Origin: Nitrosopumilus sp.
GTDB taxonomy: Archaea > Thermoproteota > Nitrososphaeria > Nitrososphaerales > Nitrosopumilaceae
Direction of reading: 5' to 3'
NCBI GenBank assembly: GCA_965205675.1
Contig: OZ242186.1
Location: forward strand, 576,001-640,000
DNA: 64,000 bases
Shown here: positions 1 through 64,000 of the stretch, in pieces
How the letters are laid out: each line of letters starts with the position of its first letter
How positions within the stretch are numbered: the first letter of the stretch is position 1
Made by a program: the position numbers and the translations under genes
The notes under the pieces: generated by a model
Seen by the model: the letters and a program-made list of their open reading frames with translations, nothing else
Database searches by the model: none
What the model was told of the DNA's origin: nothing

Positions 1-65
1 TTGTAAACGTCTAGCTCATTTACACAAACATGACTAGATGCTGTCATTTTATAATTCAAATGAAA

Positions 66-163
66 TGGTGGACCGAATGGGATTTGAACCCACGACCTTT
101 GCGGGATGTTAACTCCTTACGCAGTGTGAGTGCGTCATCCAAACCAAACTAGACGACCGGTCC
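66..163 (-). tRNA. tRNA-Val(CAC) with a 20-nt non-canonical intron (98-117) and encoded CCA
   Basis: Minus strand folds as acceptor GGACCGG/TCGGTCC-A-CCA, anticodon arm ACGCA-CTCACAC-TGCGT and T-arm GTGGG-TTCAAAT-CCCAT. The extra 20 nt form a BHB motif. Confidence 0.93.
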
Positions 164-257
164 AACTCCTTTAATGAAAAAGGAGTTTTTTTGTCTTTGC
201 TATATGGATATGTCACAATTACCTTGATCTTTATTACTAATTTTCAAAATAATCTTC

Positions 258-506
258 ATGGCTTTACAAGAATTTGATGCATTAATTGACAGAATGAGGT
301 TGGCATTTGAATATGCTTATAATTTAGGTCAATATGTGGAGGCTGCCCGAGTTTTATTTCAGATGAATGCCCAACTACCTGAAAACTTACAATTATCTTT
401 TGAAGAATTGGAAAGTCCAGAAGCTGCAAAATCTTTTGTCAAAGAATACAATGCTGAATTAAAGTCTATAATTGTAAGTTATCGGCAAAGATTAATGATT
501 TCTTGA
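258..506 (+). CDS. hypothetical protein (82 aa)
   Basis: Clean ATG ORF with host-like composition filling the gap between the tRNA and rpl40e. Confidence 0.7.
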   Translation: MALQEFDALIDRMRLAFEYAYNLGQYVEAARVLFQMNAQLPENLQLSFEELESPEAAKSFVKEYNAELKSIIVSYRQRLMIS

Positions 507-508
507 TT

Positions 509-676
509 CTATTTCTTAACGCCAAGATTCCTATTCTTTAATCTCAAGTATGGGTTTCTACATTTTCTACATCTTGTAGCGCCAATATCATTTCTACATC
601 CACATTTGAAGCAAATTTTCATTACAAGACGTGCTTGTTGTGCAATTCGTTTCTTTTCTGGGTCTGTTATGGGCAT
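509..676 (-). CDS. rpl40e: 50S ribosomal protein L40e (55 aa; absent from the ORF track)
   Basis: Manual translation MPITDPEKKRIAQQARLVMKICFKCGCRNDIGATRCRKCRNPYLRLKNRNLGVKK shows the L40e C4 zinc finger. Confidence 0.93.
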   Translation of the reverse strand: MPITDPEKKRIAQQARLVMKICFKCGCRNDIGATRCRKCRNPYLRLKNRNLGVKK

Positions 677-707
677 TTAGTTTTATCTTTTATCTCTCTC
701 TTTTATT

Positions 708-1625
708 CTAATCGGATTTTTCCATTTTTCCTGCTAATAATACTGGTACTTCTGCAGGTCTTTTTGCTACTGGGATGTTTGCTTTGTTAAACATTGATAC
801 TTTGGATTCTGCTGAACCATATGTTCCCATGACAATTGCTCCTGCATGACCCATTCTTTTTTCTTTAGGTGCTGCCCTTCCTGCAATATATGCCACAGTT
901 GGTTTTTTAAATCCGCTATCAATAATCCCTTGCGCTAAAATCTCTTCAGAATCTCCTCCGATCTCTCCTACTACTACCAACCCTTCTAAATCTGGAATAT
1001 CTTTTATCATTTCAAATGCATCAATTAATCTCGTACCATTTACTGGGTCTCCTCCAATTCCTATGGTGATTGACTGTCCAAATCCGGAGTTTGTAAGAGC
1101 GTCTGAAATCTCATAAAGTAGCGTTCCACTTTTTGATAACACTGCAATCTTTCCTGCTGTAAATGGCATTGATGGCATAATCCCAATTTTAATTAATTTT
1201 GGAATCATGATTCCTGGAGTATTTGGTCCTATGATCACTGCTCCTTTTTTCTTTGCTAAATCTAATGCTTCCATGGTATCTCTAATTGGAACATGTTCTG
1301 GAATTGCAACTAGTAGTTTGATTCCTGATTCTAATGCATCTTTGGCTGCTGATAAGAAGAATTTTGCTGGAACAAACACTATTGAAATTTTTGCATTTGT
1401 TGCATCTACTGCTTCTTGCATTGTGTTGTAAACTGGAATTGTATCTTCAAATTTTTGACCTCCTTTACCTGGAGTTACTCCTGCAACAACATTAGTTCCA
1501 TATGATATCATTTGTTTTGCATGTAGTGAACCATAAGATCCGGTAATTCCTTGAATAATAACTCCTTTGTTTTCATAATCTGAGTCCTCTGGCCTTCCTT
1601 TTAGTAATTCAAAGATATCTGTCAT
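708..1625 (-). CDS. sucD: succinyl-CoA synthetase alpha subunit
   Basis: QGITG, GVTPGKGG, IGPNTPG and phospho-His motif RMGHAGA; overlaps the sucC stop. Confidence 0.96.
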   Translation of the reverse strand: MTDIFELLKGRPEDSDYENKGVIIQGITGSYGSLHAKQMISYGTNVVAGVTPGKGGQKFEDTIPVYNTMQEAVDATNAKISIVFVPAKFFLSAAKDALESGIKLLVAIPEHVPIRDTMEALDLAKKKGAVIIGPNTPGIMIPKLIKIGIMPSMPFTAGKIAVLSKSGTLLYEISDALTNSGFGQSITIGIGGDPVNGTRLIDAFEMIKDIPDLEGLVVVGEIGGDSEEILAQGIIDSGFKKPTVAYIAGRAAPKEKRMGHAGAIVMGTYGSAESKVSMFNKANIPVAKRPAEVPVLLAGKMEKSD

Positions 1626-2728
1626 TTTTTTATCCCCATAACTGCTGCATTAATTGCTTCTTCTACAGAATTAAATATCTTGGTCCTAGATCCTTGAAGC
1701 ATCTCTTTTGCCTTTTCTGATTCTGTACCTTTTAGTCTTGAAAATACTGGTAAATCAATTAAATTATTTTCATATGCTTTAAGAAATGCTTCTGCAACTA
1801 CTGTAGTCTTGACGATTCCTCCATAAAGATTTACTAGAATTCCCTTTATCCTGTCTATCTTGCTAATCAAGGTCAATGCTTCATACACTGATTCTGTTGT
1901 TGCACCTCCCCCTACATCTAGAAAACATGCTGGCTTTCCACCATTATCTGCTAACATATCTAATGTTGACATTACAAGTCCTGCACCATTTCCAACTACT
2001 GCAATATCTCCGTCAAGTTCTACTAGGGAGAATCCGCTTTTTTCAGCTTGTTCTTCTATTGCCGTTTTCTCTTGATATTTCTGCAATTCATCATGTCTGA
2101 AATTACTATTGTCATCTGTTACAAATTTTCCATCAAGTGCCATGATTGAATCATCTTGCATAATAGCTAATGGATTAATTTCTACCAGTTCAGCTTCTTT
2201 TTCAATTGTAAGTTTTGATAATTTTTTTAGCGTATCTACAAATTGATCTGCCGTTTTTCCTTCCAATTTCATCTCTTGTGCAACTTTCCTTGCAAGTTCA
2301 TCTGAAACCTCTCCTAATCCTACTTCTTTGATTATCTGATTTTTGACTGATTCAATTTCAACTCCTCCTTCCGATGATGCAATAATGGTGTAACATCTTT
2401 TTGAGCGATTCAAAAATAATGAAAGATACAATTCTTTTTTAATATCTGCCATTTTTTCTAGCAAAATCGCTCTTGCCTTTTCTCCTTTGATTACCAAATC
2501 CATGACTTGAGGATATTTTATCTCAAATTCATCATCGTTTTGACATTTCTGGATTCCTCCTGCTTTTCCTCTACCTCCTACTGGAACTTGGATTTTAATT
2601 ACAAATGGATATCCTAACTCTTTTGCATGTTTACGTCCATCCTCAATATTCGTAGATGAAATGCTCTCAAGTAAGTTGATTCCATATTCTCGAAATAATT
2701 CCTTGGCCTGAAATTCTAATAATTGCAT
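1622..2728 (-). CDS. sucC: succinyl-CoA synthetase beta subunit
   Basis: GGRGKAGG, EINPL, NGAGL and FLDVGGGA motifs. Confidence 0.96.
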   Translation of the reverse strand: MQLLEFQAKELFREYGINLLESISSTNIEDGRKHAKELGYPFVIKIQVPVGGRGKAGGIQKCQNDDEFEIKYPQVMDLVIKGEKARAILLEKMADIKKELYLSLFLNRSKRCYTIIASSEGGVEIESVKNQIIKEVGLGEVSDELARKVAQEMKLEGKTADQFVDTLKKLSKLTIEKEAELVEINPLAIMQDDSIMALDGKFVTDDNSNFRHDELQKYQEKTAIEEQAEKSGFSLVELDGDIAVVGNGAGLVMSTLDMLADNGGKPACFLDVGGGATTESVYEALTLISKIDRIKGILVNLYGGIVKTTVVAEAFLKAYENNLIDLPVFSRLKGTESEKAKEMLQGSRTKIFNSVEEAINAAVMGIKK

Positions 2729-2768
2729 GCAAGAATCATGAACTTTACGGTCTTTATTAACTATGATA

Positions 2769-3098
2769 CTATTTTAATTGCTCATCTAAAAAATCAATCA
2801 TTTCTAAAAAGCGATCTTTACTTTTTCGTAATAGTCCTTGCGGATATTCTTCAATTGTAAATACAAACTGTTGATGAAAACTTGGAACTATAATTCCTCC
2901 CGATGTGATTATTTGTTCAATGACGTATCCTTTGGTAAGTGTACATACAATTTCTTCATATGATCCTTCTTCTTCTTCTAGAGTCTGACGGTATAGAATG
3001 ATGGGTTTGTTTGTTTTTGCAACAATGTTTGAACCTTTCTCTAGTAGATCTGATAAATGCTGAATTTGCCATGTATCGAGATTAATTTGTTTTACCAT
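2769..3098 (-). CDS. hypothetical protein (109 aa)
   Basis: ATG ORF co-oriented with its neighbours, typical composition. Confidence 0.7.
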   Translation of the reverse strand: MVKQINLDTWQIQHLSDLLEKGSNIVAKTNKPIILYRQTLEEEEGSYEEIVCTLTKGYVIEQIITSGGIIVPSFHQQFVFTIEEYPQGLLRKSKDRFLEMIDFLDEQLK

Positions 3099-3212
3099 AT
3101 TACTGATACGTGATTTTTCTATTTAACCGTAATAAAACAATGCATATTCACAACTTGTCGTCTATAAAATCACTTTAATTTTGAATTTAAAATAAAGAAA
3201 ATAATGTGACAC

Positions 3213-3797
3213 TTAGGCCATGTCTAATGCTCTAGAATGTTTTCTTGTATGTGGTCTTTCTCCTGCATACTTTCTTCTCATATGTCCTGATGGTCTTCCA
3301 TAGATTATCTCCAAGAACCAAGACTCATGTTCGATCTCCTCAGCTAGAATATCTTTTGCAATATCATATGTGGCAGGATCTTTTCCTAATGTCATCTGAC
3401 AAATTTTATTCCAGTTGACTATTGCACCTTGTTCTGCTTTGAGACACTTTTCTAGAATCGCTTTATGATCTGTTGGATTTGTTGGAAGTTGTAAGAATTC
3501 ACAGCCAGAAATTTTGATAAATTCTGTTGCATCATTTGGAAGGGTGCCTCCTAATTGATAGATTCTCTCAAGACATGATTCAAAATGACTAAGATCTTCT
3601 AGTCTTGCATCTTCAATAATTCCCTTCAATCCTTCACCTTCCATGCCTGTACAATGTGCTCTGAGATTGGTAAAGTAATAGTACGCAGTAAATTCGACTG
3701 CTGCATTTTTGATTAGTTCTTTTACCAACTCATCTACATCTAGGCCATTTTGTTTTAGAACGTTAATTCCAACAACATTTGGGGTTGATTCTGACAT
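3213..3797 (-). CDS. Dps-like (DpsL) ferritin-superfamily protein
   Basis: EFTAYYY, EDARLEDLSH and EEIEHE di-iron motifs; C-terminal PSGH. Confidence 0.88.
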   Translation of the reverse strand: MSESTPNVVGINVLKQNGLDVDELVKELIKNAAVEFTAYYYFTNLRAHCTGMEGEGLKGIIEDARLEDLSHFESCLERIYQLGGTLPNDATEFIKISGCEFLQLPTNPTDHKAILEKCLKAEQGAIVNWNKICQMTLGKDPATYDIAKDILAEEIEHESWFLEIIYGRPSGHMRRKYAGERPHTRKHSRALDMA

Positions 3798-3849
3798 TTG
3801 ATTATGATGTTTTTAATTGTAATAAAAATATTACATTGATTCTTGAAAA

Positions 3850-6800
3850 TTATTCTACTGATATTTTGATTTTTTGGCCATCAATGTCTACTTCCTTGTA
3901 TTCTTTACAAGTTTCAGTAAAGTTAACTTGTTTAACTCTGACCAAAAATGCCAATTCTTTAGCTTTTTCTTTCATCATTTCAAGTGATTCTTCATCTAAT
4001 TCTAAAATTGATGCAATCTCTAAAACGTCAGTTGGAGTATATCCTCTCTCTTTTCTAAGAGTCTGCATTCTTCTTGCAATATCTCTTACTAGCCCTTTGG
4101 ACATCATCTCTTTATTTCTTGATGTTGAAATTATTACTGTGTAATTGTCTCTTCTAGCTGCAGCGAAATTTTCACTTGCATCAAAATCAATAATAAAATC
4201 TTCATTATCTAATGATATTACCTCTCCATCAATATTAAAATCACATTTTGAATTTCTCTCTAATGATGAAATAATTTCATCTGGGTCTGTTTCATTAAAT
4301 GTTGATACTAGTTTTCCCATGCGTTGTTTTGCTTTTGGCCCTATTCGTTTTCTTTCTAATTCTACTACTCCTTTAACTGGTAATCCTAACTGTTTTAATT
4401 CTGAAATCTGCTCTAACCCTGATTCTTTTTCTGTTTCGATAATGCTAAATTTTTCTACATTGAGTTGTGATTGTAATAATTTTGACAGTGATTCCAGTTT
4501 ACTTTTTTGGCCTTTTCTAACACAAATCTGTGCTTCATTTAATGGCCATCGTCTCTTTAATTTTCCTTTCATTCTTGCTGCAGATGAAATGGACACGATA
4601 TCTTTCATAATATCAAATGATTCTTCAATCTCTTTATTGACTAGAGATTCTTGATATGTAGGCCATTTGTCCAGTAGAATACTTTGTTTTTCTGGGAATA
4701 TTGCTTGGTAAAGATACTCACTGATAAATGGACAAAATGGATGAATCAAAATATCTAGTGTTTTGAGAATTTTACTTAGAATTGCATATATTGATAATCT
4801 TCTGTTTTTCTTTTCTTCATCTTCATTCCATAACTCTCCTCTGGTGATTGGAATGTAGATTTTACTAAGGCTGTTAATTATGAAATCATCGATTGCTTTT
4901 GCACCTTCATGAAATTTACATGATTCATTCTTCTCAGTCAATGTTTGGATTAATTTTTGGAGTTTTGATAATAGCCAAATATCTGAAGATGTTAGTAAAT
5001 TGTTTTGTTTTGCCCATTCTATTGTATGTGTTTTCTCAAAATTATCATACTGACTATTTTGTTGAAAGTATAAGTGGAGATTGAATAATGTGTTAATTAT
5101 TTGGTATGGTCTTGACATCAATTCATCTGTGCTGAAACTGAGTGGTTCAATTGGACTTGCTTTCCACATGAAATAGAATCTAACTGAATCTATTGGATAT
5201 TTTTCAAGCAATTCTGCACCTTCTAAGACATTTCCTTTACTTTTACTCATTTTGCCCCCTTTTTCATCTAATACATGTCCTTGAAACAAAAATGCCTTGT
5301 ATGGTGATGTTGCAGCGTTATTCAAAATTACATTTTCAATTAATAAAGTGTATGCCCACCCTCTGGTCTGATCAATTCCTTCTGTAAAGAACGGTGCGGG
5401 AATTTCATTGGAATATTCTTCATCCGTTAGTGATGAATATGGGGCAGAGCCACTGTTGTGCCAAGTATCTAAAACATACTCTTCTCTTTTTGTGTTGACA
5501 CTATTGCATTTTTTACATTTTATTGTGATATTGTCAATCCACGGTCTGTGTAATTCAAAGTTTGGACCATCAGGTAATCTGTCTGCAGATTCTACAATGT
5601 CTTTTCTTGTAAAGAACCAATTCTTTTCTCCGCAGTCTTCACATTTCCATACTGGTAGGGGGCATCCCCAAATTCTTTCTCTGGAAATACACCACGGATG
5701 TCTTTCTTTGATAATTCCAAGAAACCTGTTTTTTGGCTGTTCAAAAAAGTATTCTACGCTCTCTGCAGCATCTATTGCTTTGTTATCTAATCTGTCTAGT
5801 TTGTAAAACCATCCTCTTCTAGCAAGCCAAACAATTGGATGATGTGATCTCCAGCATAATGGGTACTTGTGTTTAATTTTGCTTATTTTTACTAGAGCCT
5901 TGCGTTCTTTTAGATCCTCTACAATGGGTCTGTCTGCATCTCTGACAAACATTCCTTGGTATTTCCCTGCTTTGCCTGTGAATTTTACTTCGTCATTGAT
6001 GGGGCTGAAAATCTTGACTTTGCGTTTGTTTGCAATTTTGATATCTTCCTCACCATTTGCAGGTGACAAATGAACTAATCCACTACCTGTACTGGCATCC
6101 ACAAATGCTTCTGACACTGCAATGTGATAATTGTCTTCTTTTGAAATCTCTTTTAATTCTGGAATCAAATCTAGTAGTGGGTGGATGTATTTTTTTCCTT
6201 CAAATTTTGAACCTTTTATTGTTTTTGTGATTTGATATTCTTCAATTTTTACATCTGTCATGAATTCTTCCAATCTTGTTTTTCCAATAACCCATGTTTC
6301 ATTTTCAACTTTGACGTATGCATAGTCTTCTTCTGGCTGCAGTCCTACCATTGCATCTGTAACAAGTGTAAATGGCATAGTAGTCCAAACTATCAAAAAT
6401 ACATCTTCATCTACTAGTTTGGCTTTGTAGTATAGTGATGGATCTTTGACTTCTTCATATCCTTGATTTACTTCTGCATGACTGAGTGATGTTTGACAAC
6501 TTGGACAGTATGCAATTACTGTAAAGTCTTCTTCTAAAATTTTACTTTCATATGCTTTTTTGAGTACTTGCCATTCTCTTTCGATAAATTCATCTCTAAA
6601 AGTCCAATATGCTTTTTCATGATTAAATGACATTCCAAGCAAATCATCTACTTTTGTCCATGTTTTGTTAAATTTTTCTACAATTTTTTTACATTCAGCA
6701 ACAATTCTTTCAACTCCAAATTCCTTGATAGCTTCACTTTTTCCTCCGGTTACTCCTAATTCTTTTTCAACTTGTAGTTCCACTGGAAGTCCTTGCGTGT

Positions 6801-7047
6801 CCCATCCTCCATTGAATTCAATTTTTTTCCCCTGCAGTGTATTGAATCTATACCACAAATCTTTGATTACTCTGCCTCTAAGATGCCCTGCATGCGGAAT
6901 TCCATTCATCGTTGGTGGTCCTTCAATGAATCTAATCTTTTCAGGTTTATCTGATGCAAAAATTTGTTTTTCTAAATCTATGGATTTGATGTATTCTTTA
7001 ACTTGAGATTCGATTGCTTTGGCATCAAATTTTGTAGCAAGTTCCAT
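3850..7047 (-). CDS. ileS: isoleucyl-tRNA synthetase
   Basis: GPP..NG.PHAGH (HIGH), WTTMP, WCISRER, EGIDQTRGW and KMSKS. Confidence 0.97.
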   Translation of the reverse strand: MELATKFDAKAIESQVKEYIKSIDLEKQIFASDKPEKIRFIEGPPTMNGIPHAGHLRGRVIKDLWYRFNTLQGKKIEFNGGWDTQGLPVELQVEKELGVTGGKSEAIKEFGVERIVAECKKIVEKFNKTWTKVDDLLGMSFNHEKAYWTFRDEFIEREWQVLKKAYESKILEEDFTVIAYCPSCQTSLSHAEVNQGYEEVKDPSLYYKAKLVDEDVFLIVWTTMPFTLVTDAMVGLQPEEDYAYVKVENETWVIGKTRLEEFMTDVKIEEYQITKTIKGSKFEGKKYIHPLLDLIPELKEISKEDNYHIAVSEAFVDASTGSGLVHLSPANGEEDIKIANKRKVKIFSPINDEVKFTGKAGKYQGMFVRDADRPIVEDLKERKALVKISKIKHKYPLCWRSHHPIVWLARRGWFYKLDRLDNKAIDAAESVEYFFEQPKNRFLGIIKERHPWCISRERIWGCPLPVWKCEDCGEKNWFFTRKDIVESADRLPDGPNFELHRPWIDNITIKCKKCNSVNTKREEYVLDTWHNSGSAPYSSLTDEEYSNEIPAPFFTEGIDQTRGWAYTLLIENVILNNAATSPYKAFLFQGHVLDEKGGKMSKSKGNVLEGAELLEKYPIDSVRFYFMWKASPIEPLSFSTDELMSRPYQIINTLFNLHLYFQQNSQYDNFEKTHTIEWAKQNNLLTSSDIWLLSKLQKLIQTLTEKNESCKFHEGAKAIDDFIINSLSKIYIPITRGELWNEDEEKKNRRLSIYAILSKILKTLDILIHPFCPFISEYLYQAIFPEKQSILLDKWPTYQESLVNKEIEESFDIMKDIVSISSAARMKGKLKRRWPLNEAQICVRKGQKSKLESLSKLLQSQLNVEKFSIIETEKESGLEQISELKQLGLPVKGVVELERKRIGPKAKQRMGKLVSTFNETDPDEIISSLERNSKCDFNIDGEVISLDNEDFIIDFDASENFAAARRDNYTVIISTSRNKEMMSKGLVRDIARRMQTLRKERGYTPTDVLEIASILELDEESLEMMKEKAKELAFLVRVKQVNFTETCKEYKEVDIDGQKIKISVE

Positions 7048-7133
7048 CTAAATTTTGATATGTTGGTGGCATTATAAAGCTAAATTGATTTGTTGAGACT
7101 TGGATTATATAATTGAAAAAAAGATAACTTTTG

Positions 7134-8367
7134 TTGGTTAATGTCTTAGTGATTGGTTCTAGTTGACACAAATATGCTCTATCTTGGAAGTTATCTCAAA
7201 GTGATAAAGTTGAAACTGTTTTCATTACTCCTGTAAATGGAGGCACTAAAAACAATATTCCGATAAATGTCAATGATTTAGATGGCCTAGCTGATTTTGC
7301 ATAAAAAAATAATTGTTTTACTGTAGTTGGATCTGAAGATCCTTTGGTTGCTGGAATTGTTGATAAATTTAGCAAATTAAATCTCAAAGTTTTTGGACCT
7401 GCTCAAAAGGCTGCTCATCTTAAATCAAGTAAGATTTGGACAAAAGATTTCATGAAACAAAATTCCTACTGCTAGATTCGAAATATTTAATCATGCTCAA
7501 AAAGCTCAAGAGTATTTACAATCCCTCAATTACAATGTAGTTGTAAATGCTGATGGTCTTGCAGCAGGAAAAGATGTAATTGTTTGTAATAGTAATGATG
7601 AGGCAATATCATCCATCCAAACAATTCTGATAAAAAAGATATTTGGTAATGCAGGTAACAGATTCATAATTGAAGATGAGAATTGATGGCGTTGAATCCT
7701 CATACATTGCCCTCTCTGATAGCGATGTTGCTATCCCTATGACATCAAGTCAAGATCACAAGCGAATTTTTGATAATGATGAGGGTCTCAATACCGGTGG
7801 GGTGCGTATTCTCCAATTCCTATCATTGATGATAGTTTAACAAAAATTATCCAACAAGAAATAATTGAGAAAACCATTAATGCAATGAAAAAAGAAGGCA
7901 TTTTGTTTAAGGGATTTTTGTATGCTGACATTATAATTCGAGATGGCAAACCTTTTGTTTTAGAGTATAATGTACGAATGGGGGAGATCCTGAATGTCAC
8001 CCAATCACATTGTGTATGGATTCTGATTTGTATGATTATTTTGTTGTCCGTGTTGAATGCAATTTGTCTGCATCATCTTCTGCATCTTGGAAACCCCAAT
8101 CCGCAGTATGTGTGATATTGGTGTCAAAAGAATACCCTGAATCTTATTCAAAAAATGATGAAATTATTGGATTTGATTCTGTTTTGATGGTGTTATAGTT
8201 TTTCATGCAGGTACAAAAAAATCTGATGAGAGAACTCTTTCAAATGGTGGACGTGTGTTGGGAATAGCTGCATTAGAGTCTGCAGTTACTAGCATATGAA
8301 GCAACTAAAAAAATCACTTGGTCTCAGAAATACCATCAAAATGATATGTAGGTCAAAAAGATCTTTC
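7134..8367 (+). pseudogene. purD: phosphoribosylamine-glycine ligase pseudogene with multiple stops and frameshifts
   Basis: MVNVLVIGSS*HKYALSWKLSQS (TGA at 7164), then TVVGSEDPLVAGIVD, ADGLAAGKDV, SQDHKRIFDND, VLEYNVRMG and VFHAGT..NGGRVL in shifting frames. Confidence 0.93.
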
Positions 8368-8931
8368 TTATTTTTGAGTTTGAATTATTTCATCTTCTGT
8401 AACAATCCAATCAATTAGTATATCATGTTCTGATCTTGGAATTTTTTTGATAATTTGTTTTTTTAATGTCAATGAAATCGTTATAGTTTTGTTATTTGCC
8501 AAAAATTTATCATAAAATCCTTGGCCATATCCCAATCTAACTCCGTCTGGAGATATTCCTACTGTTGGTACTAGAATGACATCTAGGTTGTTATCTACAG
8601 GGCAATTCTCTTTTGGTTCCATAATGTCAAAATTACCTCGTTCTAGGCTCGAAAAGTCCTCAATTTTTCTAAATTCTATCTTATCTTTTACTATTTTTGG
8701 TAAAAAAACTTCCTTGCCTTGACTGAGTAATTCCTGAATGATGTCCTGTGTGAGTATTTCATTTCTTATTGGATAGTATGCTCCAATTTTTTGAGCATTT
8801 TTGAATGAAAAAATCTTTTTTAATTTTTTCTGAATTTTCTGACTTGCTATCTTCATCAAATCAAATGATGTGTTGTCTCTTGTTTCTAAAAGACGATTTC
8901 TAAGTGATCTTTTTTCTGGATTATTGTCCAA
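8368..8931 (-). CDS. 5-formyltetrahydrofolate cyclo-ligase
   Basis: DVILVP and RLGYGQGFYDK motifs; adjacent to folD. Confidence 0.92.
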   Translation of the reverse strand: MDNNPEKRSLRNRLLETRDNTSFDLMKIASQKIQKKLKKIFSFKNAQKIGAYYPIRNEILTQDIIQELLSQGKEVFLPKIVKDKIEFRKIEDFSSLERGNFDIMEPKENCPVDNNLDVILVPTVGISPDGVRLGYGQGFYDKFLANNKTITISLTLKKQIIKKIPRSEHDILIDWIVTEDEIIQTQK

Positions 8932-9784
8932 TTTTACTACCCGGCGATGCTGCTGTAATTGTATTTTTTAATAACATTGCAACTGTCATGGGCCCAACTC
9001 CTCCTGGAACCGGAGTTGCAAAAGATGCTTTTTGAATTATTTTTTCATAATCTGAATCTCCTACTAATTTTTCTTGAAATCTTGAAATTGCAACGTCAAT
9101 CACAATTGCTCCTTCTTTGATCATTTCTGGGGATAGTGTGAATCTATTTCTGTCTCCAACTGCGGTAATCACAACATCTGCTTCTTGACATAGTTTAGTT
9201 AGGTTTTTGGTTTTAGAATGACATGTCATAACTGTTGCATTTTTTTCTAATAATAAATGATATAGTGGTTTTCCTACAAGATTACTTCTGTTAATTAGTA
9301 CAATATTCTTCCCTTCTAAATTGATATCATGGTAATCAAACATTTCCATTACTCCTGATGGTGTACATGCAACTAGATCTGCTTTTTTCATCGCAAGTAA
9401 TCCTGCATTATGCGGAGTTAAGCCATCCACATCTTTTAGTGATGATATTCTTGATGTTGTTGTAAATTCATCTAGTTGTTCTGGCAGTGGTAGTTGAATT
9501 AGAATCCCATGAACAGAATTATCTGCATTTAGCTCATCAATAATTTTTGTTAATTCTGGCTGTGTGATATTTGCATCAAGCTTGTAGTCTTTGGTGGCAA
9601 TATCTACTTCTTCACATGCTTTGTGTTTGTTTCTGACATATGTGGCAGATACTGGACTGTCTCCAACCAAAACTGTGGCTAGACAAGGCACTATTCCCTG
9701 ATTTTTTAACTCTTTGGTGGCTTTCTTGACTCTATCTTTGACTGATTGGGCGATAACTTTGCCATCAATTTTGACTCCTGTCAT
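8921..9784 (-). CDS. folD: methylenetetrahydrofolate dehydrogenase/cyclohydrolase
   Basis: GILIQLPLP, KDVDGL, CTP, RSNLVGKP and TPVPGGVGPMTVAML. Confidence 0.96.
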   Translation of the reverse strand: MTGVKIDGKVIAQSVKDRVKKATKELKNQGIVPCLATVLVGDSPVSATYVRNKHKACEEVDIATKDYKLDANITQPELTKIIDELNADNSVHGILIQLPLPEQLDEFTTTSRISSLKDVDGLTPHNAGLLAMKKADLVACTPSGVMEMFDYHDINLEGKNIVLINRSNLVGKPLYHLLLEKNATVMTCHSKTKNLTKLCQEADVVITAVGDRNRFTLSPEMIKEGAIVIDVAISRFQEKLVGDSDYEKIIQKASFATPVPGGVGPMTVAMLLKNTITAASPGSKIGQ

Positions 9785-9876
9785 GTCTTGTTTTTGATTT
9801 GTAGATATTTAATTCTTGGAATTATCCTTTGAAAATCTTAGAAAAGAAATTAAATGGTTATCTTTCTAGTCTTATC

Positions 9877-10161
9877 ATGTTTGTAATGATTGCAGATATT
9901 CAACTCAAAGAAGGCGTTGAAGAAGATTTCAAAAAATGGTTTGTAGAATCAAATAAATCCCTGTGTAATTTTCCTGGATTCATCTCTAGAAAATTCTTAA
10001 AATCCTCTGATGGTAACTACCGAATTCTTGTAGAGCATGAAAGTAAAGAGACATTTATTAAAATGCATCAAAGTCCAGAACATGAAAAAGTTCATCCAAT
10101 TGGACATTCTTTTATGAGTGCAGATCCTCAAAGAAAAACCTACACTGTAGCTGCTGAATAG
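9877..10161 (+). CDS. antibiotic biosynthesis monooxygenase (ABM) domain protein
   Basis: PGFISR and F..MHQSPEH pattern; probable start MFVMIAD at 9877. Confidence 0.75.
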   Translation: MFVMIADIQLKEGVEEDFKKWFVESNKSLCNFPGFISRKFLKSSDGNYRILVEHESKETFIKMHQSPEHEKVHPIGHSFMSADPQRKTYTVAAE

Positions 10162-10163
10162 AA

Positions 10164-10484
10164 TTGAAGCTAGAGTACGATCTGAATGCATACGTTGAAA
10201 AAATAAAAAATAAAACTTCTTATTTTCATACTTTTATCAATAAATCTAACCTAGCTGCAGGTATTTTAATTCTAAAACCAGGTGAAGAAGACATTCAATT
10301 TCCTCATGATAGTGATGAGGTATATTATATTATTTCTGGTAATGGCTATTTGAAAATAAAAGATAAAGACTATAAAGTTTCAAAAGACAAATTATTTTTT
10401 ATTGCAAAAGATGTTGAGCATTTCTTTCATGGTAATACTAAAGAGCTCAAAGTTTTGTATTTTTTTGGCGGTCCTGATTCTTAA
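10164..10484 (+). CDS. cupin domain protein
   Basis: PHDSDEVYYIISGNG ... VEHFF cupin motifs. Confidence 0.85.
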   Translation: MKLEYDLNAYVEKIKNKTSYFHTFINKSNLAAGILILKPGEEDIQFPHDSDEVYYIISGNGYLKIKDKDYKVSKDKLFFIAKDVEHFFHGNTKELKVLYFFGGPDS

Positions 10485-11098
10485 CTAATTCTTGTTCTTC
10501 TTCCTGATATTTTGATTTTTTTTCTAGCAAATAGATTGACTGCTTCAGGATAAATTATGTGTTCTTCTTTTAGAATTTTTCTTGATAGTGATTTTTCTGT
10601 GTCTTTCTCATTAACTTTGACTATTGCTTGAATGATTACGGGTCCTGTATCCATTCCTGCATCCACAAAATGCACCGAACATCCTGAAACTTTGGCTCCA
10701 TAATCTAATGCTTGTTTTTGTGAGTTTAGTCCTGGAAATGCAGGCAACAAAGCTGGATGGATGTTGATTATTCTATTTTTGTATTTTTTTACAAATTCTG
10801 GACTAACAATTCTCATAAATCCTGCAAGACATACCAATCCGTTTTTTGGGGTAACTTTGTATTTTGTTAGAATGGCAATTATTTTTTTATCATATTCTGC
10901 TCTGCTTCCTTTGAATCCTTTACTCTCTACTACCTCTATATTTACTCCTAATTTTTTGGCAATTCTAAGACCTTTGGCATCTTGCTTGCTTGAGATTACC
11001 ACTGCTGGATTAATTGGGATCCTTTTTTTCTTAATTGCCTTTAAGATGGATTCCATGTTGCTCCCGCGACCTGAGATTAGAATTCCTAGATTTAGCAA
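10481..11098 (-). CDS. purN: phosphoribosylglycinamide formyltransferase
   Basis: ISGRGSNM, LAGFMRI, INIHPALLP and HFVDAGMDTGP. Confidence 0.96.
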   Translation of the reverse strand: MLNLGILISGRGSNMESILKAIKKKRIPINPAVVISSKQDAKGLRIAKKLGVNIEVVESKGFKGSRAEYDKKIIAILTKYKVTPKNGLVCLAGFMRIVSPEFVKKYKNRIINIHPALLPAFPGLNSQKQALDYGAKVSGCSVHFVDAGMDTGPVIIQAIVKVNEKDTEKSLSRKILKEEHIIYPEAVNLFARKKIKISGRRTRIS

Positions 11099-11155
11099 CT
11101 AGTCAACACTAAATCAAACCTGTAATTTATATCAAATTCAAATAACTTTTTTTCG

Positions 11156-12139
11156 TTGTCTAGGAAAGTCAGGATGATTAAAAACGGAATTTTATGTGAG
11201 GCTGATGACAAACGAGTACACTTAGATCCAAAAAATGGTGATTCTTCTGGAATTAATTTTGTTTCTCATGCACATTCTGATCACCTCCCATCAAAAAATG
11301 GTGGAACTATTTTGTCTTCTATTGAAACAAATGAAATTGCTAGTTTACGTGGATTTCAAATGGAAAATCATGTGGATTCTTTAGATGATTTTTCTCTAAT
11401 TAACAGTGGTCATATCTTGGGAGCCAAGGGATTACTTTTTGATGATATCTTCTATACTGGGGATATTTGTACTAGAGATAGAGGATTTCTCAAAGGTGCA
11501 AAAATCCCAAAATGTAAAACTTTGATCACCGAATGTACATTTGGGTTGCCTGAATTTATATTTCCTAAACTTGAGGATACTTTGAAACAAGTCAATGAAC
11601 TAATTTCTGAACTTTATGGTAAGGGGATACCTGTTATTCTGATGGGATATCAATTAGGTAAGGCTCAAACAATAACTCAATTCTTTGGTCATTGGGGCCC
11701 ATTATATCTTCATGATTCTGTTAAAGACATGAATCTGCTACATCAAAAATTTGGTGTACCTTTACATGATGGTATTGGACATACAGAGGCTGAAAATAAC
11801 GGTTTACTAGATAAGAAACCTTGGATCATGGTTGCACCTATGTTATCTAGCAAAAACAAGTTTGTTCAAAATATGAAATCAAAATATGGCGCAGTTACAA
11901 TTGGATTCAGTGGATGGGCACAATCTACAAACTTTTCATTTGGACGACGTACTGATTATTCAATTCCTATGAGTGATCATTGTGATTACAATGAACTAAT
12001 TGATATGGTGATAAAATCTGGAGCAGAACAAGTCTACACTATACATGGTTTTGTAGATGAGTTTGCTGAAGATTTGAGACGACGAGGTATAAGTGCACAA
12101 CCATTACTTGAAAATTCTTTAGATGATTTTACTTGGTAA
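11156..12139 (+). CDS. metallo-beta-lactamase/beta-CASP-type nuclease
   Basis: SHAHSDH, GHILG, YTGD, ECTFG, SDH and TIHG motifs. Confidence 0.85.
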   Translation: MSRKVRMIKNGILCEADDKRVHLDPKNGDSSGINFVSHAHSDHLPSKNGGTILSSIETNEIASLRGFQMENHVDSLDDFSLINSGHILGAKGLLFDDIFYTGDICTRDRGFLKGAKIPKCKTLITECTFGLPEFIFPKLEDTLKQVNELISELYGKGIPVILMGYQLGKAQTITQFFGHWGPLYLHDSVKDMNLLHQKFGVPLHDGIGHTEAENNGLLDKKPWIMVAPMLSSKNKFVQNMKSKYGAVTIGFSGWAQSTNFSFGRRTDYSIPMSDHCDYNELIDMVIKSGAEQVYTIHGFVDEFAEDLRRRGISAQPLLENSLDDFTW

Positions 12140-12365
12140 ATTCTAGACAATCACAATTTTCCATCAAGCAAGTTTCTGTGTTTCTGATGTGATCATGTGA
12201 AAAATGTTCACAATTTTCATTTTTACATATTCTCCTCTGAGTTTCTTTTTGAACTACTAATTGAGCTATCTGATTTGCTTTGTCTTTTGAATATTTCTTT
12301 TTATCAATATAGAAATGAACTATTCTGTTGTACAATGTCTCTGGATTGAATTGTTTTTCTAACAA
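12129..12365 (-). CDS. small protein with a C-terminal Cys/His metal-binding motif
   Basis: CKNENCEH..HDH....CLMENCDC. Confidence 0.65.
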   Translation of the reverse strand: MLEKQFNPETLYNRIVHFYIDKKKYSKDKANQIAQLVVQKETQRRICKNENCEHFSHDHIRNTETCLMENCDCLEFTK

Positions 12366-12463
12366 TACTGTCTTCTCCTATTACCTCTTCTAAAACTTGT
12401 TCCATCATGGCAGTCGCATTTACAAGATTCATCATTACAAAATCCATAATTGTTTTTTATCAT
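12359..12463 (-). CDS. possible 34-aa Cys-rich microprotein
   Basis: MIKNNYGFCNDESCKCDCHDGTSFRRGNRRRQYC*; its stop overlaps the start of the next ORF. Confidence 0.35.
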   Translation of the reverse strand: MIKNNYGFCNDESCKCDCHDGTSFRRGNRRRQYC

Positions 12464-12570
12464 ATTCTAACTAGTCATTTATGATATTTGAAGGGCTCTT
12501 CTTTTTGAATAATCATTTGTTTAATTTACATCAAAAAATTAGATATCTTTTAATCACTGTTTGTGAGGAA

Positions 12571-13860
12571 TTATCTCAAAATTACGCCTATATCCATTAG
12601 ATTTGTGTGAGTGGCATTTGTAATGATATTTCCTTTTTGTTTTTGAAAGAATCTCCCTGAATCACTATTCTTAAGAAATTCTTTCATTATATTCAAATCT
12701 ATTTTGATATTTTCTGTAATTGCACCTGCAAATATTGAATTCCCATCAATTCCATCAGTTCCAATTGAAGCAATAGTCATTTTTTTCAATTTTTGAGTAT
12801 TTTTTAGTAATCTTAAAACTAACTCTTGATTTCTACCTCCCATCCCTTTTCCTAGAACTTTGACTGTGGTTTCTCCTCCAAAAATTATACATGTTTTTTC
12901 ATCTTTAGAAATTTTTTCAAGGATTTTACTTACTACTTCTTTGATATCTCCAAAAAGATGCATGGTACTTACAGTATATCCAATCTTCTTAGCTTTTTCT
13001 TGCATAGCTTGTAGGCAGTCATTATTATTTGCAATTACAAAATTTTCAATTTTTGATTTTTTTACCGTTTCTGTAATCTCATTTTTTCTATTCTCTAAAA
13101 GATCTAAAACTTCTTGTGGCATCTTCCAACGAATTTTATATTTGTCTATAATTTCTAAAGCATCTAAATATGTAGTATCATCTATGTATGTAGTTCCTGA
13201 TGCAATGGATGAAAGATCATCTCCTTCCACATCTGACATCACCAAACTTACTCCTTCACACTTCATATTTTCTACTAGTTTTCCTCCTTTGATTTTTGAG
13301 AGATGTTTTCGTATGCAGTTAAATTCTTGAATTGTAGCTCCTGACTTGAGCAATACATCTGTCACATGAACTTTATCTTCTAATGTGATGTCATCAGGCA
13401 TTGCAAGTAATGATGATCCACCTCCCGATACTAGAAAAATTATCAATTCGTCATTTCGTTTATTTTGAACAAATTTCATAACTTCTTTTGCTGCCTTTAC
13501 ACTGGTTTTGTCGGGTCTGGGATGTTTGGAATTGAAAATTTGGAATTTTTTACCTTTGATTATGGATTTTGAGCCTTTGGGTATGACTATGATTCCACTT
13601 TTGATTGGAATAATTGCATTTAGTGTTCTAGTCATGGAATCTCCTGCTTTTCCAAAAGCAACTGTATAGATGCTTGAAAATTTTGAAATATCTAAGGTTT
13701 TATCATTGATTTTGATTTCATTAGGTGTCACAAATTTTGGAATAATATTTTCAGGATTTGCAGCTTGCAATCCTGCCTCTAAAATTTCTAAGCACTCTTT
13801 TTTCTTATCTGTGGTTGCTAAATCCTTAAAATTTTGTATAATCATACTGTCCTTCAACAA
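12571..13860 (-). CDS. glycerate 2-kinase (MOFRL family)
   Basis: FGKA, HPRP, SGGGS, RKHLSKIKGG, GGETTV, GGRNQE, TDGIDG and TNLMD. Confidence 0.92.
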   Translation of the reverse strand: MLKDSMIIQNFKDLATTDKKKECLEILEAGLQAANPENIIPKFVTPNEIKINDKTLDISKFSSIYTVAFGKAGDSMTRTLNAIIPIKSGIIVIPKGSKSIIKGKKFQIFNSKHPRPDKTSVKAAKEVMKFVQNKRNDELIIFLVSGGGSSLLAMPDDITLEDKVHVTDVLLKSGATIQEFNCIRKHLSKIKGGKLVENMKCEGVSLVMSDVEGDDLSSIASGTTYIDDTTYLDALEIIDKYKIRWKMPQEVLDLLENRKNEITETVKKSKIENFVIANNNDCLQAMQEKAKKIGYTVSTMHLFGDIKEVVSKILEKISKDEKTCIIFGGETTVKVLGKGMGGRNQELVLRLLKNTQKLKKMTIASIGTDGIDGNSIFAGAITENIKIDLNIMKEFLKNSDSGRFFQKQKGNIITNATHTNLMDIGVILR

Positions 13861-13914
13861 TGCAAGATATAATAATAATCATGGTCAAAACATGTAATTT
13901 TATATCTCTAATGC

Positions 13915-15009
13915 GTGTCAATATTGATGAGAAAATCCAGGGATGATTTTTTTGAACATATTGATAACAAGGATATTAAAACAATACGTGCATATAATAT
14001 TAGAATAAATGACTTTGAAAATTATTGTTTAGAAAAATATGGAAAAAAGGATATTTTAGATGATTTTCTAGAAAAAGATGATCAGATAGATCTTTTTCAG
14101 AAATGGGTAAATTACAATACAAAAAAGCGAGCTCCTTCAGCAGTTTGGAATTTTGCATCTTCTCTTAGAAAATATACCTATTATAGAGGATGGAAACTAG
14201 CTCGTGGAGATCTTAGCGATCTAATTGAACTTCCTACCAAACCTGAGAAAGAACTGTATGGTTTGACTATCAAAAATATCCACGATATTTTTAGTCAATT
14301 ATCCTTTTCAGATAAATTACTTCATTGTTTTGATGCTGTATCTGGAACAAGGATTGGTGAATCAATGCAGCTTAGAAAAAAACATTTTTTGTTAGATTAT
14401 GATAGAATTGTAGTACGGATTCCGTCACATATTGCAAAATTCAAAAGAGCTAGAACTTCTTTTGTAACAAAAGAGATAGGAACAATACTGTATCCAAAAT
14501 TACGTAGTTTATCTGATGATGATCTAGTGTTTGGTACTAGGCAATTTCATGTTCAAGATAGTCGTGAAACCATAGCTGATGCTGTGCATGTTTCTACAAG
14601 TGTTAAAGAAGACAATCTTAGACGAAAGTTAGAACCTGTAGGTCTTGATATGAGACATGAAGATACAGGAAGGTATTGGATTAATACACATTCATTTAGA
14701 GTCTGGTTCATTACCCAAATGTCCAGACATGATCCTAATCTTGCAAAATTGTTTGCTGGTGAAAAGGGGTACTTGTTACAATACGATAGATTATCCCTTG
14801 AAGAAAAATTAGAAAATTATATAGAGTATGAACCTTCATTATACATTTTTGATCAAACAAAGAATTTAGAAAAAATCCGCAAATTAAAAGATGCAAATAC
14901 AAAACTATCTGATCAGGCAGAAGAAATCAAAGAACTTGCAAAAAGAATAAGACTAGTTGAAGAGGATAAAACAAGACAAGATATTCCAACTTGGAAGAAA
15001 CAGTTTTAA
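13915..15009 (+). CDS. tyrosine recombinase/integrase with a C-terminal coiled coil
   Basis: GTRIGE (R), IAKFKR (K), THSFR (HxxR) and LLQYDR (Y). Confidence 0.88.
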   Translation: MSILMRKSRDDFFEHIDNKDIKTIRAYNIRINDFENYCLEKYGKKDILDDFLEKDDQIDLFQKWVNYNTKKRAPSAVWNFASSLRKYTYYRGWKLARGDLSDLIELPTKPEKELYGLTIKNIHDIFSQLSFSDKLLHCFDAVSGTRIGESMQLRKKHFLLDYDRIVVRIPSHIAKFKRARTSFVTKEIGTILYPKLRSLSDDDLVFGTRQFHVQDSRETIADAVHVSTSVKEDNLRRKLEPVGLDMRHEDTGRYWINTHSFRVWFITQMSRHDPNLAKLFAGEKGYLLQYDRLSLEEKLENYIEYEPSLYIFDQTKNLEKIRKLKDANTKLSDQAEEIKELAKRIRLVEEDKTRQDIPTWKKQF

Positions 15010-15303
15010 TTAATTTTATCAAAAATATTCTCAATAACATCAACTATTATCTTCAAAAGAAAAATGAGCAGTTTTCAGATAATGAAGTTTCAAGATTGAT
15101 TGGTATAGTGAAAGGCGATATTACAAAATAGATTCTAAATTCTTGAAAATTTGTCTGTTAATTTGGTAATGAAGTATGTATTATCCAGACTGTGCAACGA
15201 GTCCAAACAAGTAAGATTTTAACTGGTCTAAATATCTGTCTAGATACTTTGAAGGTATCAAAAAAAGTAGTTGGAGTCGAATATGCTATTAGGGATATTG
15301 TTC

Positions 15304-15663
15304 TATAGCGACGATCAAAAGTTCGTGAACATTTTTGCGGGATTTCTAAAGATATAATTTGCAACATCAAGCTTGAACTTTGTTACTCTAAAATATTTTG
15401 ACACTGCATCATTCATCATTGCAAACATTGCATAATATTCTGAAACCAACAACGCATACTTGCTTATCTTCCAGCATTGTTCTATCATGTTCAAGTACGG
15501 TGATCCTTTTGGTAGCCATATTAGTTTGACATCTCTATTGTTTGCAAGATATTCTTTTACTTTTTTTGATTTGTGAACTGATGCTCGGTCTAGCATGATT
15601 GCAATCTTGCCATATTTCCAGTGTAACTCTTTTAGATATTCTACAAATGTTACAGCATTGAAT
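15304..15663 (-). pseudogene. IS630-family remnant (3' part of transposase plus one terminus), truncated at the IS3 end
   Basis: FNAVTFVEYLKEL..IMLDRASVH..LPKGSPYLNMIEQCW; TATAG terminus at 15304. Confidence 0.85.
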
Positions 15664-15838
15664 TGGTCTGGACCCCTCTAGAGTAGGACCGGTAGCATAC
15701 ATACACTTTTCAGATAACTTGGGAGGCTTACCCTCATGGTAAAGAGCAAGTTCACATCAGCAGAAAAGTCAAGAGTGGTTTTAGAGTCACTAAACACAAA
15801 CATTGCAACTGCAGAGTTGTGCAGAAAGTACAATATTC

Positions 15839-17249
15839 GTAACTGTCTAGAGTTTTGAAGTACTTTCTTTAATATTTTTTATCTATATCTTTTCTGATCA
15901 GTGACAAATTACAATATACAATTGTCAGTATATGATGAGCTGGAATATTATCGTAACAGATGTCACTCGCTGGAGCAAGAAAACCGTCAGTTACGCAAAG
16001 ATATTGAATCACTACACAGAGAAATTGCAGAACTAAAACAAACAGTGTCTACACTTGTTGCAAGAAATATCAAAGCAAAACCAAACAAGACTGAAACTGC
16101 AAAAAAGAAGAAAACATCAAGACATCCTAGAAAAAGCAGAAGCAGACGGGCACACATTGATGATGCCATTACAGTTGACCAAAAAGAGTGCAACACATGT
16201 GGCAAATCACTCTCAGAACCAACTGATTCATACACCAGAATAGTAGAAGACATCATTCCTGCAAAAGCAGTTGTGACAAAATATACGATAGTTAGACGAT
16301 ACTGCACAAACTGCAAAAAACAAATCTCGGGTAACATTCACACTGTACTGTCAAATGAAAGGTTTGGAATTAGGCTCATGGTGCTAATCACATCACTAAA
16401 AACTATCGGATTATCGTATGGTAAAATATCTCATCTTTTGCAGATGCTCTTCTCACTGCACATTACAGAATCTGCAATTAATCATGCAGTATCAATAGTA
16501 TCAAAAGCATTTGGGAGCAGATATGATACAATGATTGTGGAGTTAAAAGAAGATCTAAACATACATGGTGATGAGACAAGTTGGAGGGTAGATGGCCAGA
16601 ACCACTGGTTGTGGGCATTTGTGAGTAAATGGACTGTAATTTACGAGATTGACAAATCACGTTCAATGGATGTTCCCAAGAGAATTCTCAAGGGATATGA
16701 TGGCAACATTACAAGTGATTCGTACCCTGCATGGAACCATGTTGGAAGCACTCACCAGAAATGTCACATCCATTATCTCAGAGAGGTTAATGATACCATT
16801 AATCACAAGAATCCCGGACCAGAATTTGCACCATTTGCCAAGAATCTCAAGAAAATAATTTATGATTCTCATGGTGTGGCAAAAATAAAATCAGAATCAG
16901 AAAGAATCCATGCAAAAAAGAATCTTGAAAGGAGAATTAATCACATCATATCAAAAAAATACACAGAGAAAAACTGTATCAGGTTTGTAAAAAGATTGAA
17001 ACGTGAGAGAAAAATGCTTTTTACATTCCTAATTACTGGAACTGATTCACACAATAACACAGCAGAGAGGGCAATCAGACCAAATGTGATAATTCGTAAA
17101 ATTACAAACGGTCATAGAACCATTCATGGTGCTGATTCTCATAAGATACTGATGAGTATAAAGGAGACATGCAGATTACGAGGATTAAACTTTCATGATT
17201 ATTCTTTAGAATATCTTGGAGATTTTACTTCAAAACTCTAGACAGTTAC
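15839..17249 (+). mobile_element. IS66-family element, single-ORF (ISBst12-like) organisation
   Basis: Perfect 24-bp IRs GTAACTGTCTAGAGTTTTGAAGTA; 8-bp TSD CAATATTC at 15831-15838 and 17250-17257. Confidence 0.96.
15901..17241 (+). CDS. IS66 transposase TnpC
   Basis: Coiled coil, CxxC..CxxC, HGDETSW, TSD, QKCHIH..R and NNTAERAIR. Confidence 0.95.
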   Translation: MTNYNIQLSVYDELEYYRNRCHSLEQENRQLRKDIESLHREIAELKQTVSTLVARNIKAKPNKTETAKKKKTSRHPRKSRSRRAHIDDAITVDQKECNTCGKSLSEPTDSYTRIVEDIIPAKAVVTKYTIVRRYCTNCKKQISGNIHTVLSNERFGIRLMVLITSLKTIGLSYGKISHLLQMLFSLHITESAINHAVSIVSKAFGSRYDTMIVELKEDLNIHGDETSWRVDGQNHWLWAFVSKWTVIYEIDKSRSMDVPKRILKGYDGNITSDSYPAWNHVGSTHQKCHIHYLREVNDTINHKNPGPEFAPFAKNLKKIIYDSHGVAKIKSESERIHAKKNLERRINHIISKKYTEKNCIRFVKRLKRERKMLFTFLITGTDSHNNTAERAIRPNVIIRKITNGHRTIHGADSHKILMSIKETCRLRGLNFHDYSLEYLGDFTSKL

Positions 17250-18526
17250 CAATATTCATCCACAGACATTCTGCCAATGGAGGGAACGATTTGTAGAAGG
17301 TGGCAAGGCATCATTAAATGGCACACCAAACGGAGATGTCTGCAAGAATCTGCAAAAGGAAAATGATTCCCTCAAAAAACTAATCGGCGAGATCACAATT
17401 GCCAATGACATTTTAAAAAAAACGTTGGAGAACCAGAAAAGATGACTGCAGTGAATCAACTGAACAAACACATCAGTTTGAACAAGTCATTGTTATTAAT
17501 TGGAGTCTCAAAATGCAAATGGTATTACTCAAAGTCACCAAGAAGGATTCAGACAGATCCTGCAGTAACTGATGTAGTTCAAAAGATTGGAAAACAAAGG
17601 CCAACTTATGGAACCAGACGCATGGCATCCCAAGTCTCAAGAGAACTTGGATTGTCTGTAAATAGAAAGCAAATTCACAGAATTTTCCACAAACTAGGCT
17701 GGATTGAGCCTAAAAAGACCAAAAACGATATCATAAAATCTGCCAGAGAGCTCTTCAAAGCATCCAATCCAAATCAGTTGTGACCGACATTACATATGTC
17801 TGGTGCGGAGTAGATGGCTGGTGCTACTGCTTTAACGTGATTGATGCATTTAGCAGAAAATGGATTTGGCATTCATTTGATGTGGCAGCTCCCAAAAATA
17901 CTGCATTTGACAATGTGGTTAATGCAGTAGCTACTGCAAAGCCTGACTGTTCCAAACTGATTCTCAGAACTGACAACGGTTCGCAATACAACAGCCGAGA
18001 TTTCAGAAAAGCAGTTGTTCTACTTGGAATAAGACACGAATTCATCTGGGCACCACACACCAGAACAAAACGGCCATGTCGAATCATTCCATAAAACGCT
18101 CAAGAAGGAATATGTCTGGCCACACGAGTTTGCAAACTATCAGGAAGCTGAAGTTGCTCTAGAAAAAGCACGAATAAATTACAATGGTTCCAGGACTCAT
18201 TCTGCATTGGGATATCTTACACCTGATGAGTTTATGGAGTTGTGGGAGATGAAAACATGAATGAATCAGACTGTATGTAAGATTATGCAAAAAGTGGTAC
18301 TAAAAACAGGGGTCCACTCCAACAATGTTCAAAGAAACATGAAGATTGTAGGATACCACATACGAGAAGATGGTTCAATACAAGAGATCATAGCGCCAGA
18401 CCATGGTAGAACTTTCCGTTAGATCCTCTGAAGAGAAGATAGAGATTAGGCGTAAAAGTCACAAATCCGTTAAATAAAAAATGTGAAACCCCGAGATTAA
18501 ATAGGGGTTTACATGCCTGATTTCCA

Positions 18527-19585
18527 ATGATGAAAAATAACAAAATAATGACTTTAAGAAACGCAAAGACTATTTTGTTTGCAGGAATAATTGGTATGAT
18601 GATTCTGCCATTTAGTACGATTGATTTTGCAGATGCTCAGAATGTCCCAGGAGAGGAAGATTTTACAGATGAGATTGGACCAGTTGGAAAAGTAAATGAA
18701 ATACATCCTAGATCATGGGCAAATACTACAGAAATGATAGAAAACCATGAAAACTATGTGCGATTTATGACACATGAAATGCAGGATAACTTCTTTAACA
18801 ATGAACAAAAAGAAGCCAGTATTATTGCATATAATATTGAGACAGAGATCGGTAAAGATGTTAACGCATATGAACTTGTTTCATTAAATGCAAAACTGCA
18901 AATCATAAATGATACATACAATCCAACAGAATCTGAACGAAAACTACATGAATGGATATTTGTATTGTATGATCTTCCAGAAAAAAAATCAGAAATTAAA
19001 CAAAGAATAGTGTTCATAACAAACAACGCTGATTCAAAAACTGTAAATGAATTGATGTCGGCCATAAACAGATTAATCAATATTGGCGCAGTTACTTATG
19101 AAATATCAGATATGGATCCTGATTACTGGTTTGGACTTGGTGCAAAAGCCACCTGTGAACATGATCCAAACTGCGATATGTCAATATTACAAGGATTTAA
19201 TGAATGGGAGGAACCTCAATTAGTTCCCGTAACAAACTATGGGTTTCATTGGGGATATATTTCAGTCGATTATAGATCATGCCAAGGAGATATGGATCAA
19301 TGTAGAAAATCTCATCACCAATCTGGTACAGGTATTATCTCTGAAAATTTTAATAGTCCTGAACATGTAATTAGTAGAAATATTCACTTGTACATGAATG
19401 CATCTGGAATGTCCGACTCAATTGCAGTTGTAACTGGCCAAGTAATAGAACCATTAGAAGGAAATCCACTTACTGGTTATGATACAGATAGCTATGTTAT
19501 AAAACAGGGATATGTTTCTAATCCAAATGCACGCGCCGCAACATATATCGAGGTAGGTTTTACAAGTTATGCTTACACTCGTTAA
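18527..19585 (+). CDS. secreted hypothetical protein (island cargo)
   Basis: Signal peptide KTILFAGIIGMMILPFSTIDFADA; paired Cys; no recognisable domain. Confidence 0.75.
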   Translation: MMKNNKIMTLRNAKTILFAGIIGMMILPFSTIDFADAQNVPGEEDFTDEIGPVGKVNEIHPRSWANTTEMIENHENYVRFMTHEMQDNFFNNEQKEASIIAYNIETEIGKDVNAYELVSLNAKLQIINDTYNPTESERKLHEWIFVLYDLPEKKSEIKQRIVFITNNADSKTVNELMSAINRLINIGAVTYEISDMDPDYWFGLGAKATCEHDPNCDMSILQGFNEWEEPQLVPVTNYGFHWGYISVDYRSCQGDMDQCRKSHHQSGTGIISENFNSPEHVISRNIHLYMNASGMSDSIAVVTGQVIEPLEGNPLTGYDTDSYVIKQGYVSNPNARAATYIEVGFTSYAYTR

Positions 19586-19764
19586 TTTTTTTATTAAAAT
19601 GAGATTTATACTAGACACTGAAAAATATACTGTCAACTTATCCTAAAATCCTACAATACATCAAAAACGATGCAATGTTGAGTTATCCAAAATAGTTTCA
19701 GATAAATCAGTACTTGGGAAAGTAACTCAATTGTGTGTGTTTAGGTCGTGCCTAGATATATCGA

Positions 19765-19968
19765 ATAGTATCTGATGAAAAAGAATTTTTGCAATCCCCT
19801 GAAGAAGTAGAACAATACATTCAGTTTGCAAATTGTATCAAATGTGGATTATGTAACTCTGCATGTCCTACCATGGCTACTGATTCTTCATTTGTTGGCC
19901 CTCAAGCACTGGCTCAAGCATATCGATATGTTGCTGATAGTAGAGATAAAGGAAAAGATTCTAGATGA
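19765..19968 (+). pseudogene. sdhB: internal fragment of succinate dehydrogenase Fe-S subunit
   Basis: IVSDEKEFLQSPEEVEQYIQFANCIKCGLCNSACPTMATDSSFVGPQALAQAYRYVADSRDKGKDSR*; no start codon, no 2Fe-2S domain and no final Cys cluster. Confidence 0.88.
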
Positions 19969-20117
19969 TGGATTCAGAGATAATAAGTTTAAATGAACAC
20001 AAAAATTTGTTTTTAGCCCTTTAATTCTATTAAATGTTGTAATCTGATGATTCTTTTAAAAAATAACCAAGGTTTTGACGTTATACATATAATAATAATC
20101 GATGATGTTGTTGATTT

Positions 20118-21062
20118 ATGCAAACAGTACGCATTCCAAAAGTTATCAACTTTGGAGAAAATGCACTTGGTAAAACAGAGTATCCAAAAAATGCCCTAGT
20201 TGTCACAACCGTTCCTCCAGCGTTGTCTGACAAATGGTTGGCAAGAATGGGCATTCAGGACTACATGTTGTATGATCAAGTAAAACCTGAACCATCAATT
20301 GATGATGTCAATACTGTTATTTCACAATTCAAAGACAAAGATCCCTCCTGTCTTATTGGACTTGGTGGTGGAAGCTCGATGGATGTAGTAAAATACGCTG
20401 CACCTGAGATGAAAAAAGAAAAGATCTTAATTCCAACAACCTTTGGTACTGGAGCTGAAATGACTACCTATTGTGTTCTCAAGTTTGATGGTAAAAAGAA
20501 ATTGTTACATGAAGACAAATTTTTAGCAGACATGGCTGTAGTGGATTCATATTTTATGGATGGGACTCCAGAACAAGTTCTAAAAAATTCTGTCTGTGAT
20601 GCATGTGCTCAAGCTACTGAAGGTTACGATAGTAAACTTGGTAATGACTTGACAAGAACTCTCTGTAAACAAGCATTTGAGATTCTTTATGATGCAATTA
20701 TGAATGACAAGCCCGAAAAATACCCTTACGGTTCAATGTTATCTGGAATGGGATTCGGTAATTGTTCTACAACTCTAGGACATGCATTGTCATATGTGTT
20801 CTCAAATGAAGGTGTACCTCATGGATATTCATTATCTTCCTGTACTACCGTTGCACACAAGCATAACAATTCCATCTTCTATGATAGATTCAAGGAGGCT
20901 ATGGCAAAATTAGGCTTTGACAAACTAGAACTCAAAGCTGATGTTTCAGAAGCTGCAGATACCGTAATGACTGATAAAGGACATTTGGATCCAAATCCAA
21001 ATCCAATATCCAAAGACGATGTTGTAAAGTGTCTTGAAGATATCAAATCAGGCAATTTGTAA
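20118..21062 (+). CDS. Fe-containing alcohol dehydrogenase; malonic semialdehyde reductase of the 3HP/4HB cycle (Nmar_1110-like)
   Basis: GLGGGSSMD, PTTFGTGAE and GHALSY..PHG; closely resembles the N. maritimus enzyme as I recall it. Confidence 0.88.
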   Translation: MQTVRIPKVINFGENALGKTEYPKNALVVTTVPPALSDKWLARMGIQDYMLYDQVKPEPSIDDVNTVISQFKDKDPSCLIGLGGGSSMDVVKYAAPEMKKEKILIPTTFGTGAEMTTYCVLKFDGKKKLLHEDKFLADMAVVDSYFMDGTPEQVLKNSVCDACAQATEGYDSKLGNDLTRTLCKQAFEILYDAIMNDKPEKYPYGSMLSGMGFGNCSTTLGHALSYVFSNEGVPHGYSLSSCTTVAHKHNNSIFYDRFKEAMAKLGFDKLELKADVSEAADTVMTDKGHLDPNPNPISKDDVVKCLEDIKSGNL

Positions 21063-21072
21063 AAAATTCAAT

Positions 21073-21099
21073 ATTTTTTACTTTTTTTCTATTTTTTTA
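21073..21099 (+). terminator. oligo-T archaeal terminator candidate
   Basis: Three T6-T8 runs immediately after the stop at 21062. Confidence 0.45.
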
Positions 21100-21154
21100 T
21101 AAACTGCGAAATTGGTAGCTTGACTAAACTTTTTATTGTAATAATCCATCATAA

Positions 21155-22261
21155 ATGTACTTGGTTGATAAAAAATTAAAGTTTGGTATTCAAAATGGCT
21201 TAAATGTTGCAAGGGCCGGTTATACTGAAGATCAGATTTTGACAGCATGTATGCTAGCTGATAAAACCGGATATGATTCAATTTTCTATATGGACCATAC
21301 AAATGTGCCTCAGTGGAAAAATGCCACTGTCCTTGATCCTTGGGTTATGTTATCTGCAATTGCGGCTGTAACAAATAATGTTGAACTAGGAACATGTGTT
21401 ACTGATGCAATCAGGCGACATCCTTCTAATATTGCACTTGCTGCAATTACTTTGGATAGAGTTTCAAAAGGTAGGGCAATACTTGGAATTGGTGCAGGTG
21501 AAGCACAGAATCTAAAAGAATTTTGCATTCCATTTGAAAAACCTGTTTCAAAATGGGAAGAGCAGATTGAAACTATTCATACGTTATACAAATCAACTCC
21601 TGATAACACTGTTGATTACAAAGGAAAATATTATCAACTTGAAGGTGCATGCTTACAAGCCCCACCTATTAGAAAACCACATCCACCAACTTACATGGCA
21701 TCTGGTGGTAAACGCACCCTTGCATTAACTGGCAAACTGGGAGATGGTTGGCTGCCAATTGGATATACTCCTGAATTATTTGCAGATCACAAAAAGCAAA
21801 TTGAAGTTTCAATGGATGCCAATAACCGCACTCAAGAAGAAAAAGATAATTTTGAATTTGCTTTAGATATTGATGTTTATTTCTCTGAAGATGCAGAGGC
21901 GTCTTGGGCTAAAATGAAAGAGGCTGTAAAAGTTAGTCTATTCAAGCCTGAAGTCTTACGTGTTCATGGACTAAAAGAGATTGAAGGATTTGATTTTGTA
22001 AAATACTTTACAGAGTATTCAATGTCTGATCAAAGCTGGATTGTAAAAATGAGAGAGGCTGCAACTAAAATTCCAGATGCTATTGCACGTTCATCTACTG
22101 CAGTTGGCACTCCTGAAGATATCATTCCTACATTTGAAAGATTTATGGATGTTGGCGTGAATCACTTTGTGATTAGATTCTGGGGTAAGAATTACTTTGG
22201 TTCTATTGACAAGTTTGCAAGTCATGTAATGCCTGCCTTGCGTGAAAAAGCTAAACAATAG
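21155..22261 (+). CDS. LLM-class (luciferase-like) flavin/F420-dependent oxidoreductase
   Basis: DH, DPW..L, LGTCVT..RHP, GRAILGIGAG and GDGW. Confidence 0.9.
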   Translation: MYLVDKKLKFGIQNGLNVARAGYTEDQILTACMLADKTGYDSIFYMDHTNVPQWKNATVLDPWVMLSAIAAVTNNVELGTCVTDAIRRHPSNIALAAITLDRVSKGRAILGIGAGEAQNLKEFCIPFEKPVSKWEEQIETIHTLYKSTPDNTVDYKGKYYQLEGACLQAPPIRKPHPPTYMASGGKRTLALTGKLGDGWLPIGYTPELFADHKKQIEVSMDANNRTQEEKDNFEFALDIDVYFSEDAEASWAKMKEAVKVSLFKPEVLRVHGLKEIEGFDFVKYFTEYSMSDQSWIVKMREAATKIPDAIARSSTAVGTPEDIIPTFERFMDVGVNHFVIRFWGKNYFGSIDKFASHVMPALREKAKQ

Positions 22262-22316
22262 ACATTCTTTACTATAACATACAGCAAATCCTTTAGTTTA
22301 CCTTATTCTATGTATT

Positions 22317-22550
22317 ATGATGGATGACGATCTCACTGAATCAGTAAAAAAATGTCTTGATATTTTAGAAGAAAATGTGGACATTTTAGCTAATCTTGAA
22401 TATGATTTAGATGATAAAAAAGAAGATGAATTGATTGCTGATATGGAATTGCATGATCTCTATGATATGACTGAAGATGTTGCAGAATCTTCTAAATTAA
22501 AACGTGCAGAATCGAATTTTGCAAGACGACAAGCTGAAGATTCTTTATGA
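22317..22550 (+). CDS. acidic hypothetical protein (77 aa)
   Basis: ATG ORF, D/E-rich. Confidence 0.55.
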   Translation: MMDDDLTESVKKCLDILEENVDILANLEYDLDDKKEDELIADMELHDLYDMTEDVAESSKLKRAESNFARRQAEDSL

Positions 22551-22967
22551 TTTATGCGGTCTTTTCTTTTTTGTAAATGATTTAGCTCTGCGTTTATTTT
22601 TTTGTTTTTCTAATCTTTTTCTTGTTCTTTCTGTTGCGTTAGTTGCACCTTGGATGATTTTTGTTTTACTTCCGTCTTTTAGCATTATCTGTTTGCCTTT
22701 AAATCTAAATTCAACATCTCTGCATTTGATATAGTATTTTTTAAGACAAAAAAAGATTCTATTATTTGTCCCATGCATTTCTTTGACTTCTTTTGATTTT
22801 TTTAATTCATTGAGAATGTTTCGTAATAGCCCCTTGTCGATATCTGTAATTCTATGTAATTCTCTAAACCAGATAAATTTTGATTTTGAACCCCATTCTT
22901 CTAAAAGATCTAATGTTATCTTGATGGCTTTTTCTCTTTCTTCGTCTATTTCAGACATCATTTCCAT
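22545..22967 (-). CDS. putative winged-helix DNA-binding protein with a basic tail
   Basis: WFRELHRITDIDKGLLRNILNEL helix pattern followed by a wing-like hairpin. Confidence 0.55.
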   Translation of the reverse strand: MEMMSEIDEEREKAIKITLDLLEEWGSKSKFIWFRELHRITDIDKGLLRNILNELKKSKEVKEMHGTNNRIFFCLKKYYIKCRDVEFRFKGKQIMLKDGSKTKIIQGATNATERTRKRLEKQKNKRRAKSFTKKKRPHKS

Positions 22968-23072
22968 TAAATTAATCCTAAATTTAGTAATTTACATTAA
23001 TAAAGAATTTGGATGATAAAAGTCAAATTTTAGAATGTTATTTACTTTTGATTATTTTTGTAACTATGATAC

Positions 23073-23165
23073 ATGGACACTGAATTTAAAACTGAATGTA
23101 ATGAATTAGAATGTAGAATATTGGAAATTAAGGCTATGGCTAAAGAATTAGATGAAGATGACTAG
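23073..23165 (+). CDS. possible 30-aa acidic microprotein
   Basis: MDTEFKTECNELECRILEIKAMAKELDEDD*; divergent from the wHTH gene. Confidence 0.3.
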   Translation: MDTEFKTECNELECRILEIKAMAKELDEDD

Positions 23166-23392
23166 AATTGTTTCTTTGTCTTTGATTTGAATTCTTTGAT
23201 TCTAGATTTTATCACTTTTATTGATTGCTTTTGATTATTTTCCATTTTGTTTGCGATTGAATCTATTTGTTTGATTATTTTTGTTTGTGATTCAGAAGAA
23301 TTTGTTTTTAGTAATTTTTTTTTCAATTTTTTTAGCTGATTTGAATACCCTTGAAAATCATTCCTTAACTCATTAAGATAAGGATCATCCAT
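23162..23392 (-). CDS. coiled-coil hypothetical protein (76 aa)
   Basis: ATG ORF with an upstream GGAG. Confidence 0.65.
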   Translation of the reverse strand: MDDPYLNELRNDFQGYSNQLKKLKKKLLKTNSSESQTKIIKQIDSIANKMENNQKQSIKVIKSRIKEFKSKTKKQF

Positions 23393-23468
23393 AATGATTT
23401 TTCATTTATCTCCTATTTTAGCGATTTCTATACTCTGGATTTATAATATTATTTTACTCAGTTAACTC

Positions 23469-24101
23469 ATGCAATTGACTGGAATTCTTCAAATTAAATC
23501 CTACGAGAAAATTAAAGAATTTTTACATAAAGAACACGTTGGTCGTGTAGCTAGCATTGATGAACGTGGTTTTCCTCAAATAATTCCAATGAATTTTGTA
23601 TTTCTTGATGATGCAGTTTACATGCATTCTCATGTAAAGGGTGAGAAGTTAGATAATATCTCCAGAAATAATCATGTGGGATTTGAGACAGACCGCGAAC
23701 TTGAATTTCTCCCATCCTATTTTCAAGATCCACATAATGCATCATTAGCTGATACGTTATACATCAGTGTAGTAATCAAAGGACTTGCCTCACTTGTATC
23801 TGATAGGGAAGAAAAAACACTTGCACTAAATGGCTTGATGAAAAAATATCAGCCTGAGGGACAATATGATCCGCTTTTATCTCATATGGGAGTTTTAGAT
23901 GCTGTAAGTGTGATCAAAATAACTCCTACATCACTTTATGGCAAATACAAAATTGGTCAGCACATGAGTTCTAATGATCGACTAAATTTAGCACAAAAAA
24001 TTTTCAAAAAAAATTCCCCATCTGCACATAATACATTAAAAATTATGGGTTTTGAAATAACTGAAACTGGTTTGAAAATGATAGACGAACCTACTTGGTA
24101 G
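23469..24101 (+). CDS. pyridoxamine 5'-phosphate oxidase-like flavin-binding protein
   Basis: GRVA..P.IIPMNF, YMHS..GEKL and YISVVIKG. Confidence 0.85.
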   Translation: MQLTGILQIKSYEKIKEFLHKEHVGRVASIDERGFPQIIPMNFVFLDDAVYMHSHVKGEKLDNISRNNHVGFETDRELEFLPSYFQDPHNASLADTLYISVVIKGLASLVSDREEKTLALNGLMKKYQPEGQYDPLLSHMGVLDAVSVIKITPTSLYGKYKIGQHMSSNDRLNLAQKIFKKNSPSAHNTLKIMGFEITETGLKMIDEPTW

Positions 24102-24387
24102 GTTTATGAATTATCATTCGTTAATTTCTTGCCACATTCAAACTTTATTTTTTTTAGTTTTTTTCAATTTTTTTAAAATCTCATTTGTTTTTAACTTCAA
24201 CTCTATCCCTATTTTTTGTTGCATTTCTTTGAGTTCTTTTTTGGCCCCTTTGTCTATAATTACCACTATGACAGCGTGGTAATTTTACATCTAAAGTTAT
24301 ACTCAAATTCCCAAATTTGATACTTTATTGACTCGTTGTTTTTGTTTTGTAAACGTTAGCTATAAGTTCAGTTTTTTAGAATTGTTT

Positions 24388-26343
24388 ATGTTGGAACCTT
24401 TGTTAAAATTTGAACTAGTCTCTGACTATCTGCCTACTGGAGATCAACCCGAAGCTATAGATTCTTTGGTCAAAGGCGTCCAGAAAGGATCTGTTCAAAC
24501 ATTACTTGGTGTGACTGGAAGTGGTAAGACATTTTCTGTGGCAAATGTTATTGCAAGAACCGGCAAAAATACTCTGGTCATTTCTCATAACAAAACTCTT
24601 GCAGCACAACTGTATTCTGAACTCAAGCAGTTTTTCCCCAAAAATAATGTTGGATATTTTGTATCCTACTATGATTATTATCAACCTGAAAGTTATCTTC
24701 CACAAACAGATACCTATATTGAAAAAGATACTCAAATCAATGAAAAAATTGAAAAGTTAAGATTAGAAGCTACTGCAATGTTGCTTTCAGGAGAACCTAC
24801 AATTATTGTATCTACTGTATCTTGTATCTATTCTCTTGGTAATCCTCAAGATTGGGAGGATTTGGCAATTATTATCAACACTGGTGATGAAATTAAAAGA
24901 GATGAAATTATTCGAAGCTTTGTAGATGCTAGGTATGAAAGAAATGATACTGAAATAGCTCCTGGAAATTTTAGAGTCAAAGGCGACACCATTGATGTCA
25001 CTCCTGCGTATTCTGAAGATTTGATAAGAATTTCTATGTTTGGAGATGAAATAGAACAAATCATTGTTTTAGATCATGTTTCTTTAAAAGAAAAAAAGAA
25101 AATATTACAACTAAAAATTTTTCCTGCAAAACATTATCTTATTGCAAAAGATGTTCGTAAAAAAGCAGTCAAATCCATTCGTGATGAACTAAAAAAGCGA
25201 TTACCTGAATTAAATGAATTAGAAAAACAAAGACTTGAGATGAGAACAAAATATGATTTAGAAATGATTGAAGAATTGGGCTATTGTTCTGGAATTGAAA
25301 ATTATTCCAGACATTTTGATGGACGACAAGCTGGTGAGAAAGCATTCTGTTTGATGGATTTTTTTGGCGATGATTATATCTTAGTTATAGATGAGTCTCA
25401 TGTAACTTTGCCACAGCTTCATGGGATGTACAAAGGTGACTATTCCCGGAAAAATGAATTAGTTACATATGGATTTAGATTGCCAAGCGCATTTGATAAC
25501 CGTCCTCTAAAATTTGAAGAATTTGAACAATACATCAAAAATACTATTTTTGTATCTGCAACTCCTTCTGAATATGAGAAAAAAATTTCTTCACAAATTG
25601 CTGAACAACTGGTAAGACCTACTGGTTTACTTGATCCTCTAGTAGAGATTAGGTCTACAAAAGATCAAATGGATAATTTAATCCAAGAAATTAACAAAAG
25701 ATCTGCTAATTCTGAGCGTGTTTTAGTCACGACCTTGACCAAACGAATGGCTGAAGATCTTGCTGAATATCTTTCAAAAAAGCAAGTCAGAGTTAGGTAT
25801 ATGCATTCAGAAATAGATGGATTGCAGCGAACTGAGATTATTCGACAATTACGCTTAGGAGAATTTGATGTTCTTGTAGGGATTAATCTTTTGAGAGAGG
25901 GTCTTGATATTCCTGAAGTTTCTCTAGTTGCAATTTTAGATGCAGATAAGGAAGGCTTTTTAAGGAATTTTACTAGTTTGATTCAAACATGTGGCCGTGC
26001 TGCAAGAAATGTAAATGGCACTGTCATAATGTATGCTGATAACAACACTCAGTCAATGAAAAATGCCGTGAATGAAACTAAGCGTCGTAGAAGAAAACAA
26101 ATTAAGTATAATCAAGATCATGATATTATTCCAAAGACAATTATTAAATCAGTTCCTGATCAAGAAGTTGCATTAGATGATTCAAAACTAAAATCTACTC
26201 ATGATCTCACTACTGAAGTAATAGACTTGGAAGCACAAATGAAAAAATATTCTGAAGATTTAGATTTTGAATGTGCAATTGAATGTAGGGATAAAATAAA
26301 GAGAATAGAAAGGGAGATTAAATTTAAAAATGATCGAAAATAA
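24388..26343 (+). CDS. uvrB: excinuclease ABC subunit B
   Basis: PTGDQP, GVTGSGKT, YYDYYQPE, DESH and GRAARN; probable start ATG 24388. Confidence 0.97.
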   Translation: MLEPLLKFELVSDYLPTGDQPEAIDSLVKGVQKGSVQTLLGVTGSGKTFSVANVIARTGKNTLVISHNKTLAAQLYSELKQFFPKNNVGYFVSYYDYYQPESYLPQTDTYIEKDTQINEKIEKLRLEATAMLLSGEPTIIVSTVSCIYSLGNPQDWEDLAIIINTGDEIKRDEIIRSFVDARYERNDTEIAPGNFRVKGDTIDVTPAYSEDLIRISMFGDEIEQIIVLDHVSLKEKKKILQLKIFPAKHYLIAKDVRKKAVKSIRDELKKRLPELNELEKQRLEMRTKYDLEMIEELGYCSGIENYSRHFDGRQAGEKAFCLMDFFGDDYILVIDESHVTLPQLHGMYKGDYSRKNELVTYGFRLPSAFDNRPLKFEEFEQYIKNTIFVSATPSEYEKKISSQIAEQLVRPTGLLDPLVEIRSTKDQMDNLIQEINKRSANSERVLVTTLTKRMAEDLAEYLSKKQVRVRYMHSEIDGLQRTEIIRQLRLGEFDVLVGINLLREGLDIPEVSLVAILDADKEGFLRNFTSLIQTCGRAARNVNGTVIMYADNNTQSMKNAVNETKRRRRKQIKYNQDHDIIPKTIIKSVPDQEVALDDSKLKSTHDLTTEVIDLEAQMKKYSEDLDFECAIECRDKIKRIEREIKFKNDRK

Positions 26344-29149
26344 GTTAAAAATTCGTGGAGCAAGACATCATAATCTAAAAAATTTAGATATCGACATTCC
26401 AAAAAATAAATTAATTGTTATTAGTGGATTATCTGGATCTGGTAAATCCACATTGGCATTTGATACAATATATGCAGAAGGTCAGAGACGTTACGTTGAA
26501 TCTCTTTCTGCTTATGCTCGTCAATTTTTAGAGATGATGGATAAACCTGATGTTGATTCTATCGAAGGTTTATCTCCTGCAATTTCAATCCAACAAAAAA
26601 CCACCAACAAAAATCCTCGTTCTACTGTGGGTACTACTACTGAAATTTATGATTACATGCGATTATTATTTGCTAGAATTGGAATTCCTTATTGTACTAA
26701 CTGTGGGCGTAAAGTTTCCACTCAGTCTATTGAACGAATATGTGATTCTGTACTCAAAGATTTTTCAGGGAAAAAAATCCTCATTTTATCTCCTATTGTT
26801 CAGAGAAAAAAAGGAACATATGAAAAATTATTTGAACAAATCAAAAAGGATGGGTATTCTAGAATACGCCTAAATGGTGAAATTTTGAGCCTAGATGATG
26901 AGATTTCTCCCCTTGATAGGCAAAAATGGCATAATATTGAGATTGTAGTTGATAGGATCACAACTGAAAAATCCGAAAGATCTCGACTCTTTGAAGCTGT
27001 GCAAACTGCAATCAAAGCATCCAAAGGAGATGTTATGATTGCTACTGAAAAATCCGAAAAAATTTTCTCACAAAATAATGCTTGTCCATATTGTGGATTG
27101 ACTGTAGGTGATTTAGAGCCTAGATCCTTTTCATTCAATTCTCCCTTTGGAATGTGTAAAACATGTAATGGTTTAGGGGTAAAGCTAGAATTTGATGCTG
27201 ATTTAGTAGTACCTGACAAAACAAAATCTATTTTGGATGGTGCTATTGTTCCATGGAGTGGTAGATTTTCTGCTTTTAGACGTCAGGCATTAAGAGCAGT
27301 TGGGAAAAAATTTGGTTTTGATTTAATGACTCCGTTTGATAAGATTAAATCAAAACATCTTCAAATAATTTTACATGGTACAGATGCCTTGATTGATTTT
27401 ACATACCGTTCAAAATCTGGTGACTCTTCTTGGAAATCTACTAATACATTTGAAGGCGTGTTAGTTAATTTACAGCGTACTTTTATGGAAACTGATTCTG
27501 AATCTAAAAGAGAATGGTTAAAGCAATTCATGAGAGATACTCCTTGTAATACATGTGATGGCAAAAAACTAAAACCAGAGTCACTTGCAGTTAAAATCCA
27601 TGAAAAAGGAATAATGGATGTTTGTGATATGTCTATTGATAATTGTTATGATTTTTTTTCTTCATTGAAATTAACTACTAATGAACAATACATTGCAAGG
27701 GATGTTTTAAAAGAAATTAAAGAACGTCTTGAATTTTTAATGAATGTTGGACTAAATTATCTTACACTAAATAGACTAAGTTCAACATTGTCTGGTGGAG
27801 AATCTCAAAGAATTCGACTGGCAACTCAGATTGGCTCTAATCTAACTGGTGTCTTGTATGTTCTTGATGAACCTACTATTGGATTGCATCAACGAGACAA
27901 CACTCGACTCATTAAAACGCTAAATAAGCTACGAAATCTTGGGAATACTGTCATAGTTGTAGAGCATGACGAAGAGGTTATCCTAAATTCGGATTGGATG
28001 GTGGATTTAGGACCTGGTGCGGGTGTTCATGGAGGAAATGTTGTTTTTGAAGGTACTGTGAATCAAATTCTTAAAGATACTAAATCTGTAACCGGAACAT
28101 ATCTGAAAAATAATTCTTTGATTAATTTAGATGACAAAATTCGTAAACGTTCTGGTTCTTTAACTATCAAGAAAGCTTCTGAAAATAATCTCAAAAATAT
28201 TGATGTTGAAATTCCTTTAGGTCTTTTTGTTTCTATAACTGGCGTATCTGGCTCTGGAAAGTCTACTTTGATTAACGATATTTTATTAAAATCATTAGAA
28301 AATCACTTTTACAAATCTAATGTTCGTCCTGGAATGCATAAGGATGTAATTGGATTAGAAAATATAGATAAGGTAATAGCAATTGATCAATCTCCTATTG
28401 GCAGAACTCCTCGCTCAAATCCTGCTACATATATTGGTGCTTTTACTCCTATTAGAGAACTTTATGCAAATACTGCATTATCAAAAGAACGTGGATATGC
28501 ACCTGGACAGTTTTCATTTAATGTAGCTGATGGCAGATGTTTTGCATGTGATGGTGATGGTGTTAAACAAATTGAAATGCAGTTTTTATCTGATGTTTAT
28601 GTAAAATGTGATGAGTGTAAAGGAAAGAGATACAATACTCAAACTTTATCTGTATTGTACAAGGGAAAAAATATTTCTGATATTTTAGATATGACTGTAT
28701 ATGAAGCACTAAATTTCTTTGAGAATGTTCCTGCAATTCAACGTAAATTACAAACAGTCTATGATGTTGGTTTAGGTTATATCAAACTCGGTCAATCATC
28801 TACCACTCTTTCTGGGGGTGAAGCTCAAAGAGTAAAACTTGCCTCTGAATTATCAAAACGAGGCACTGGAAAAACTCTATACATATTAGATGAACCTACT
28901 ACAGGCTTGCATTTTGCTGATGTTCAAAAATTACTTGATGTTCTTAATCGACTGGTAAATTTAGGAAATACTGTAGTTGTAATTGAGCATAATATGGATG
29001 TGATTAAAAATTCTGATTGGTTAATTGATCTTGGTCCTGAAGGTGGGGATGAAGGAGGCAAAGTGGTATCTATTGGAACTCCTAAAGATATAGCAAAAGC
29101 TCCTGGAAGTTATACCGGAAAATATCTGAAAAAATTACTGAAAAAATGA
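26330..29149 (+). CDS. uvrA: excinuclease ABC subunit A
   Basis: Two ABC modules (GLSGSGKS, GVSGSGKS, LSGGE) and zinc fingers. Confidence 0.97.
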   Translation: MIENKLKIRGARHHNLKNLDIDIPKNKLIVISGLSGSGKSTLAFDTIYAEGQRRYVESLSAYARQFLEMMDKPDVDSIEGLSPAISIQQKTTNKNPRSTVGTTTEIYDYMRLLFARIGIPYCTNCGRKVSTQSIERICDSVLKDFSGKKILILSPIVQRKKGTYEKLFEQIKKDGYSRIRLNGEILSLDDEISPLDRQKWHNIEIVVDRITTEKSERSRLFEAVQTAIKASKGDVMIATEKSEKIFSQNNACPYCGLTVGDLEPRSFSFNSPFGMCKTCNGLGVKLEFDADLVVPDKTKSILDGAIVPWSGRFSAFRRQALRAVGKKFGFDLMTPFDKIKSKHLQIILHGTDALIDFTYRSKSGDSSWKSTNTFEGVLVNLQRTFMETDSESKREWLKQFMRDTPCNTCDGKKLKPESLAVKIHEKGIMDVCDMSIDNCYDFFSSLKLTTNEQYIARDVLKEIKERLEFLMNVGLNYLTLNRLSSTLSGGESQRIRLATQIGSNLTGVLYVLDEPTIGLHQRDNTRLIKTLNKLRNLGNTVIVVEHDEEVILNSDWMVDLGPGAGVHGGNVVFEGTVNQILKDTKSVTGTYLKNNSLINLDDKIRKRSGSLTIKKASENNLKNIDVEIPLGLFVSITGVSGSGKSTLINDILLKSLENHFYKSNVRPGMHKDVIGLENIDKVIAIDQSPIGRTPRSNPATYIGAFTPIRELYANTALSKERGYAPGQFSFNVADGRCFACDGDGVKQIEMQFLSDVYVKCDECKGKRYNTQTLSVLYKGKNISDILDMTVYEALNFFENVPAIQRKLQTVYDVGLGYIKLGQSSTTLSGGEAQRVKLASELSKRGTGKTLYILDEPTTGLHFADVQKLLDVLNRLVNLGNTVVVIEHNMDVIKNSDWLIDLGPEGGDEGGKVVSIGTPKDIAKAPGSYTGKYLKKLLKK

Positions 29150-30732
29150 CTCTTAATATTTCAAAAATTACCATTCCTACTGATCCTGGAATTTATCTGA
29201 TGAAAGATGATGAAGGAATAATTATCTACATTGGAAAAGCCAAAAATCTAAAGAATCGCGTCAGAACATATTTCAATAAAAATCAGAATTACAAAACACA
29301 AAAACTTGTAGAAAATATCTCTGATATTGAATTTGTTCTAACTGATAATGAAAGTGAAGCTTTTCTTTTAGAATCAAATATGATCAAAAAACATCGTCCT
29401 AGATTTAATATCGAATTAAAAGATCAACAACGATATACATATCTTAGAATTTCTGATGAAAAATATCCCCGTTTATTGGTTTCAAGACGTACTAGAGATG
29501 GAAAATTTTTAGGCAAAGGAAAAACATTTGGTCCTTTCACACAAGGTAGTTCTAAACTACTCACTATTGGAACACTTCGTAAAGCATTCCAAATCAGAAT
29601 TTGTAAAACTTTACCAAAGAAGGTTTGTTTGGAATACCACCTTGGAAATTGTGAGGGTCCATGTGAATTCAAAGATGCACAAGATAGATACTCTAAACAT
29701 ATTGTATCATTACAAGATGTTCTAAAGGGAAAAAATCAGACCAAAGTTTTTACAAAAAAATTAGAAGAAGAAATGCAACAAGCTGCAGAATTACAACAAT
29801 TTGAGCGTGCAAAAGACATTCGTGATACTTTGACTCGGTTGGGAAGTCTTCAAACTAAACAAAAAATGGAATATGTTGAAAATTCTAATGAAGAATATTT
29901 TGGTATGGGCATTAAAGAGCAATCTGCCATTGTTATGAATTTTAGAATGATTAATGGTGTGATTAGAGATAGTGATAAATTCTTTTTTGATTTGGTAGGT
30001 GATAACTCTTTTTCAAATTTCTTATATCAATATTATTCCACACATAAAATTCCGAAATTTGTTCTAGTTAGTAAGCTTCCTGAAAATCACAAACTATTGG
30101 AATCTTTGTTTTCTGAACAGTCTGGACTTAATGTAAAGATTTTAGTTCCCACTAGAGGTAAGAAAAAAGATATCATTAATTTAATTTTAAAAAATATTGC
30201 ATTAATTCATTCAAAAGGAGGAGATCCTGGATTGGTAGAATTAAAAGAAATTCTAAATCTACCTGTTATCCCCAACATCATTGAATGTTTTGATATATCT
30301 AACCATGGTGAAGATTTTGCTGTGGGTTCAATGTCTAGATTTGTTGGAGGTATTCCTAATCGATCTGGCTATCGAAAATTCAAAATCAAAACAATTTCTG
30401 GAAGAGATGATTTTGCAATGATTGGAGAAATAATTAAGAGAAGGTATTACAGATTATTAGAAGAAAACTCTACGCTTCCTGATTTGATTGTAATTGATGG
30501 TGGTAAAGGACAACTCAGTGCTGCTATGTCTTCTTTAGAATCTTTGGGATTGGACTTGTCTTGTATTTCATTGGCAAAAGAAAATGAAGAAGTATATCTT
30601 CCAAAAAATAAAAATCCTATAATCATTTCAAAATACAAACCTTCTTTAAAAATTCTACAGTATGCTAGAGATGAAACTCATCGGTTTGGTGTTGCGTATA
30701 ATCGTACTATACAAAAAAACAAAATAGAATAA
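29146..30732 (+). CDS. uvrC: excinuclease ABC subunit C (no C-terminal HhH visible)
   Basis: GIY-YIG, FDISN, DGGKGQ and RDETHRF. Confidence 0.95.
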   Translation: MTLNISKITIPTDPGIYLMKDDEGIIIYIGKAKNLKNRVRTYFNKNQNYKTQKLVENISDIEFVLTDNESEAFLLESNMIKKHRPRFNIELKDQQRYTYLRISDEKYPRLLVSRRTRDGKFLGKGKTFGPFTQGSSKLLTIGTLRKAFQIRICKTLPKKVCLEYHLGNCEGPCEFKDAQDRYSKHIVSLQDVLKGKNQTKVFTKKLEEEMQQAAELQQFERAKDIRDTLTRLGSLQTKQKMEYVENSNEEYFGMGIKEQSAIVMNFRMINGVIRDSDKFFFDLVGDNSFSNFLYQYYSTHKIPKFVLVSKLPENHKLLESLFSEQSGLNVKILVPTRGKKKDIINLILKNIALIHSKGGDPGLVELKEILNLPVIPNIIECFDISNHGEDFAVGSMSRFVGGIPNRSGYRKFKIKTISGRDDFAMIGEIIKRRYYRLLEENSTLPDLIVIDGGKGQLSAAMSSLESLGLDLSCISLAKENEEVYLPKNKNPIIISKYKPSLKILQYARDETHRFGVAYNRTIQKNKIE

Positions 30733-30752
30733 GAAAAAAGGAAAAATTTTGG

Positions 30753-31394
30753 TTAGTTTACTGTGACACTACCGGCCATCCATGGGTGAACTATACAGAA
30801 GTAATTGTGGTTACCTACGTCATTAAAGGTAAATGCAAAAGATGCATCTGCCAGGACTAGGCTACTATCAAATACGCCTGATGGGCCATTAGCTGGACTA
30901 CCGCTTGTAACTGTATGTGCTGCTGTGTCTATGTTCATCCATTCTACTGTATCTCCAGCATTGATTGTGATATCTGCTGGTAAGTAGCATGTATTACTTT
31001 CTTCACATCCTGGAACTGAAGTTCCTGTTGGAATATCAACAACATGTGTCGTTGGTTCTGATGGTTCATCCATCATGGTCTCATCCATCATGGTCTCATC
31101 CATCATGGTCTCATCCATCATGGTCTCATCCATCATGGTCTCATCCATCATGGTCTCATCCATCATGGTCTCATCCATCATGGTCTCATCCATCATGGTC
31201 TCATCCATCATGGTCTCATCCATGTGCATTTCTTCTTCAAGTCCATCAGATGAAACTGTTGGAGTTGAGATTGCTGGAGAATTGTCAACAGAATTTCCTG
31301 CAACTGCAATTCCTACGCCTATTAGCGCAATTGCAATTGAGAATACTATTGCTGCTTTGTCTATATCTGCCATAATTGATCCATGACTTGTCAT
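30753..31394 (-). CDS. membrane-anchored type-1 copper (cupredoxin) protein with a Met-rich repeat linker
   Basis: N-terminal TM helix, AAHTVTSG and YFCIVHPWM ligands; exact start uncertain. Confidence 0.9.
   Translation of the reverse strand: MTSHGSIMADIDKAAIVFSIAIALIGVGIAVAGNSVDNSPAISTPTVSSDGLEEEMHMDETMMDETMMDETMMDETMMDETMMDETMMDETMMDETMMDETMMDETMMDEPSEPTTHVVDIPTGTSVPGCEESNTCYLPADITINAGDTVEWMNIDTAAHTVTSGSPANGPSGVFDSSLVLADASFAFTFNDVGNHNYFCIVHPWMAGSVTVN
31074..31223. repeat. 10 perfect 15-bp tandem repeats encoding MDETM
   Basis: (CATGGTCTCATCCAT)x10 plus a partial unit. Confidence 0.97.
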
Positions 31395-31494
31395 ATGGTA
31401 AATAAATCTAATTAATCTCCTCCAATTGTTTATGCCTAAGTTGTACATGTATTGATCCGATCAGACTGGCAAATAGTGTGATTAAAGGTAGGCA

Positions 31495-31780
31495 TGGCAA
31501 ATGGAAATGCCATAACGTTTCCAGTATCTGACAGAAAGTATGATGTTCTCATGGAATTAATCACAAAACACACCAGAAAAGATTCGCTATATTATACAGA
31601 TGATTGGATTGTGTATGTATATTTGATAGTGTAAGGAAAGCACAAGGCCATATCTCATGGAATAGATGCAAGTATGTTAGAGGTGATGCTTAGATTAATG
31701 GAATGGAAGTATTTTGAAGTTATGCTAAAACTTGGATGTGTCATTACAGCGGAGGTTCCCAGACAATATTCTGATCTGTT
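31495..31780 (+). pseudogene. IS1595-family (ISXO2-like) transposase remnant
   Basis: NGNAITFPVSDRK..LITKHTRKDSLYYTDD, then KYVRGDA*INGMEVF*SYAKTW. Confidence 0.8.
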
Positions 31781-31857
31781 ACAATTTCGAAAAAGTGACT
31801 CTTTTGTCTATATATTTTGAATACTCTATTTATGATCATAGATTGAAAGATGTAGAT

Positions 31858-32064
31858 ATGCTTGAATCTCATGCATTCTTTTCAAAAATAGTAGATGAAT
31901 TAGTTGAATTCTCAGAATATGATCCTGAATTAGCAGATGGGATAAAATGGCTTGATGATCAAGCTCAGAAAAAGGGCATTACCTTCTATGATATGGTTTT
32001 TGAAGTGTTATACAAACACGACGTACATTCTAAAGCTAAAGATTGGCTAAGTACAAGAAACTAA
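31858..32064 (+). CDS. small hypothetical protein (68 aa)
   Basis: Probable start MLESHAFF; the upstream extension in the ORF track runs into the IS remnant. Confidence 0.7.
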   Translation: MLESHAFFSKIVDELVEFSEYDPELADGIKWLDDQAQKKGITFYDMVFEVLYKHDVHSKAKDWLSTRN

Positions 32065-32066
32065 CT

Positions 32067-33230
32067 TTATTTTCTCAAATCTAATGTTTTGTATTCACAT
32101 CCTTCTGGTCCACAGTATTTACCTACATAGACTGCTTTAGGTCTATACAGTGCTGGTTTTGGTGCGGCTTCTGCAAATTTTTCTTCAATGATATGTGCTG
32201 CCCATCCTACAACCCGTGATATCGCAAAAATAGGCGTATTAAGATCAACTGGGATTTTTAGCATATAGTATATTGATGCACTGTACAAATCTACATTTGG
32301 ATAAATATCTCGATTCTTCTGGGATTTCATCTCTGCTATTGTTACCGTTTCAATTTTTTCTGTCATTTTAAACCATGGTTCCCTAGTTTTTTCTGCAAGT
32401 TTTCTTGATAATTCTTTTAGTACTTGTGCTCTTGGATCATATGTTCTGTAAACTGCATGACCCATTCCCATTATTCTGTCTCCTATGCTGATTTTTTCTT
32501 TAATCCATTTTTCAACTTTTTCAATATCTACAATTTCTAAAAGCATTTTCATTACTTCTGTATTTGCCCCCCCATGTAACTCTCCACTTAATGCACCAAT
32601 TGCTGCACTTGCAGCTGAATACATGTGTGCCCTAGTTGATGCTACTTGCCTAGCTGTGAAAGTAGATGCATTAAATGTATGATCTGCATGAAGAATTAAA
32701 CAGACATCAAAGATTTTTTCAACTTCTGGATCTGGTTTTTCTCCTGACATCATGTATAGGAAATTTGCTGCATGGCTTAGTGTCGAATCAGGATCTACAA
32801 TTTCTAACCCGTTCCTAATCCTTTGCCAACTTGCAATGATTGTTGGTACTTTGGCAATCAGATTGATGGCTTTATCATAACTTGCATCTTTATTTGAAAA
32901 TTCTTCATCATAATACCCTGCTAATGCTGAGACAAATGCTTGAAGCATATCCATTGGATCTGCATCTTTTCTCCAATTGCCCATGTTTTTCTGCATTTGT
33001 TTTGGAATGTATCTGGCATCAACTAATTTTGCATTAAATTCATCTAATTCTTGTTTAGTGGGTAATTGGTCATAGAGTAATAGATATGCTGTTTCTTCAA
33101 ATGTCGAGTTTTTAGTAAGATCTAATATGTCAAACCCTCTGTAAATCAGCTTGCCTTTTTCACCATCAATGTTTGAAATTCTGGTATCTGCTACCTCAAT
33201 TCCGCGCAAACCAATATTCTTCGTTTCCAC
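32067..33230 (-). CDS. gltA: citrate synthase
   Basis: HADH..NASTF, LHGGAN, MGMGHAVY, DPR and PNVD. Confidence 0.96.
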   Translation of the reverse strand: METKNIGLRGIEVADTRISNIDGEKGKLIYRGFDILDLTKNSTFEETAYLLLYDQLPTKQELDEFNAKLVDARYIPKQMQKNMGNWRKDADPMDMLQAFVSALAGYYDEEFSNKDASYDKAINLIAKVPTIIASWQRIRNGLEIVDPDSTLSHAANFLYMMSGEKPDPEVEKIFDVCLILHADHTFNASTFTARQVASTRAHMYSAASAAIGALSGELHGGANTEVMKMLLEIVDIEKVEKWIKEKISIGDRIMGMGHAVYRTYDPRAQVLKELSRKLAEKTREPWFKMTEKIETVTIAEMKSQKNRDIYPNVDLYSASIYYMLKIPVDLNTPIFAISRVVGWAAHIIEEKFAEAAPKPALYRPKAVYVGKYCGPEGCEYKTLDLRK

Positions 33231-33348
33231 ATTGAGCCTACTGAAAATCTTTTATTATATTTTCGCCAAAATCTTGTCTATGAAGTTTAGCATTTAGTCT
33301 AATATGGCAACTTTTGGTCATAAATGAAAATTTTTAATCAAAAATTGA

Positions 33349-33540
33349 ATGACTCCTAAAGAACGTGAACATTTGAAAAAATTAGATGATTTGGTGCTTA
33401 ATGCGTCTCCTGAAGAACTACAAAAAATTCAAGAAATAGATAATCAAACCCAGATGGAAGGTTTGTCATTATATGAAGTATGTCTTGATTCTAGTTCCTT
33501 GATAAACCGGAGCATCAAAAAATCATCCAAGAAATCTTAA
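33349..33540 (+). CDS. small hypothetical protein (63 aa)
   Basis: ATG ORF; resembles 31858-32064. Confidence 0.6.
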   Translation: MTPKEREHLKKLDDLVLNASPEELQKIQEIDNQTQMEGLSLYEVCLDSSSLINRSIKKSSKKS

Positions 33541-33568
33541 TTTTCATTCTTCATTTAAATGAGGGTTC

Positions 33569-34684
33569 GTGGTTTTTAAATTTGTATTGGCATCTTCAAA
33601 AAAAATAACTAAAAAAACAGCAGCTAAAAAAATAACTAAAAAAACAGCAGCTAAAAAAATAACTAAAAAAACAGCAGCTAAAAAAATAACTAAAAAAACA
33701 GCTTCAAAACGTACTAAAGTCATTTGCATTTCCCATAAAGAAGACTGTGATGGTATTAGCTCTGCAGCTCTTATACGTCAGGCATTTGGCGGTGATGCAA
33801 TCTTAGTTGATTATCCCGGTCAAATGGATGCATTAAATCAAGTTGTTTTAGATGATAAACTAAAATCATTATTCATTTGTGATCTAGGCCTTAGTAAAAA
33901 AACACAAGATGAATTTATTGATATTATGAAAAGACTGAGAAAAAATAAAATTTCAGTTACTTATATTGATCACCATGATATAGATCCTAATGTTGTAAAA
34001 TCTCTAAAAAAAATCAAAGTCAAGTTAATTCATGATATTAATGAATGTACTACGGTCCAAGTTTACAATGCTTACAAATCAAAATTAAATGATCATGCTT
34101 CCTTTGTTGCAACATGTGCTGCAATCACTGATTATATGGAAGACCGTCCTATTGGTTCAAAATTATTACAAATCTATGACCGCCAGTTTGCTTTGATTAG
34201 TGCAACTGTCATGACTTACAATATAGTTGGACATCAAAAAGAACCTGATTACTTGCTATATTTAGTTGAAGAGTTGGCTGAATCTAAATTCCCACACGAT
34301 ATCCCAAATACCTTTGAATTTGCTCAAATTCAAGTAGAGAAACTATCTCAAATAATTGCCAAAGTCAAGAAAGGTATGAAAACTATGAAAAATCTTGGTT
34401 ATATGGAAATTTTAGATTCTGGTGCAAGTGGTGCCGTTAATTTTGTTATGGGCTTGTCTGGAAAAGATGTTGGTGTTGCATACAAAGAGCGTGTAGACCA
34501 TGGCATCTATGCCGTATCTGTTAGGGGTTCAAAGAATTGTAAAGTCCATTTGGGCAAAATTGTAAATCTTTTAGCAACCAGTCTTGGTGGTTCTGGTGGT
34601 GGACATGACAAAGCATGTGGTGCAGTTGTCCCAAAACCAAAAATAAAAAAATTCATTACAGAATTAAATAAAAAAATAAAATGA
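33569..34684 (+). CDS. DHH/DHHA1 phosphoesterase with an N-terminal Lys-rich repeat
   Basis: DCDG, CDLG, IDHH, SVRG and GGGH..ACG. Confidence 0.9.
   Translation: MVFKFVLASSKKITKKTAAKKITKKTAAKKITKKTAAKKITKKTASKRTKVICISHKEDCDGISSAALIRQAFGGDAILVDYPGQMDALNQVVLDDKLKSLFICDLGLSKKTQDEFIDIMKRLRKNKISVTYIDHHDIDPNVVKSLKKIKVKLIHDINECTTVQVYNAYKSKLNDHASFVATCAAITDYMEDRPIGSKLLQIYDRQFALISATVMTYNIVGHQKEPDYLLYLVEELAESKFPHDIPNTFEFAQIQVEKLSQIIAKVKKGMKTMKNLGYMEILDSGASGAVNFVMGLSGKDVGVAYKERVDHGIYAVSVRGSKNCKVHLGKIVNLLATSLGGSGGGHDKACGAVVPKPKIKKFITELNKKIK
33599..33706 (+). repeat. 4 x 27-bp tandem repeat encoding KKITKKTAA
   Basis: AAAAAAATAACTAAAAAAACAGCAGCT x3 plus one variant unit. Confidence 0.95.
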
Positions 34685-35107
34685 TCACTGTAAGAATCTA
34701 GGAATCTTTTTTACTACATGTGAAATTGATATTCTTCCTGGTCCTGCTACAATTATTGCTAAAACTGCAGCTAACATTACAAGGTCCCATTCCCATCCTC
34801 CTTTGGAGATGAAAAATCCATTTTCCCATCTGATGTGAAATATTGCCCCAAGTAAGATCACTGCAAATATTGAACCTGTTACTCTTGTCAGTATTCCGGC
34901 AATTAACAAAATCCCTCCAATGAATTCTGCTAATGCTATTGGCAGTTGCATCTCTGGTGGTAATCCTATACTCACTAACCATTCTTGCCAACTTGGATCA
35001 AATTTCTTCAAACTGTGAACTATGAAAATAATCCCAATTGATGCACTTATTCCCCAATGTGTAATGTCATGTAATGCTTTCTCCTTTAGGATGGCCTCTG
35101 TGTTCAT
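34685..35107 (-). CDS. DoxX family membrane protein
   Basis: FIVHS..KF, AEFIGG..G.LTR and GGWEW. Confidence 0.88.
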   Translation of the reverse strand: MNTEAILKEKALHDITHWGISASIGIIFIVHSLKKFDPSWQEWLVSIGLPPEMQLPIALAEFIGGILLIAGILTRVTGSIFAVILLGAIFHIRWENGFFISKGGWEWDLVMLAAVLAIIVAGPGRISISHVVKKIPRFLQ

Positions 35108-35204
35108 GGATACACGATTTTGAAATTAATTAAAAAGGTTTACCCAAATCAAAAATAAAACTGGAATAATTTTTTAATAATTTGATGATCAATTTGATTC
35201 AAAT

Positions 35205-36317
35205 TTGAATCCTAAATTTCTTGTATCTTTGATTGTAGCTGGTGCTGTCCTTGCAGCTTTAACTGTTTCATTCTCATTTGAATCTAAACCTCTTGTTGTT
35301 TCCCCTTTGATATCTAATGCTGATCTGTCTTATTTAGAGCCGATGATAATGGAAACAAATGGGGTTAAACATAATATCTCACTAGATAAAATCAAAGACG
35401 GTGGACCTCCAAAAGATGGTATTCCCTCCATCGATAATCCCCAATTCGTTGATGCAGATGATGCCGATTTTGTATCTGATTCTGATACTGTTATTGGATT
35501 GGAAATTAATGGTAAATCCAAAGCGTATCCTATCTTTATCTTGGTTTGGCATGAAATTGTAAATGATATTGTAGGTGGAATTCCTGTTGCTGTCACTTAC
35601 TGTCCTCTTTGTTATACCAATCAAGTTTTTGAAAGAGTTATTGATGAACAAAAAGTGGAATTTGGAACTTCTGGAAAATTATACAATAATAATTTACTAA
35701 TGTATGATAGATATCCCGAATCTTATTGGAGTCAAGCTCTTGGACTTGCTGTAAAGGGGGAGTTGACTGGTCACGAATTAAACTTGGTTCCTTTTGATGT
35801 GATAACTTGGGGTGATTGGAAACAACTTCATCCTGACACTAAAGTACTTACTACTGACACAGGACACATTCGCTCATATACAATTGATCCTTATGGAAAT
35901 TATTACACAGAACCTAGGATAATGTTTCCTGTAGAATACCTTGATGATAGATTACATCCGAAAGAAATTATCGTTGGGTTTAATCAAGATAATATTTACA
36001 AAGCTTACAAACAAAGTGATATTGAATCTAAAATTGTAATCAATGATTTCATAGGGCAAACTCCTTTACTGCTTGTTTCATTATTTCCTGAAAATTCTCG
36101 TGCATTTGTAAGAATTGTTGATGATGCTGTATTAGATTTTGTTTTTAAAGATGGCCAAATTTTTGATTCTCAAACTCAATCTGAATGGAATTATAACGGG
36201 TTATCTATATCTGGTAAATATAGTGGGGTGCAATTAGAACGACTGCCAATTCAACCTGGTTTTTGGTTTGAGTGGATTGCATTTCATCCACAAACCCTAA
36301 TCTTTGGTATAGAATAA
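35205..36317 (+). CDS. DUF3179 domain membrane-anchored protein
   Basis: GGPPKDGIPSID, WHEIVND, TYCPLC, FGTSGKL and FWFEW.AFHP. Confidence 0.88.
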   Translation: MNPKFLVSLIVAGAVLAALTVSFSFESKPLVVSPLISNADLSYLEPMIMETNGVKHNISLDKIKDGGPPKDGIPSIDNPQFVDADDADFVSDSDTVIGLEINGKSKAYPIFILVWHEIVNDIVGGIPVAVTYCPLCYTNQVFERVIDEQKVEFGTSGKLYNNNLLMYDRYPESYWSQALGLAVKGELTGHELNLVPFDVITWGDWKQLHPDTKVLTTDTGHIRSYTIDPYGNYYTEPRIMFPVEYLDDRLHPKEIIVGFNQDNIYKAYKQSDIESKIVINDFIGQTPLLLVSLFPENSRAFVRIVDDAVLDFVFKDGQIFDSQTQSEWNYNGLSISGKYSGVQLERLPIQPGFWFEWIAFHPQTLIFGIE

Positions 36318-36796
36318 TGAAATCTGTTTACAAGGCAATTGTTGTTGGTCTTTTTGTTATCTTTGTTTATCTCTTAGTTGTTGTAATTACTACACCTGTT
36401 CTGGATCCGCTAGATGCAATCAATGCTGCATTTCAATTAAACTCTATTGTAATAATTGGTATGGGTACTGGCGTTGGTCTTCAGGTCTTTCTTTCTGAGA
36501 AAGGCAAATTGTTGGGATGTCGACTTTCTGTAAAGAAAAAAGCATTTGGTGGAAATACTGGAAGTACAGCTGTAACCTCTTTTTTCTCTTTAGTTCCTTT
36601 GGGTTGTTGTGGATGGTGGTTGTATGCCCTTTCTTTACTTCCTAGTGTTGTTGGAACTGGTGTTTCTGCTGTATTGATAGAATATAGTCAAGTTATGGCG
36701 TATGTTGGATTATTTGTGATTTTTGGGTTTACTGGATTGACTGCATACAAATTAAACAAAGAACAAAAATTACAAAAAATATTTAATTCATCTTAA
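36317..36796 (+). CDS. membrane protein with a vicinal CC motif
   Basis: About 4 TM segments; LGCCG; start MKSVYK overlaps the DUF3179 stop. Confidence 0.7.
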   Translation: MKSVYKAIVVGLFVIFVYLLVVVITTPVLDPLDAINAAFQLNSIVIIGMGTGVGLQVFLSEKGKLLGCRLSVKKKAFGGNTGSTAVTSFFSLVPLGCCGWWLYALSLLPSVVGTGVSAVLIEYSQVMAYVGLFVIFGFTGLTAYKLNKEQKLQKIFNSS

Positions 36797-37151
36797 TTGA
36801 GAATGCAAAAAATTTACCTTTACTTTTACTGATAAATTTTGCTATTTTAGCCATGAATCCATATTTTTCATCTCTCCATTTTACAGCTTTTATAATTTGT
36901 TCTCCTGTTAAAATTTCTGCAGTGCCTGAAGCCCACTCTCCTATTATCTTTCCTTTCATTGTACACAATGCAATTTTTACTTGTAAATTATTTTGGAGAC
37001 GTTTAACTTTACCTGTTTGATTTCGAGTTACAACATAAATTAAATTGTTTTTTATCACAAACCATACTGGAGTTTTTACTGGTTGATTATTTTTTTTATA
37101 TGTTTCAAGTGAAATGTATTTTTCTGATTTAATTTGTTCTAGATCAAACAT
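36783..37151 (-). CDS. PPOX-class putative F420-dependent oxidoreductase
   Basis: YISLETY, TPVWF, GKVKRL.NN and KYG. Confidence 0.85.
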   Translation of the reverse strand: MFDLEQIKSEKYISLETYKKNNQPVKTPVWFVIKNNLIYVVTRNQTGKVKRLQNNLQVKIALCTMKGKIIGEWASGTAEILTGEQIIKAVKWRDEKYGFMAKIAKFISKSKGKFFAFSIKMN

Positions 37152-37175
37152 TGCTCAATAGTTTGTTTTATTGTT

Positions 37176-37991
37176 TTAATATTTAGGTGACATGGTTAGT
37201 TTTGATTTTGTTGAAATTATAATTACTGAAATAATTGCGATTGCCAATATTAATGATGCAATGACTCCAAATTCTGGTACTACTATCCCATCTTTTATTT
37301 CCACTTGTATTGATTCTTTATGGGCTGATGTTGTTCCCTGATTTGCAGTAATTGTGTATATGCCATCTTCTTTCCACATTGAACCTCCTATTTTCATCTC
37401 AACTTCAAAGTCGCCGTGGATGCTAGGAGTCACTTGCCCAATTGCTACCAAATTTCCCACTGGAGATCTAACAATTAGTGTAATGTCGGTTCCTCCAACA
37501 TTTGTATTTCCTGTGATTGTGATTACATCTGACCCGTTAATTGCATCAGCTGACATTGAAATTCCTTTAGTTATTGGTATTCCTCCTTTGCTTGGTTCAT
37601 CCTCAATTATTCTGGCATCTGGATTTCTTGGAATTGTTTGATATGTGACTATGAATTCTGTTGACGCAATAATTTCTAAATCTTCATGACTGGCTGTTAC
37701 CAAATATACTCCTTCTTTGAAGCTTGGTATTGGCGGATTTAGTAATTTTTGAAATTCTCCATTATCTTTAATTGAGACTTGAGGTGCAAAAATCAATGCC
37801 CCATCTGGACCAATTATCTTTAGTTTAACTGGTTTGAATTGAGATGCATCTGTGATTTTACCTGTAATCCATATTGAATCTAGTGCTTTGATTTGTTCTG
37901 ATGATGTTTGAACTAACAATGTTTGTTCTGCAAAAGCTAAAGTTGAAATCATTGAAACCCCCACTAGTATGAACAGTAAACTCTTTAGCAT
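37176..37991 (-). CDS. PEFG-CTERM surface protein
   Basis: Signal peptide MLKSLLFILVGV..AFA; C-terminal VPEFG followed by a TM helix and basic tail. Confidence 0.9.
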   Translation of the reverse strand: MLKSLLFILVGVSMISTLAFAEQTLLVQTSSEQIKALDSIWITGKITDASQFKPVKLKIIGPDGALIFAPQVSIKDNGEFQKLLNPPIPSFKEGVYLVTASHEDLEIIASTEFIVTYQTIPRNPDARIIEDEPSKGGIPITKGISMSADAINGSDVITITGNTNVGGTDITLIVRSPVGNLVAIGQVTPSIHGDFEVEMKIGGSMWKEDGIYTITANQGTTSAHKESIQVEIKDGIVVPEFGVIASLILAIAIISVIIISTKSKLTMSPKY

Positions 37992-38172
37992 TTTCTTTCT
38001 AACTCTTACTTGTATATGAATTATTTTTATTACTGTGTAGTGATCTTTATTTTTGAATTTCTCTCTATCTTTTTTTACTCCAATTTTTTTAATTTGTATG
38101 TATTTCAATACTGGTAATATACAACCTATTTGAGAAATTGAACAACAACAAAGACAACTATCTTTTTTATGA

Positions 38173-38370
38173 TTACATTCTGGACAATTCATGTTTTTTA
38201 CTTCTTGCTTTTGTCCTAAGTCTTGTTTTACAACAGGGACATGTGTTTTCTTCTGTGAGGAAAAATAATGCACATAATGAACACCATTTTTGACCAATTT
38301 TGTAACGTAGATTATTTGTAAAAGATGTAGATTTTAGACGTTCACATAACCCTTTACACATTTGTGCCAT
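38173..38370 (-). CDS. small zinc-finger protein
   Basis: CKGLC, CSLC and CPCCKTRLR. Confidence 0.8.
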   Translation of the reverse strand: MAQMCKGLCERLKSTSFTNNLRYKIGQKWCSLCALFFLTEENTCPCCKTRLRTKARSKKHELSRM

Positions 38371-38414
38371 GGATACATTTGTTCAAAAATCTATTTAAGA
38401 AAATTTCCAAATTA

Positions 38415-38870
38415 TTATTCTGAAAATTCTATAATAGCGTCAATTTCAATCATAGAATTTAATGGAAGACATGCAACACCTACTGCGATCCTGGAATGTT
38501 TTCCTTTCTCTCCAAATATTTCAAAAAACAAATCTGATGCTGGATTTATTATTTTTGGATGCTGTGTAAATTCTGGCATTGAATTTACAAATCCTGATAA
38601 CTTGACAATTTTTGTAATCTTATCTAGCGTGCCTAATTCCCTCTTTATCTGAGCCAAAATATTGATTGCGCACATTCTTGCTGATTTTTGAGCAATTTCC
38701 ATATTCTCGTCTGAAACTTTGCCTGTGAAAATCACTTTCCCATCTTCCATTGGAATTTGTCCAGAAATGAATAGTAAATTCCCTGTTTTTACTGCTGGAA
38801 CATATGATCCTGCTGGTGTTGGTGGGTTTGGAAGTTTTATTCCTATTGATTCTAGCTTTTCTTCAATCAC
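38415..38870 (-). CDS. RidA/YjgF family protein
   Basis: SYVP, ISGQIP, NPASD, HSRIAVG and LP..IEID. Confidence 0.92.
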   Translation of the reverse strand: MIEEKLESIGIKLPNPPTPAGSYVPAVKTGNLLFISGQIPMEDGKVIFTGKVSDENMEIAQKSARMCAINILAQIKRELGTLDKITKIVKLSGFVNSMPEFTQHPKIINPASDLFFEIFGEKGKHSRIAVGVACLPLNSMIEIDAIIEFSE

Positions 38871-38930
38871 AAATATGTTGCTAAACCAGTCTGATTTTAA
38901 TTTTTATTATCTAGTTTAATTGTCATTATT

Positions 38931-39536
38931 TCAAATTTTAAGATATCCTACTTTTGAAATTTTATTATTGATATTTCTTTGTAATACCACTCGTTCGTTT
39001 GTTTTTCTTCCTCCAAGCAATCTCTCGTTTACGTTTTCCATGAATTCATTAATCTGTTTAAAACAATTACCTATTTCTTTTCTTAATTCCTCATCAGAAC
39101 TATTTTCTTTTGTCCATAAAATTGAAGATGCCACTTCAAACATCCCTGTCATATTTGTTAGTAATAATCCATAATCTTTTTTTGCAAGTTTATTAAATTT
39201 ATGTGAATTAAGATCTTTTGATATATCTGAAAATATTTTTTTATTTTCTAAATTTTTTAATGATTGATTTATTTTAGATTCGTATGTAAAAATTATATTA
39301 TTTACAAATCCTATATTTTCTTCTGTAGAAAAATGATAATATTTTACATAATATGCATCATTTTTATATCCATGTTTTTCCACATGTCCTAACATTTCCA
39401 TTTTTTTTAATATTTCTTTTAGTTTTGAACGATTGAATCTCTTTTTGTTATTCAAACATTTTTTCCAAATGTCTCCAAAATAGTTTTTATCCTCATTCAT
39501 ACATTCTAAAATATAATTAATTGAAATTGTTTGCAT
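38931..39536 (-). CDS. hypothetical protein, possible N-terminal winged helix
   Basis: Very AT-rich 201-aa ORF with NRSKLKEILKKMEMLGHVEK. Confidence 0.6.
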   Translation of the reverse strand: MQTISINYILECMNEDKNYFGDIWKKCLNNKKRFNRSKLKEILKKMEMLGHVEKHGYKNDAYYVKYYHFSTEENIGFVNNIIFTYESKINQSLKNLENKKIFSDISKDLNSHKFNKLAKKDYGLLLTNMTGMFEVASSILWTKENSSDEELRKEIGNCFKQINEFMENVNERLLGGRKTNERVVLQRNINNKISKVGYLKI

Positions 39537-39811
39537 ATGTTTTCATTTATGGGGGAATTATTTATTGATGGTGACTCTATTTTTGAGGCTAATTTACACT
39601 CTTATCTGTTCATACTCAAAAACTGCCAAGTTTTGGGTATTTTGTAGATGCTTATTTTCTGCAAATGTAATGACTATTTCTAATATCATTTTCAATTAGA
39701 TTGTACTTTTTCATGAGGAAGAATTAGATGAAGAGGGATTGCGCAGATGTTTTGACAAGTTCACACCTAAGACTTGAATTGATTCAACAGGAATATGACT
39801 ATAATTATCCA

Positions 39812-40009
39812 TGTGAATTGTTTTTATACATTTCCTCTCTTTCTATACATCAGGGCATGGCTTTCGCTAGAGAATGGTTTCAATCAAAAGATGGCAGACA
39901 TGTATCCATACGAGACTATTCTCTCAATGCTATCTTCATCCTAGTTAGGATTGTTCGCAGTTATTAGACGAGGCCTTGTCCCTCAATAATTACAACGCGA
40001 CTTGCAGTC
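39812..40009 (-). ncRNA. candidate bridge/seek RNA of the IS110 element
   Basis: About 200 nt non-coding with two stem-loops; contains matches to the target flank (9 nt) and element end (7 nt). Confidence 0.6.
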
Positions 40010-41125
40010 CTAACTATAATTTTGTACAAATTCTCTCCTCTCCTTTAACATCCAATAAATCACCCTCAGGATCTTTGATGCACCAGCTACTGCAGCTTTG
40101 GATGATCCTCTTTTCTTTTTAATGCGATTGTAAAATTTTGTAATGTCACTATCCTTGGCATGAATTGCATGAGTGTGTATGCATTCTGTTAGAACCCATC
40201 TCAATGTCATGCTTCCCCTTTTTGTTATTCTGCCATGGTGTATTGTATCTGCAGAGTTTCTAACTGATGGTACAACTCCTGCATATGCACACAGTTTGTG
40301 AGAATCATTGAATCTCTCAATATCTGCAATCTCTGATGCAATGACAAGCGAAGAATAATGCCCAATTCCCGGAATCGAGTTTATCAAAATTGCATCAGGA
40401 TTAACTTTTACAGCAGCATACACTTTGGAATTAATCTCTGCAATCTGTAAATTAAGGTGGCTGATTTGTTGCAAGAATCCGTCTATTCTGTAATCTCCTA
40501 GTGCCTTGAGTCTTCTGTTGTATGTTTCAGTGAATGTAACTCCTGGAATCCTGATTCCTTCCTGTAACAATATTCCATGAACTGAATTCTTGACAGATGT
40601 TCTCCATTGGATTAGTTTTTTCCTATATCTTACAAGCTGTCTTTGTTGTACAATCTTTTTGTCTGGAACATAACATGTGGCAATGTATCCTCCTCGTAAA
40701 AGATCTGCCAATATCTTGGCATCAATCTTGTCTGTTTTCTTTTTTGATGTAGCAATTGCCTTTGTCAAATATGGGTTTGAGAGTGTGACGTTTTTGTATC
40801 CCAAAGTATCTGTGAGAAATCGATACGTGTCATACCAGACTGATGAGGATTCCATTACAATATTTGCAGAAATTGGTATTTTTGCAAAATGCTTCCTGAT
40901 AGATTCATGAGTGTTATCCACTTTGTCATTTTGTAATACTTTGCCTGCATCATCCATTATTGCTACTTGAAGAAACTTCTTGTGCAGGTCAATGCCCACA
41001 AACATGCCTTTCTTTGGTTTCTTCCTAATCTGTTTGTTTGTAATCTTTTTTGGAGCCGAGTATTTACGAACCTTGGAACTAGATTCATTTTTTATGCTAT
41101 CTGATTTCCTTGCTTTCTTATTCAC
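40010..41125 (-). CDS. IS110-family DEDD recombinase
   Basis: GIDLH (D), VMES (E), KTDKIDA (DD), SIPGIG and AYAGVVPSVRNS (catalytic S). Confidence 0.95.
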   Translation of the reverse strand: MNKKARKSDSIKNESSSKVRKYSAPKKITNKQIRKKPKKGMFVGIDLHKKFLQVAIMDDAGKVLQNDKVDNTHESIRKHFAKIPISANIVMESSSVWYDTYRFLTDTLGYKNVTLSNPYLTKAIATSKKKTDKIDAKILADLLRGGYIATCYVPDKKIVQQRQLVRYRKKLIQWRTSVKNSVHGILLQEGIRIPGVTFTETYNRRLKALGDYRIDGFLQQISHLNLQIAEINSKVYAAVKVNPDAILINSIPGIGHYSSLVIASEIADIERFNDSHKLCAYAGVVPSVRNSADTIHHGRITKRGSMTLRWVLTECIHTHAIHAKDSDITKFYNRIKKKRGSSKAAVAGASKILRVIYWMLKERREFVQNYS

Positions 41126-41285
41126 ATATAGTTATTCATATATAATTACAGCAAAATGCCAGCAACGATGATATCTGTTCATATTTAACAAAATCTCAAA
41201 GGACGTAACTTTTTTTCAAATTACATCTGATTTTATATCGTATATTGTGCTTGAAAAATTTCAGAAAAAAAAATCTTGATATTTT

Positions 41286-42446
41286 CTAATTTTTGCTTAT
41301 TTTGATATGTACTTTTTCACCTTTGTTTGAATTATTTTGATAAACTGTTCTGGTTTTGTATCCTTGTCTTTGAAGACATCCATCTAAAACTGATACCCAT
41401 GGTAATGAATGTCCACTGTTAAGTTTTGATTCTATTGTGATGTTTTTGGTATTTGCCTCAAAATTTACATGTCCTGAACACATAATTTGCATTACTGCAT
41501 CCATTATCTCAATTACGTCGTCTAGTGTTTTTGTTTTTAGATATATCCCATTTTTTTCTAATAATTTGAACATATCTGCTTCAGATTTTTTTGATATCAT
41601 TGCAGAATTTAGCAGATATGTTAGTCCTGACTCATTAACTATTTTAATAATTTTATAAATTTCCTGGGCTTCTGTCTTTGTCATATCTGCAAGTGCTTTT
41701 GTTTTTATTGCATTTTTCCAAATGTTTGCAAATATCTTTTCTTGATTTATTCCTAAAATCTCAGTTGATGAAAATATTGCCCCTTTTCCATTATCGCTGT
41801 TTACCATTAGTAATTCTGTTTCATCAAATATGAAACAGTTTTGTGTAATCTCTGATGCTCTAATTTCTGCTCTGTCTGGAATTGCTCTATATGATTCAGA
41901 ACAAATCTGTGATGGCAAAACAATGATTTTAACATCTAGATTACGACGTAATACTGATGCTAGTTGTTCTCTGCATTCTGCTAACAATCCAAATCCCCAT
42001 TGATCCGCCATAATTCTGATTGATGTTTTTGATCCTTCAATCATTGTTTGAAGTTGAGTTAATACATTATTTGCACTCAAATGGAAATATCTTTTTTCTT
42101 CAGATCCTCTTGTTCTCCTACTTTCTTCACTTGCCTTTTTTAAATTAGAAATTAGTGTATTCATTGCATTTACTTTGTTAATTTGTTCATGAATAATTCC
42201 ATCAAAAGCATCTTCTGGAGCAATTGCAGTACACATGATTGGCTTGCTTTTAGATATGATGACTAGTTTTTTATTTTCTAATTTTAGCAAGGTTGGATAG
42301 ATTTTTGTTCTAGGAATTTCTGAATAATATGCTAATTCACTAGCTGAAATTGTCCCTTTTGCAATTAGGGCCACGTATGCACGTGCTTCATATTTACTTA
42401 ATCCAAATTCTTCTAGACTAACTGTTAAAATATGTTCATTTACCAT
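41286..42446 (-). CDS. TrmB family transcriptional regulator
   Basis: FGLSKYEARAY..SEIPRTKIY. Confidence 0.9.
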   Translation of the reverse strand: MVNEHILTVSLEEFGLSKYEARAYVALIAKGTISASELAYYSEIPRTKIYPTLLKLENKKLVIISKSKPIMCTAIAPEDAFDGIIHEQINKVNAMNTLISNLKKASEESRRTRGSEEKRYFHLSANNVLTQLQTMIEGSKTSIRIMADQWGFGLLAECREQLASVLRRNLDVKIIVLPSQICSESYRAIPDRAEIRASEITQNCFIFDETELLMVNSDNGKGAIFSSTEILGINQEKIFANIWKNAIKTKALADMTKTEAQEIYKIIKIVNESGLTYLLNSAMISKKSEADMFKLLEKNGIYLKTKTLDDVIEIMDAVMQIMCSGHVNFEANTKNITIESKLNSGHSLPWVSVLDGCLQRQGYKTRTVYQNNSNKGEKVHIKISKN

Positions 42447-42605
42447 GATTATCCTTGATTTGTTATTAGGTAAAATTGAGAGCTAAATTCCTTTACACAA
42501 ATACTCAAAAAAAATCAAAATTGTATCTGTAGCTTGGTGTAACTGTGGTTACTAAATTAATTGTTACAACGTCCTCAAATACCAAATTTTGAAGTTTCAA
42601 TTGGC

Positions 42606-43169
42606 ATGTTGGTAAAATGTAATGTTGATTCATTTGAGATTGAAAATATCTCATATTCTGTGACTCTCGCCCCTAGATTGAAATATGCTGTTAATCTTTT
42701 AGATGAAATTATTAGTGTTTTAATCTCTAAACAGGATGAATTAAAAAATTCAAATAAAATTCTAATTCCTAATTTTGATGAATCTGATAAAACTAATCTT
42801 GATGCTCTTAAATTAGAATATTTGATATTTCTTTCTTTAGACACTCTTCTCCAAATAAAGAAAAGCATGAAAAGAATTTCTAATGTAAATAGCATTCCTG
42901 AAGTTCTTCCCCCCTCAATCCCCATGATTAGAACTGTTAGCGCACAATTATTTGATATTCTTCCAAATTGCAGTCAAAAATTATCTGAAATTTCTGTTCA
43001 TTTAGGCAGCATTGTGCTTGATTCTGCTGCTCTTACTACTGCTAGATTTGATTTCGGTCAATCAAATATGGAATCTGCAACTTTACTTAATGAAGTAAAA
43101 TTGATGGTCAACTCTAAATTAAATAAGCAGTACCCTAATCTTGATTTTCTCAAACTATGCAATACTTGA
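42606..43169 (+). CDS. divergent ESCRT-III/CdvB-like paralogue
   Basis: L.PRL..., LPP.IP.IRTV, L.EIS..LGSI and K.NKQYP pattern of thaumarchaeal Snf7-like proteins; two genes upstream of cdvC; start uncertain. Confidence 0.65.
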   Translation: MLVKCNVDSFEIENISYSVTLAPRLKYAVNLLDEIISVLISKQDELKNSNKILIPNFDESDKTNLDALKLEYLIFLSLDTLLQIKKSMKRISNVNSIPEVLPPSIPMIRTVSAQLFDILPNCSQKLSEISVHLGSIVLDSAALTTARFDFGQSNMESATLLNEVKLMVNSKLNKQYPNLDFLKLCNT

Positions 43170-43657
43170 GAGTATTAAATCAAAAACGAAATTTTACAAA
43201 AGACATGGAGCGTATTAAGCTCATCTCTTTAAAAATTGATAAAAAATTATCTCGAATGAAATTATCTGATGATTCAAAAATTGATAAACTTACTCTAGAA
43301 GAATTACAGGATTTAGATAAAATTGTTGGTATTGCTGATTTTATGATGTGTAAATATGCTGATAAACAAGAAATGCGTTCAATTTTAAAGCATTTTACTT
43401 CAATCATTACTGAAACTGCTAGTTCTTTGGAATCTTTAGATGATGAGGTGGCCGAGTTGATAATTTCAGCTGAAGATTCTATTTGTAAAGTCAAAGATAT
43501 GCATACTAATATTTCTGAAAAATCTGATTTTAAGAAGAAATATCATGATGGGCCTGACTACAATGAACATGAAACAAGTGCAATTAATTTAACCAATTTT
43601 GCTACTGAGGTTCACACCATAGAATACCAACAAAATTATCCAAGAAAACTTGCGTAG
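43157..43657 (+). CDS. hypothetical helical protein in the cdvC operon
   Basis: Overlaps the upstream gene and ends 9 nt before cdvC. Confidence 0.7.
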   Translation: MQYLRVLNQKRNFTKDMERIKLISLKIDKKLSRMKLSDDSKIDKLTLEELQDLDKIVGIADFMMCKYADKQEMRSILKHFTSIITETASSLESLDDEVAELIISAEDSICKVKDMHTNISEKSDFKKKYHDGPDYNEHETSAINLTNFATEVHTIEYQQNYPRKLA

Positions 43658-43666
43658 GTAATTAGG

Positions 43667-44860
43667 ATGAGTTTGGCCCCCCAAGAATTAGAAAACACAG
43701 CAAGCAAATATGCTTCTGAAGCTATCAAATTTGATTCTCAAGGTGCTCGGGGTATGGCAATTACTCATTATCAACAAGCAATTGATTCTCTAGTAAAATT
43801 ATTACAATTATATCCAAACAGTAAACTGAACCAAATCTACAAAGAACGATGTAATTCTTATCATAGTAGAATTCAAGCTTTGCAACAATCTCATGGTGTT
43901 GAGCCTGCAGTTGATCCAAAAGCTTCTGATTCAGACCAAAAGAAATCTGTACAGAGACAAGAAAATGAAAATGATTTTGAAGAATTAGTCATGAAAGAAA
44001 AACCTGATGTTACTTGGGATCAAGTAATTGGTTTAGATGATGCTAAAAGTGCATTACGTGAATCTATTGTATATCCTACTAAAAGACCTGACTTATTTCC
44101 ACTTGGTTGGCCAAAAGGCATGTTATTGTATGGGCCACCAGGAACAGGAAAGACTATGCTTGCAGCAGCTACTGCAAATGAAATGGATGGCTATTTCATT
44201 AATGTTGATGCATCATCTATGATGAGTAAATGGCTGGGTGAGGCTGAAAAGAATGTTTCAAAATTATTTGCTATGGCAAGACAATATGCTGAAAAAGAAG
44301 GTAAACCTGTTATTTTGTTTGTAGATGAAGTTGATTCCCTATTAGGTTCCAGAAATAGTGAGGTTGGTGGGGAAGTTAGAACTAAAAATCAATTTTTAAC
44401 TGAAATGGATGGAGTAAATGGAAAAGGAAAAGATTTGATGTTGTATGTAATTGGTGCAACAAACAAACCTTGGAGTCTTGATTGGCCATTTCTTAGACGA
44501 TTCCAAAAGAGAATTTATGTATCGCTACCTACACAAGCAGCTAGGGAAAATCTCTTTGAACAATACACTGCTCCTTTGAGTAAAAATCTCAATGTAAATA
44601 ATAGAGAACTTGCAAAAATATTTGATGGTTACAGTGCAAGTGACATCAAAGATGTCTGTCAAGCAGCACAGATTAAAACAGTTCATGAAATTTTTGATTC
44701 TCCTGATTATCATGAGCCTGTTGAAGGTGAAGAGCCAATTCAACCTAGGGCACTCACAACAGCTGATTTCAAAAATATTATGGAAAGAAGAAAACCGAGT
44801 GTTTCCCCTGAGATGATTAGAGCATATCATAAGTGGAGCGAAGAGTTCCAAGCCCTCTAA
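43667..44860 (+). CDS. cdvC: Vps4/CdvC AAA ATPase
   Basis: N-terminal MIT domain, GPPGTGKT, SKWLGEAEK, DEVD, ATNKPW and RRFQKR. Confidence 0.93.
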   Translation: MSLAPQELENTASKYASEAIKFDSQGARGMAITHYQQAIDSLVKLLQLYPNSKLNQIYKERCNSYHSRIQALQQSHGVEPAVDPKASDSDQKKSVQRQENENDFEELVMKEKPDVTWDQVIGLDDAKSALRESIVYPTKRPDLFPLGWPKGMLLYGPPGTGKTMLAAATANEMDGYFINVDASSMMSKWLGEAEKNVSKLFAMARQYAEKEGKPVILFVDEVDSLLGSRNSEVGGEVRTKNQFLTEMDGVNGKGKDLMLYVIGATNKPWSLDWPFLRRFQKRIYVSLPTQAARENLFEQYTAPLSKNLNVNNRELAKIFDGYSASDIKDVCQAAQIKTVHEIFDSPDYHEPVEGEEPIQPRALTTADFKNIMERRKPSVSPEMIRAYHKWSEEFQAL

Positions 44861-45474
44861 TTGTTAACTTTTAATTTATGATCAGTTTTTTGAATTTTTA
44901 ATACGCATAAAACTTAAACTTTAGGTGCGGGTTTTGGTCGTTTGGTTTCATCTGTGTGGTATTTTGGGCATAATTTTGGCATTTTTTCTGAATTTTCAAG
45001 ATTAATTTTGATTGTAATGATGCCAATTTATGAATCAGGTTTTCAACAAAATTAAATTTTTTCTACATCTCCATTCTTGACAATAAAGGAAATAATTGTG
45101 GAAAACTTCAACCATTATGCATAGATCCTCAAACTTTTGTGTCTGGTATTGTGGTAAAAATGAGATTATCAAAAGAATATTTTATTTCAAAATCTTATTT
45201 TGAATTAATTGATAAAATGTATCTCGCGTTGAATTCCATTCCAATTAAATCTGGAGATAAGCCTGTAAATGTCGACAAAAGAAATCTGGACAAGGTAATC
45301 AAAATAAATTTCAGTTTTGAAACAAATCATCTTGAATCACTAGAAATCAAATCGGGTTTTAAATCCAAAATTATTTCTGCTGATAGAATAATTAGAGTCG
45401 GAGAAAAAAATTACTATAAAATCAATTTCAAATTAATGCAATTATTTCTTTTTTTGAGAATTTTTTGTAATCAT

Positions 45475-46624
45475 TATAGTTAAGGCATTAAATATTTGAA
45501 CACTTTAACAACTCGAACCGCTCCATTATCTAGTCTCTTCTGCATGTGTTTTCTCATTTCAGTTCCATTTGCAAAGAATGTATTGGCATTACCATTTTTC
45601 TCTTCTCTCCACTGTATCTCAATTGGATTGAGTTCTGGAGTGTATGCAGGAAAATATCTAATTATTACTTTATTTTTTGGTGCTTTGAGAAATTCTTTTA
45701 CTCGGACACTTTTGTGGTATGATGCATTATCTGCAAACAGTAACAATTTCTTACCAAATTGTTTTTGCAGTGATTCTAAAAAATCAAGAAATGAGTCTGT
45801 GTTTGATTTATCATAGAACCTGCAAAAAAATACACCGTTATTGCCCAATGCACCAAATGATTGAAATTTTTCTCGAGTGTAATTAATTGGTGTGGTAATG
45901 TTATTGCCTGCAAGATACCATCCGCGCTTTATGTTGGGTGCTACTTTATTTGTTGACTCGTCCAGACATAGTGTGGTGTATCCCAATTTGGAATATTTTT
46001 TGATACTCCTTTTTGCGTTTTTTTAAAACGGGTTTGTTCCTCTTTTGAGGCTGATTTGTGATGAGTCTGTCTTGGTTTTTTAGATGAGAATCCGATTCTG
46101 TGCAGCAATTCACGCATTCCTCTTGCAGAGTATAGCGTGTTGTATTTTTTATTCACATGTGTAATTACCATTCTTGTACTCCACATGAATTGATTGAATC
46201 CAAACTTTTCTGGACCTGAAATTAGATCATCTCTTAATGACACTAGTTGTTTTTTATTTAAGAAACATCTAGAGCCAGAATATTCCTTACGGTGTGATGC
46301 AGTTATTCCCTCTTTATCCATTCGATTTAGCCAGTAGGACAGAGTTGATGGTATGACATCCAAACTGGCACATATCACAGAATACGGAATATCTTGTTTT
46401 CTTAGTATTGCAGCCTTTAATCTTATCTTCGCTTTTGCATTTTTTTCATTCTTGCATGTTTTTCTTAAAAAATTAATGCTTGTTCCTTTCATGAAATGGC
46501 TTCCTGAAGATACCATTAATGCTTTAGTTTGTTTTGACATGATTCTGTAAGTATAAACTATGATCTAGATCTTTTGGGTTAAAATAGTTGATAATTCGTT
46601 CAAAATTTATATGCCTAAACTATA
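45475..46624 (-). mobile_element. IS630-family element, apparently complete
   Basis: Imperfect ~27-bp IRs TATAGTT(A/T)AGGCAT..TTTGAAC, with the TA duplication included in the coordinates. Confidence 0.92.
45480..46540 (-). CDS. IS630 transposase in two frames joined by a probable -1 frameshift
   Basis: HTH ORF 45941-46540 plus DDE ORF (LDES, ADNASYH, PELNPIE); slippery TTTTAAAAAAA at 46018-46028 on the minus strand. Confidence 0.88.
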
Positions 46625-47090
46625 GCACTTTGTCGTTAAATCTTTGATTAGGAATGAATATTTTTGAACCTTCTTTTGTAGCTGCTGTTGTTTTTGATAG
46701 TCCTATCTTATTATTTCTCCTTTAGATTCTTTGATCTGGATTATATCTTCTACATTCACTTCATTGTTGAAAAATATTCATATTCCTGAAAAACCCCATT
46801 TTTTAATGTGTTTTGAAATGACATGCATAGAGCAATCATTCCCACTCCGATAGATGTAACAATTTCCAAAGCAAAATCAAAAAGATCATAAATTAATCCT
46901 AAAAATAACAATTCCCTAAAAACTATCAGAATAGATGACATCGTGAGAATTTTCTGATTTCCATGAAGATCTTTTAATTTATGATTGATGATTACTTTGG
47001 AAACAAAGAATAATGATACTGTAATTACAAGTAAAACTAAAACTGGAACGATGTCTTCTGCCCTTGTATGTTGTGTATTTGATATTGTCT
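46625..47090 (-). pseudogene. MscS small-conductance mechanosensitive channel pseudogene
   Basis: SIGVGMIALCMSFQNTLKN / SGI*IFFNNEVNVEDIIQI..KGEI / GLSKT..EGSKIFIPN in shifting frames; IS630 sits at its 3' end. Confidence 0.72.
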
Positions 47091-47204
47091 GGGAAAAGAA
47101 CGTTTGTTTATACTTGAATGTATGTGATTTGAATAGAATCTGTTATTGGTTAAATTTTCGGGGCCTATTTACAATAATGATGTTAAAATAATTGATTTGG
47201 ATTA

Positions 47205-47684
47205 ATGTTGTGTTGGTTATGCATGGTTAAAAAAAGTAAAAAATCTAAGTATTTCAAAAAAATAGTTCAAAAAAACCAAGAAATTTTTGATGACTTGACA
47301 AAAAATTATTCCCAAACTGTAGAATCTGGAAAACAGTTAGGGAAAGATTCGTTGGAAAAGATTAATGATGTAACTACTACTGGAACTGAATTTTCAAAAT
47401 CTCAACAATATATAAAATTAATTAAAGAAAGATCTCTAAAAATGAAAGAGAAGAGTTCAGAACAGAGTGAGATATTAAAAAAACAAAGTCCAAAGTTTTA
47501 CAAGAAAATTAGAAATGGATTATTTTGTTTTTTTGAATTAATTGTTGGGGGAATTAAGCTGGGTACACAGTATGATGCTGCAAGTCTTGAGATTTTAGAA
47601 AAATTGGCTAAACTCAAAGAATTAGGGATAATTACTGAAAAAGAATTTACTGATAAAAAGAAAAAAATCTTGGAGAGGATTTGA
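47205..47684 (+). CDS. SHOCT domain protein
   Basis: C-terminal LEKLAKLKELGIITEKEFTDKKKKIL. Confidence 0.8.
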   Translation: MLCWLCMVKKSKKSKYFKKIVQKNQEIFDDLTKNYSQTVESGKQLGKDSLEKINDVTTTGTEFSKSQQYIKLIKERSLKMKEKSSEQSEILKKQSPKFYKKIRNGLFCFFELIVGGIKLGTQYDAASLEILEKLAKLKELGIITEKEFTDKKKKILERI

Positions 47685-47690
47685 TTTATT

Positions 47691-48437
47691 TTGATACATG
47701 AAACAGATTTGAAACCTACAGCTGTTTCTGAAAAACAAACGATTGTTTTACGAACAAAACTAAAACCTCAAGAAATAATGGATATTTTTGAAAAGAAAAA
47801 AACATCTCTTTTTGGTTCAGCATTGCGACGTCCTAAACCATCTGAAATTATTTCCAAACCTTTTGAATTGTTTTTAGAACAATTCATCCATGTCTCAGGT
47901 TCTTATTCCATTAACTTTGAACGCGAGGTATGTTACATAATCAAAGTTGATGAGAATGTCACTGATGTTACTATTGGTAATGATAAATTTGCAGTAGCTA
48001 ATGTTTCTGGTGTCTTTGAGAAATTTGGTAAAAAAATGAAAGAAGGTGTTGGATTGACAAAAAAAGATCTGAAAATCAATGTGATAGAACATGCAGTAGA
48101 TGGTGTTGATGACTCGCTGTATTTTGATTCTAACGGGTTAGAGTCTACTTTTGATTATGCTATTAATTCCGATTCTATTGAGAATTACTCTCAAAAAATA
48201 TTGGATGCAAATAAAGGGCATATTCGAAATGTACCACTTGAAGAAAAGATGATTTTTTCTAAATTGGCACAAAACCTGAAGAAAAATCTTGACTCTAACA
48301 TACAAATTAATTCTGAAGATTTTACTATAACTGAATTTAAAGAAATATTCGTTCCAATTTATGAAATAAAATGTCACGATACAAAAGGCAAATCTGCTGT
48401 GGCACGAATTGATGCTTTAACTGGGAAATTTTTCTAA
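47691..48437 (+). CDS. hypothetical protein (248 aa)
   Basis: In operon; C-terminal VPIY..IDALTGK. Confidence 0.75.
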   Translation: MIHETDLKPTAVSEKQTIVLRTKLKPQEIMDIFEKKKTSLFGSALRRPKPSEIISKPFELFLEQFIHVSGSYSINFEREVCYIIKVDENVTDVTIGNDKFAVANVSGVFEKFGKKMKEGVGLTKKDLKINVIEHAVDGVDDSLYFDSNGLESTFDYAINSDSIENYSQKILDANKGHIRNVPLEEKMIFSKLAQNLKKNLDSNIQINSEDFTITEFKEIFVPIYEIKCHDTKGKSAVARIDALTGKFF

Positions 48438-48449
48438 TAGGTTTCTGAT

Positions 48450-48701
48450 ATGCAAGCCTATATCTTGATCAAATGTACTTCTGGTTCTGAAAATAAGATA
48501 ATTTCGGAATTTAATGAACTACCAGAAATAGTTGAAATAAATGGGATTTGGGGAATGTATGATATTTTTCTAAAAGTTGTAACTCAAGATCCTTTTGGTG
48601 TGGATGTAATCGTTAAAAGACTACGAAATTATCCTGATGTCACTTTAACAGAGACTTGTGACGTATTGTATGGACAAGGTGGAACGATAGATCATCAATA
48701 A
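48450..48701 (+). CDS. Lrp/AsnC ligand-binding (RAM) domain protein
   Basis: AYILI..G.E, G.YDIFLKV and V..TET; no HTH. Confidence 0.85.
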   Translation: MQAYILIKCTSGSENKIISEFNELPEIVEINGIWGMYDIFLKVVTQDPFGVDVIVKRLRNYPDVTLTETCDVLYGQGGTIDHQ

Positions 48702-48741
48702 AAATGGATTTAATTTTTAAAATTTCTGGAAAAGATGAATT

Positions 48742-50526
48742 TTGACTGTCGAAGTAACTGATTTTTTAGCATTATTGGCATTGCTGCTTGGAGGAGGTAT
48801 GATTGGAGCAGGAATAATGAAAAAAATAAAATTTCCTACTATTATTGGTTTTATTTTAATTGGAATGATAGCTGGTCCATATGGTCTTGGTATTGTAGAT
48901 GATGTAGAGTTAATCAATTTACTTGCAGAGCTTGGAATTATTATTCTTCTATTTGTTGTAGGATTGGAGTTTAGTTTACAGAAATTACGAAAGGCAGGAA
49001 TAAAACCAATTGTTGTGGGAATGTCAGAACTTTCCATAATGTTCTTCTTGGCATACATTGGTGCATTTTCTTTTGGTTGGTCTCATTTAGAAGCACTATA
49101 CCTTGCAGGAATTTTATCTATTAGTAGCACTGCAATTTCTCTTCGAGTTTTAAGAGATTTGAATTTGGTTAAAACTAAAGAATTCAATACTGTAATTACA
49201 ATTTTAATCGTTGAAGATCTTGCAGCTGTATTACTCTTAGTTATTCTAGGGAATGCGTCAGCTGGTGCTGAACTTGACTTTACAGGAATCGGAATTTTAG
49301 TTTTACAGAGTTTAACGTTCTTTGTTGTTGCATTAGGTTTAGGAATTAAGTTGATTCCAAAGTTATTGGAAAAAATTCATGGATTGGATATTCCTGAAGG
49401 TCCTTTCATCACTGCATTAGCTCTGGGCTTTGGTTTGGCTGTTCTTGCTCATTTTCTAGGGCAAAGTTCTGCCATTGGAGCGTTTATCATGGGAATGATT
49501 ATTGCATCATCAAAACATTCTGAACGTATTACTGAAAAAATTCTCCCATTACGAGATTTCTTTGGAGTGATATTCTTTGTATCTATTGGAATGCTTGTCA
49601 ACATTATGGCAATTCCTGAAGTTGCTTTGATTTCAATACCTATCATAATCTTAGCCATAATTGGAAAGTTTGTGGGTAATTTCTTTGGAGCATCAATTGG
49701 AGGTCTTGGTGTTACTGGTGCATCCACTGTGGGAACTGTCATGGTGCCTAGAGGAGAGTTTTCATTTATCATGGCAAAACAGGCAGTAGATAGCGGTTCT
49801 GTTAGAGATGCGCTGTATCCTGTTACTATGCTTGTAACATTAGCAACAATGCTGTGCATCCCATTATTGTTGAGAATACTTCCAACCCTCACAAATTCTC
49901 AAAGCATGGTTCCTATGAAATTACTAAACTCTATTTTCATTGTTGGTAGATTTTTTCACAAATTGATGAGTTCATCTGATGAAGATAACCAATTCAATAA
50001 GTTACTCAAAGAACATGGTCCAAAGTTTTTTGTAAATTTGATGATAGTTATTGCAATTTTGGCCATAATTGATTACTTTACTGATCAAATAGTGGCAATC
50101 ATCACTCAAATTGGAATTCCTTTAGCTCTTGAACCCGAAATATTACTAACAATTGTCAGTATTTTGTTAATTATTTACCCTGTAATTGCAATGCTTGGTA
50201 AAATTGAAAGACTTGTAACAAACATATCTGATATTTTATCTACAAAACTAATTCCTGCTGATACAAAAAAACTAGAAGAAAAACCTTTACATAGATTACT
50301 GAGAAATATTTTCTTTGTTGGATTTATTTTGGTATTAATTGCAGTAATACAACCATACATTGGAGATATTGAATTCCTTCCGATTTTACCATTTATTATA
50401 TCTGGAATTGGTCTTGCAATAGCAATTTTGTTAATTGCAGATTCTGTATTTGTATTTCAAAAACTATCTCATGGGCATATTATGGAGAGTTTAATGAAAG
50501 ATGATGAAGATTTTGAATCAAAATAA
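48742..50526 (+). CDS. CPA2 cation:proton antiporter with a C-terminal membrane extension
   Basis: LAELG..LLF.VGLE, SSTAI, VEDL, FFVSIG and PRGEFS. Confidence 0.9.
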   Translation: MTVEVTDFLALLALLLGGGMIGAGIMKKIKFPTIIGFILIGMIAGPYGLGIVDDVELINLLAELGIIILLFVVGLEFSLQKLRKAGIKPIVVGMSELSIMFFLAYIGAFSFGWSHLEALYLAGILSISSTAISLRVLRDLNLVKTKEFNTVITILIVEDLAAVLLLVILGNASAGAELDFTGIGILVLQSLTFFVVALGLGIKLIPKLLEKIHGLDIPEGPFITALALGFGLAVLAHFLGQSSAIGAFIMGMIIASSKHSERITEKILPLRDFFGVIFFVSIGMLVNIMAIPEVALISIPIIILAIIGKFVGNFFGASIGGLGVTGASTVGTVMVPRGEFSFIMAKQAVDSGSVRDALYPVTMLVTLATMLCIPLLLRILPTLTNSQSMVPMKLLNSIFIVGRFFHKLMSSSDEDNQFNKLLKEHGPKFFVNLMIVIAILAIIDYFTDQIVAIITQIGIPLALEPEILLTIVSILLIIYPVIAMLGKIERLVTNISDILSTKLIPADTKKLEEKPLHRLLRNIFFVGFILVLIAVIQPYIGDIEFLPILPFIISGIGLAIAILLIADSVFVFQKLSHGHIMESLMKDDEDFESK

Positions 50527-50784
50527 AGTGTCCCACATGCGTATAGAGGAATCACTATTTTCTAGAGGTACCTAAAATGTTCTTCTGCACATATGTCACA
50601 ACAAAAATTCCTTGTAAATAATTCAAATTTTTTCTCACAATTTTTACATTTTACATCTATAGCAGTTCGTCAAAAAATCTATTTCTTATAGTGGAAATAT
50701 TAATCGTTTTTACGTAAATGGGTAGTAGATTAGCCATAATTTGACTTGGGATAGTATTTGTACTGGTTTCAATTTTACTATGTG

Positions 50785-52962
50785 TTGAAAGTAGCTCTAG
50801 TGTATAATAAAAAATCTCTTGATGAAAATGATGTAATCAATGTATTTGGAATGATTACAAAAGAATTCTATGGTACTAAAACTGTAGAAAAAGTTGCTAA
50901 AGCCTTAGAAAAAGGAGGTCACTCTGTAAAAATTATTGAGGGTGGAATGAACATTATTGAAAATATGAAAGATTTCATGCCGCGAGTAGTTTCAGGTGAT
51001 AAACCTGGAATTGTGTTCAACATGGCATATGGAATTCAGGGACAAAATCGTTACACTCACGTTCCTGCAATGCTTGAGATGCTTGGAATTCCATACACTG
51101 GTTCTGGTCCAGAAACACATGCAGTAGTACAAGACAAAGTTATGACTAAAATTGTATTGCAAAAAAATAATCTTCCTACTCCTGGTTTTTGGGTGTTTTC
51201 TACTCCTGATGATACTTTTGATGATTTGATATTTCCTGTAATTGTAAAACCCAAGATGGAATCTACTTCAATGGGGATGGAAGTAGTTGATAATTGGAAT
51301 GACTTGAGAAAAGCAGTTGCAAAACAAATAGAAAAATTCTCCCAAGAAATTTTAGTTGAACAATTCATTCCTGGAAGAGAGTTTGCAGTTGGATTGTTAG
51401 GAAATGGAAACAATATTGAAATTTTACCAATTGTGGAAATGGATCTAAATGGAGATCCTAATAGAATTCAAACAATTACTGATAAAAAAGAAACTCCTGT
51501 TGATAAGATATGCCCTGCACCTCTAACTAAAGAACACACCGAAGAAATTAAAAAAATTTCCCTTGCTTCATTTAAAAAGCTTGGATTAAATGATTATGCA
51601 CGTGTAGATTTCCGAATGAGTGAAGATGGATGTTTCTATGTTTTAGAATTAAATTCTATGGCAAGTTTGGGAGTTACTGGATCATATTTTGCTGCAGCCA
51701 AAACTGCTGGATACACCTATGACTCACTAATCAACAAAATGTTAGATGTTGCAGCTTTGAGATATTTTGGAGAATCTCACAAACATGATGAATCTCCTGA
51801 AAATATTGAATCTCAACCATTACGCTCTGTTGTAAGAAGTCATGTTAGGAGTCATGCTGTTTCAAATGAAACACTGCTTGAGAATTTTGTAAATGTAAAT
51901 TCCAGTGTGACAAATCTGGAGGATGTAAACAAATTAGGTACAATGATGAGCAAAAGACTCTCTCATCTTGGATTTACAGTCCGAGAACACCATGAATTTG
52001 ATGTTGGAAATATGCTATATTTTACTAACCATGATTCTGACGAAAATGATGTTTTGCTTTTAGGACATCTTGACACTTGGTACACTAATCAGGATTTTAC
52101 GCCTTTTTATAAAATTAGTAACAAACTCTATGGTTCAGGTGTAGCTGAAAGTAAAGGTGGACTGGTAACTATGCTTGCTGCACTAAAGGCTCTACGTTTT
52201 GCTAGAAAACTCAAGAAACTAAAATGTGGAATCTTGTTGATTACTGATGATAGTTTGGGTGGGCGTTTTAGTAAACAACTAGTACATGACACTGCAAAAA
52301 TTTCAAACAACATTATTGAACTAAAATGGGGATTAGAAAATGGTGGAATTGCAACATCATGTTCTGGTGTAACTCGATATCATATTGATTTGACTCATGT
52401 TCGACGTCCTGATGAAACAATTAAAGATGTAATCCCTGATATGTGCAAGAAAATAGTTTCTTGGAAAAAAGTTTCTGAAGATCATGAAGATGCTAGAATT
52501 ACAATTGCTGATTTTAAAGCTAAAACATCTTTTGGACGATCTCCTGAACACGGACAAATATCATTAGAATCTAGATATGCAAATCTTGCACAAGGACAAA
52601 GATTTGATTCGGAGTTGGGAAGAATTGCTAAAAAGAAAGATAAAACAAAATTAGATATTCATATTTCTAAATTAGCTACAAGAGATCCTGTAGAAACCTC
52701 TGAAAATATTTCAAACCTGTATGACTTAATTCAAAAAATTGCCAAAGAATCTGACATTAAAGTTATTTCTACACATAGATTTGCAACATCTAGTCTTTGT
52801 AATGTTTTACAAGATATTCCAATGGTGGGTTCTATGGGTCCTGTTGGAACAGACTATAGAACTCCTAATGAACATGTTCTCAAAGACAGTATGATTGATA
52901 GAAGCGTATTGTTGGCATTGGTGTTAAACAAACTTGCATCAAACGGAAAGACAAAAAAATGA
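50785..52962 (+). CDS. Ddl-like ATP-grasp ligase fused to an M20 peptidase-like domain
   Basis: LGIPYTGS, DKVMTK, VKPK.ES.S.G, EQFIPGREF, RVDFR, LELN; then GHLDT and LYGSGVAESKGG. Probable start TTG 50785. Confidence 0.88.
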   Translation: MKVALVYNKKSLDENDVINVFGMITKEFYGTKTVEKVAKALEKGGHSVKIIEGGMNIIENMKDFMPRVVSGDKPGIVFNMAYGIQGQNRYTHVPAMLEMLGIPYTGSGPETHAVVQDKVMTKIVLQKNNLPTPGFWVFSTPDDTFDDLIFPVIVKPKMESTSMGMEVVDNWNDLRKAVAKQIEKFSQEILVEQFIPGREFAVGLLGNGNNIEILPIVEMDLNGDPNRIQTITDKKETPVDKICPAPLTKEHTEEIKKISLASFKKLGLNDYARVDFRMSEDGCFYVLELNSMASLGVTGSYFAAAKTAGYTYDSLINKMLDVAALRYFGESHKHDESPENIESQPLRSVVRSHVRSHAVSNETLLENFVNVNSSVTNLEDVNKLGTMMSKRLSHLGFTVREHHEFDVGNMLYFTNHDSDENDVLLLGHLDTWYTNQDFTPFYKISNKLYGSGVAESKGGLVTMLAALKALRFARKLKKLKCGILLITDDSLGGRFSKQLVHDTAKISNNIIELKWGLENGGIATSCSGVTRYHIDLTHVRRPDETIKDVIPDMCKKIVSWKKVSEDHEDARITIADFKAKTSFGRSPEHGQISLESRYANLAQGQRFDSELGRIAKKKDKTKLDIHISKLATRDPVETSENISNLYDLIQKIAKESDIKVISTHRFATSSLCNVLQDIPMVGSMGPVGTDYRTPNEHVLKDSMIDRSVLLALVLNKLASNGKTKK

Positions 52963-54584
52963 ATATTGAAAAAATAGAAAATTCGTTTAAACCAACTAAA
53001 AACAAAAAATGCTCTGTTGCCAAAAGGGGAATGGTTTCCACTGCATTTCCTGACGCTACAAAGGCAGGACTTGATATGCTCAAAAAAGGAGGTAATGCAG
53101 TAGATGCTGCATGTGCATCAGCCCTAGCAATAGGCGTATGTGAACCACAAGCTTCAGGAATAGGTGGACAGTCTATGGCAATTATTCATGTAGGTGGAAA
53201 AACTTTGGCAGTAGATGGTTCTAGTAGAGCTCCATCACTGGCACATATTTCATTTTTTAAAAATAAACTTCTTAGTCGTCTTGGATACAAAGCAAGTACG
53301 GTTCCAAGTACTGTTGCAACTTTAGGATATCTAAATGAGAGATATGGCAGACTAGATTGGCCAACTATTGTAAAACCCTCTATTCGCATTGCAAAGCGTG
53401 GATATAGAATCACAAAACTACAACATGAATTGCAAGAAAAGCATCTTGAAAACTTTTTCAAAATTAAATCAAAATCTGGTGCAAAATATTTTCTAAAAGA
53501 TGGTGAAGTACCTTATGGAATTGGTGATCTCTTTGTCCAAGATGATCTAGCTAATACCCTTGAACAACTTGCAGCATATGGTTTTCGTTCATTCTATCAT
53601 GGATTAATTGCAAACTTGATTGATAAAGATATGAGACTTAACAAAGGATTTTTGCGAAAAGAAGATCTTGCATTCATTCCACTCCCAATAGAAAGAAAAG
53701 TGATCAGTAGAAAATATCGTGGCATTCATGTATGCACTGTACCTCCTCCTGCGGCTGGTCCAACAATGTTACTGGTATTGATGATGCTTAGTAATCTTCC
53801 ATCTAAATTTCTCACTAGAACCCCTAAATCTTATCATTTTGTGTCTGAAATTCATCGTAAGGCACTGTTGTACAGAGAACAACGACGGTTTAATCCAAGA
53901 ACATATCATCAAGTAAATGAAAAAACTCATCTTAGTAAAAATTTTGCAAAAACACTTACAAAGACTATTCGTGATAATGTTGATCCAGAATTACCATTAA
54001 GAGAATTAACTGAGACTGAAGATACAACCCATCTTTCTGTAATGGATGAAGAAGGAAATACCGTAGGCATTACACAATCAATTGAACTAGTTTACGGGTC
54101 AAAAGCGGCAGCTGATGGATTGGGATTTTTGTATAACAACTACATGTCTGCATTTGAATTTGAAAATCCTAATCACCCTTACTACTTACGCCCAAATGCC
54201 ATACCTTGGACATCCGTATGCCCATCCATTATATTTTACAATAATGAGCCCTGGATAGTCATGGGCACACCTGGTAGTGCACGAATATTTTCAACACTAA
54301 GTCATTTTATTTCTAGAATTATTGATCATGATAATTCAATTGACACGGCTATGGAGAAACCTCGAATTCATTGTGCAGTTGATGGAAAAATTAGTTTAGA
54401 AACAGATGATTCTGTTATTGAAATTATCAAACATCTAAAAAAGATGGGTTACAAAATGGATCTTAGAGAACGATATTCTTTCTTTTTGGGTGCAATTCAT
54501 GCAGTAATGAAGTGTCAGACAACTGGAGGATTTCAAGGCGTCGCAGAAATAAGACGTGATGGAACTGCCGAGGGATTGAATTGA
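52959..54584 (+). CDS. gamma-glutamyltransferase family protein without a signal peptide
   Basis: GGNAVDAA, EPQASGIGG, TVP, PPP, DTTHLSV (Thr nucleophile) and PRIH. Confidence 0.93.
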   Translation: MNIEKIENSFKPTKNKKCSVAKRGMVSTAFPDATKAGLDMLKKGGNAVDAACASALAIGVCEPQASGIGGQSMAIIHVGGKTLAVDGSSRAPSLAHISFFKNKLLSRLGYKASTVPSTVATLGYLNERYGRLDWPTIVKPSIRIAKRGYRITKLQHELQEKHLENFFKIKSKSGAKYFLKDGEVPYGIGDLFVQDDLANTLEQLAAYGFRSFYHGLIANLIDKDMRLNKGFLRKEDLAFIPLPIERKVISRKYRGIHVCTVPPPAAGPTMLLVLMMLSNLPSKFLTRTPKSYHFVSEIHRKALLYREQRRFNPRTYHQVNEKTHLSKNFAKTLTKTIRDNVDPELPLRELTETEDTTHLSVMDEEGNTVGITQSIELVYGSKAAADGLGFLYNNYMSAFEFENPNHPYYLRPNAIPWTSVCPSIIFYNNEPWIVMGTPGSARIFSTLSHFISRIIDHDNSIDTAMEKPRIHCAVDGKISLETDDSVIEIIKHLKKMGYKMDLRERYSFFLGAIHAVMKCQTTGGFQGVAEIRRDGTAEGLN

Positions 54585-55351
54585 CTAGATTACCGATATT
54601 ACTATCAATACCACATGGTGGAACAAGAAAACCTGCAGAACTTGAAGGTCATTTATCAATCACAAACAAGGACTTGTTTGATGATTCTGATCCTTTTGTA
54701 ATTGAATTATTTGATCTAGGTGATAAAGTTCAACGTGCACTTAAGACAGATATTGCAAGAGCATTTGTTGATCTTAATCGTTCCATAGATGATATGCCAC
54801 CAAATAATCCTGACGGGTTAATTAAAAGTAAAACTTGCTATGATAAACCAATTTATACAAATGGAAAAGAGCCTGATGATTCACTGAAAACAACGCTTAT
54901 TGAAATGTACTATCATCCTTACCATCAAGCAATTCAAAAAAGTATTAATGAACTAGGTATAAAATTATGTATTGATTGCCATTCTATGGCTTCAATGTCT
55001 CCGTATTTCTCTAGAGCTAAAAGTAAATCTGCAAGACCGATGTTTTGCATATCTAACAATGATGGACAAGCAGCTTCACAGGAAATGATGGAACTTTTAG
55101 CTAATTCTATATCTAAAGCGTATTCTATTGACAGGCAAGAGATTTTTTTAAATGATCCATTCCATGGTGGTCATATCACTAGAACATATGGTAACAAGCC
55201 TATTCCTTGGATTCAGATTGAGATGAATCGTAGTATGTACCTGTCCAAACCTTGGTTTGATGAGGATGCCCTCTCAGTAGACATTGCTCATCTTCAAAAA
55301 TTAAACAAACAATTTGAAAATTCTCTTGAATCATTTTGTTCAAAAATTTAA
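54581..55351 (+). CDS. N-formylglutamate amidohydrolase family protein
   Basis: SIPHGG, RAFVDLNR, YHPYH, IDCHSM, NDPFHGG and QIEMNR. Confidence 0.92.
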   Translation: MTRLPILLSIPHGGTRKPAELEGHLSITNKDLFDDSDPFVIELFDLGDKVQRALKTDIARAFVDLNRSIDDMPPNNPDGLIKSKTCYDKPIYTNGKEPDDSLKTTLIEMYYHPYHQAIQKSINELGIKLCIDCHSMASMSPYFSRAKSKSARPMFCISNNDGQAASQEMMELLANSISKAYSIDRQEIFLNDPFHGGHITRTYGNKPIPWIQIEMNRSMYLSKPWFDEDALSVDIAHLQKLNKQFENSLESFCSKI

Positions 55352-55447
55352 TTTTTAATTCAAGAAAATTACCATAAAATAAATTGAATTGTACTGAATA
55401 ATTTCTTATGTTCTGAGTATTTAATTTCATAAATTTGGCTAATCTTT

Positions 55448-55698
55448 ATGGCAGCAAAAAAATATGCTACAAGAAAAGCCTCTAGAAAAACTACTGTAAA
55501 AGCCAAGAAAACTGTAAGAAGATCAAAACTGCAAATAAGGCAAAACGTAGAGCAATTCTAGTTGCAAACAATAGAAAAAGCGATCTTCTAAAAGATACTA
55601 ACAAGATCAAAAGCTTGAAAAAAACACTAAGGCCTGCAGAAATATATGCTAACAAAAAGAAAACAGTTTATCAAAAAGCTGTGAAAAGAGCACCATAA
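55448..55698 (+). pseudogene. K/R/A-rich histone-H1-like basic protein with one frameshift
   Basis: MAAKKYATRKASRKTTVKAKKTVRRS, frameshift near 55526, then KTANKAKRRAILVANNRK..YQKAVKRAP*. Confidence 0.6.
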
Positions 55699-56000
55699 AC
55701 TCAATAATTGAGTTTAATTTTATTTTCTCTCTCTCAGATGATTATCCTCATTGATTGTATCTACTTTCTATTTGATCATATACAGATAGATGCAGCTTGC
55801 AACTGCACTGTTTTTGTTGAAAAATTAGAATATTCATTTGAGATCACAATATAGTATTTTCCTTTATGTAATGTTACATCAAAATTCTCTGATTCAACCT
55901 TGCTCTAATCTAAATTTCAGTATCATTATAACCAGTTTCCTTTTCACAGTGGGAGCATTGTTAAGATTGCCGACAAAACAAAAAATAAAATCCAAATGTC

Positions 56001-57350
56001 TTATGATGGTATTTGTGAATCTTTGAAAAAATCTTTGATTGTGGGCGAACTTGATTTAATGCCCACTTTTGTGAGTGATTTATTTTTAATTAGACCAATG
56101 AATGTCAGATCACGCTTGAACAACAAATCTGCCATCCAACTAGTTGCAACCTGAAATTTCTTTTCAAACATTGGTAATCTGGACAAGTAATATGTTCTCC
56201 AAATCAACCATGCGGTAGGACCAGTAACATGCAAACCAAACATTACTGCAATGGCTATTTTTCTACCTAGTGTGGTCATCATTCCCTTGCTCTTAAAAGA
56301 GAATTTTTGCAGTTTAGTTTCACCCGTAATTGTAGAATACAAATTATTTGCAACTGTAATACTTTGATGAATTGAGTTTTGAGCAGTTGCAGGATACGCC
56401 TCTCCAGTCAGAGGATTTTTAATTAATGCACAATCCCCCAAGGCAAAAACATCCTCATGTTCAAGAACTCTCAAATATTTATCCACTTTGATTTTCCCAG
56501 ACTTGTGATGTTTACATTCTAATTCAGATATGACAGGATCAATATCTGTTCCTGCAGCCCAGATTAAGGTCATGCATGGAATTGTCTTACCGTTATCTAA
56601 TCGAACAAAATCTTCACCTGCATCCACCGCTTTGGTATTGACAAGTACGTTTACCCCAACTTTGCTCAAGTAATTTCCTGCCATCTTGCCAAGCTTTGGT
56701 CCAAGCTCAGGCAAAATGAATTCTTTAGATGCAACTAAATTCATACAAATATTTTCTTCTTCTATACTCGGATAGAAATTCTTGACGGAATCTCGGACAA
56801 GTTGATTTATTTCTCCCATCGTCTCCACACCTGCAAAACCTCCTCCCACAACAGTAAATGTCATCAATGCTTTTTTGAAATCCATATCTGAAGTTTGTGC
56901 AGCACTTTCAAGCATATTGATTATTTGGGAATTGATAGATACTGCATCCTCTACAGTTTTAATAACAAATGAGTGTTTTTCAATATTTTTGTTATCAAAA
57001 AAGTTAGTATTGCTTCCAAGAGAAATTACTAAATAATCATAATCAAGTGCGTGTACTTTGCCATCAAAAGTTCTAGTAATGGTGACTAGTTTTTGCTCTA
57101 AATCTATGGAGGATATTGCCGCATGATAAAACTCTGCCTGCTTACACATTTTACGTATTGGAACTGTAATATCATTTGGATGAATCAATCCTGAAGAAAC
57201 TTGTGGTAACATGGGTGTGTAAAGAAAGTAATTGTCCTGACTTACAAGACTAATTCTGATATCTGAGTTGTTCTTGAATTTGTTTTGAATTAATTTGAGA
57301 ACATTTACACCTCCAAATCCGCCCCCCAGTATGAGAATTTTTGTTGTCAT
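56001..57350 (-). CDS. type II NADH dehydrogenase (NDH-2)-like flavoprotein
   Basis: GGGFGG, YTPMLPQV, VVGGGFAGVE, WAAG, FALGD and TAQ. Confidence 0.9.
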   Translation of the reverse strand: MTTKILILGGGFGGVNVLKLIQNKFKNNSDIRISLVSQDNYFLYTPMLPQVSSGLIHPNDITVPIRKMCKQAEFYHAAISSIDLEQKLVTITRTFDGKVHALDYDYLVISLGSNTNFFDNKNIEKHSFVIKTVEDAVSINSQIINMLESAAQTSDMDFKKALMTFTVVGGGFAGVETMGEINQLVRDSVKNFYPSIEEENICMNLVASKEFILPELGPKLGKMAGNYLSKVGVNVLVNTKAVDAGEDFVRLDNGKTIPCMTLIWAAGTDIDPVISELECKHHKSGKIKVDKYLRVLEHEDVFALGDCALIKNPLTGEAYPATAQNSIHQSITVANNLYSTITGETKLQKFSFKSKGMMTTLGRKIAIAVMFGLHVTGPTAWLIWRTYYLSRLPMFEKKFQVATSWMADLLFKRDLTFIGLIKNKSLTKVGIKSSSPTIKDFFKDSQIPS

Positions 57351-57537
57351 TTGTAACTGATCTTGGTATTTCAAAATATTACAGTCTAGTATGTCAAATG
57401 GAATTGTTGCTTTAGTTCAATACTCGGACAAATAAAGTCATGAATGATTCAAAAATGAGGGCAGATGGTCTGGTCCCCTCTAGAGTAGGACCGGTAGCAT
57501 ACATACACTTTTCAGATAACTTGGGAGGCTTACCCTC

Positions 57538-57828
57538 ATGGTAAAGAGCAAATTCACATCAGCAGAAAAGTCAAGAGTGGTTTTAGAGTCACTAAACACA
57601 AACATTGCAACTGCAGAGTTGTGCAGAAAGTACAATATTCATCCACAGACATTCTACCAATGGAGGGAACGATTTGTAGAAGGTGGCAAGGCATCATTAA
57701 ATGGCACACCAAACGGAGATGTCTGCAAGAATCTGCAAAAGGAAAATGATTCCCTCAAAAAACTAATCGGCGAGATCACAATTGCCAATGACATTTTAAA
57801 AAAAACGTTGGAGAACCAGAAAAGATGA
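57538..57828 (+). CDS. IS3 OrfA
   Basis: HTH (AELCRKYNI..TFYQW) plus leucine zipper. Confidence 0.92.
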   Translation: MVKSKFTSAEKSRVVLESLNTNIATAELCRKYNIHPQTFYQWRERFVEGGKASLNGTPNGDVCKNLQKENDSLKKLIGEITIANDILKKTLENQKR

Positions 57829-58646
57829 CTGCAGTGAATCAACTGAACAAACACATCAGTTTGAACAAGTCATTGTTATTAATTGGAGTCTCAAAATCCA
57901 AATGGTATTACTCAAAGTCACCAAGAAGGATTCAGACAGATCCTGCAGTAACTGATGTAGTTCAAAAGATTGGAAAACAAAGGCCAACTTATGGAACCAG
58001 ACGCATGGCATCCCAAGTCTCAAGGGAACTGAACAAGCCTGTAAACAGAAAACAAATCAGAAGAATATTTCACAAATTGGGCTGGATTGAGCCTAAAAAG
58101 ACCAAAAATGACATCATCAAATCTGCCAGAACATTATTCAAGCCTGATGCACCAAACCAGTTGTGGCAGACAGACATCACATATGTCTGGTGTGGGGTTG
58201 ACAGATGGTGCTACTGCTTTAACGTGATTGATGCATTTAGCAGGAAATGGATTTGGCATTCATTTGATGTGGCAGCTCCAAAGAGCACTGCAATTGACAG
58301 CATCATTAATGCAGTAGCTACTGCAAAGCCTGATTGCACAAAACTGATTCTCAGAACTGACAACGGTTCGCAATACAACAGCCGAGATTTCAGAAAAGCA
58401 GTTGTTCTACTTGGAATAAGACACGAATTCATCTGGCACCACACGCCAGAACAAAACGGACATGTCGAATCATTCCACAAGACACTCAAGAAGGAATACT
58501 TGTGGAGGTACGAGTTTGCAAACTATCAGGAAGCCGAAGTTGCTCTAGAGAAAGCACGAATCGATTACAATGGTTCCAGGATTCATTCAGCGTTAGGATA
58601 CCTTACTCCTGATGAATTCATGGAGTTATGGGAGATGAAAACATAA
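57825..58646 (+). CDS. IS3 OrfB, DDE integrase core
   Basis: YGTRR, WQTDITY, TDNGSQY, NGHVESF and HSALGY.TP. Confidence 0.94.
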   Translation: MTAVNQLNKHISLNKSLLLIGVSKSKWYYSKSPRRIQTDPAVTDVVQKIGKQRPTYGTRRMASQVSRELNKPVNRKQIRRIFHKLGWIEPKKTKNDIIKSARTLFKPDAPNQLWQTDITYVWCGVDRWCYCFNVIDAFSRKWIWHSFDVAAPKSTAIDSIINAVATAKPDCTKLILRTDNGSQYNSRDFRKAVVLLGIRHEFIWHHTPEQNGHVESFHKTLKKEYLWRYEFANYQEAEVALEKARIDYNGSRIHSALGYLTPDEFMELWEMKT

Positions 58647-58830
58647 ATGAATCAGACTGTATGTAAGATTATGCAAAAAGTGGTACTAAAAACAGGGGTC
58701 CACTCCAGTATTTGAAAAGTTACAAAAAATATTAAATGATATCAGTTAACCGATCAAAAATGTAAAAATTAAGTCAGTGATCCCGAATAACACTTAAATT
58801 CACAATAACTCGGACTTTACGAGGGTTACA

Positions 58831-59970
58831 ATTACTACAAAGAAATCAAAATATGCAAACAAGTTTGGAAAACTGATTTTTGATGATGGTGCTGTCATTG
58901 ACGGTCAAGGTTTTGGTCATTCTACAACTGTTTTTGGTGAAATTGTTTTCAATACTGGAATGGTTGGTTATACTGAGGCCCTTACTGATCCATCATATAA
59001 TGGTCAGATTCTCACCCTGACCTATCCTCTTGTTGGGAATTATGGCATTCCAGATCCTTCTGTTAAAGATAATGACGGCATTCCAAAATTCTCTGAATCT
59101 GATAAAATACAAATTCGTGGTCTGGTGGTTCATGAATTATCTTTAACTGCTAGCCATTGGAATCTTTCAATGACTCTAGATGAGTGGATGAATAATGAAA
59201 AAGTTCCAGGAATTTCAGGAATTGACACTCGTGAATTGACAAAAAAACTTCGAACTAGTGGCGTGATGATGGCTGCCCTTGTTGTATCTGATTCGGAAAT
59301 TGATGTTGAATCTGTAAAAAAACAGCTATCTTCTGCAAAACATTATGATTCAGAACAGTTTATGGATGCTGTTTCCACAAAAGAAGAACAAGTTTATGGT
59401 AATGATGAAAAATCTGTTGTTGTAGTTGATACTGGTGCAAAAAATGCTATTCTTAGAAATATTCGTCAACTTGGTTACAAAGCAATTTTAGTTCCATGGA
59501 ATACTTCATATGAAAAAATAATGTCTTACAATCCTGATGGCGTTGTATTAAGTAGCGGTCCTGGTGATCCACAAAAATGTCCTGATACAATTGATACTGC
59601 TAAAAAATTAATTGAAAATAATGTACCTACATTAGGAATTTGTTTGGGTGCACAAATAATTGGTATTGCTGGAAATACTGAAACTTACAAATTAAAGTAT
59701 GGACATCGTGGACAAAATAAACCATGTATTAATTTAGAAAATAATCAAGTGTATGTCACTAGTCAAAATCATGGATATGGGATAACTCCCGAATCAATTG
59801 AAAAATCTGATTTCAAATTATGGTTTACTAATGCAGATGACAAAACAGTTGAAGGAATAAAACATAAAAAACAAAATTGTATTGCAGTACAGTTTCATCC
59901 TGAAGCTGCACCTGGCCCCTTTGATTGTAAATTTATCTTTGAAGAGCTAAAACAACTAATGGAGAAATAA
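58831..59970 (+). CDS. carA: carbamoyl-phosphate synthase small subunit; probable non-canonical ATT start
   Basis: LIFDDG..G.GFG..GEIVFNTGM.GY, SSGPGDP, GICLG, SQNH and QFHPE. Conserved sequence begins upstream of ATG 58960. Confidence 0.93.
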   Translation: MTTKKSKYANKFGKLIFDDGAVIDGQGFGHSTTVFGEIVFNTGMVGYTEALTDPSYNGQILTLTYPLVGNYGIPDPSVKDNDGIPKFSESDKIQIRGLVVHELSLTASHWNLSMTLDEWMNNEKVPGISGIDTRELTKKLRTSGVMMAALVVSDSEIDVESVKKQLSSAKHYDSEQFMDAVSTKEEQVYGNDEKSVVVVDTGAKNAILRNIRQLGYKAILVPWNTSYEKIMSYNPDGVVLSSGPGDPQKCPDTIDTAKKLIENNVPTLGICLGAQIIGIAGNTETYKLKYGHRGQNKPCINLENNQVYVTSQNHGYGITPESIEKSDFKLWFTNADDKTVEGIKHKKQNCIAVQFHPEAAPGPFDCKFIFEELKQLMEK

Positions 59971-59974
59971 ATAA

Positions 59975-62900
59975 TTGCCAAAAAATGAATCATTGAAGAA
60001 AATTCTTGTCTTGGGAAGTGGAGCTATTAAAATTGGAGAAGCTGGTGAGTTTGATTATTCTGGAAGTCAATGTCTTAAAGCAATTCATGAAGATGGACTG
60101 AATAGTGTTTTAATTAATCCTAATATTGCTACCATTCAAACAGATACAAGATTTGCAGATCAGGTGTATCTACTTCCAGTAAATGCAGAATATGTGGAAT
60201 CCATTATTGAAAAAGAAAGACCTGATGGAATTATGTTGGCTTACGGTGGACAAACTGCCCTAAATTGCGGTGTTAACTTGGAGGAATCAGGCATTCTCAA
60301 AAAATATGGCGTGAATGTACTTGGAACTCAGATTAAAGGCATTCAGAGAACTGAGGATAGGCAACTTTTCAAAGATTCCATGAAGGACTGTGGGGTGCCT
60401 GTATTGAGAAGTAAAACTGTCAATAACTTTGAGGATGCCAAAAAAGCTGCAGAAGAACTAGTCTATCCTGTAATAATTCGAGTTGCATACACTCTTGGAG
60501 GTCGTGGCGGTGGTGTTGCATATAATGAAATTGAATTACATGAAATTGTTGAGCGTGGTCTCAAGGCAAGTATTGTAAAACAAGTTCTAGTTGAAGAATA
60601 CATTGGACATTGGAAACAAATTGAATATGAAGTTATGCAAGATTATGGTGGAAATAATGTAATTGTTTGTAACATGGAAAATGTTCTTTCCATGAAAGTA
60701 CACACTGGTGATAACATTGTAGTTGCCCCTTCACAAACTATTGATAACCATGAATATCATATGTTACGTTCTGCAGCATTACGTGCAACTAAACATGTTG
60801 GTATTGTTGGAGAATGTAATATTCAATATGCCCTTGCGCCTGATTCTGACAGATATGTCGCAATTGAAATTAATCCTAGACTTTCTCGCTCTTCTGCTTT
60901 AGCAAGTAAAGCTACTGGATATCCTTTAGCATATATGTCTGCCAAAATTGGATTGGGGTACAATCTATCTGAGCTTGTTAATCGAATCACTAAAAGTACT
61001 ACTGCGTGTTTTGAACCGTCTCTTGATTATGTCGTATGTAAACATCCTAGATGGGACTTTGGAAAATTTGAACTAGTCAATAGAAGACTTGGTCCTACTA
61101 TGAAATCTGTTGGAGAAGTTATGGCAGTTGGTAGAACGTTTGAAGAATCATTTCAGAAAGCAATTCGAATGTTGGATATTGGAAATGATGGATTAGTTTT
61201 GAATCGTTCAAATGGAAAATCTTACACTGAAGAAGAAATTGAATACAAACTATCTCATCATGATGACCAGATACTATACTATGTTGCAATTGCCCTAAAA
61301 ATGGGAGTTTCAGTTGAACGTATTTACAAATTATCTACTGTTGATTCTTGGTTTGTAGAAAAAATACAAAATATTGTAAACGTTGAAGAAAAATTAAAAA
61401 ATTCTGAATTAGATGAATTTCTTCTCTGGGATGCCAAAAAAACTGGTTTTGCTGACAAACAAATCGCACGTGCCCAGGACAAAAATCCTGACGAAATACG
61501 TGCTTTGAGAAAGAAATTAGGAGTGGTTCCTTCAGTAAAGCAAATTGATACTCTTGCAGCTGAATGGCCTGCTGTTACCAATTATCTCTATTTGACATAT
61601 GGTGGGCATTCTCATGATGTTATTGTTCCTGAGAATCAGCAAAGTATTGTGGTACTTGGTGCTGGACCATACCGTATTGGAAGTAGTGTCGAGTTTGATT
61701 GGGGAACTGTCAATATGGTTTGGGGTCTGCAAGAGAATGGAGAAAAACATGTTTCAGTAGTTAATTGTAATCCTGAAACCGTTTCAACTGATTATGATAT
61801 TTGTACTAGACTGTACTTTGAAGAATTAACTCAAGAACGTATTTTAGATATTACCGAATTTGAAAATCCTAAAGGAATTATTACATGTGTTGGTGGGCAA
61901 ACTGCAAACAATCTAACTCCTGGGTTGGCTCAACACGGTGTGAATATTCTTGGTACTAGCGCTCATGATGTAGATAGGGCTGAAGATCGTTCTAAATTTA
62001 GTGCTGAACTTGACAAACTTCACATACAACAGCCACGTTGGCAAGCTTTCTCTAATCTTAATGAAGCAAAATCTTTTGCACAAGAAGTTGAATTTCCTGT
62101 AATCGTAAGGCCGTCTTACGTTTTATCTGGTGCTGCTATGAAAGTTGTTTGGTCTCAAGAAGAATTAAAAACATATGTCCAAGAAGCTACTGATGTTTCA
62201 CCTGATCATCCTGTTGTAATTTCAAAATTCATGTTAAACTCTCTTGAAGTTGATGTTGATGGTATCAGTAATGGTAAAGAAGTTGTGATTGGTGCCATCG
62301 TTGAACATATTGACAGTGCAGGTGTTCATTCTGGTGATGCTATGATGGTTATTCCACCTTGGCGTTTAAATAATAAAATTATTGAAACAATTAATGAATA
62401 CACGAAAAAAATTGCATTGACATTTAATGTAAAAGGACCATTTAATCTCCAATTTTTGATACATGATGATCATGTTTATGTAATTGAGTTAAACATCAGA
62501 GCCTCTCGTTCTATGCCTTTTGTCTCAAAATTAGTCAAAACAAACCTAATTTCTCTTGCATCAAAGGCAATTTTGAATAAACCTCTTCCTAAAATTCCTG
62601 AAAATAAATGGCAAAAAATCCATAATTATGGAATCAAAGTCCCTCAGTTTTCATTCATGCAATTGGAAGGTGCTGATATTGCACTGGGAGTTGAAATGCA
62701 GTCCACTGGTGAGGCGGCATGTTTTGGAAACAGCTTTTATGATGCACTATCTAAGGGATTAACCTCTGTTGGATATAATCTCCCAGACAAAGGTTCTGCA
62801 CTTGTCACTGTTGGAGGTGCACAAAATAAAGAAAAATTAGTCTCCACTATAGCTAAACTCAAACATTTGGGTTTTAATATTCTGGCAACTGAACATACTG

Positions 62901-63217
62901 CTGAATTTTTTGAAGAAAAAATCGGCCAAGTTGAAATTGTACATAAAATATCCGAACCTGAAAGAAAACCAAATATCTCTGATTTATTATATGAACGAAA
63001 AATTGATTTTATAATAAATATACCAAGTACATCTACTTTAGAAAAATATGTTGGAATGTTAGATGATGAATACCAAATTCGACGAAAATCTTTAGAATTG
63101 GGCATTCCTGTTTTAACTACTATAGAATTAGCTGATTCATTTGTTAAAACACTAGAATGGTTACGTGATAACAAAACTACAAAAGATCCCATTGAACCTT
63201 ATGACAAGTATGAATAA
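59975..63217 (+). CDS. carB: carbamoyl-phosphate synthase large subunit
   Basis: GEAGEFDYSG, two ATP-grasp modules and C-terminal MGS domain. Confidence 0.97.
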   Translation: MPKNESLKKILVLGSGAIKIGEAGEFDYSGSQCLKAIHEDGLNSVLINPNIATIQTDTRFADQVYLLPVNAEYVESIIEKERPDGIMLAYGGQTALNCGVNLEESGILKKYGVNVLGTQIKGIQRTEDRQLFKDSMKDCGVPVLRSKTVNNFEDAKKAAEELVYPVIIRVAYTLGGRGGGVAYNEIELHEIVERGLKASIVKQVLVEEYIGHWKQIEYEVMQDYGGNNVIVCNMENVLSMKVHTGDNIVVAPSQTIDNHEYHMLRSAALRATKHVGIVGECNIQYALAPDSDRYVAIEINPRLSRSSALASKATGYPLAYMSAKIGLGYNLSELVNRITKSTTACFEPSLDYVVCKHPRWDFGKFELVNRRLGPTMKSVGEVMAVGRTFEESFQKAIRMLDIGNDGLVLNRSNGKSYTEEEIEYKLSHHDDQILYYVAIALKMGVSVERIYKLSTVDSWFVEKIQNIVNVEEKLKNSELDEFLLWDAKKTGFADKQIARAQDKNPDEIRALRKKLGVVPSVKQIDTLAAEWPAVTNYLYLTYGGHSHDVIVPENQQSIVVLGAGPYRIGSSVEFDWGTVNMVWGLQENGEKHVSVVNCNPETVSTDYDICTRLYFEELTQERILDITEFENPKGIITCVGGQTANNLTPGLAQHGVNILGTSAHDVDRAEDRSKFSAELDKLHIQQPRWQAFSNLNEAKSFAQEVEFPVIVRPSYVLSGAAMKVVWSQEELKTYVQEATDVSPDHPVVISKFMLNSLEVDVDGISNGKEVVIGAIVEHIDSAGVHSGDAMMVIPPWRLNNKIIETINEYTKKIALTFNVKGPFNLQFLIHDDHVYVIELNIRASRSMPFVSKLVKTNLISLASKAILNKPLPKIPENKWQKIHNYGIKVPQFSFMQLEGADIALGVEMQSTGEAACFGNSFYDALSKGLTSVGYNLPDKGSALVTVGGAQNKEKLVSTIAKLKHLGFNILATEHTAEFFEEKIGQVEIVHKISEPERKPNISDLLYERKIDFIINIPSTSTLEKYVGMLDDEYQIRRKSLELGIPVLTTIELADSFVKTLEWLRDNKTTKDPIEPYDKYE

Positions 63218-63549
63218 TTCTAAAAAATATAACTGCAAATATTCTGTAAAATAACAATCACAAAAAAATTCTCTGATGATGAACTTGATGTAGTTTTAAG
63301 TAAAATTGAGAAATCTGAAACTGATGGTATGGTAAGAAGCATAAATTCGTAAGTTATTCTTTAGATGTTTTAATTTCTAACATTTGGTGCTTGGGTAAAA
63401 TCGCCTGATTCCTAGTTTCTTTGGAACTATTTAGCTCCCCAACTTTGTCTTTTTGCTATTAGATTCACCAATCTAAAAAATACTGTGAAAAAATTTTTAT
63501 AAAAATAACGATTACAGAATTTAAACTCAAAGATATTTTGATATTTTTA

Positions 63550-64000
63550 GATGAAAATGGTCTTGTACAATAGATTTTCTTTGATGCTAATTCTTGGATC
63601 CCATGACTTGCATTTTATCGAATATATGAAAAAGGCAGAGATTTGATTGTAAAATTTACTAGGAATTCTGGTGGTAAATGGAATAGGAAATGGTTATTCT
63701 GCATCTCTTTTATGTCAAAACTGTGTCTATTCATCTGAAACTCGTATTCTAAAACTGTAAAAGTTTGGATAAAATTCCAAAGACATCCTCTAACTGTACC
63801 ATGAAAGGTAAACCCGTGCACAAAATTTGTTTGATTAAATCACTTGGTTGATGTTTGACTCATTTCCAATAATTGTTCCATCCAGTGTGATTATTCTTGC
63901 TTTGGTTATTTCTGTAATTTTGTTTATTATTGGAGAAATTGATTTTTTGTATTGTTTTCTATGTGTTGCGTAAAAATATTTGTTAAATGATGGCATGATT
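63550..64000 (-). pseudogene. possible degraded gene running off the window edge
   Basis: Short coding-like segments in shifting frames with stops; family not recognised. Confidence 0.3.

Follow-up and report, generated by a model that had tools for sequence, protein, structure and literature searches.

Bacterial IS110/IS1111 elements have been shown to recombine DNA under the guidance of RNA, and the locus described here raises the question of whether an archaeal member of the family carries a guide RNA that matches its own target and its own ends. The window analysed was a 64,000-nt stretch of a Nitrosopumilus sp. genome (contig OZ242186.1, positions 576,001 to 640,000). The analysis led us to conclude that positions 39802-41136 of the window are very probably an insertion sequence of the IS110 family, IS1111 type, with a two-loop guide RNA encoded 3' of the transposase gene. 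Archaeal homologues are known as genes, and 662 of them were counted in one survey (bioRxiv 10.1101/2024.06.21.599552). Our literature search found no paper that resolves an archaeal guide RNA together with its target and element ends; the supplements of the two 2024 papers (PMC11187229, PMC11208160) may list predicted RNAs of archaeal ISfinder entries. The genome has a G+C content of 33.7%. It encodes an archaeal AmoA (386 bits), which identifies the host, as judged from this gene, as an ammonia-oxidising archaeon and agrees with the preliminary description of the locus.

The element, called IS-A below, was delimited by comparison with its other copies. A blastn search against the genome revealed ten copies of ~1.33 kb with an identity of 98.3-100%. 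The block common to all full-length copies (39802-41136, minus strand, as are all features given below unless stated otherwise) was obtained from the blastn copies, their aligned ends and the empty sites. Both the element boundaries and the target were set by three empty sites elsewhere in the genome (genome positions 1994465, 1159204, and 1629596), each of which carries TGTAATTATTGG, the target as read on the plus strand of the window. IS-A proper comprises 39809-41131 and one copy of the 4-nt ATAA, which is found at both junctions (39805-39808 and 41132-41135, minus-strand reading). The positions 39802-39804 and 41136 are conserved target bases beside the element. A comparison of empty and filled sites showed no conventional target duplication, only the 4-nt identity ATAA between tip and target. 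Insertion is site-specific and occurs at sites resembling TCTAA-T-AATTACAA in the orientation of the ORF. Among the relatives of IS-A, T is the sole base that is always common to both junctions. A dinucleotide core was also considered on the basis of the relatives' junctions, and neither AT nor TA fits every one of them.

Both tips carry inset subterminal inverted repeats of 7 bp each, TTCACAT/ATGTGAA, which are kept in homologues; the range applied for the IS1111 type was 7-17 bp. The left repeat, ATGTGAA (41121-41127), contains the GTG start codon at 41123-41125, and the motif AAC(Y)ATATGTG of this end is kept in homologues. Beyond the right repeat, TTCACAT (39811-39817), come GGA, the shared T and then the flank. 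Counted from the ends fixed in this way, the predicted circle would place 10 nt between the two repeats, the same distance that the preliminary description had given. That description had also placed a junction at 41142-41150 on the grounds of identity with a sequence in the first RNA loop. The identity is real; the junction is not, as copies and empty sites put the ORF-proximal end at 41131-41136, which leaves the match 6-14 nt outside the element, in the flank. It is inverted relative to the real targets and absent from the other nine copies. The proposed circle-junction sequence was wrong because the right end had been over-extended by ~11 nt, and the statement that TATAATTA marks both junctions holds for the window copy and fails for the other copies.

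The right flank of the window copy (39797-39804), which was defined by copy and flank comparison and is the target half paired by the guide strand described below, reads TTATAG, while most copies have TTACAA. Both differences can still be paired through G.T and U.G wobbles, and one further copy (c9) has the same ones. The target region is carried by 12 copies of an IS1595-family element end. Three of the four copies with the exact motif are occupied, and none of the eight with variants are (one-sided Fisher 0.018, worked by hand). A perfect 14-nt target at genome position 1787400 and 46 other 10-mer sites are unoccupied. Contigs assembled from four DNA runs contained no joint, empty site or circle junction, and the loose ends seen in them at 39802-39805 correspond only to flanks of other copies.

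The transposase ORF (40010-41125) encodes 371 amino acids from the GTG inside the left subterminal repeat, or 331 from Met41. Its frame is intact, and the protein matches PF01548 (E 3.9e-25) and PF02371 (E 1.8e-21), each beyond its curated cut-off, as well as NCBIfam NF033542, "IS110 family RNA-guided transposase" (228.8 bits, cut-off 140). The residues D46, E92, D132, D135, and S291 align with the catalytic positions of IS621 and ISCro4. The recombinase of the DEDD plus Ser type announced in the preliminary description is intact. It had also been called complete, a term that calls for qualification: the gene is unbroken in only two of the ten copies, the window copy included, and split in the other eight, and the guide RNA is a predicted one. 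The protein has a basic extension of ~40 amino acids N-terminal to the DEDD (RuvC-like) domain; of 28 distinct homologue N-termini, 26 have this extension open in frame. Its Ser motif, G-V-V-P-S-V-R-N-S-A, preserves the spacing of the family motif, with a final A in place of G. The IS1111 type is described as having a transposase of 330-350 amino acids with a GL-P----S(T)G motif (PMC11187229). The best plasmid-borne relative is a haloarchaeal IS110-family gene with 35.8% identity. The non-coding DNA of the element is distributed unequally: 201 nt follow the ORF (39809-40009), in line with the ~200 nt noted earlier, whereas 6-10 nt separate the left tip from the GTG.

This 3' region is predicted to encode an ORF-strand RNA of ~125 nt built of two stem/internal-loop/stem modules. 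Across 19 diverged homologues, 25 base pairs of the proposed fold were paired in 99.2% of cases, compared with 32-47% for slid partners, and compensatory changes were observed in 7 pairs, compared with 0-1 for slid partners; none of 500 shuffles reached the observed values of pairing or compensation. G.U pairs make up about one fifth of the paired cells. Read on the opposite strand they would be A.C, which assigns the fold to the ORF strand. L058 was excluded from the alignments owing to an insertion within its non-coding region. Module 1, the predicted target-binding stem-loop (39944-40014), was delineated with RNAalifold and pair counts. It is closed by P0 (40009-40014 with 39944-39949), which includes the stop codon and has three pairs with compensatory change, followed by P1 (39996-40000 with 39955-39959; one such pair) and the invariant P2 (39981-39984 with 39970-39973). 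The outer stem (CGCG/GCG) and the inner stem (GAGG/CCTC) of the preliminary description correspond to P1 and P2, and they are real and conserved. Module 2, the predicted donor-binding stem-loop (39896-39941), was obtained by the same means. It consists of P3 (39937-39941 with 39896-39900), with GC/GU changes only, and the P4 hairpin (39922-39926 with 39911-39915), in which three pairs show compensatory change. The stem AGAGAAT/ATTCTCT that had been proposed at this place is not conserved; 68% of its cells are paired, a value matched by 82 of 500 shuffles.

Immediately after module 2, the homologue alignment is nearly invariant at CAUCUUUUG (39885-39893), which may be the oligo-U end of the RNA. 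A small conserved hairpin with a GAAA loop, UAGCGAAAGCCA, is located at 39858-39869 (RNAalifold pairs 178-185 and 179-184). A covariance model of the fold, a step suggested in the preliminary description, found 29 places in the host genome and was found in 19 of the 151 genomes of the family sample. Folded on its own, the single sequence did no better thermodynamically than shuffled sequences (z = 0.54; 140 of 200 shuffles were as good). A search of Rfam 15 with 39802-40014 gave no match, even at E up to 10; this branch may lack an Rfam model.

The internal loop of module 1 contains the segments that correspond to the target. Its 5' side, the T strand UUGUAAUUAUU (39985-39995), was assigned from flank covariation and the empty sites and includes TGTAATTAT (39986-39994), the loop sequence reported earlier. 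With the G that follows included, it complements the target's top strand, in the ORF orientation, over 12 nt, which cover the crossover and the right flank. The preliminary description thus arrived at the right loop for a partly wrong reason, as the flank match that it relied on is not a junction. The 3' side, the B strand GUCUAAUAAC (39960-39969), was assigned from flank covariation: UCUAA equals the left flank, the next U equals the shared T, and AAC equals the first bases of the left end. In one copy (c3), the B strand fits the left flank in 5 of 5 positions. Nowhere is the RNA less conserved than in these two loop strands, whose majority fractions are 0.68 (T) and 0.60, compared with 0.87-0.99 for the stems and module-2 strands. 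Among relatives, the register between T strand and crossover varies by 0-2 nt.

Copies and homologues were then compared for covariation of loop and target, as had been suggested at the outset. The tables contained 80 parsed element ends from 77 external loci and 15 places in the host genome; to be included, a locus had to show both a recognisable right end and a module-1 pattern. Among Nitrosopumilaceae elements, the T strand scored 6.48 against its own right flank and 3.74 in cross comparisons (27 guide variants), and none of 20000 permutations reached this result. Five of the 27 guide classes fit their own flanks no better than those of other classes (ranks 6 to 26). The contiguous match of the B strand to the left flank was 2.89 for own and 0.42 for cross comparisons (16 variants), again with 0 of 20000 permutations. 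In a second genus outside the model (G019), two of four guide classes fit their own flanks at 8.2 and 8.0 and the flanks of others at no more than 5.3. Class b of that genome fit its own flank at 5.0 versus 4.5, and the association of a one-base guide difference with C or G in the flank was not significant there (Fisher 0.10). In the host genome, two sibling elements have altered loop sequences and correspondingly altered targets. Diverged fragments in the same genome, which were kept out of the covariation tests, gave a mixed guide-flank fit: one was good, two matched in 5 of 6 positions, and three were poor. As separate observations, the whole target module of one element (L072) has apparently been swapped between elements, and the guide of the sibling IS-B is directed at the start-codon-bearing repeat of its own relatives.

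The second module contains a stretch of the element's own end. The 3' strand of its loop, UAUGGAUACA (39901-39910), was assigned from the end match and from G/A covariation. Its AUGGAUA (39903-39909) is made up of the bases with which the right end closes, followed by the shared T and the initial A of the left end, and the corresponding ATGGATA is found at the element end (39806-39812), as had been seen in the preliminary description. A G or A in the RNA corresponded to the same base in the right end in 18 of 19 representatives (14 G-G and 4 A-A), with one gap and no discordant case. Together with the covariation of guide and flank, this upholds the earlier assignment of the target to the first loop and of the element end to the second. 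The match claimed for ATAGTC is rejected, for it concerns the private flank of the window copy and falls within a variable hairpin loop. The 5' strand, AAGAUAGCAU (39927-39936), has a weak match to the left end. Its AUAG complements the CTAT of the left-end top strand, a stretch of 4 nt that in relatives reaches 5-6 nt. Elements with ACTAT ends have AUAG and those with ACCAT ends have AUGG, a covariation at a single position with few independent events.

Could the matches between loops and flanks have arisen by chance in AT-rich DNA, with the protein alone choosing the target? The G+C content of 33.7%, the shortness of the motifs and the non-significant single-sequence fold speak for such a reading, which is nevertheless already contradicted and keeps next to no probability. 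Neither the T nor the B strand result was reached in any permutation, a partial replicate was obtained in another genus, and the sibling elements with changed loops have changed targets. A 12-mer complementary to the loop is expected by chance about once in 1000 in any given 200-nt stretch; the genome has 19 occurrences of it, counting both strands, of which 10 are the guide DNA itself. Matches produced by wrongly set element ends are argued against by the empty sites. We also regard as highly improbable, if somewhat less so, that the guide is the element's own single-stranded DNA, as in IS200/IS605, where subterminal DNA pairs with the cleavage site. All of the evidence here is DNA sequence, and G.T pairs are possible in DNA; a search for sequencing runs listed no RNA run, which speaks for neither side. 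On the other hand, the protein is a DEDD recombinase of the IS110 family, the guide segments lie 150-190 nt inward of the end and not at it, and IS110-family elements are described as needing RNA guides, which co-purify (PMC11208160, PMC11187229).

The role of module 2 allows a further alternative, in which module 1 alone guides as a seeker RNA of ~70 nt (40014-39944), the transposase reads the ends through the subterminal repeats, and module 2 is a protein-binding scaffold whose likeness to the right end plays no part in pairing. SeekRNAs of 82-96 nt with target matches only have been described, and end recognition in IS1111 elements may differ (PMC11187229). The ends are nearly invariant among relatives, so that covariation of the donor loop comes down to two variable positions, and the pairing of the 5' donor strand covers just 4-6 nt. 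We still find this arrangement unlikely. The G/A change at the right end is mirrored in the RNA in at least two separate lineages (the L045 and IS-C groups) with no discordant case among 18, module 2 shares the stem/loop/stem build of module 1, and its 3' strand halts at a point relative to the crossover like that in module 1, namely end bases, U, and A. The two-loop guide RNA remains the reading that we prefer, in accordance with the preliminary description and with the copies, the empty sites, and the structural and guide-flank covariation.

For the two-loop RNA, homology with IS621 and the IS1111 seekRNA elements suggests that it would be bound by the DEDD plus Ser recombinase and would unite the junction of the excised circle with the target for strand exchange. 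For the 5' loop strand of module 2, the predicted partner is the left end's top strand, over 4-6 nt. The joint expected in the circle consists of the right tip ending in CACATGGA, one T, and the left tip starting with AACTATATGTG. The GTG lies inside the left subterminal repeat at a distance of 8 nt from the tip, and therefore there is no room for a promoter within the element. A conserved outward-facing A/T box, TATAAAAA (39821-39828), is A/T-rich at these columns in 19 of 19 representatives. By count, a circle or a tandem copy is needed to bring it 22 nt upstream of the GTG, where it may serve as the archaeal TATA box of a junction promoter. If so, the 22-nt spacing would give a leaderless transposase mRNA made only after excision. 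It is a tentative idea, and one we rate as doubtful, that a Nitrosopumilaceae lineage rebuilt the "junction promoter" of the family in archaeal terms and diversified its guides within one archaeal family, in which at least 27 T-strand variants were counted.

IS-A is a well-supported archaeal addition to a known family of RNA-guided recombinases and leaves the picture of how the IS110/IS1111 family works unchanged. In the locus and its relatives, mesophilic marine archaea offer a set of naturally reprogrammed guides whose targets can be read. Such a set can help to establish which positions of the loops are important and can supply new recombinases, and the parts are compact, with an RNA of ~125 nt and a protein of 331-371 amino acids. 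The element also explains part of the repeat load and of the rearrangements in Nitrosopumilaceae genomes.

Of the known systems, the IS1111 seekRNA elements ISEc11, ISPa11, and ISKpn4 (Siddiquee et al. 2024, PMC11187229) share with IS-A the DEDD transposase, the subterminal inverted repeats and the long non-coding region 3' of the gene. The order of the matches also agrees with that in the seekRNAs described there (PMC11187229): the one to the top strand is the more 5' of the two, the one to the bottom strand the more 3', and they overlap at the crossover. In both cases, insertion takes place into repeated sequences, including the ends of other mobile elements. IS-A differs from these elements in its archaeal host, in the basic N-terminal extension of ~40 amino acids translated from a GTG within the left repeat, and in the catalytic-Ser motif, which is S-A and not S/T-G. 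Bridge RNAs are reported as predicted in the right end of 93% of IS1111 elements (PMC11208160). With the bridge RNA recombinases IS621 and ISCro4 of the IS110 group (Durrant et al. 2024, PMC11208160; PDB 8wt6, 9t56), IS-A has in common a two-loop RNA, in each loop of which one strand serves each target or donor DNA strand, and the aligned catalytic D, E, D, D, and S positions. IS-A departs from IS621 and ISCro4 in the position of the RNA-coding region, which lies at the other end of the element, in the strand order, which is reversed in each loop, and in the right-flank guide, which is long (8-12 nt). The protein similarity to the two is low (E 4.8e-12 and 2.9e-9), and the shared core is T (ATAA in IS-A itself), whereas theirs is CT. 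IS4321 and IS5075, also of the IS1111 family, take the terminal repeats of Tn21-type transposons as their insertion sites. In the same manner, IS-A is found in the end of the IS1595-family element in three copies, and IS-B occupies left repeats, namely those of IS-A, IS-C, and IS-B itself. The hosts, targets, and sequences are different from those of IS4321/IS5075, and in IS-A and IS-B the aiming can be read from the loop strands.

The transposase gene of IS-A, the IS110/IS1111-type element, is a 371-aa open reading frame on the minus strand (41125..40010). It contains both Pfam domains of IS110-family transposases, PF01548 (E 3.9e-25) and PF02371 (E 1.8e-21), and the protein scored 228.8 bits against NCBIfam NF033542 ('IS110 family RNA-guided transposase'; cut-off 140). 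A search of sequences with solved structures returned ISCro4 (9t56) and IS621 (8wt6), and in the alignments D46, E92, D132, D135, and S291 occupy their catalytic positions, which agrees with the intact DEDD+Ser recombinase of the preliminary description. The last residue of the motif around the catalytic Ser is A, not G. Ten full-length copies with 98.3-100% identity, as well as many fragments, were found in the genome. The reading frame is unbroken only in the window copy and in copy c2 (genome 1108047-1109381); the other 8 have in common two substitutions and a 2-bp deletion at codons 55-56 (equivalent to window 40959-40963), which split the frame past the first catalytic Asp. The host genome, a single contig of 2.01 Mb, encodes archaeal AmoA (386 bits), which identifies its owner as an ammonia-oxidising archaeon. 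The titles of related loci name Nitrosopumilus, Nitrosopumilaceae, and Cenarchaeum. The window copy is flanked by two minus-strand ORFs, at 38931-39536 (201 aa) and 41286-42446 (386 aa).

The ends of the element were determined by aligning the junctions of its copies, which gave a common block corresponding to window 39802-41136. Three empty sites carry the uninterrupted target (genome 1994465, 1159204, and 1629596; TGTAATTATTGG on the window + strand). Comparison of filled and empty sites showed that the element proper is 39809-41131 plus one ATAA (as read on the minus strand), with ATAA present at both junctions. Across relatives, T is the only base always common to both junctions. Read in the direction of the ORF, the target is (TCT/TCC)AA-T-AATTACA(A). 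The tips are AACTATATGTGAA (left) and TTCACATGGA (right), with TTCACAT and ATGTGAA as subterminal repeats. Outside the window, genome 1787400 (+) matches both IS-A guide strands perfectly over 14 nt but carries no insertion, and a further 46 AATAATTACA sites are likewise unoccupied. In its flank (41137-41150), 6 nt away from the element, the window copy has an inverted 9-nt sequence that nearly repeats the target (ATAATTACA, + strand); this 9-mer is absent from the flanks of the other IS-A copies and is uncommon, with 101 occurrences genome-wide on both strands. The flanks of copies c6 (genome 440466) and c7 (927338) are identical on either side for at least 70 nt, suggesting a segmental duplication. 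Copy c10 (genome 997775-999107) has one flank of c2 type and the other of c6 type, as would be expected from recombination between copies.

The single-sequence fold of the non-coding region 3' of the ORF was not better than that of shuffled sequences (z = 0.54, with 140 of 200 shuffles folding equally well), and Rfam gave no match in this region. For these reasons the structural evidence is comparative. A search for related loci yielded 77, from which 19 mutually differing representatives (ratio under 0.94) were aligned; one locus, L058, was excluded owing to an insertion. RNAalifold and a separate pair count supported five stems. P0 surrounds module 1, the proposed target-binding stem-loop, with the stop codon forming part of this stem; P1 and P2 lie on either side of the 11 + 11 nt internal loop of the module. 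In module 2, the proposed donor-binding stem-loop, P3 and P4 likewise border an internal loop, here of about 10 + 10 nt. In the 25 pairs, 99.2% of cells were paired, compared with 32-47% when the 3' partners were slid by 1-3 columns, and 7 pairs showed compensatory changes, compared with 0-1 when slid; none of 500 shuffles reached the observed values. G.U pairs are numerous (e.g., alignment columns 25-67, 91-138, 92-134, and 104-123), and therefore the fold belongs to the ORF strand. In a more distant genus (G019), the build is retained with further compensatory changes, P2 being GGGG/CCCC and P0 GUUAAAGC/GCUUUAAC. A covariance model of the two modules, as proposed in the preliminary description, found 29 places in the host genome (10 IS-A, 9 IS-B, 4 IS-C, and 6 fragments, IS-B and IS-C being sibling elements). 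In the family sample, it matched 19 of 151 genomes and 8 of 27 genera, a patchy spread that fits a mobile element. The AGAGAAT/ATTCTCT stem, earlier proposed for the second stem-loop, was rejected: 68% of its cells were paired, a level equalled by 82 of 500 shuffles.

Module 1 is predicted to read the target. The 5' side of its internal loop (T strand), extended by the following G (UUGUAAUUAUUG, 39984-39995), complements an uninterrupted run of 12 bases in the target top strand; the complementary 12-mer occurs 19 times in the genome, 10 of these being the guide DNA itself. In the 3' side (B strand, GUCUAAUAAC), UCUAA equals the left flank and is followed by U and by AAC, with which the left end begins; the left flank of copy c3 matches UCUAA at 5/5 positions. 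The site of the window copy is a poorer target, TGAATAATTATAG, whose right flank has two differences (C to T and A to G) in common with copy c9; both remain pairable with guide G and U as wobbles. For the comparison across relatives, 80 element ends were parsed from 77 external loci and 15 places in the own genome. The 27 distinct T strands matched their own right flanks with a mean longest exact run of 6.48 nt, compared with 3.74 nt for the flanks of other classes, and the variable parts of 16 distinct B strands matched their own left flanks over 2.89 contiguous nt from the junction, compared with 0.42; in each case the match was reached by 0 of 20000 permutations. The earlier claim that the loop carries the target sequence was borne out by this loop-flank covariation. 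Five of the 27 T classes were not outstanding for their own flanks (ranks 6 to 26), and the register of the T strand relative to the shared T varies by 0-2 nt among relatives. Within the RNA, conservation is lowest in the T and B strands (majority fractions 0.68 and 0.60 vs 0.87-0.99 elsewhere). G019, which was not used in building anything, has four guide classes: two scored 8.2 and 8.0 with their own flanks vs at most 5.3 with those of other classes, one reached 5.0 vs 4.5, and one had no match. A one-base guide difference there, set against flank C/G, gave a Fisher value of 0.10.

A natural test of specificity is provided by the end of an IS1595-family element, a repeat of ~80 nt next to a PF12762 ORF (E 1.1e-34; genome G000:C1 1994465-1995360, locus L128 207-1061), of which the genome has about 12 similar versions. 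Such ends host three IS-A copies (c2, c4, and c10). Among the 12 ends with the target region, the exact 12-nt motif was occupied in 3 of 4 and its variants in 0 of 8 (one-sided Fisher 0.018).

The siblings IS-B and IS-C in the same genome differ from IS-A in both loop sequences and targets. IS-B (~1.33 kb; e.g., genome G000:C1 928664-929997, locus L007, with 8 further right-end junctions) has a frameshifted transposase gene in all copies. Its loop strands, UUUUCACAUU and AAACUAUAAC, match its site, ...AACTA-TA-TGTGAATAA. It is inserted in left subterminal repeats, namely those of IS-A (8 junctions), IS-C (1), and IS-B itself (nested tips at genome 566150, 63636, and 1407697), always between the tip and the GTG start codon of the host element. 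The loop strands of IS-C, UUAAACAUAUU and UUUUGUAAC, fit its sites, G-TA-T(A/G)TGTTT, more loosely. At locus L072 (2505-2726), an IS-B-type target module is joined to an IS-C-type donor module and right end, which looks as if whole modules were exchanged between elements.

In module 2, the 3' strand carries AUGGAUA (39903-39909), the match to the element end noted in the preliminary description. These seven bases equal the four that terminate the right end, then an A, the shared T, and the A with which the left end begins. When the right end has A for G (L045 and IS-C groups), the RNA likewise has A; the 19 representatives comprise 14 G-G, 4 A-A, 1 gap, and no discordant case. The main mechanistic rival is that module 2 is a scaffold without real pairing to the ends, and this tally argues against it on the 3' side. 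The 5' strand has AUAG with CTAT left ends and AUGG(U)(U) with CCAT left ends, the complementarity being 4 nt in IS-A, 5 in IS-B and IS-C, and 6 in G019; this half is weak because it involves one covarying position and few independent events. The sequence comparison suggests end reading by module 2.

The ORF of IS-A starts with a GTG within the left repeat, 8 nt from the tip, which leaves no room upstream for a promoter inside the element. The reading frame of the basic ~40-aa extension added by this start stays open in 26 of 28 distinct N-termini of homologues, distant ones included. The right end contains an A/T box at a conserved position (TATAAAAA at 39821-39828; TTTAAAAA-like in relatives), which a circle or tandem copy would put 22 nt upstream of the GTG. 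Archaeal TATA boxes lie about this far from the start of transcription. Assembled contigs of DNA runs showed no circle junction. According to PMC4983044, leaderless mRNAs are common in some archaea, some with GUG starts. We infer that the joined box and GTG may represent an archaeal version of the junction promoter of this family.

According to PMC11187229, IS1111-type elements encode their RNA downstream of the gene, and in this RNA the match to the top strand precedes, on the 5' side, the one to the bottom strand; PMC11208160 gives bridge RNAs as predicted in 93% of the ISfinder IS1111 entries. IS-A has the same arrangement in both loops, and the catalytic D, E, D, D, and S positions of its transposase align with those of ISCro4 and IS621 (E 4.8e-12 and 2.9e-9). 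Because it follows the IS1111 arrangement, IS-A belongs to an already known kind of element: it is a further member of the RNA-guided IS110/IS1111 elements, with a predicted RNA and predicted binding.
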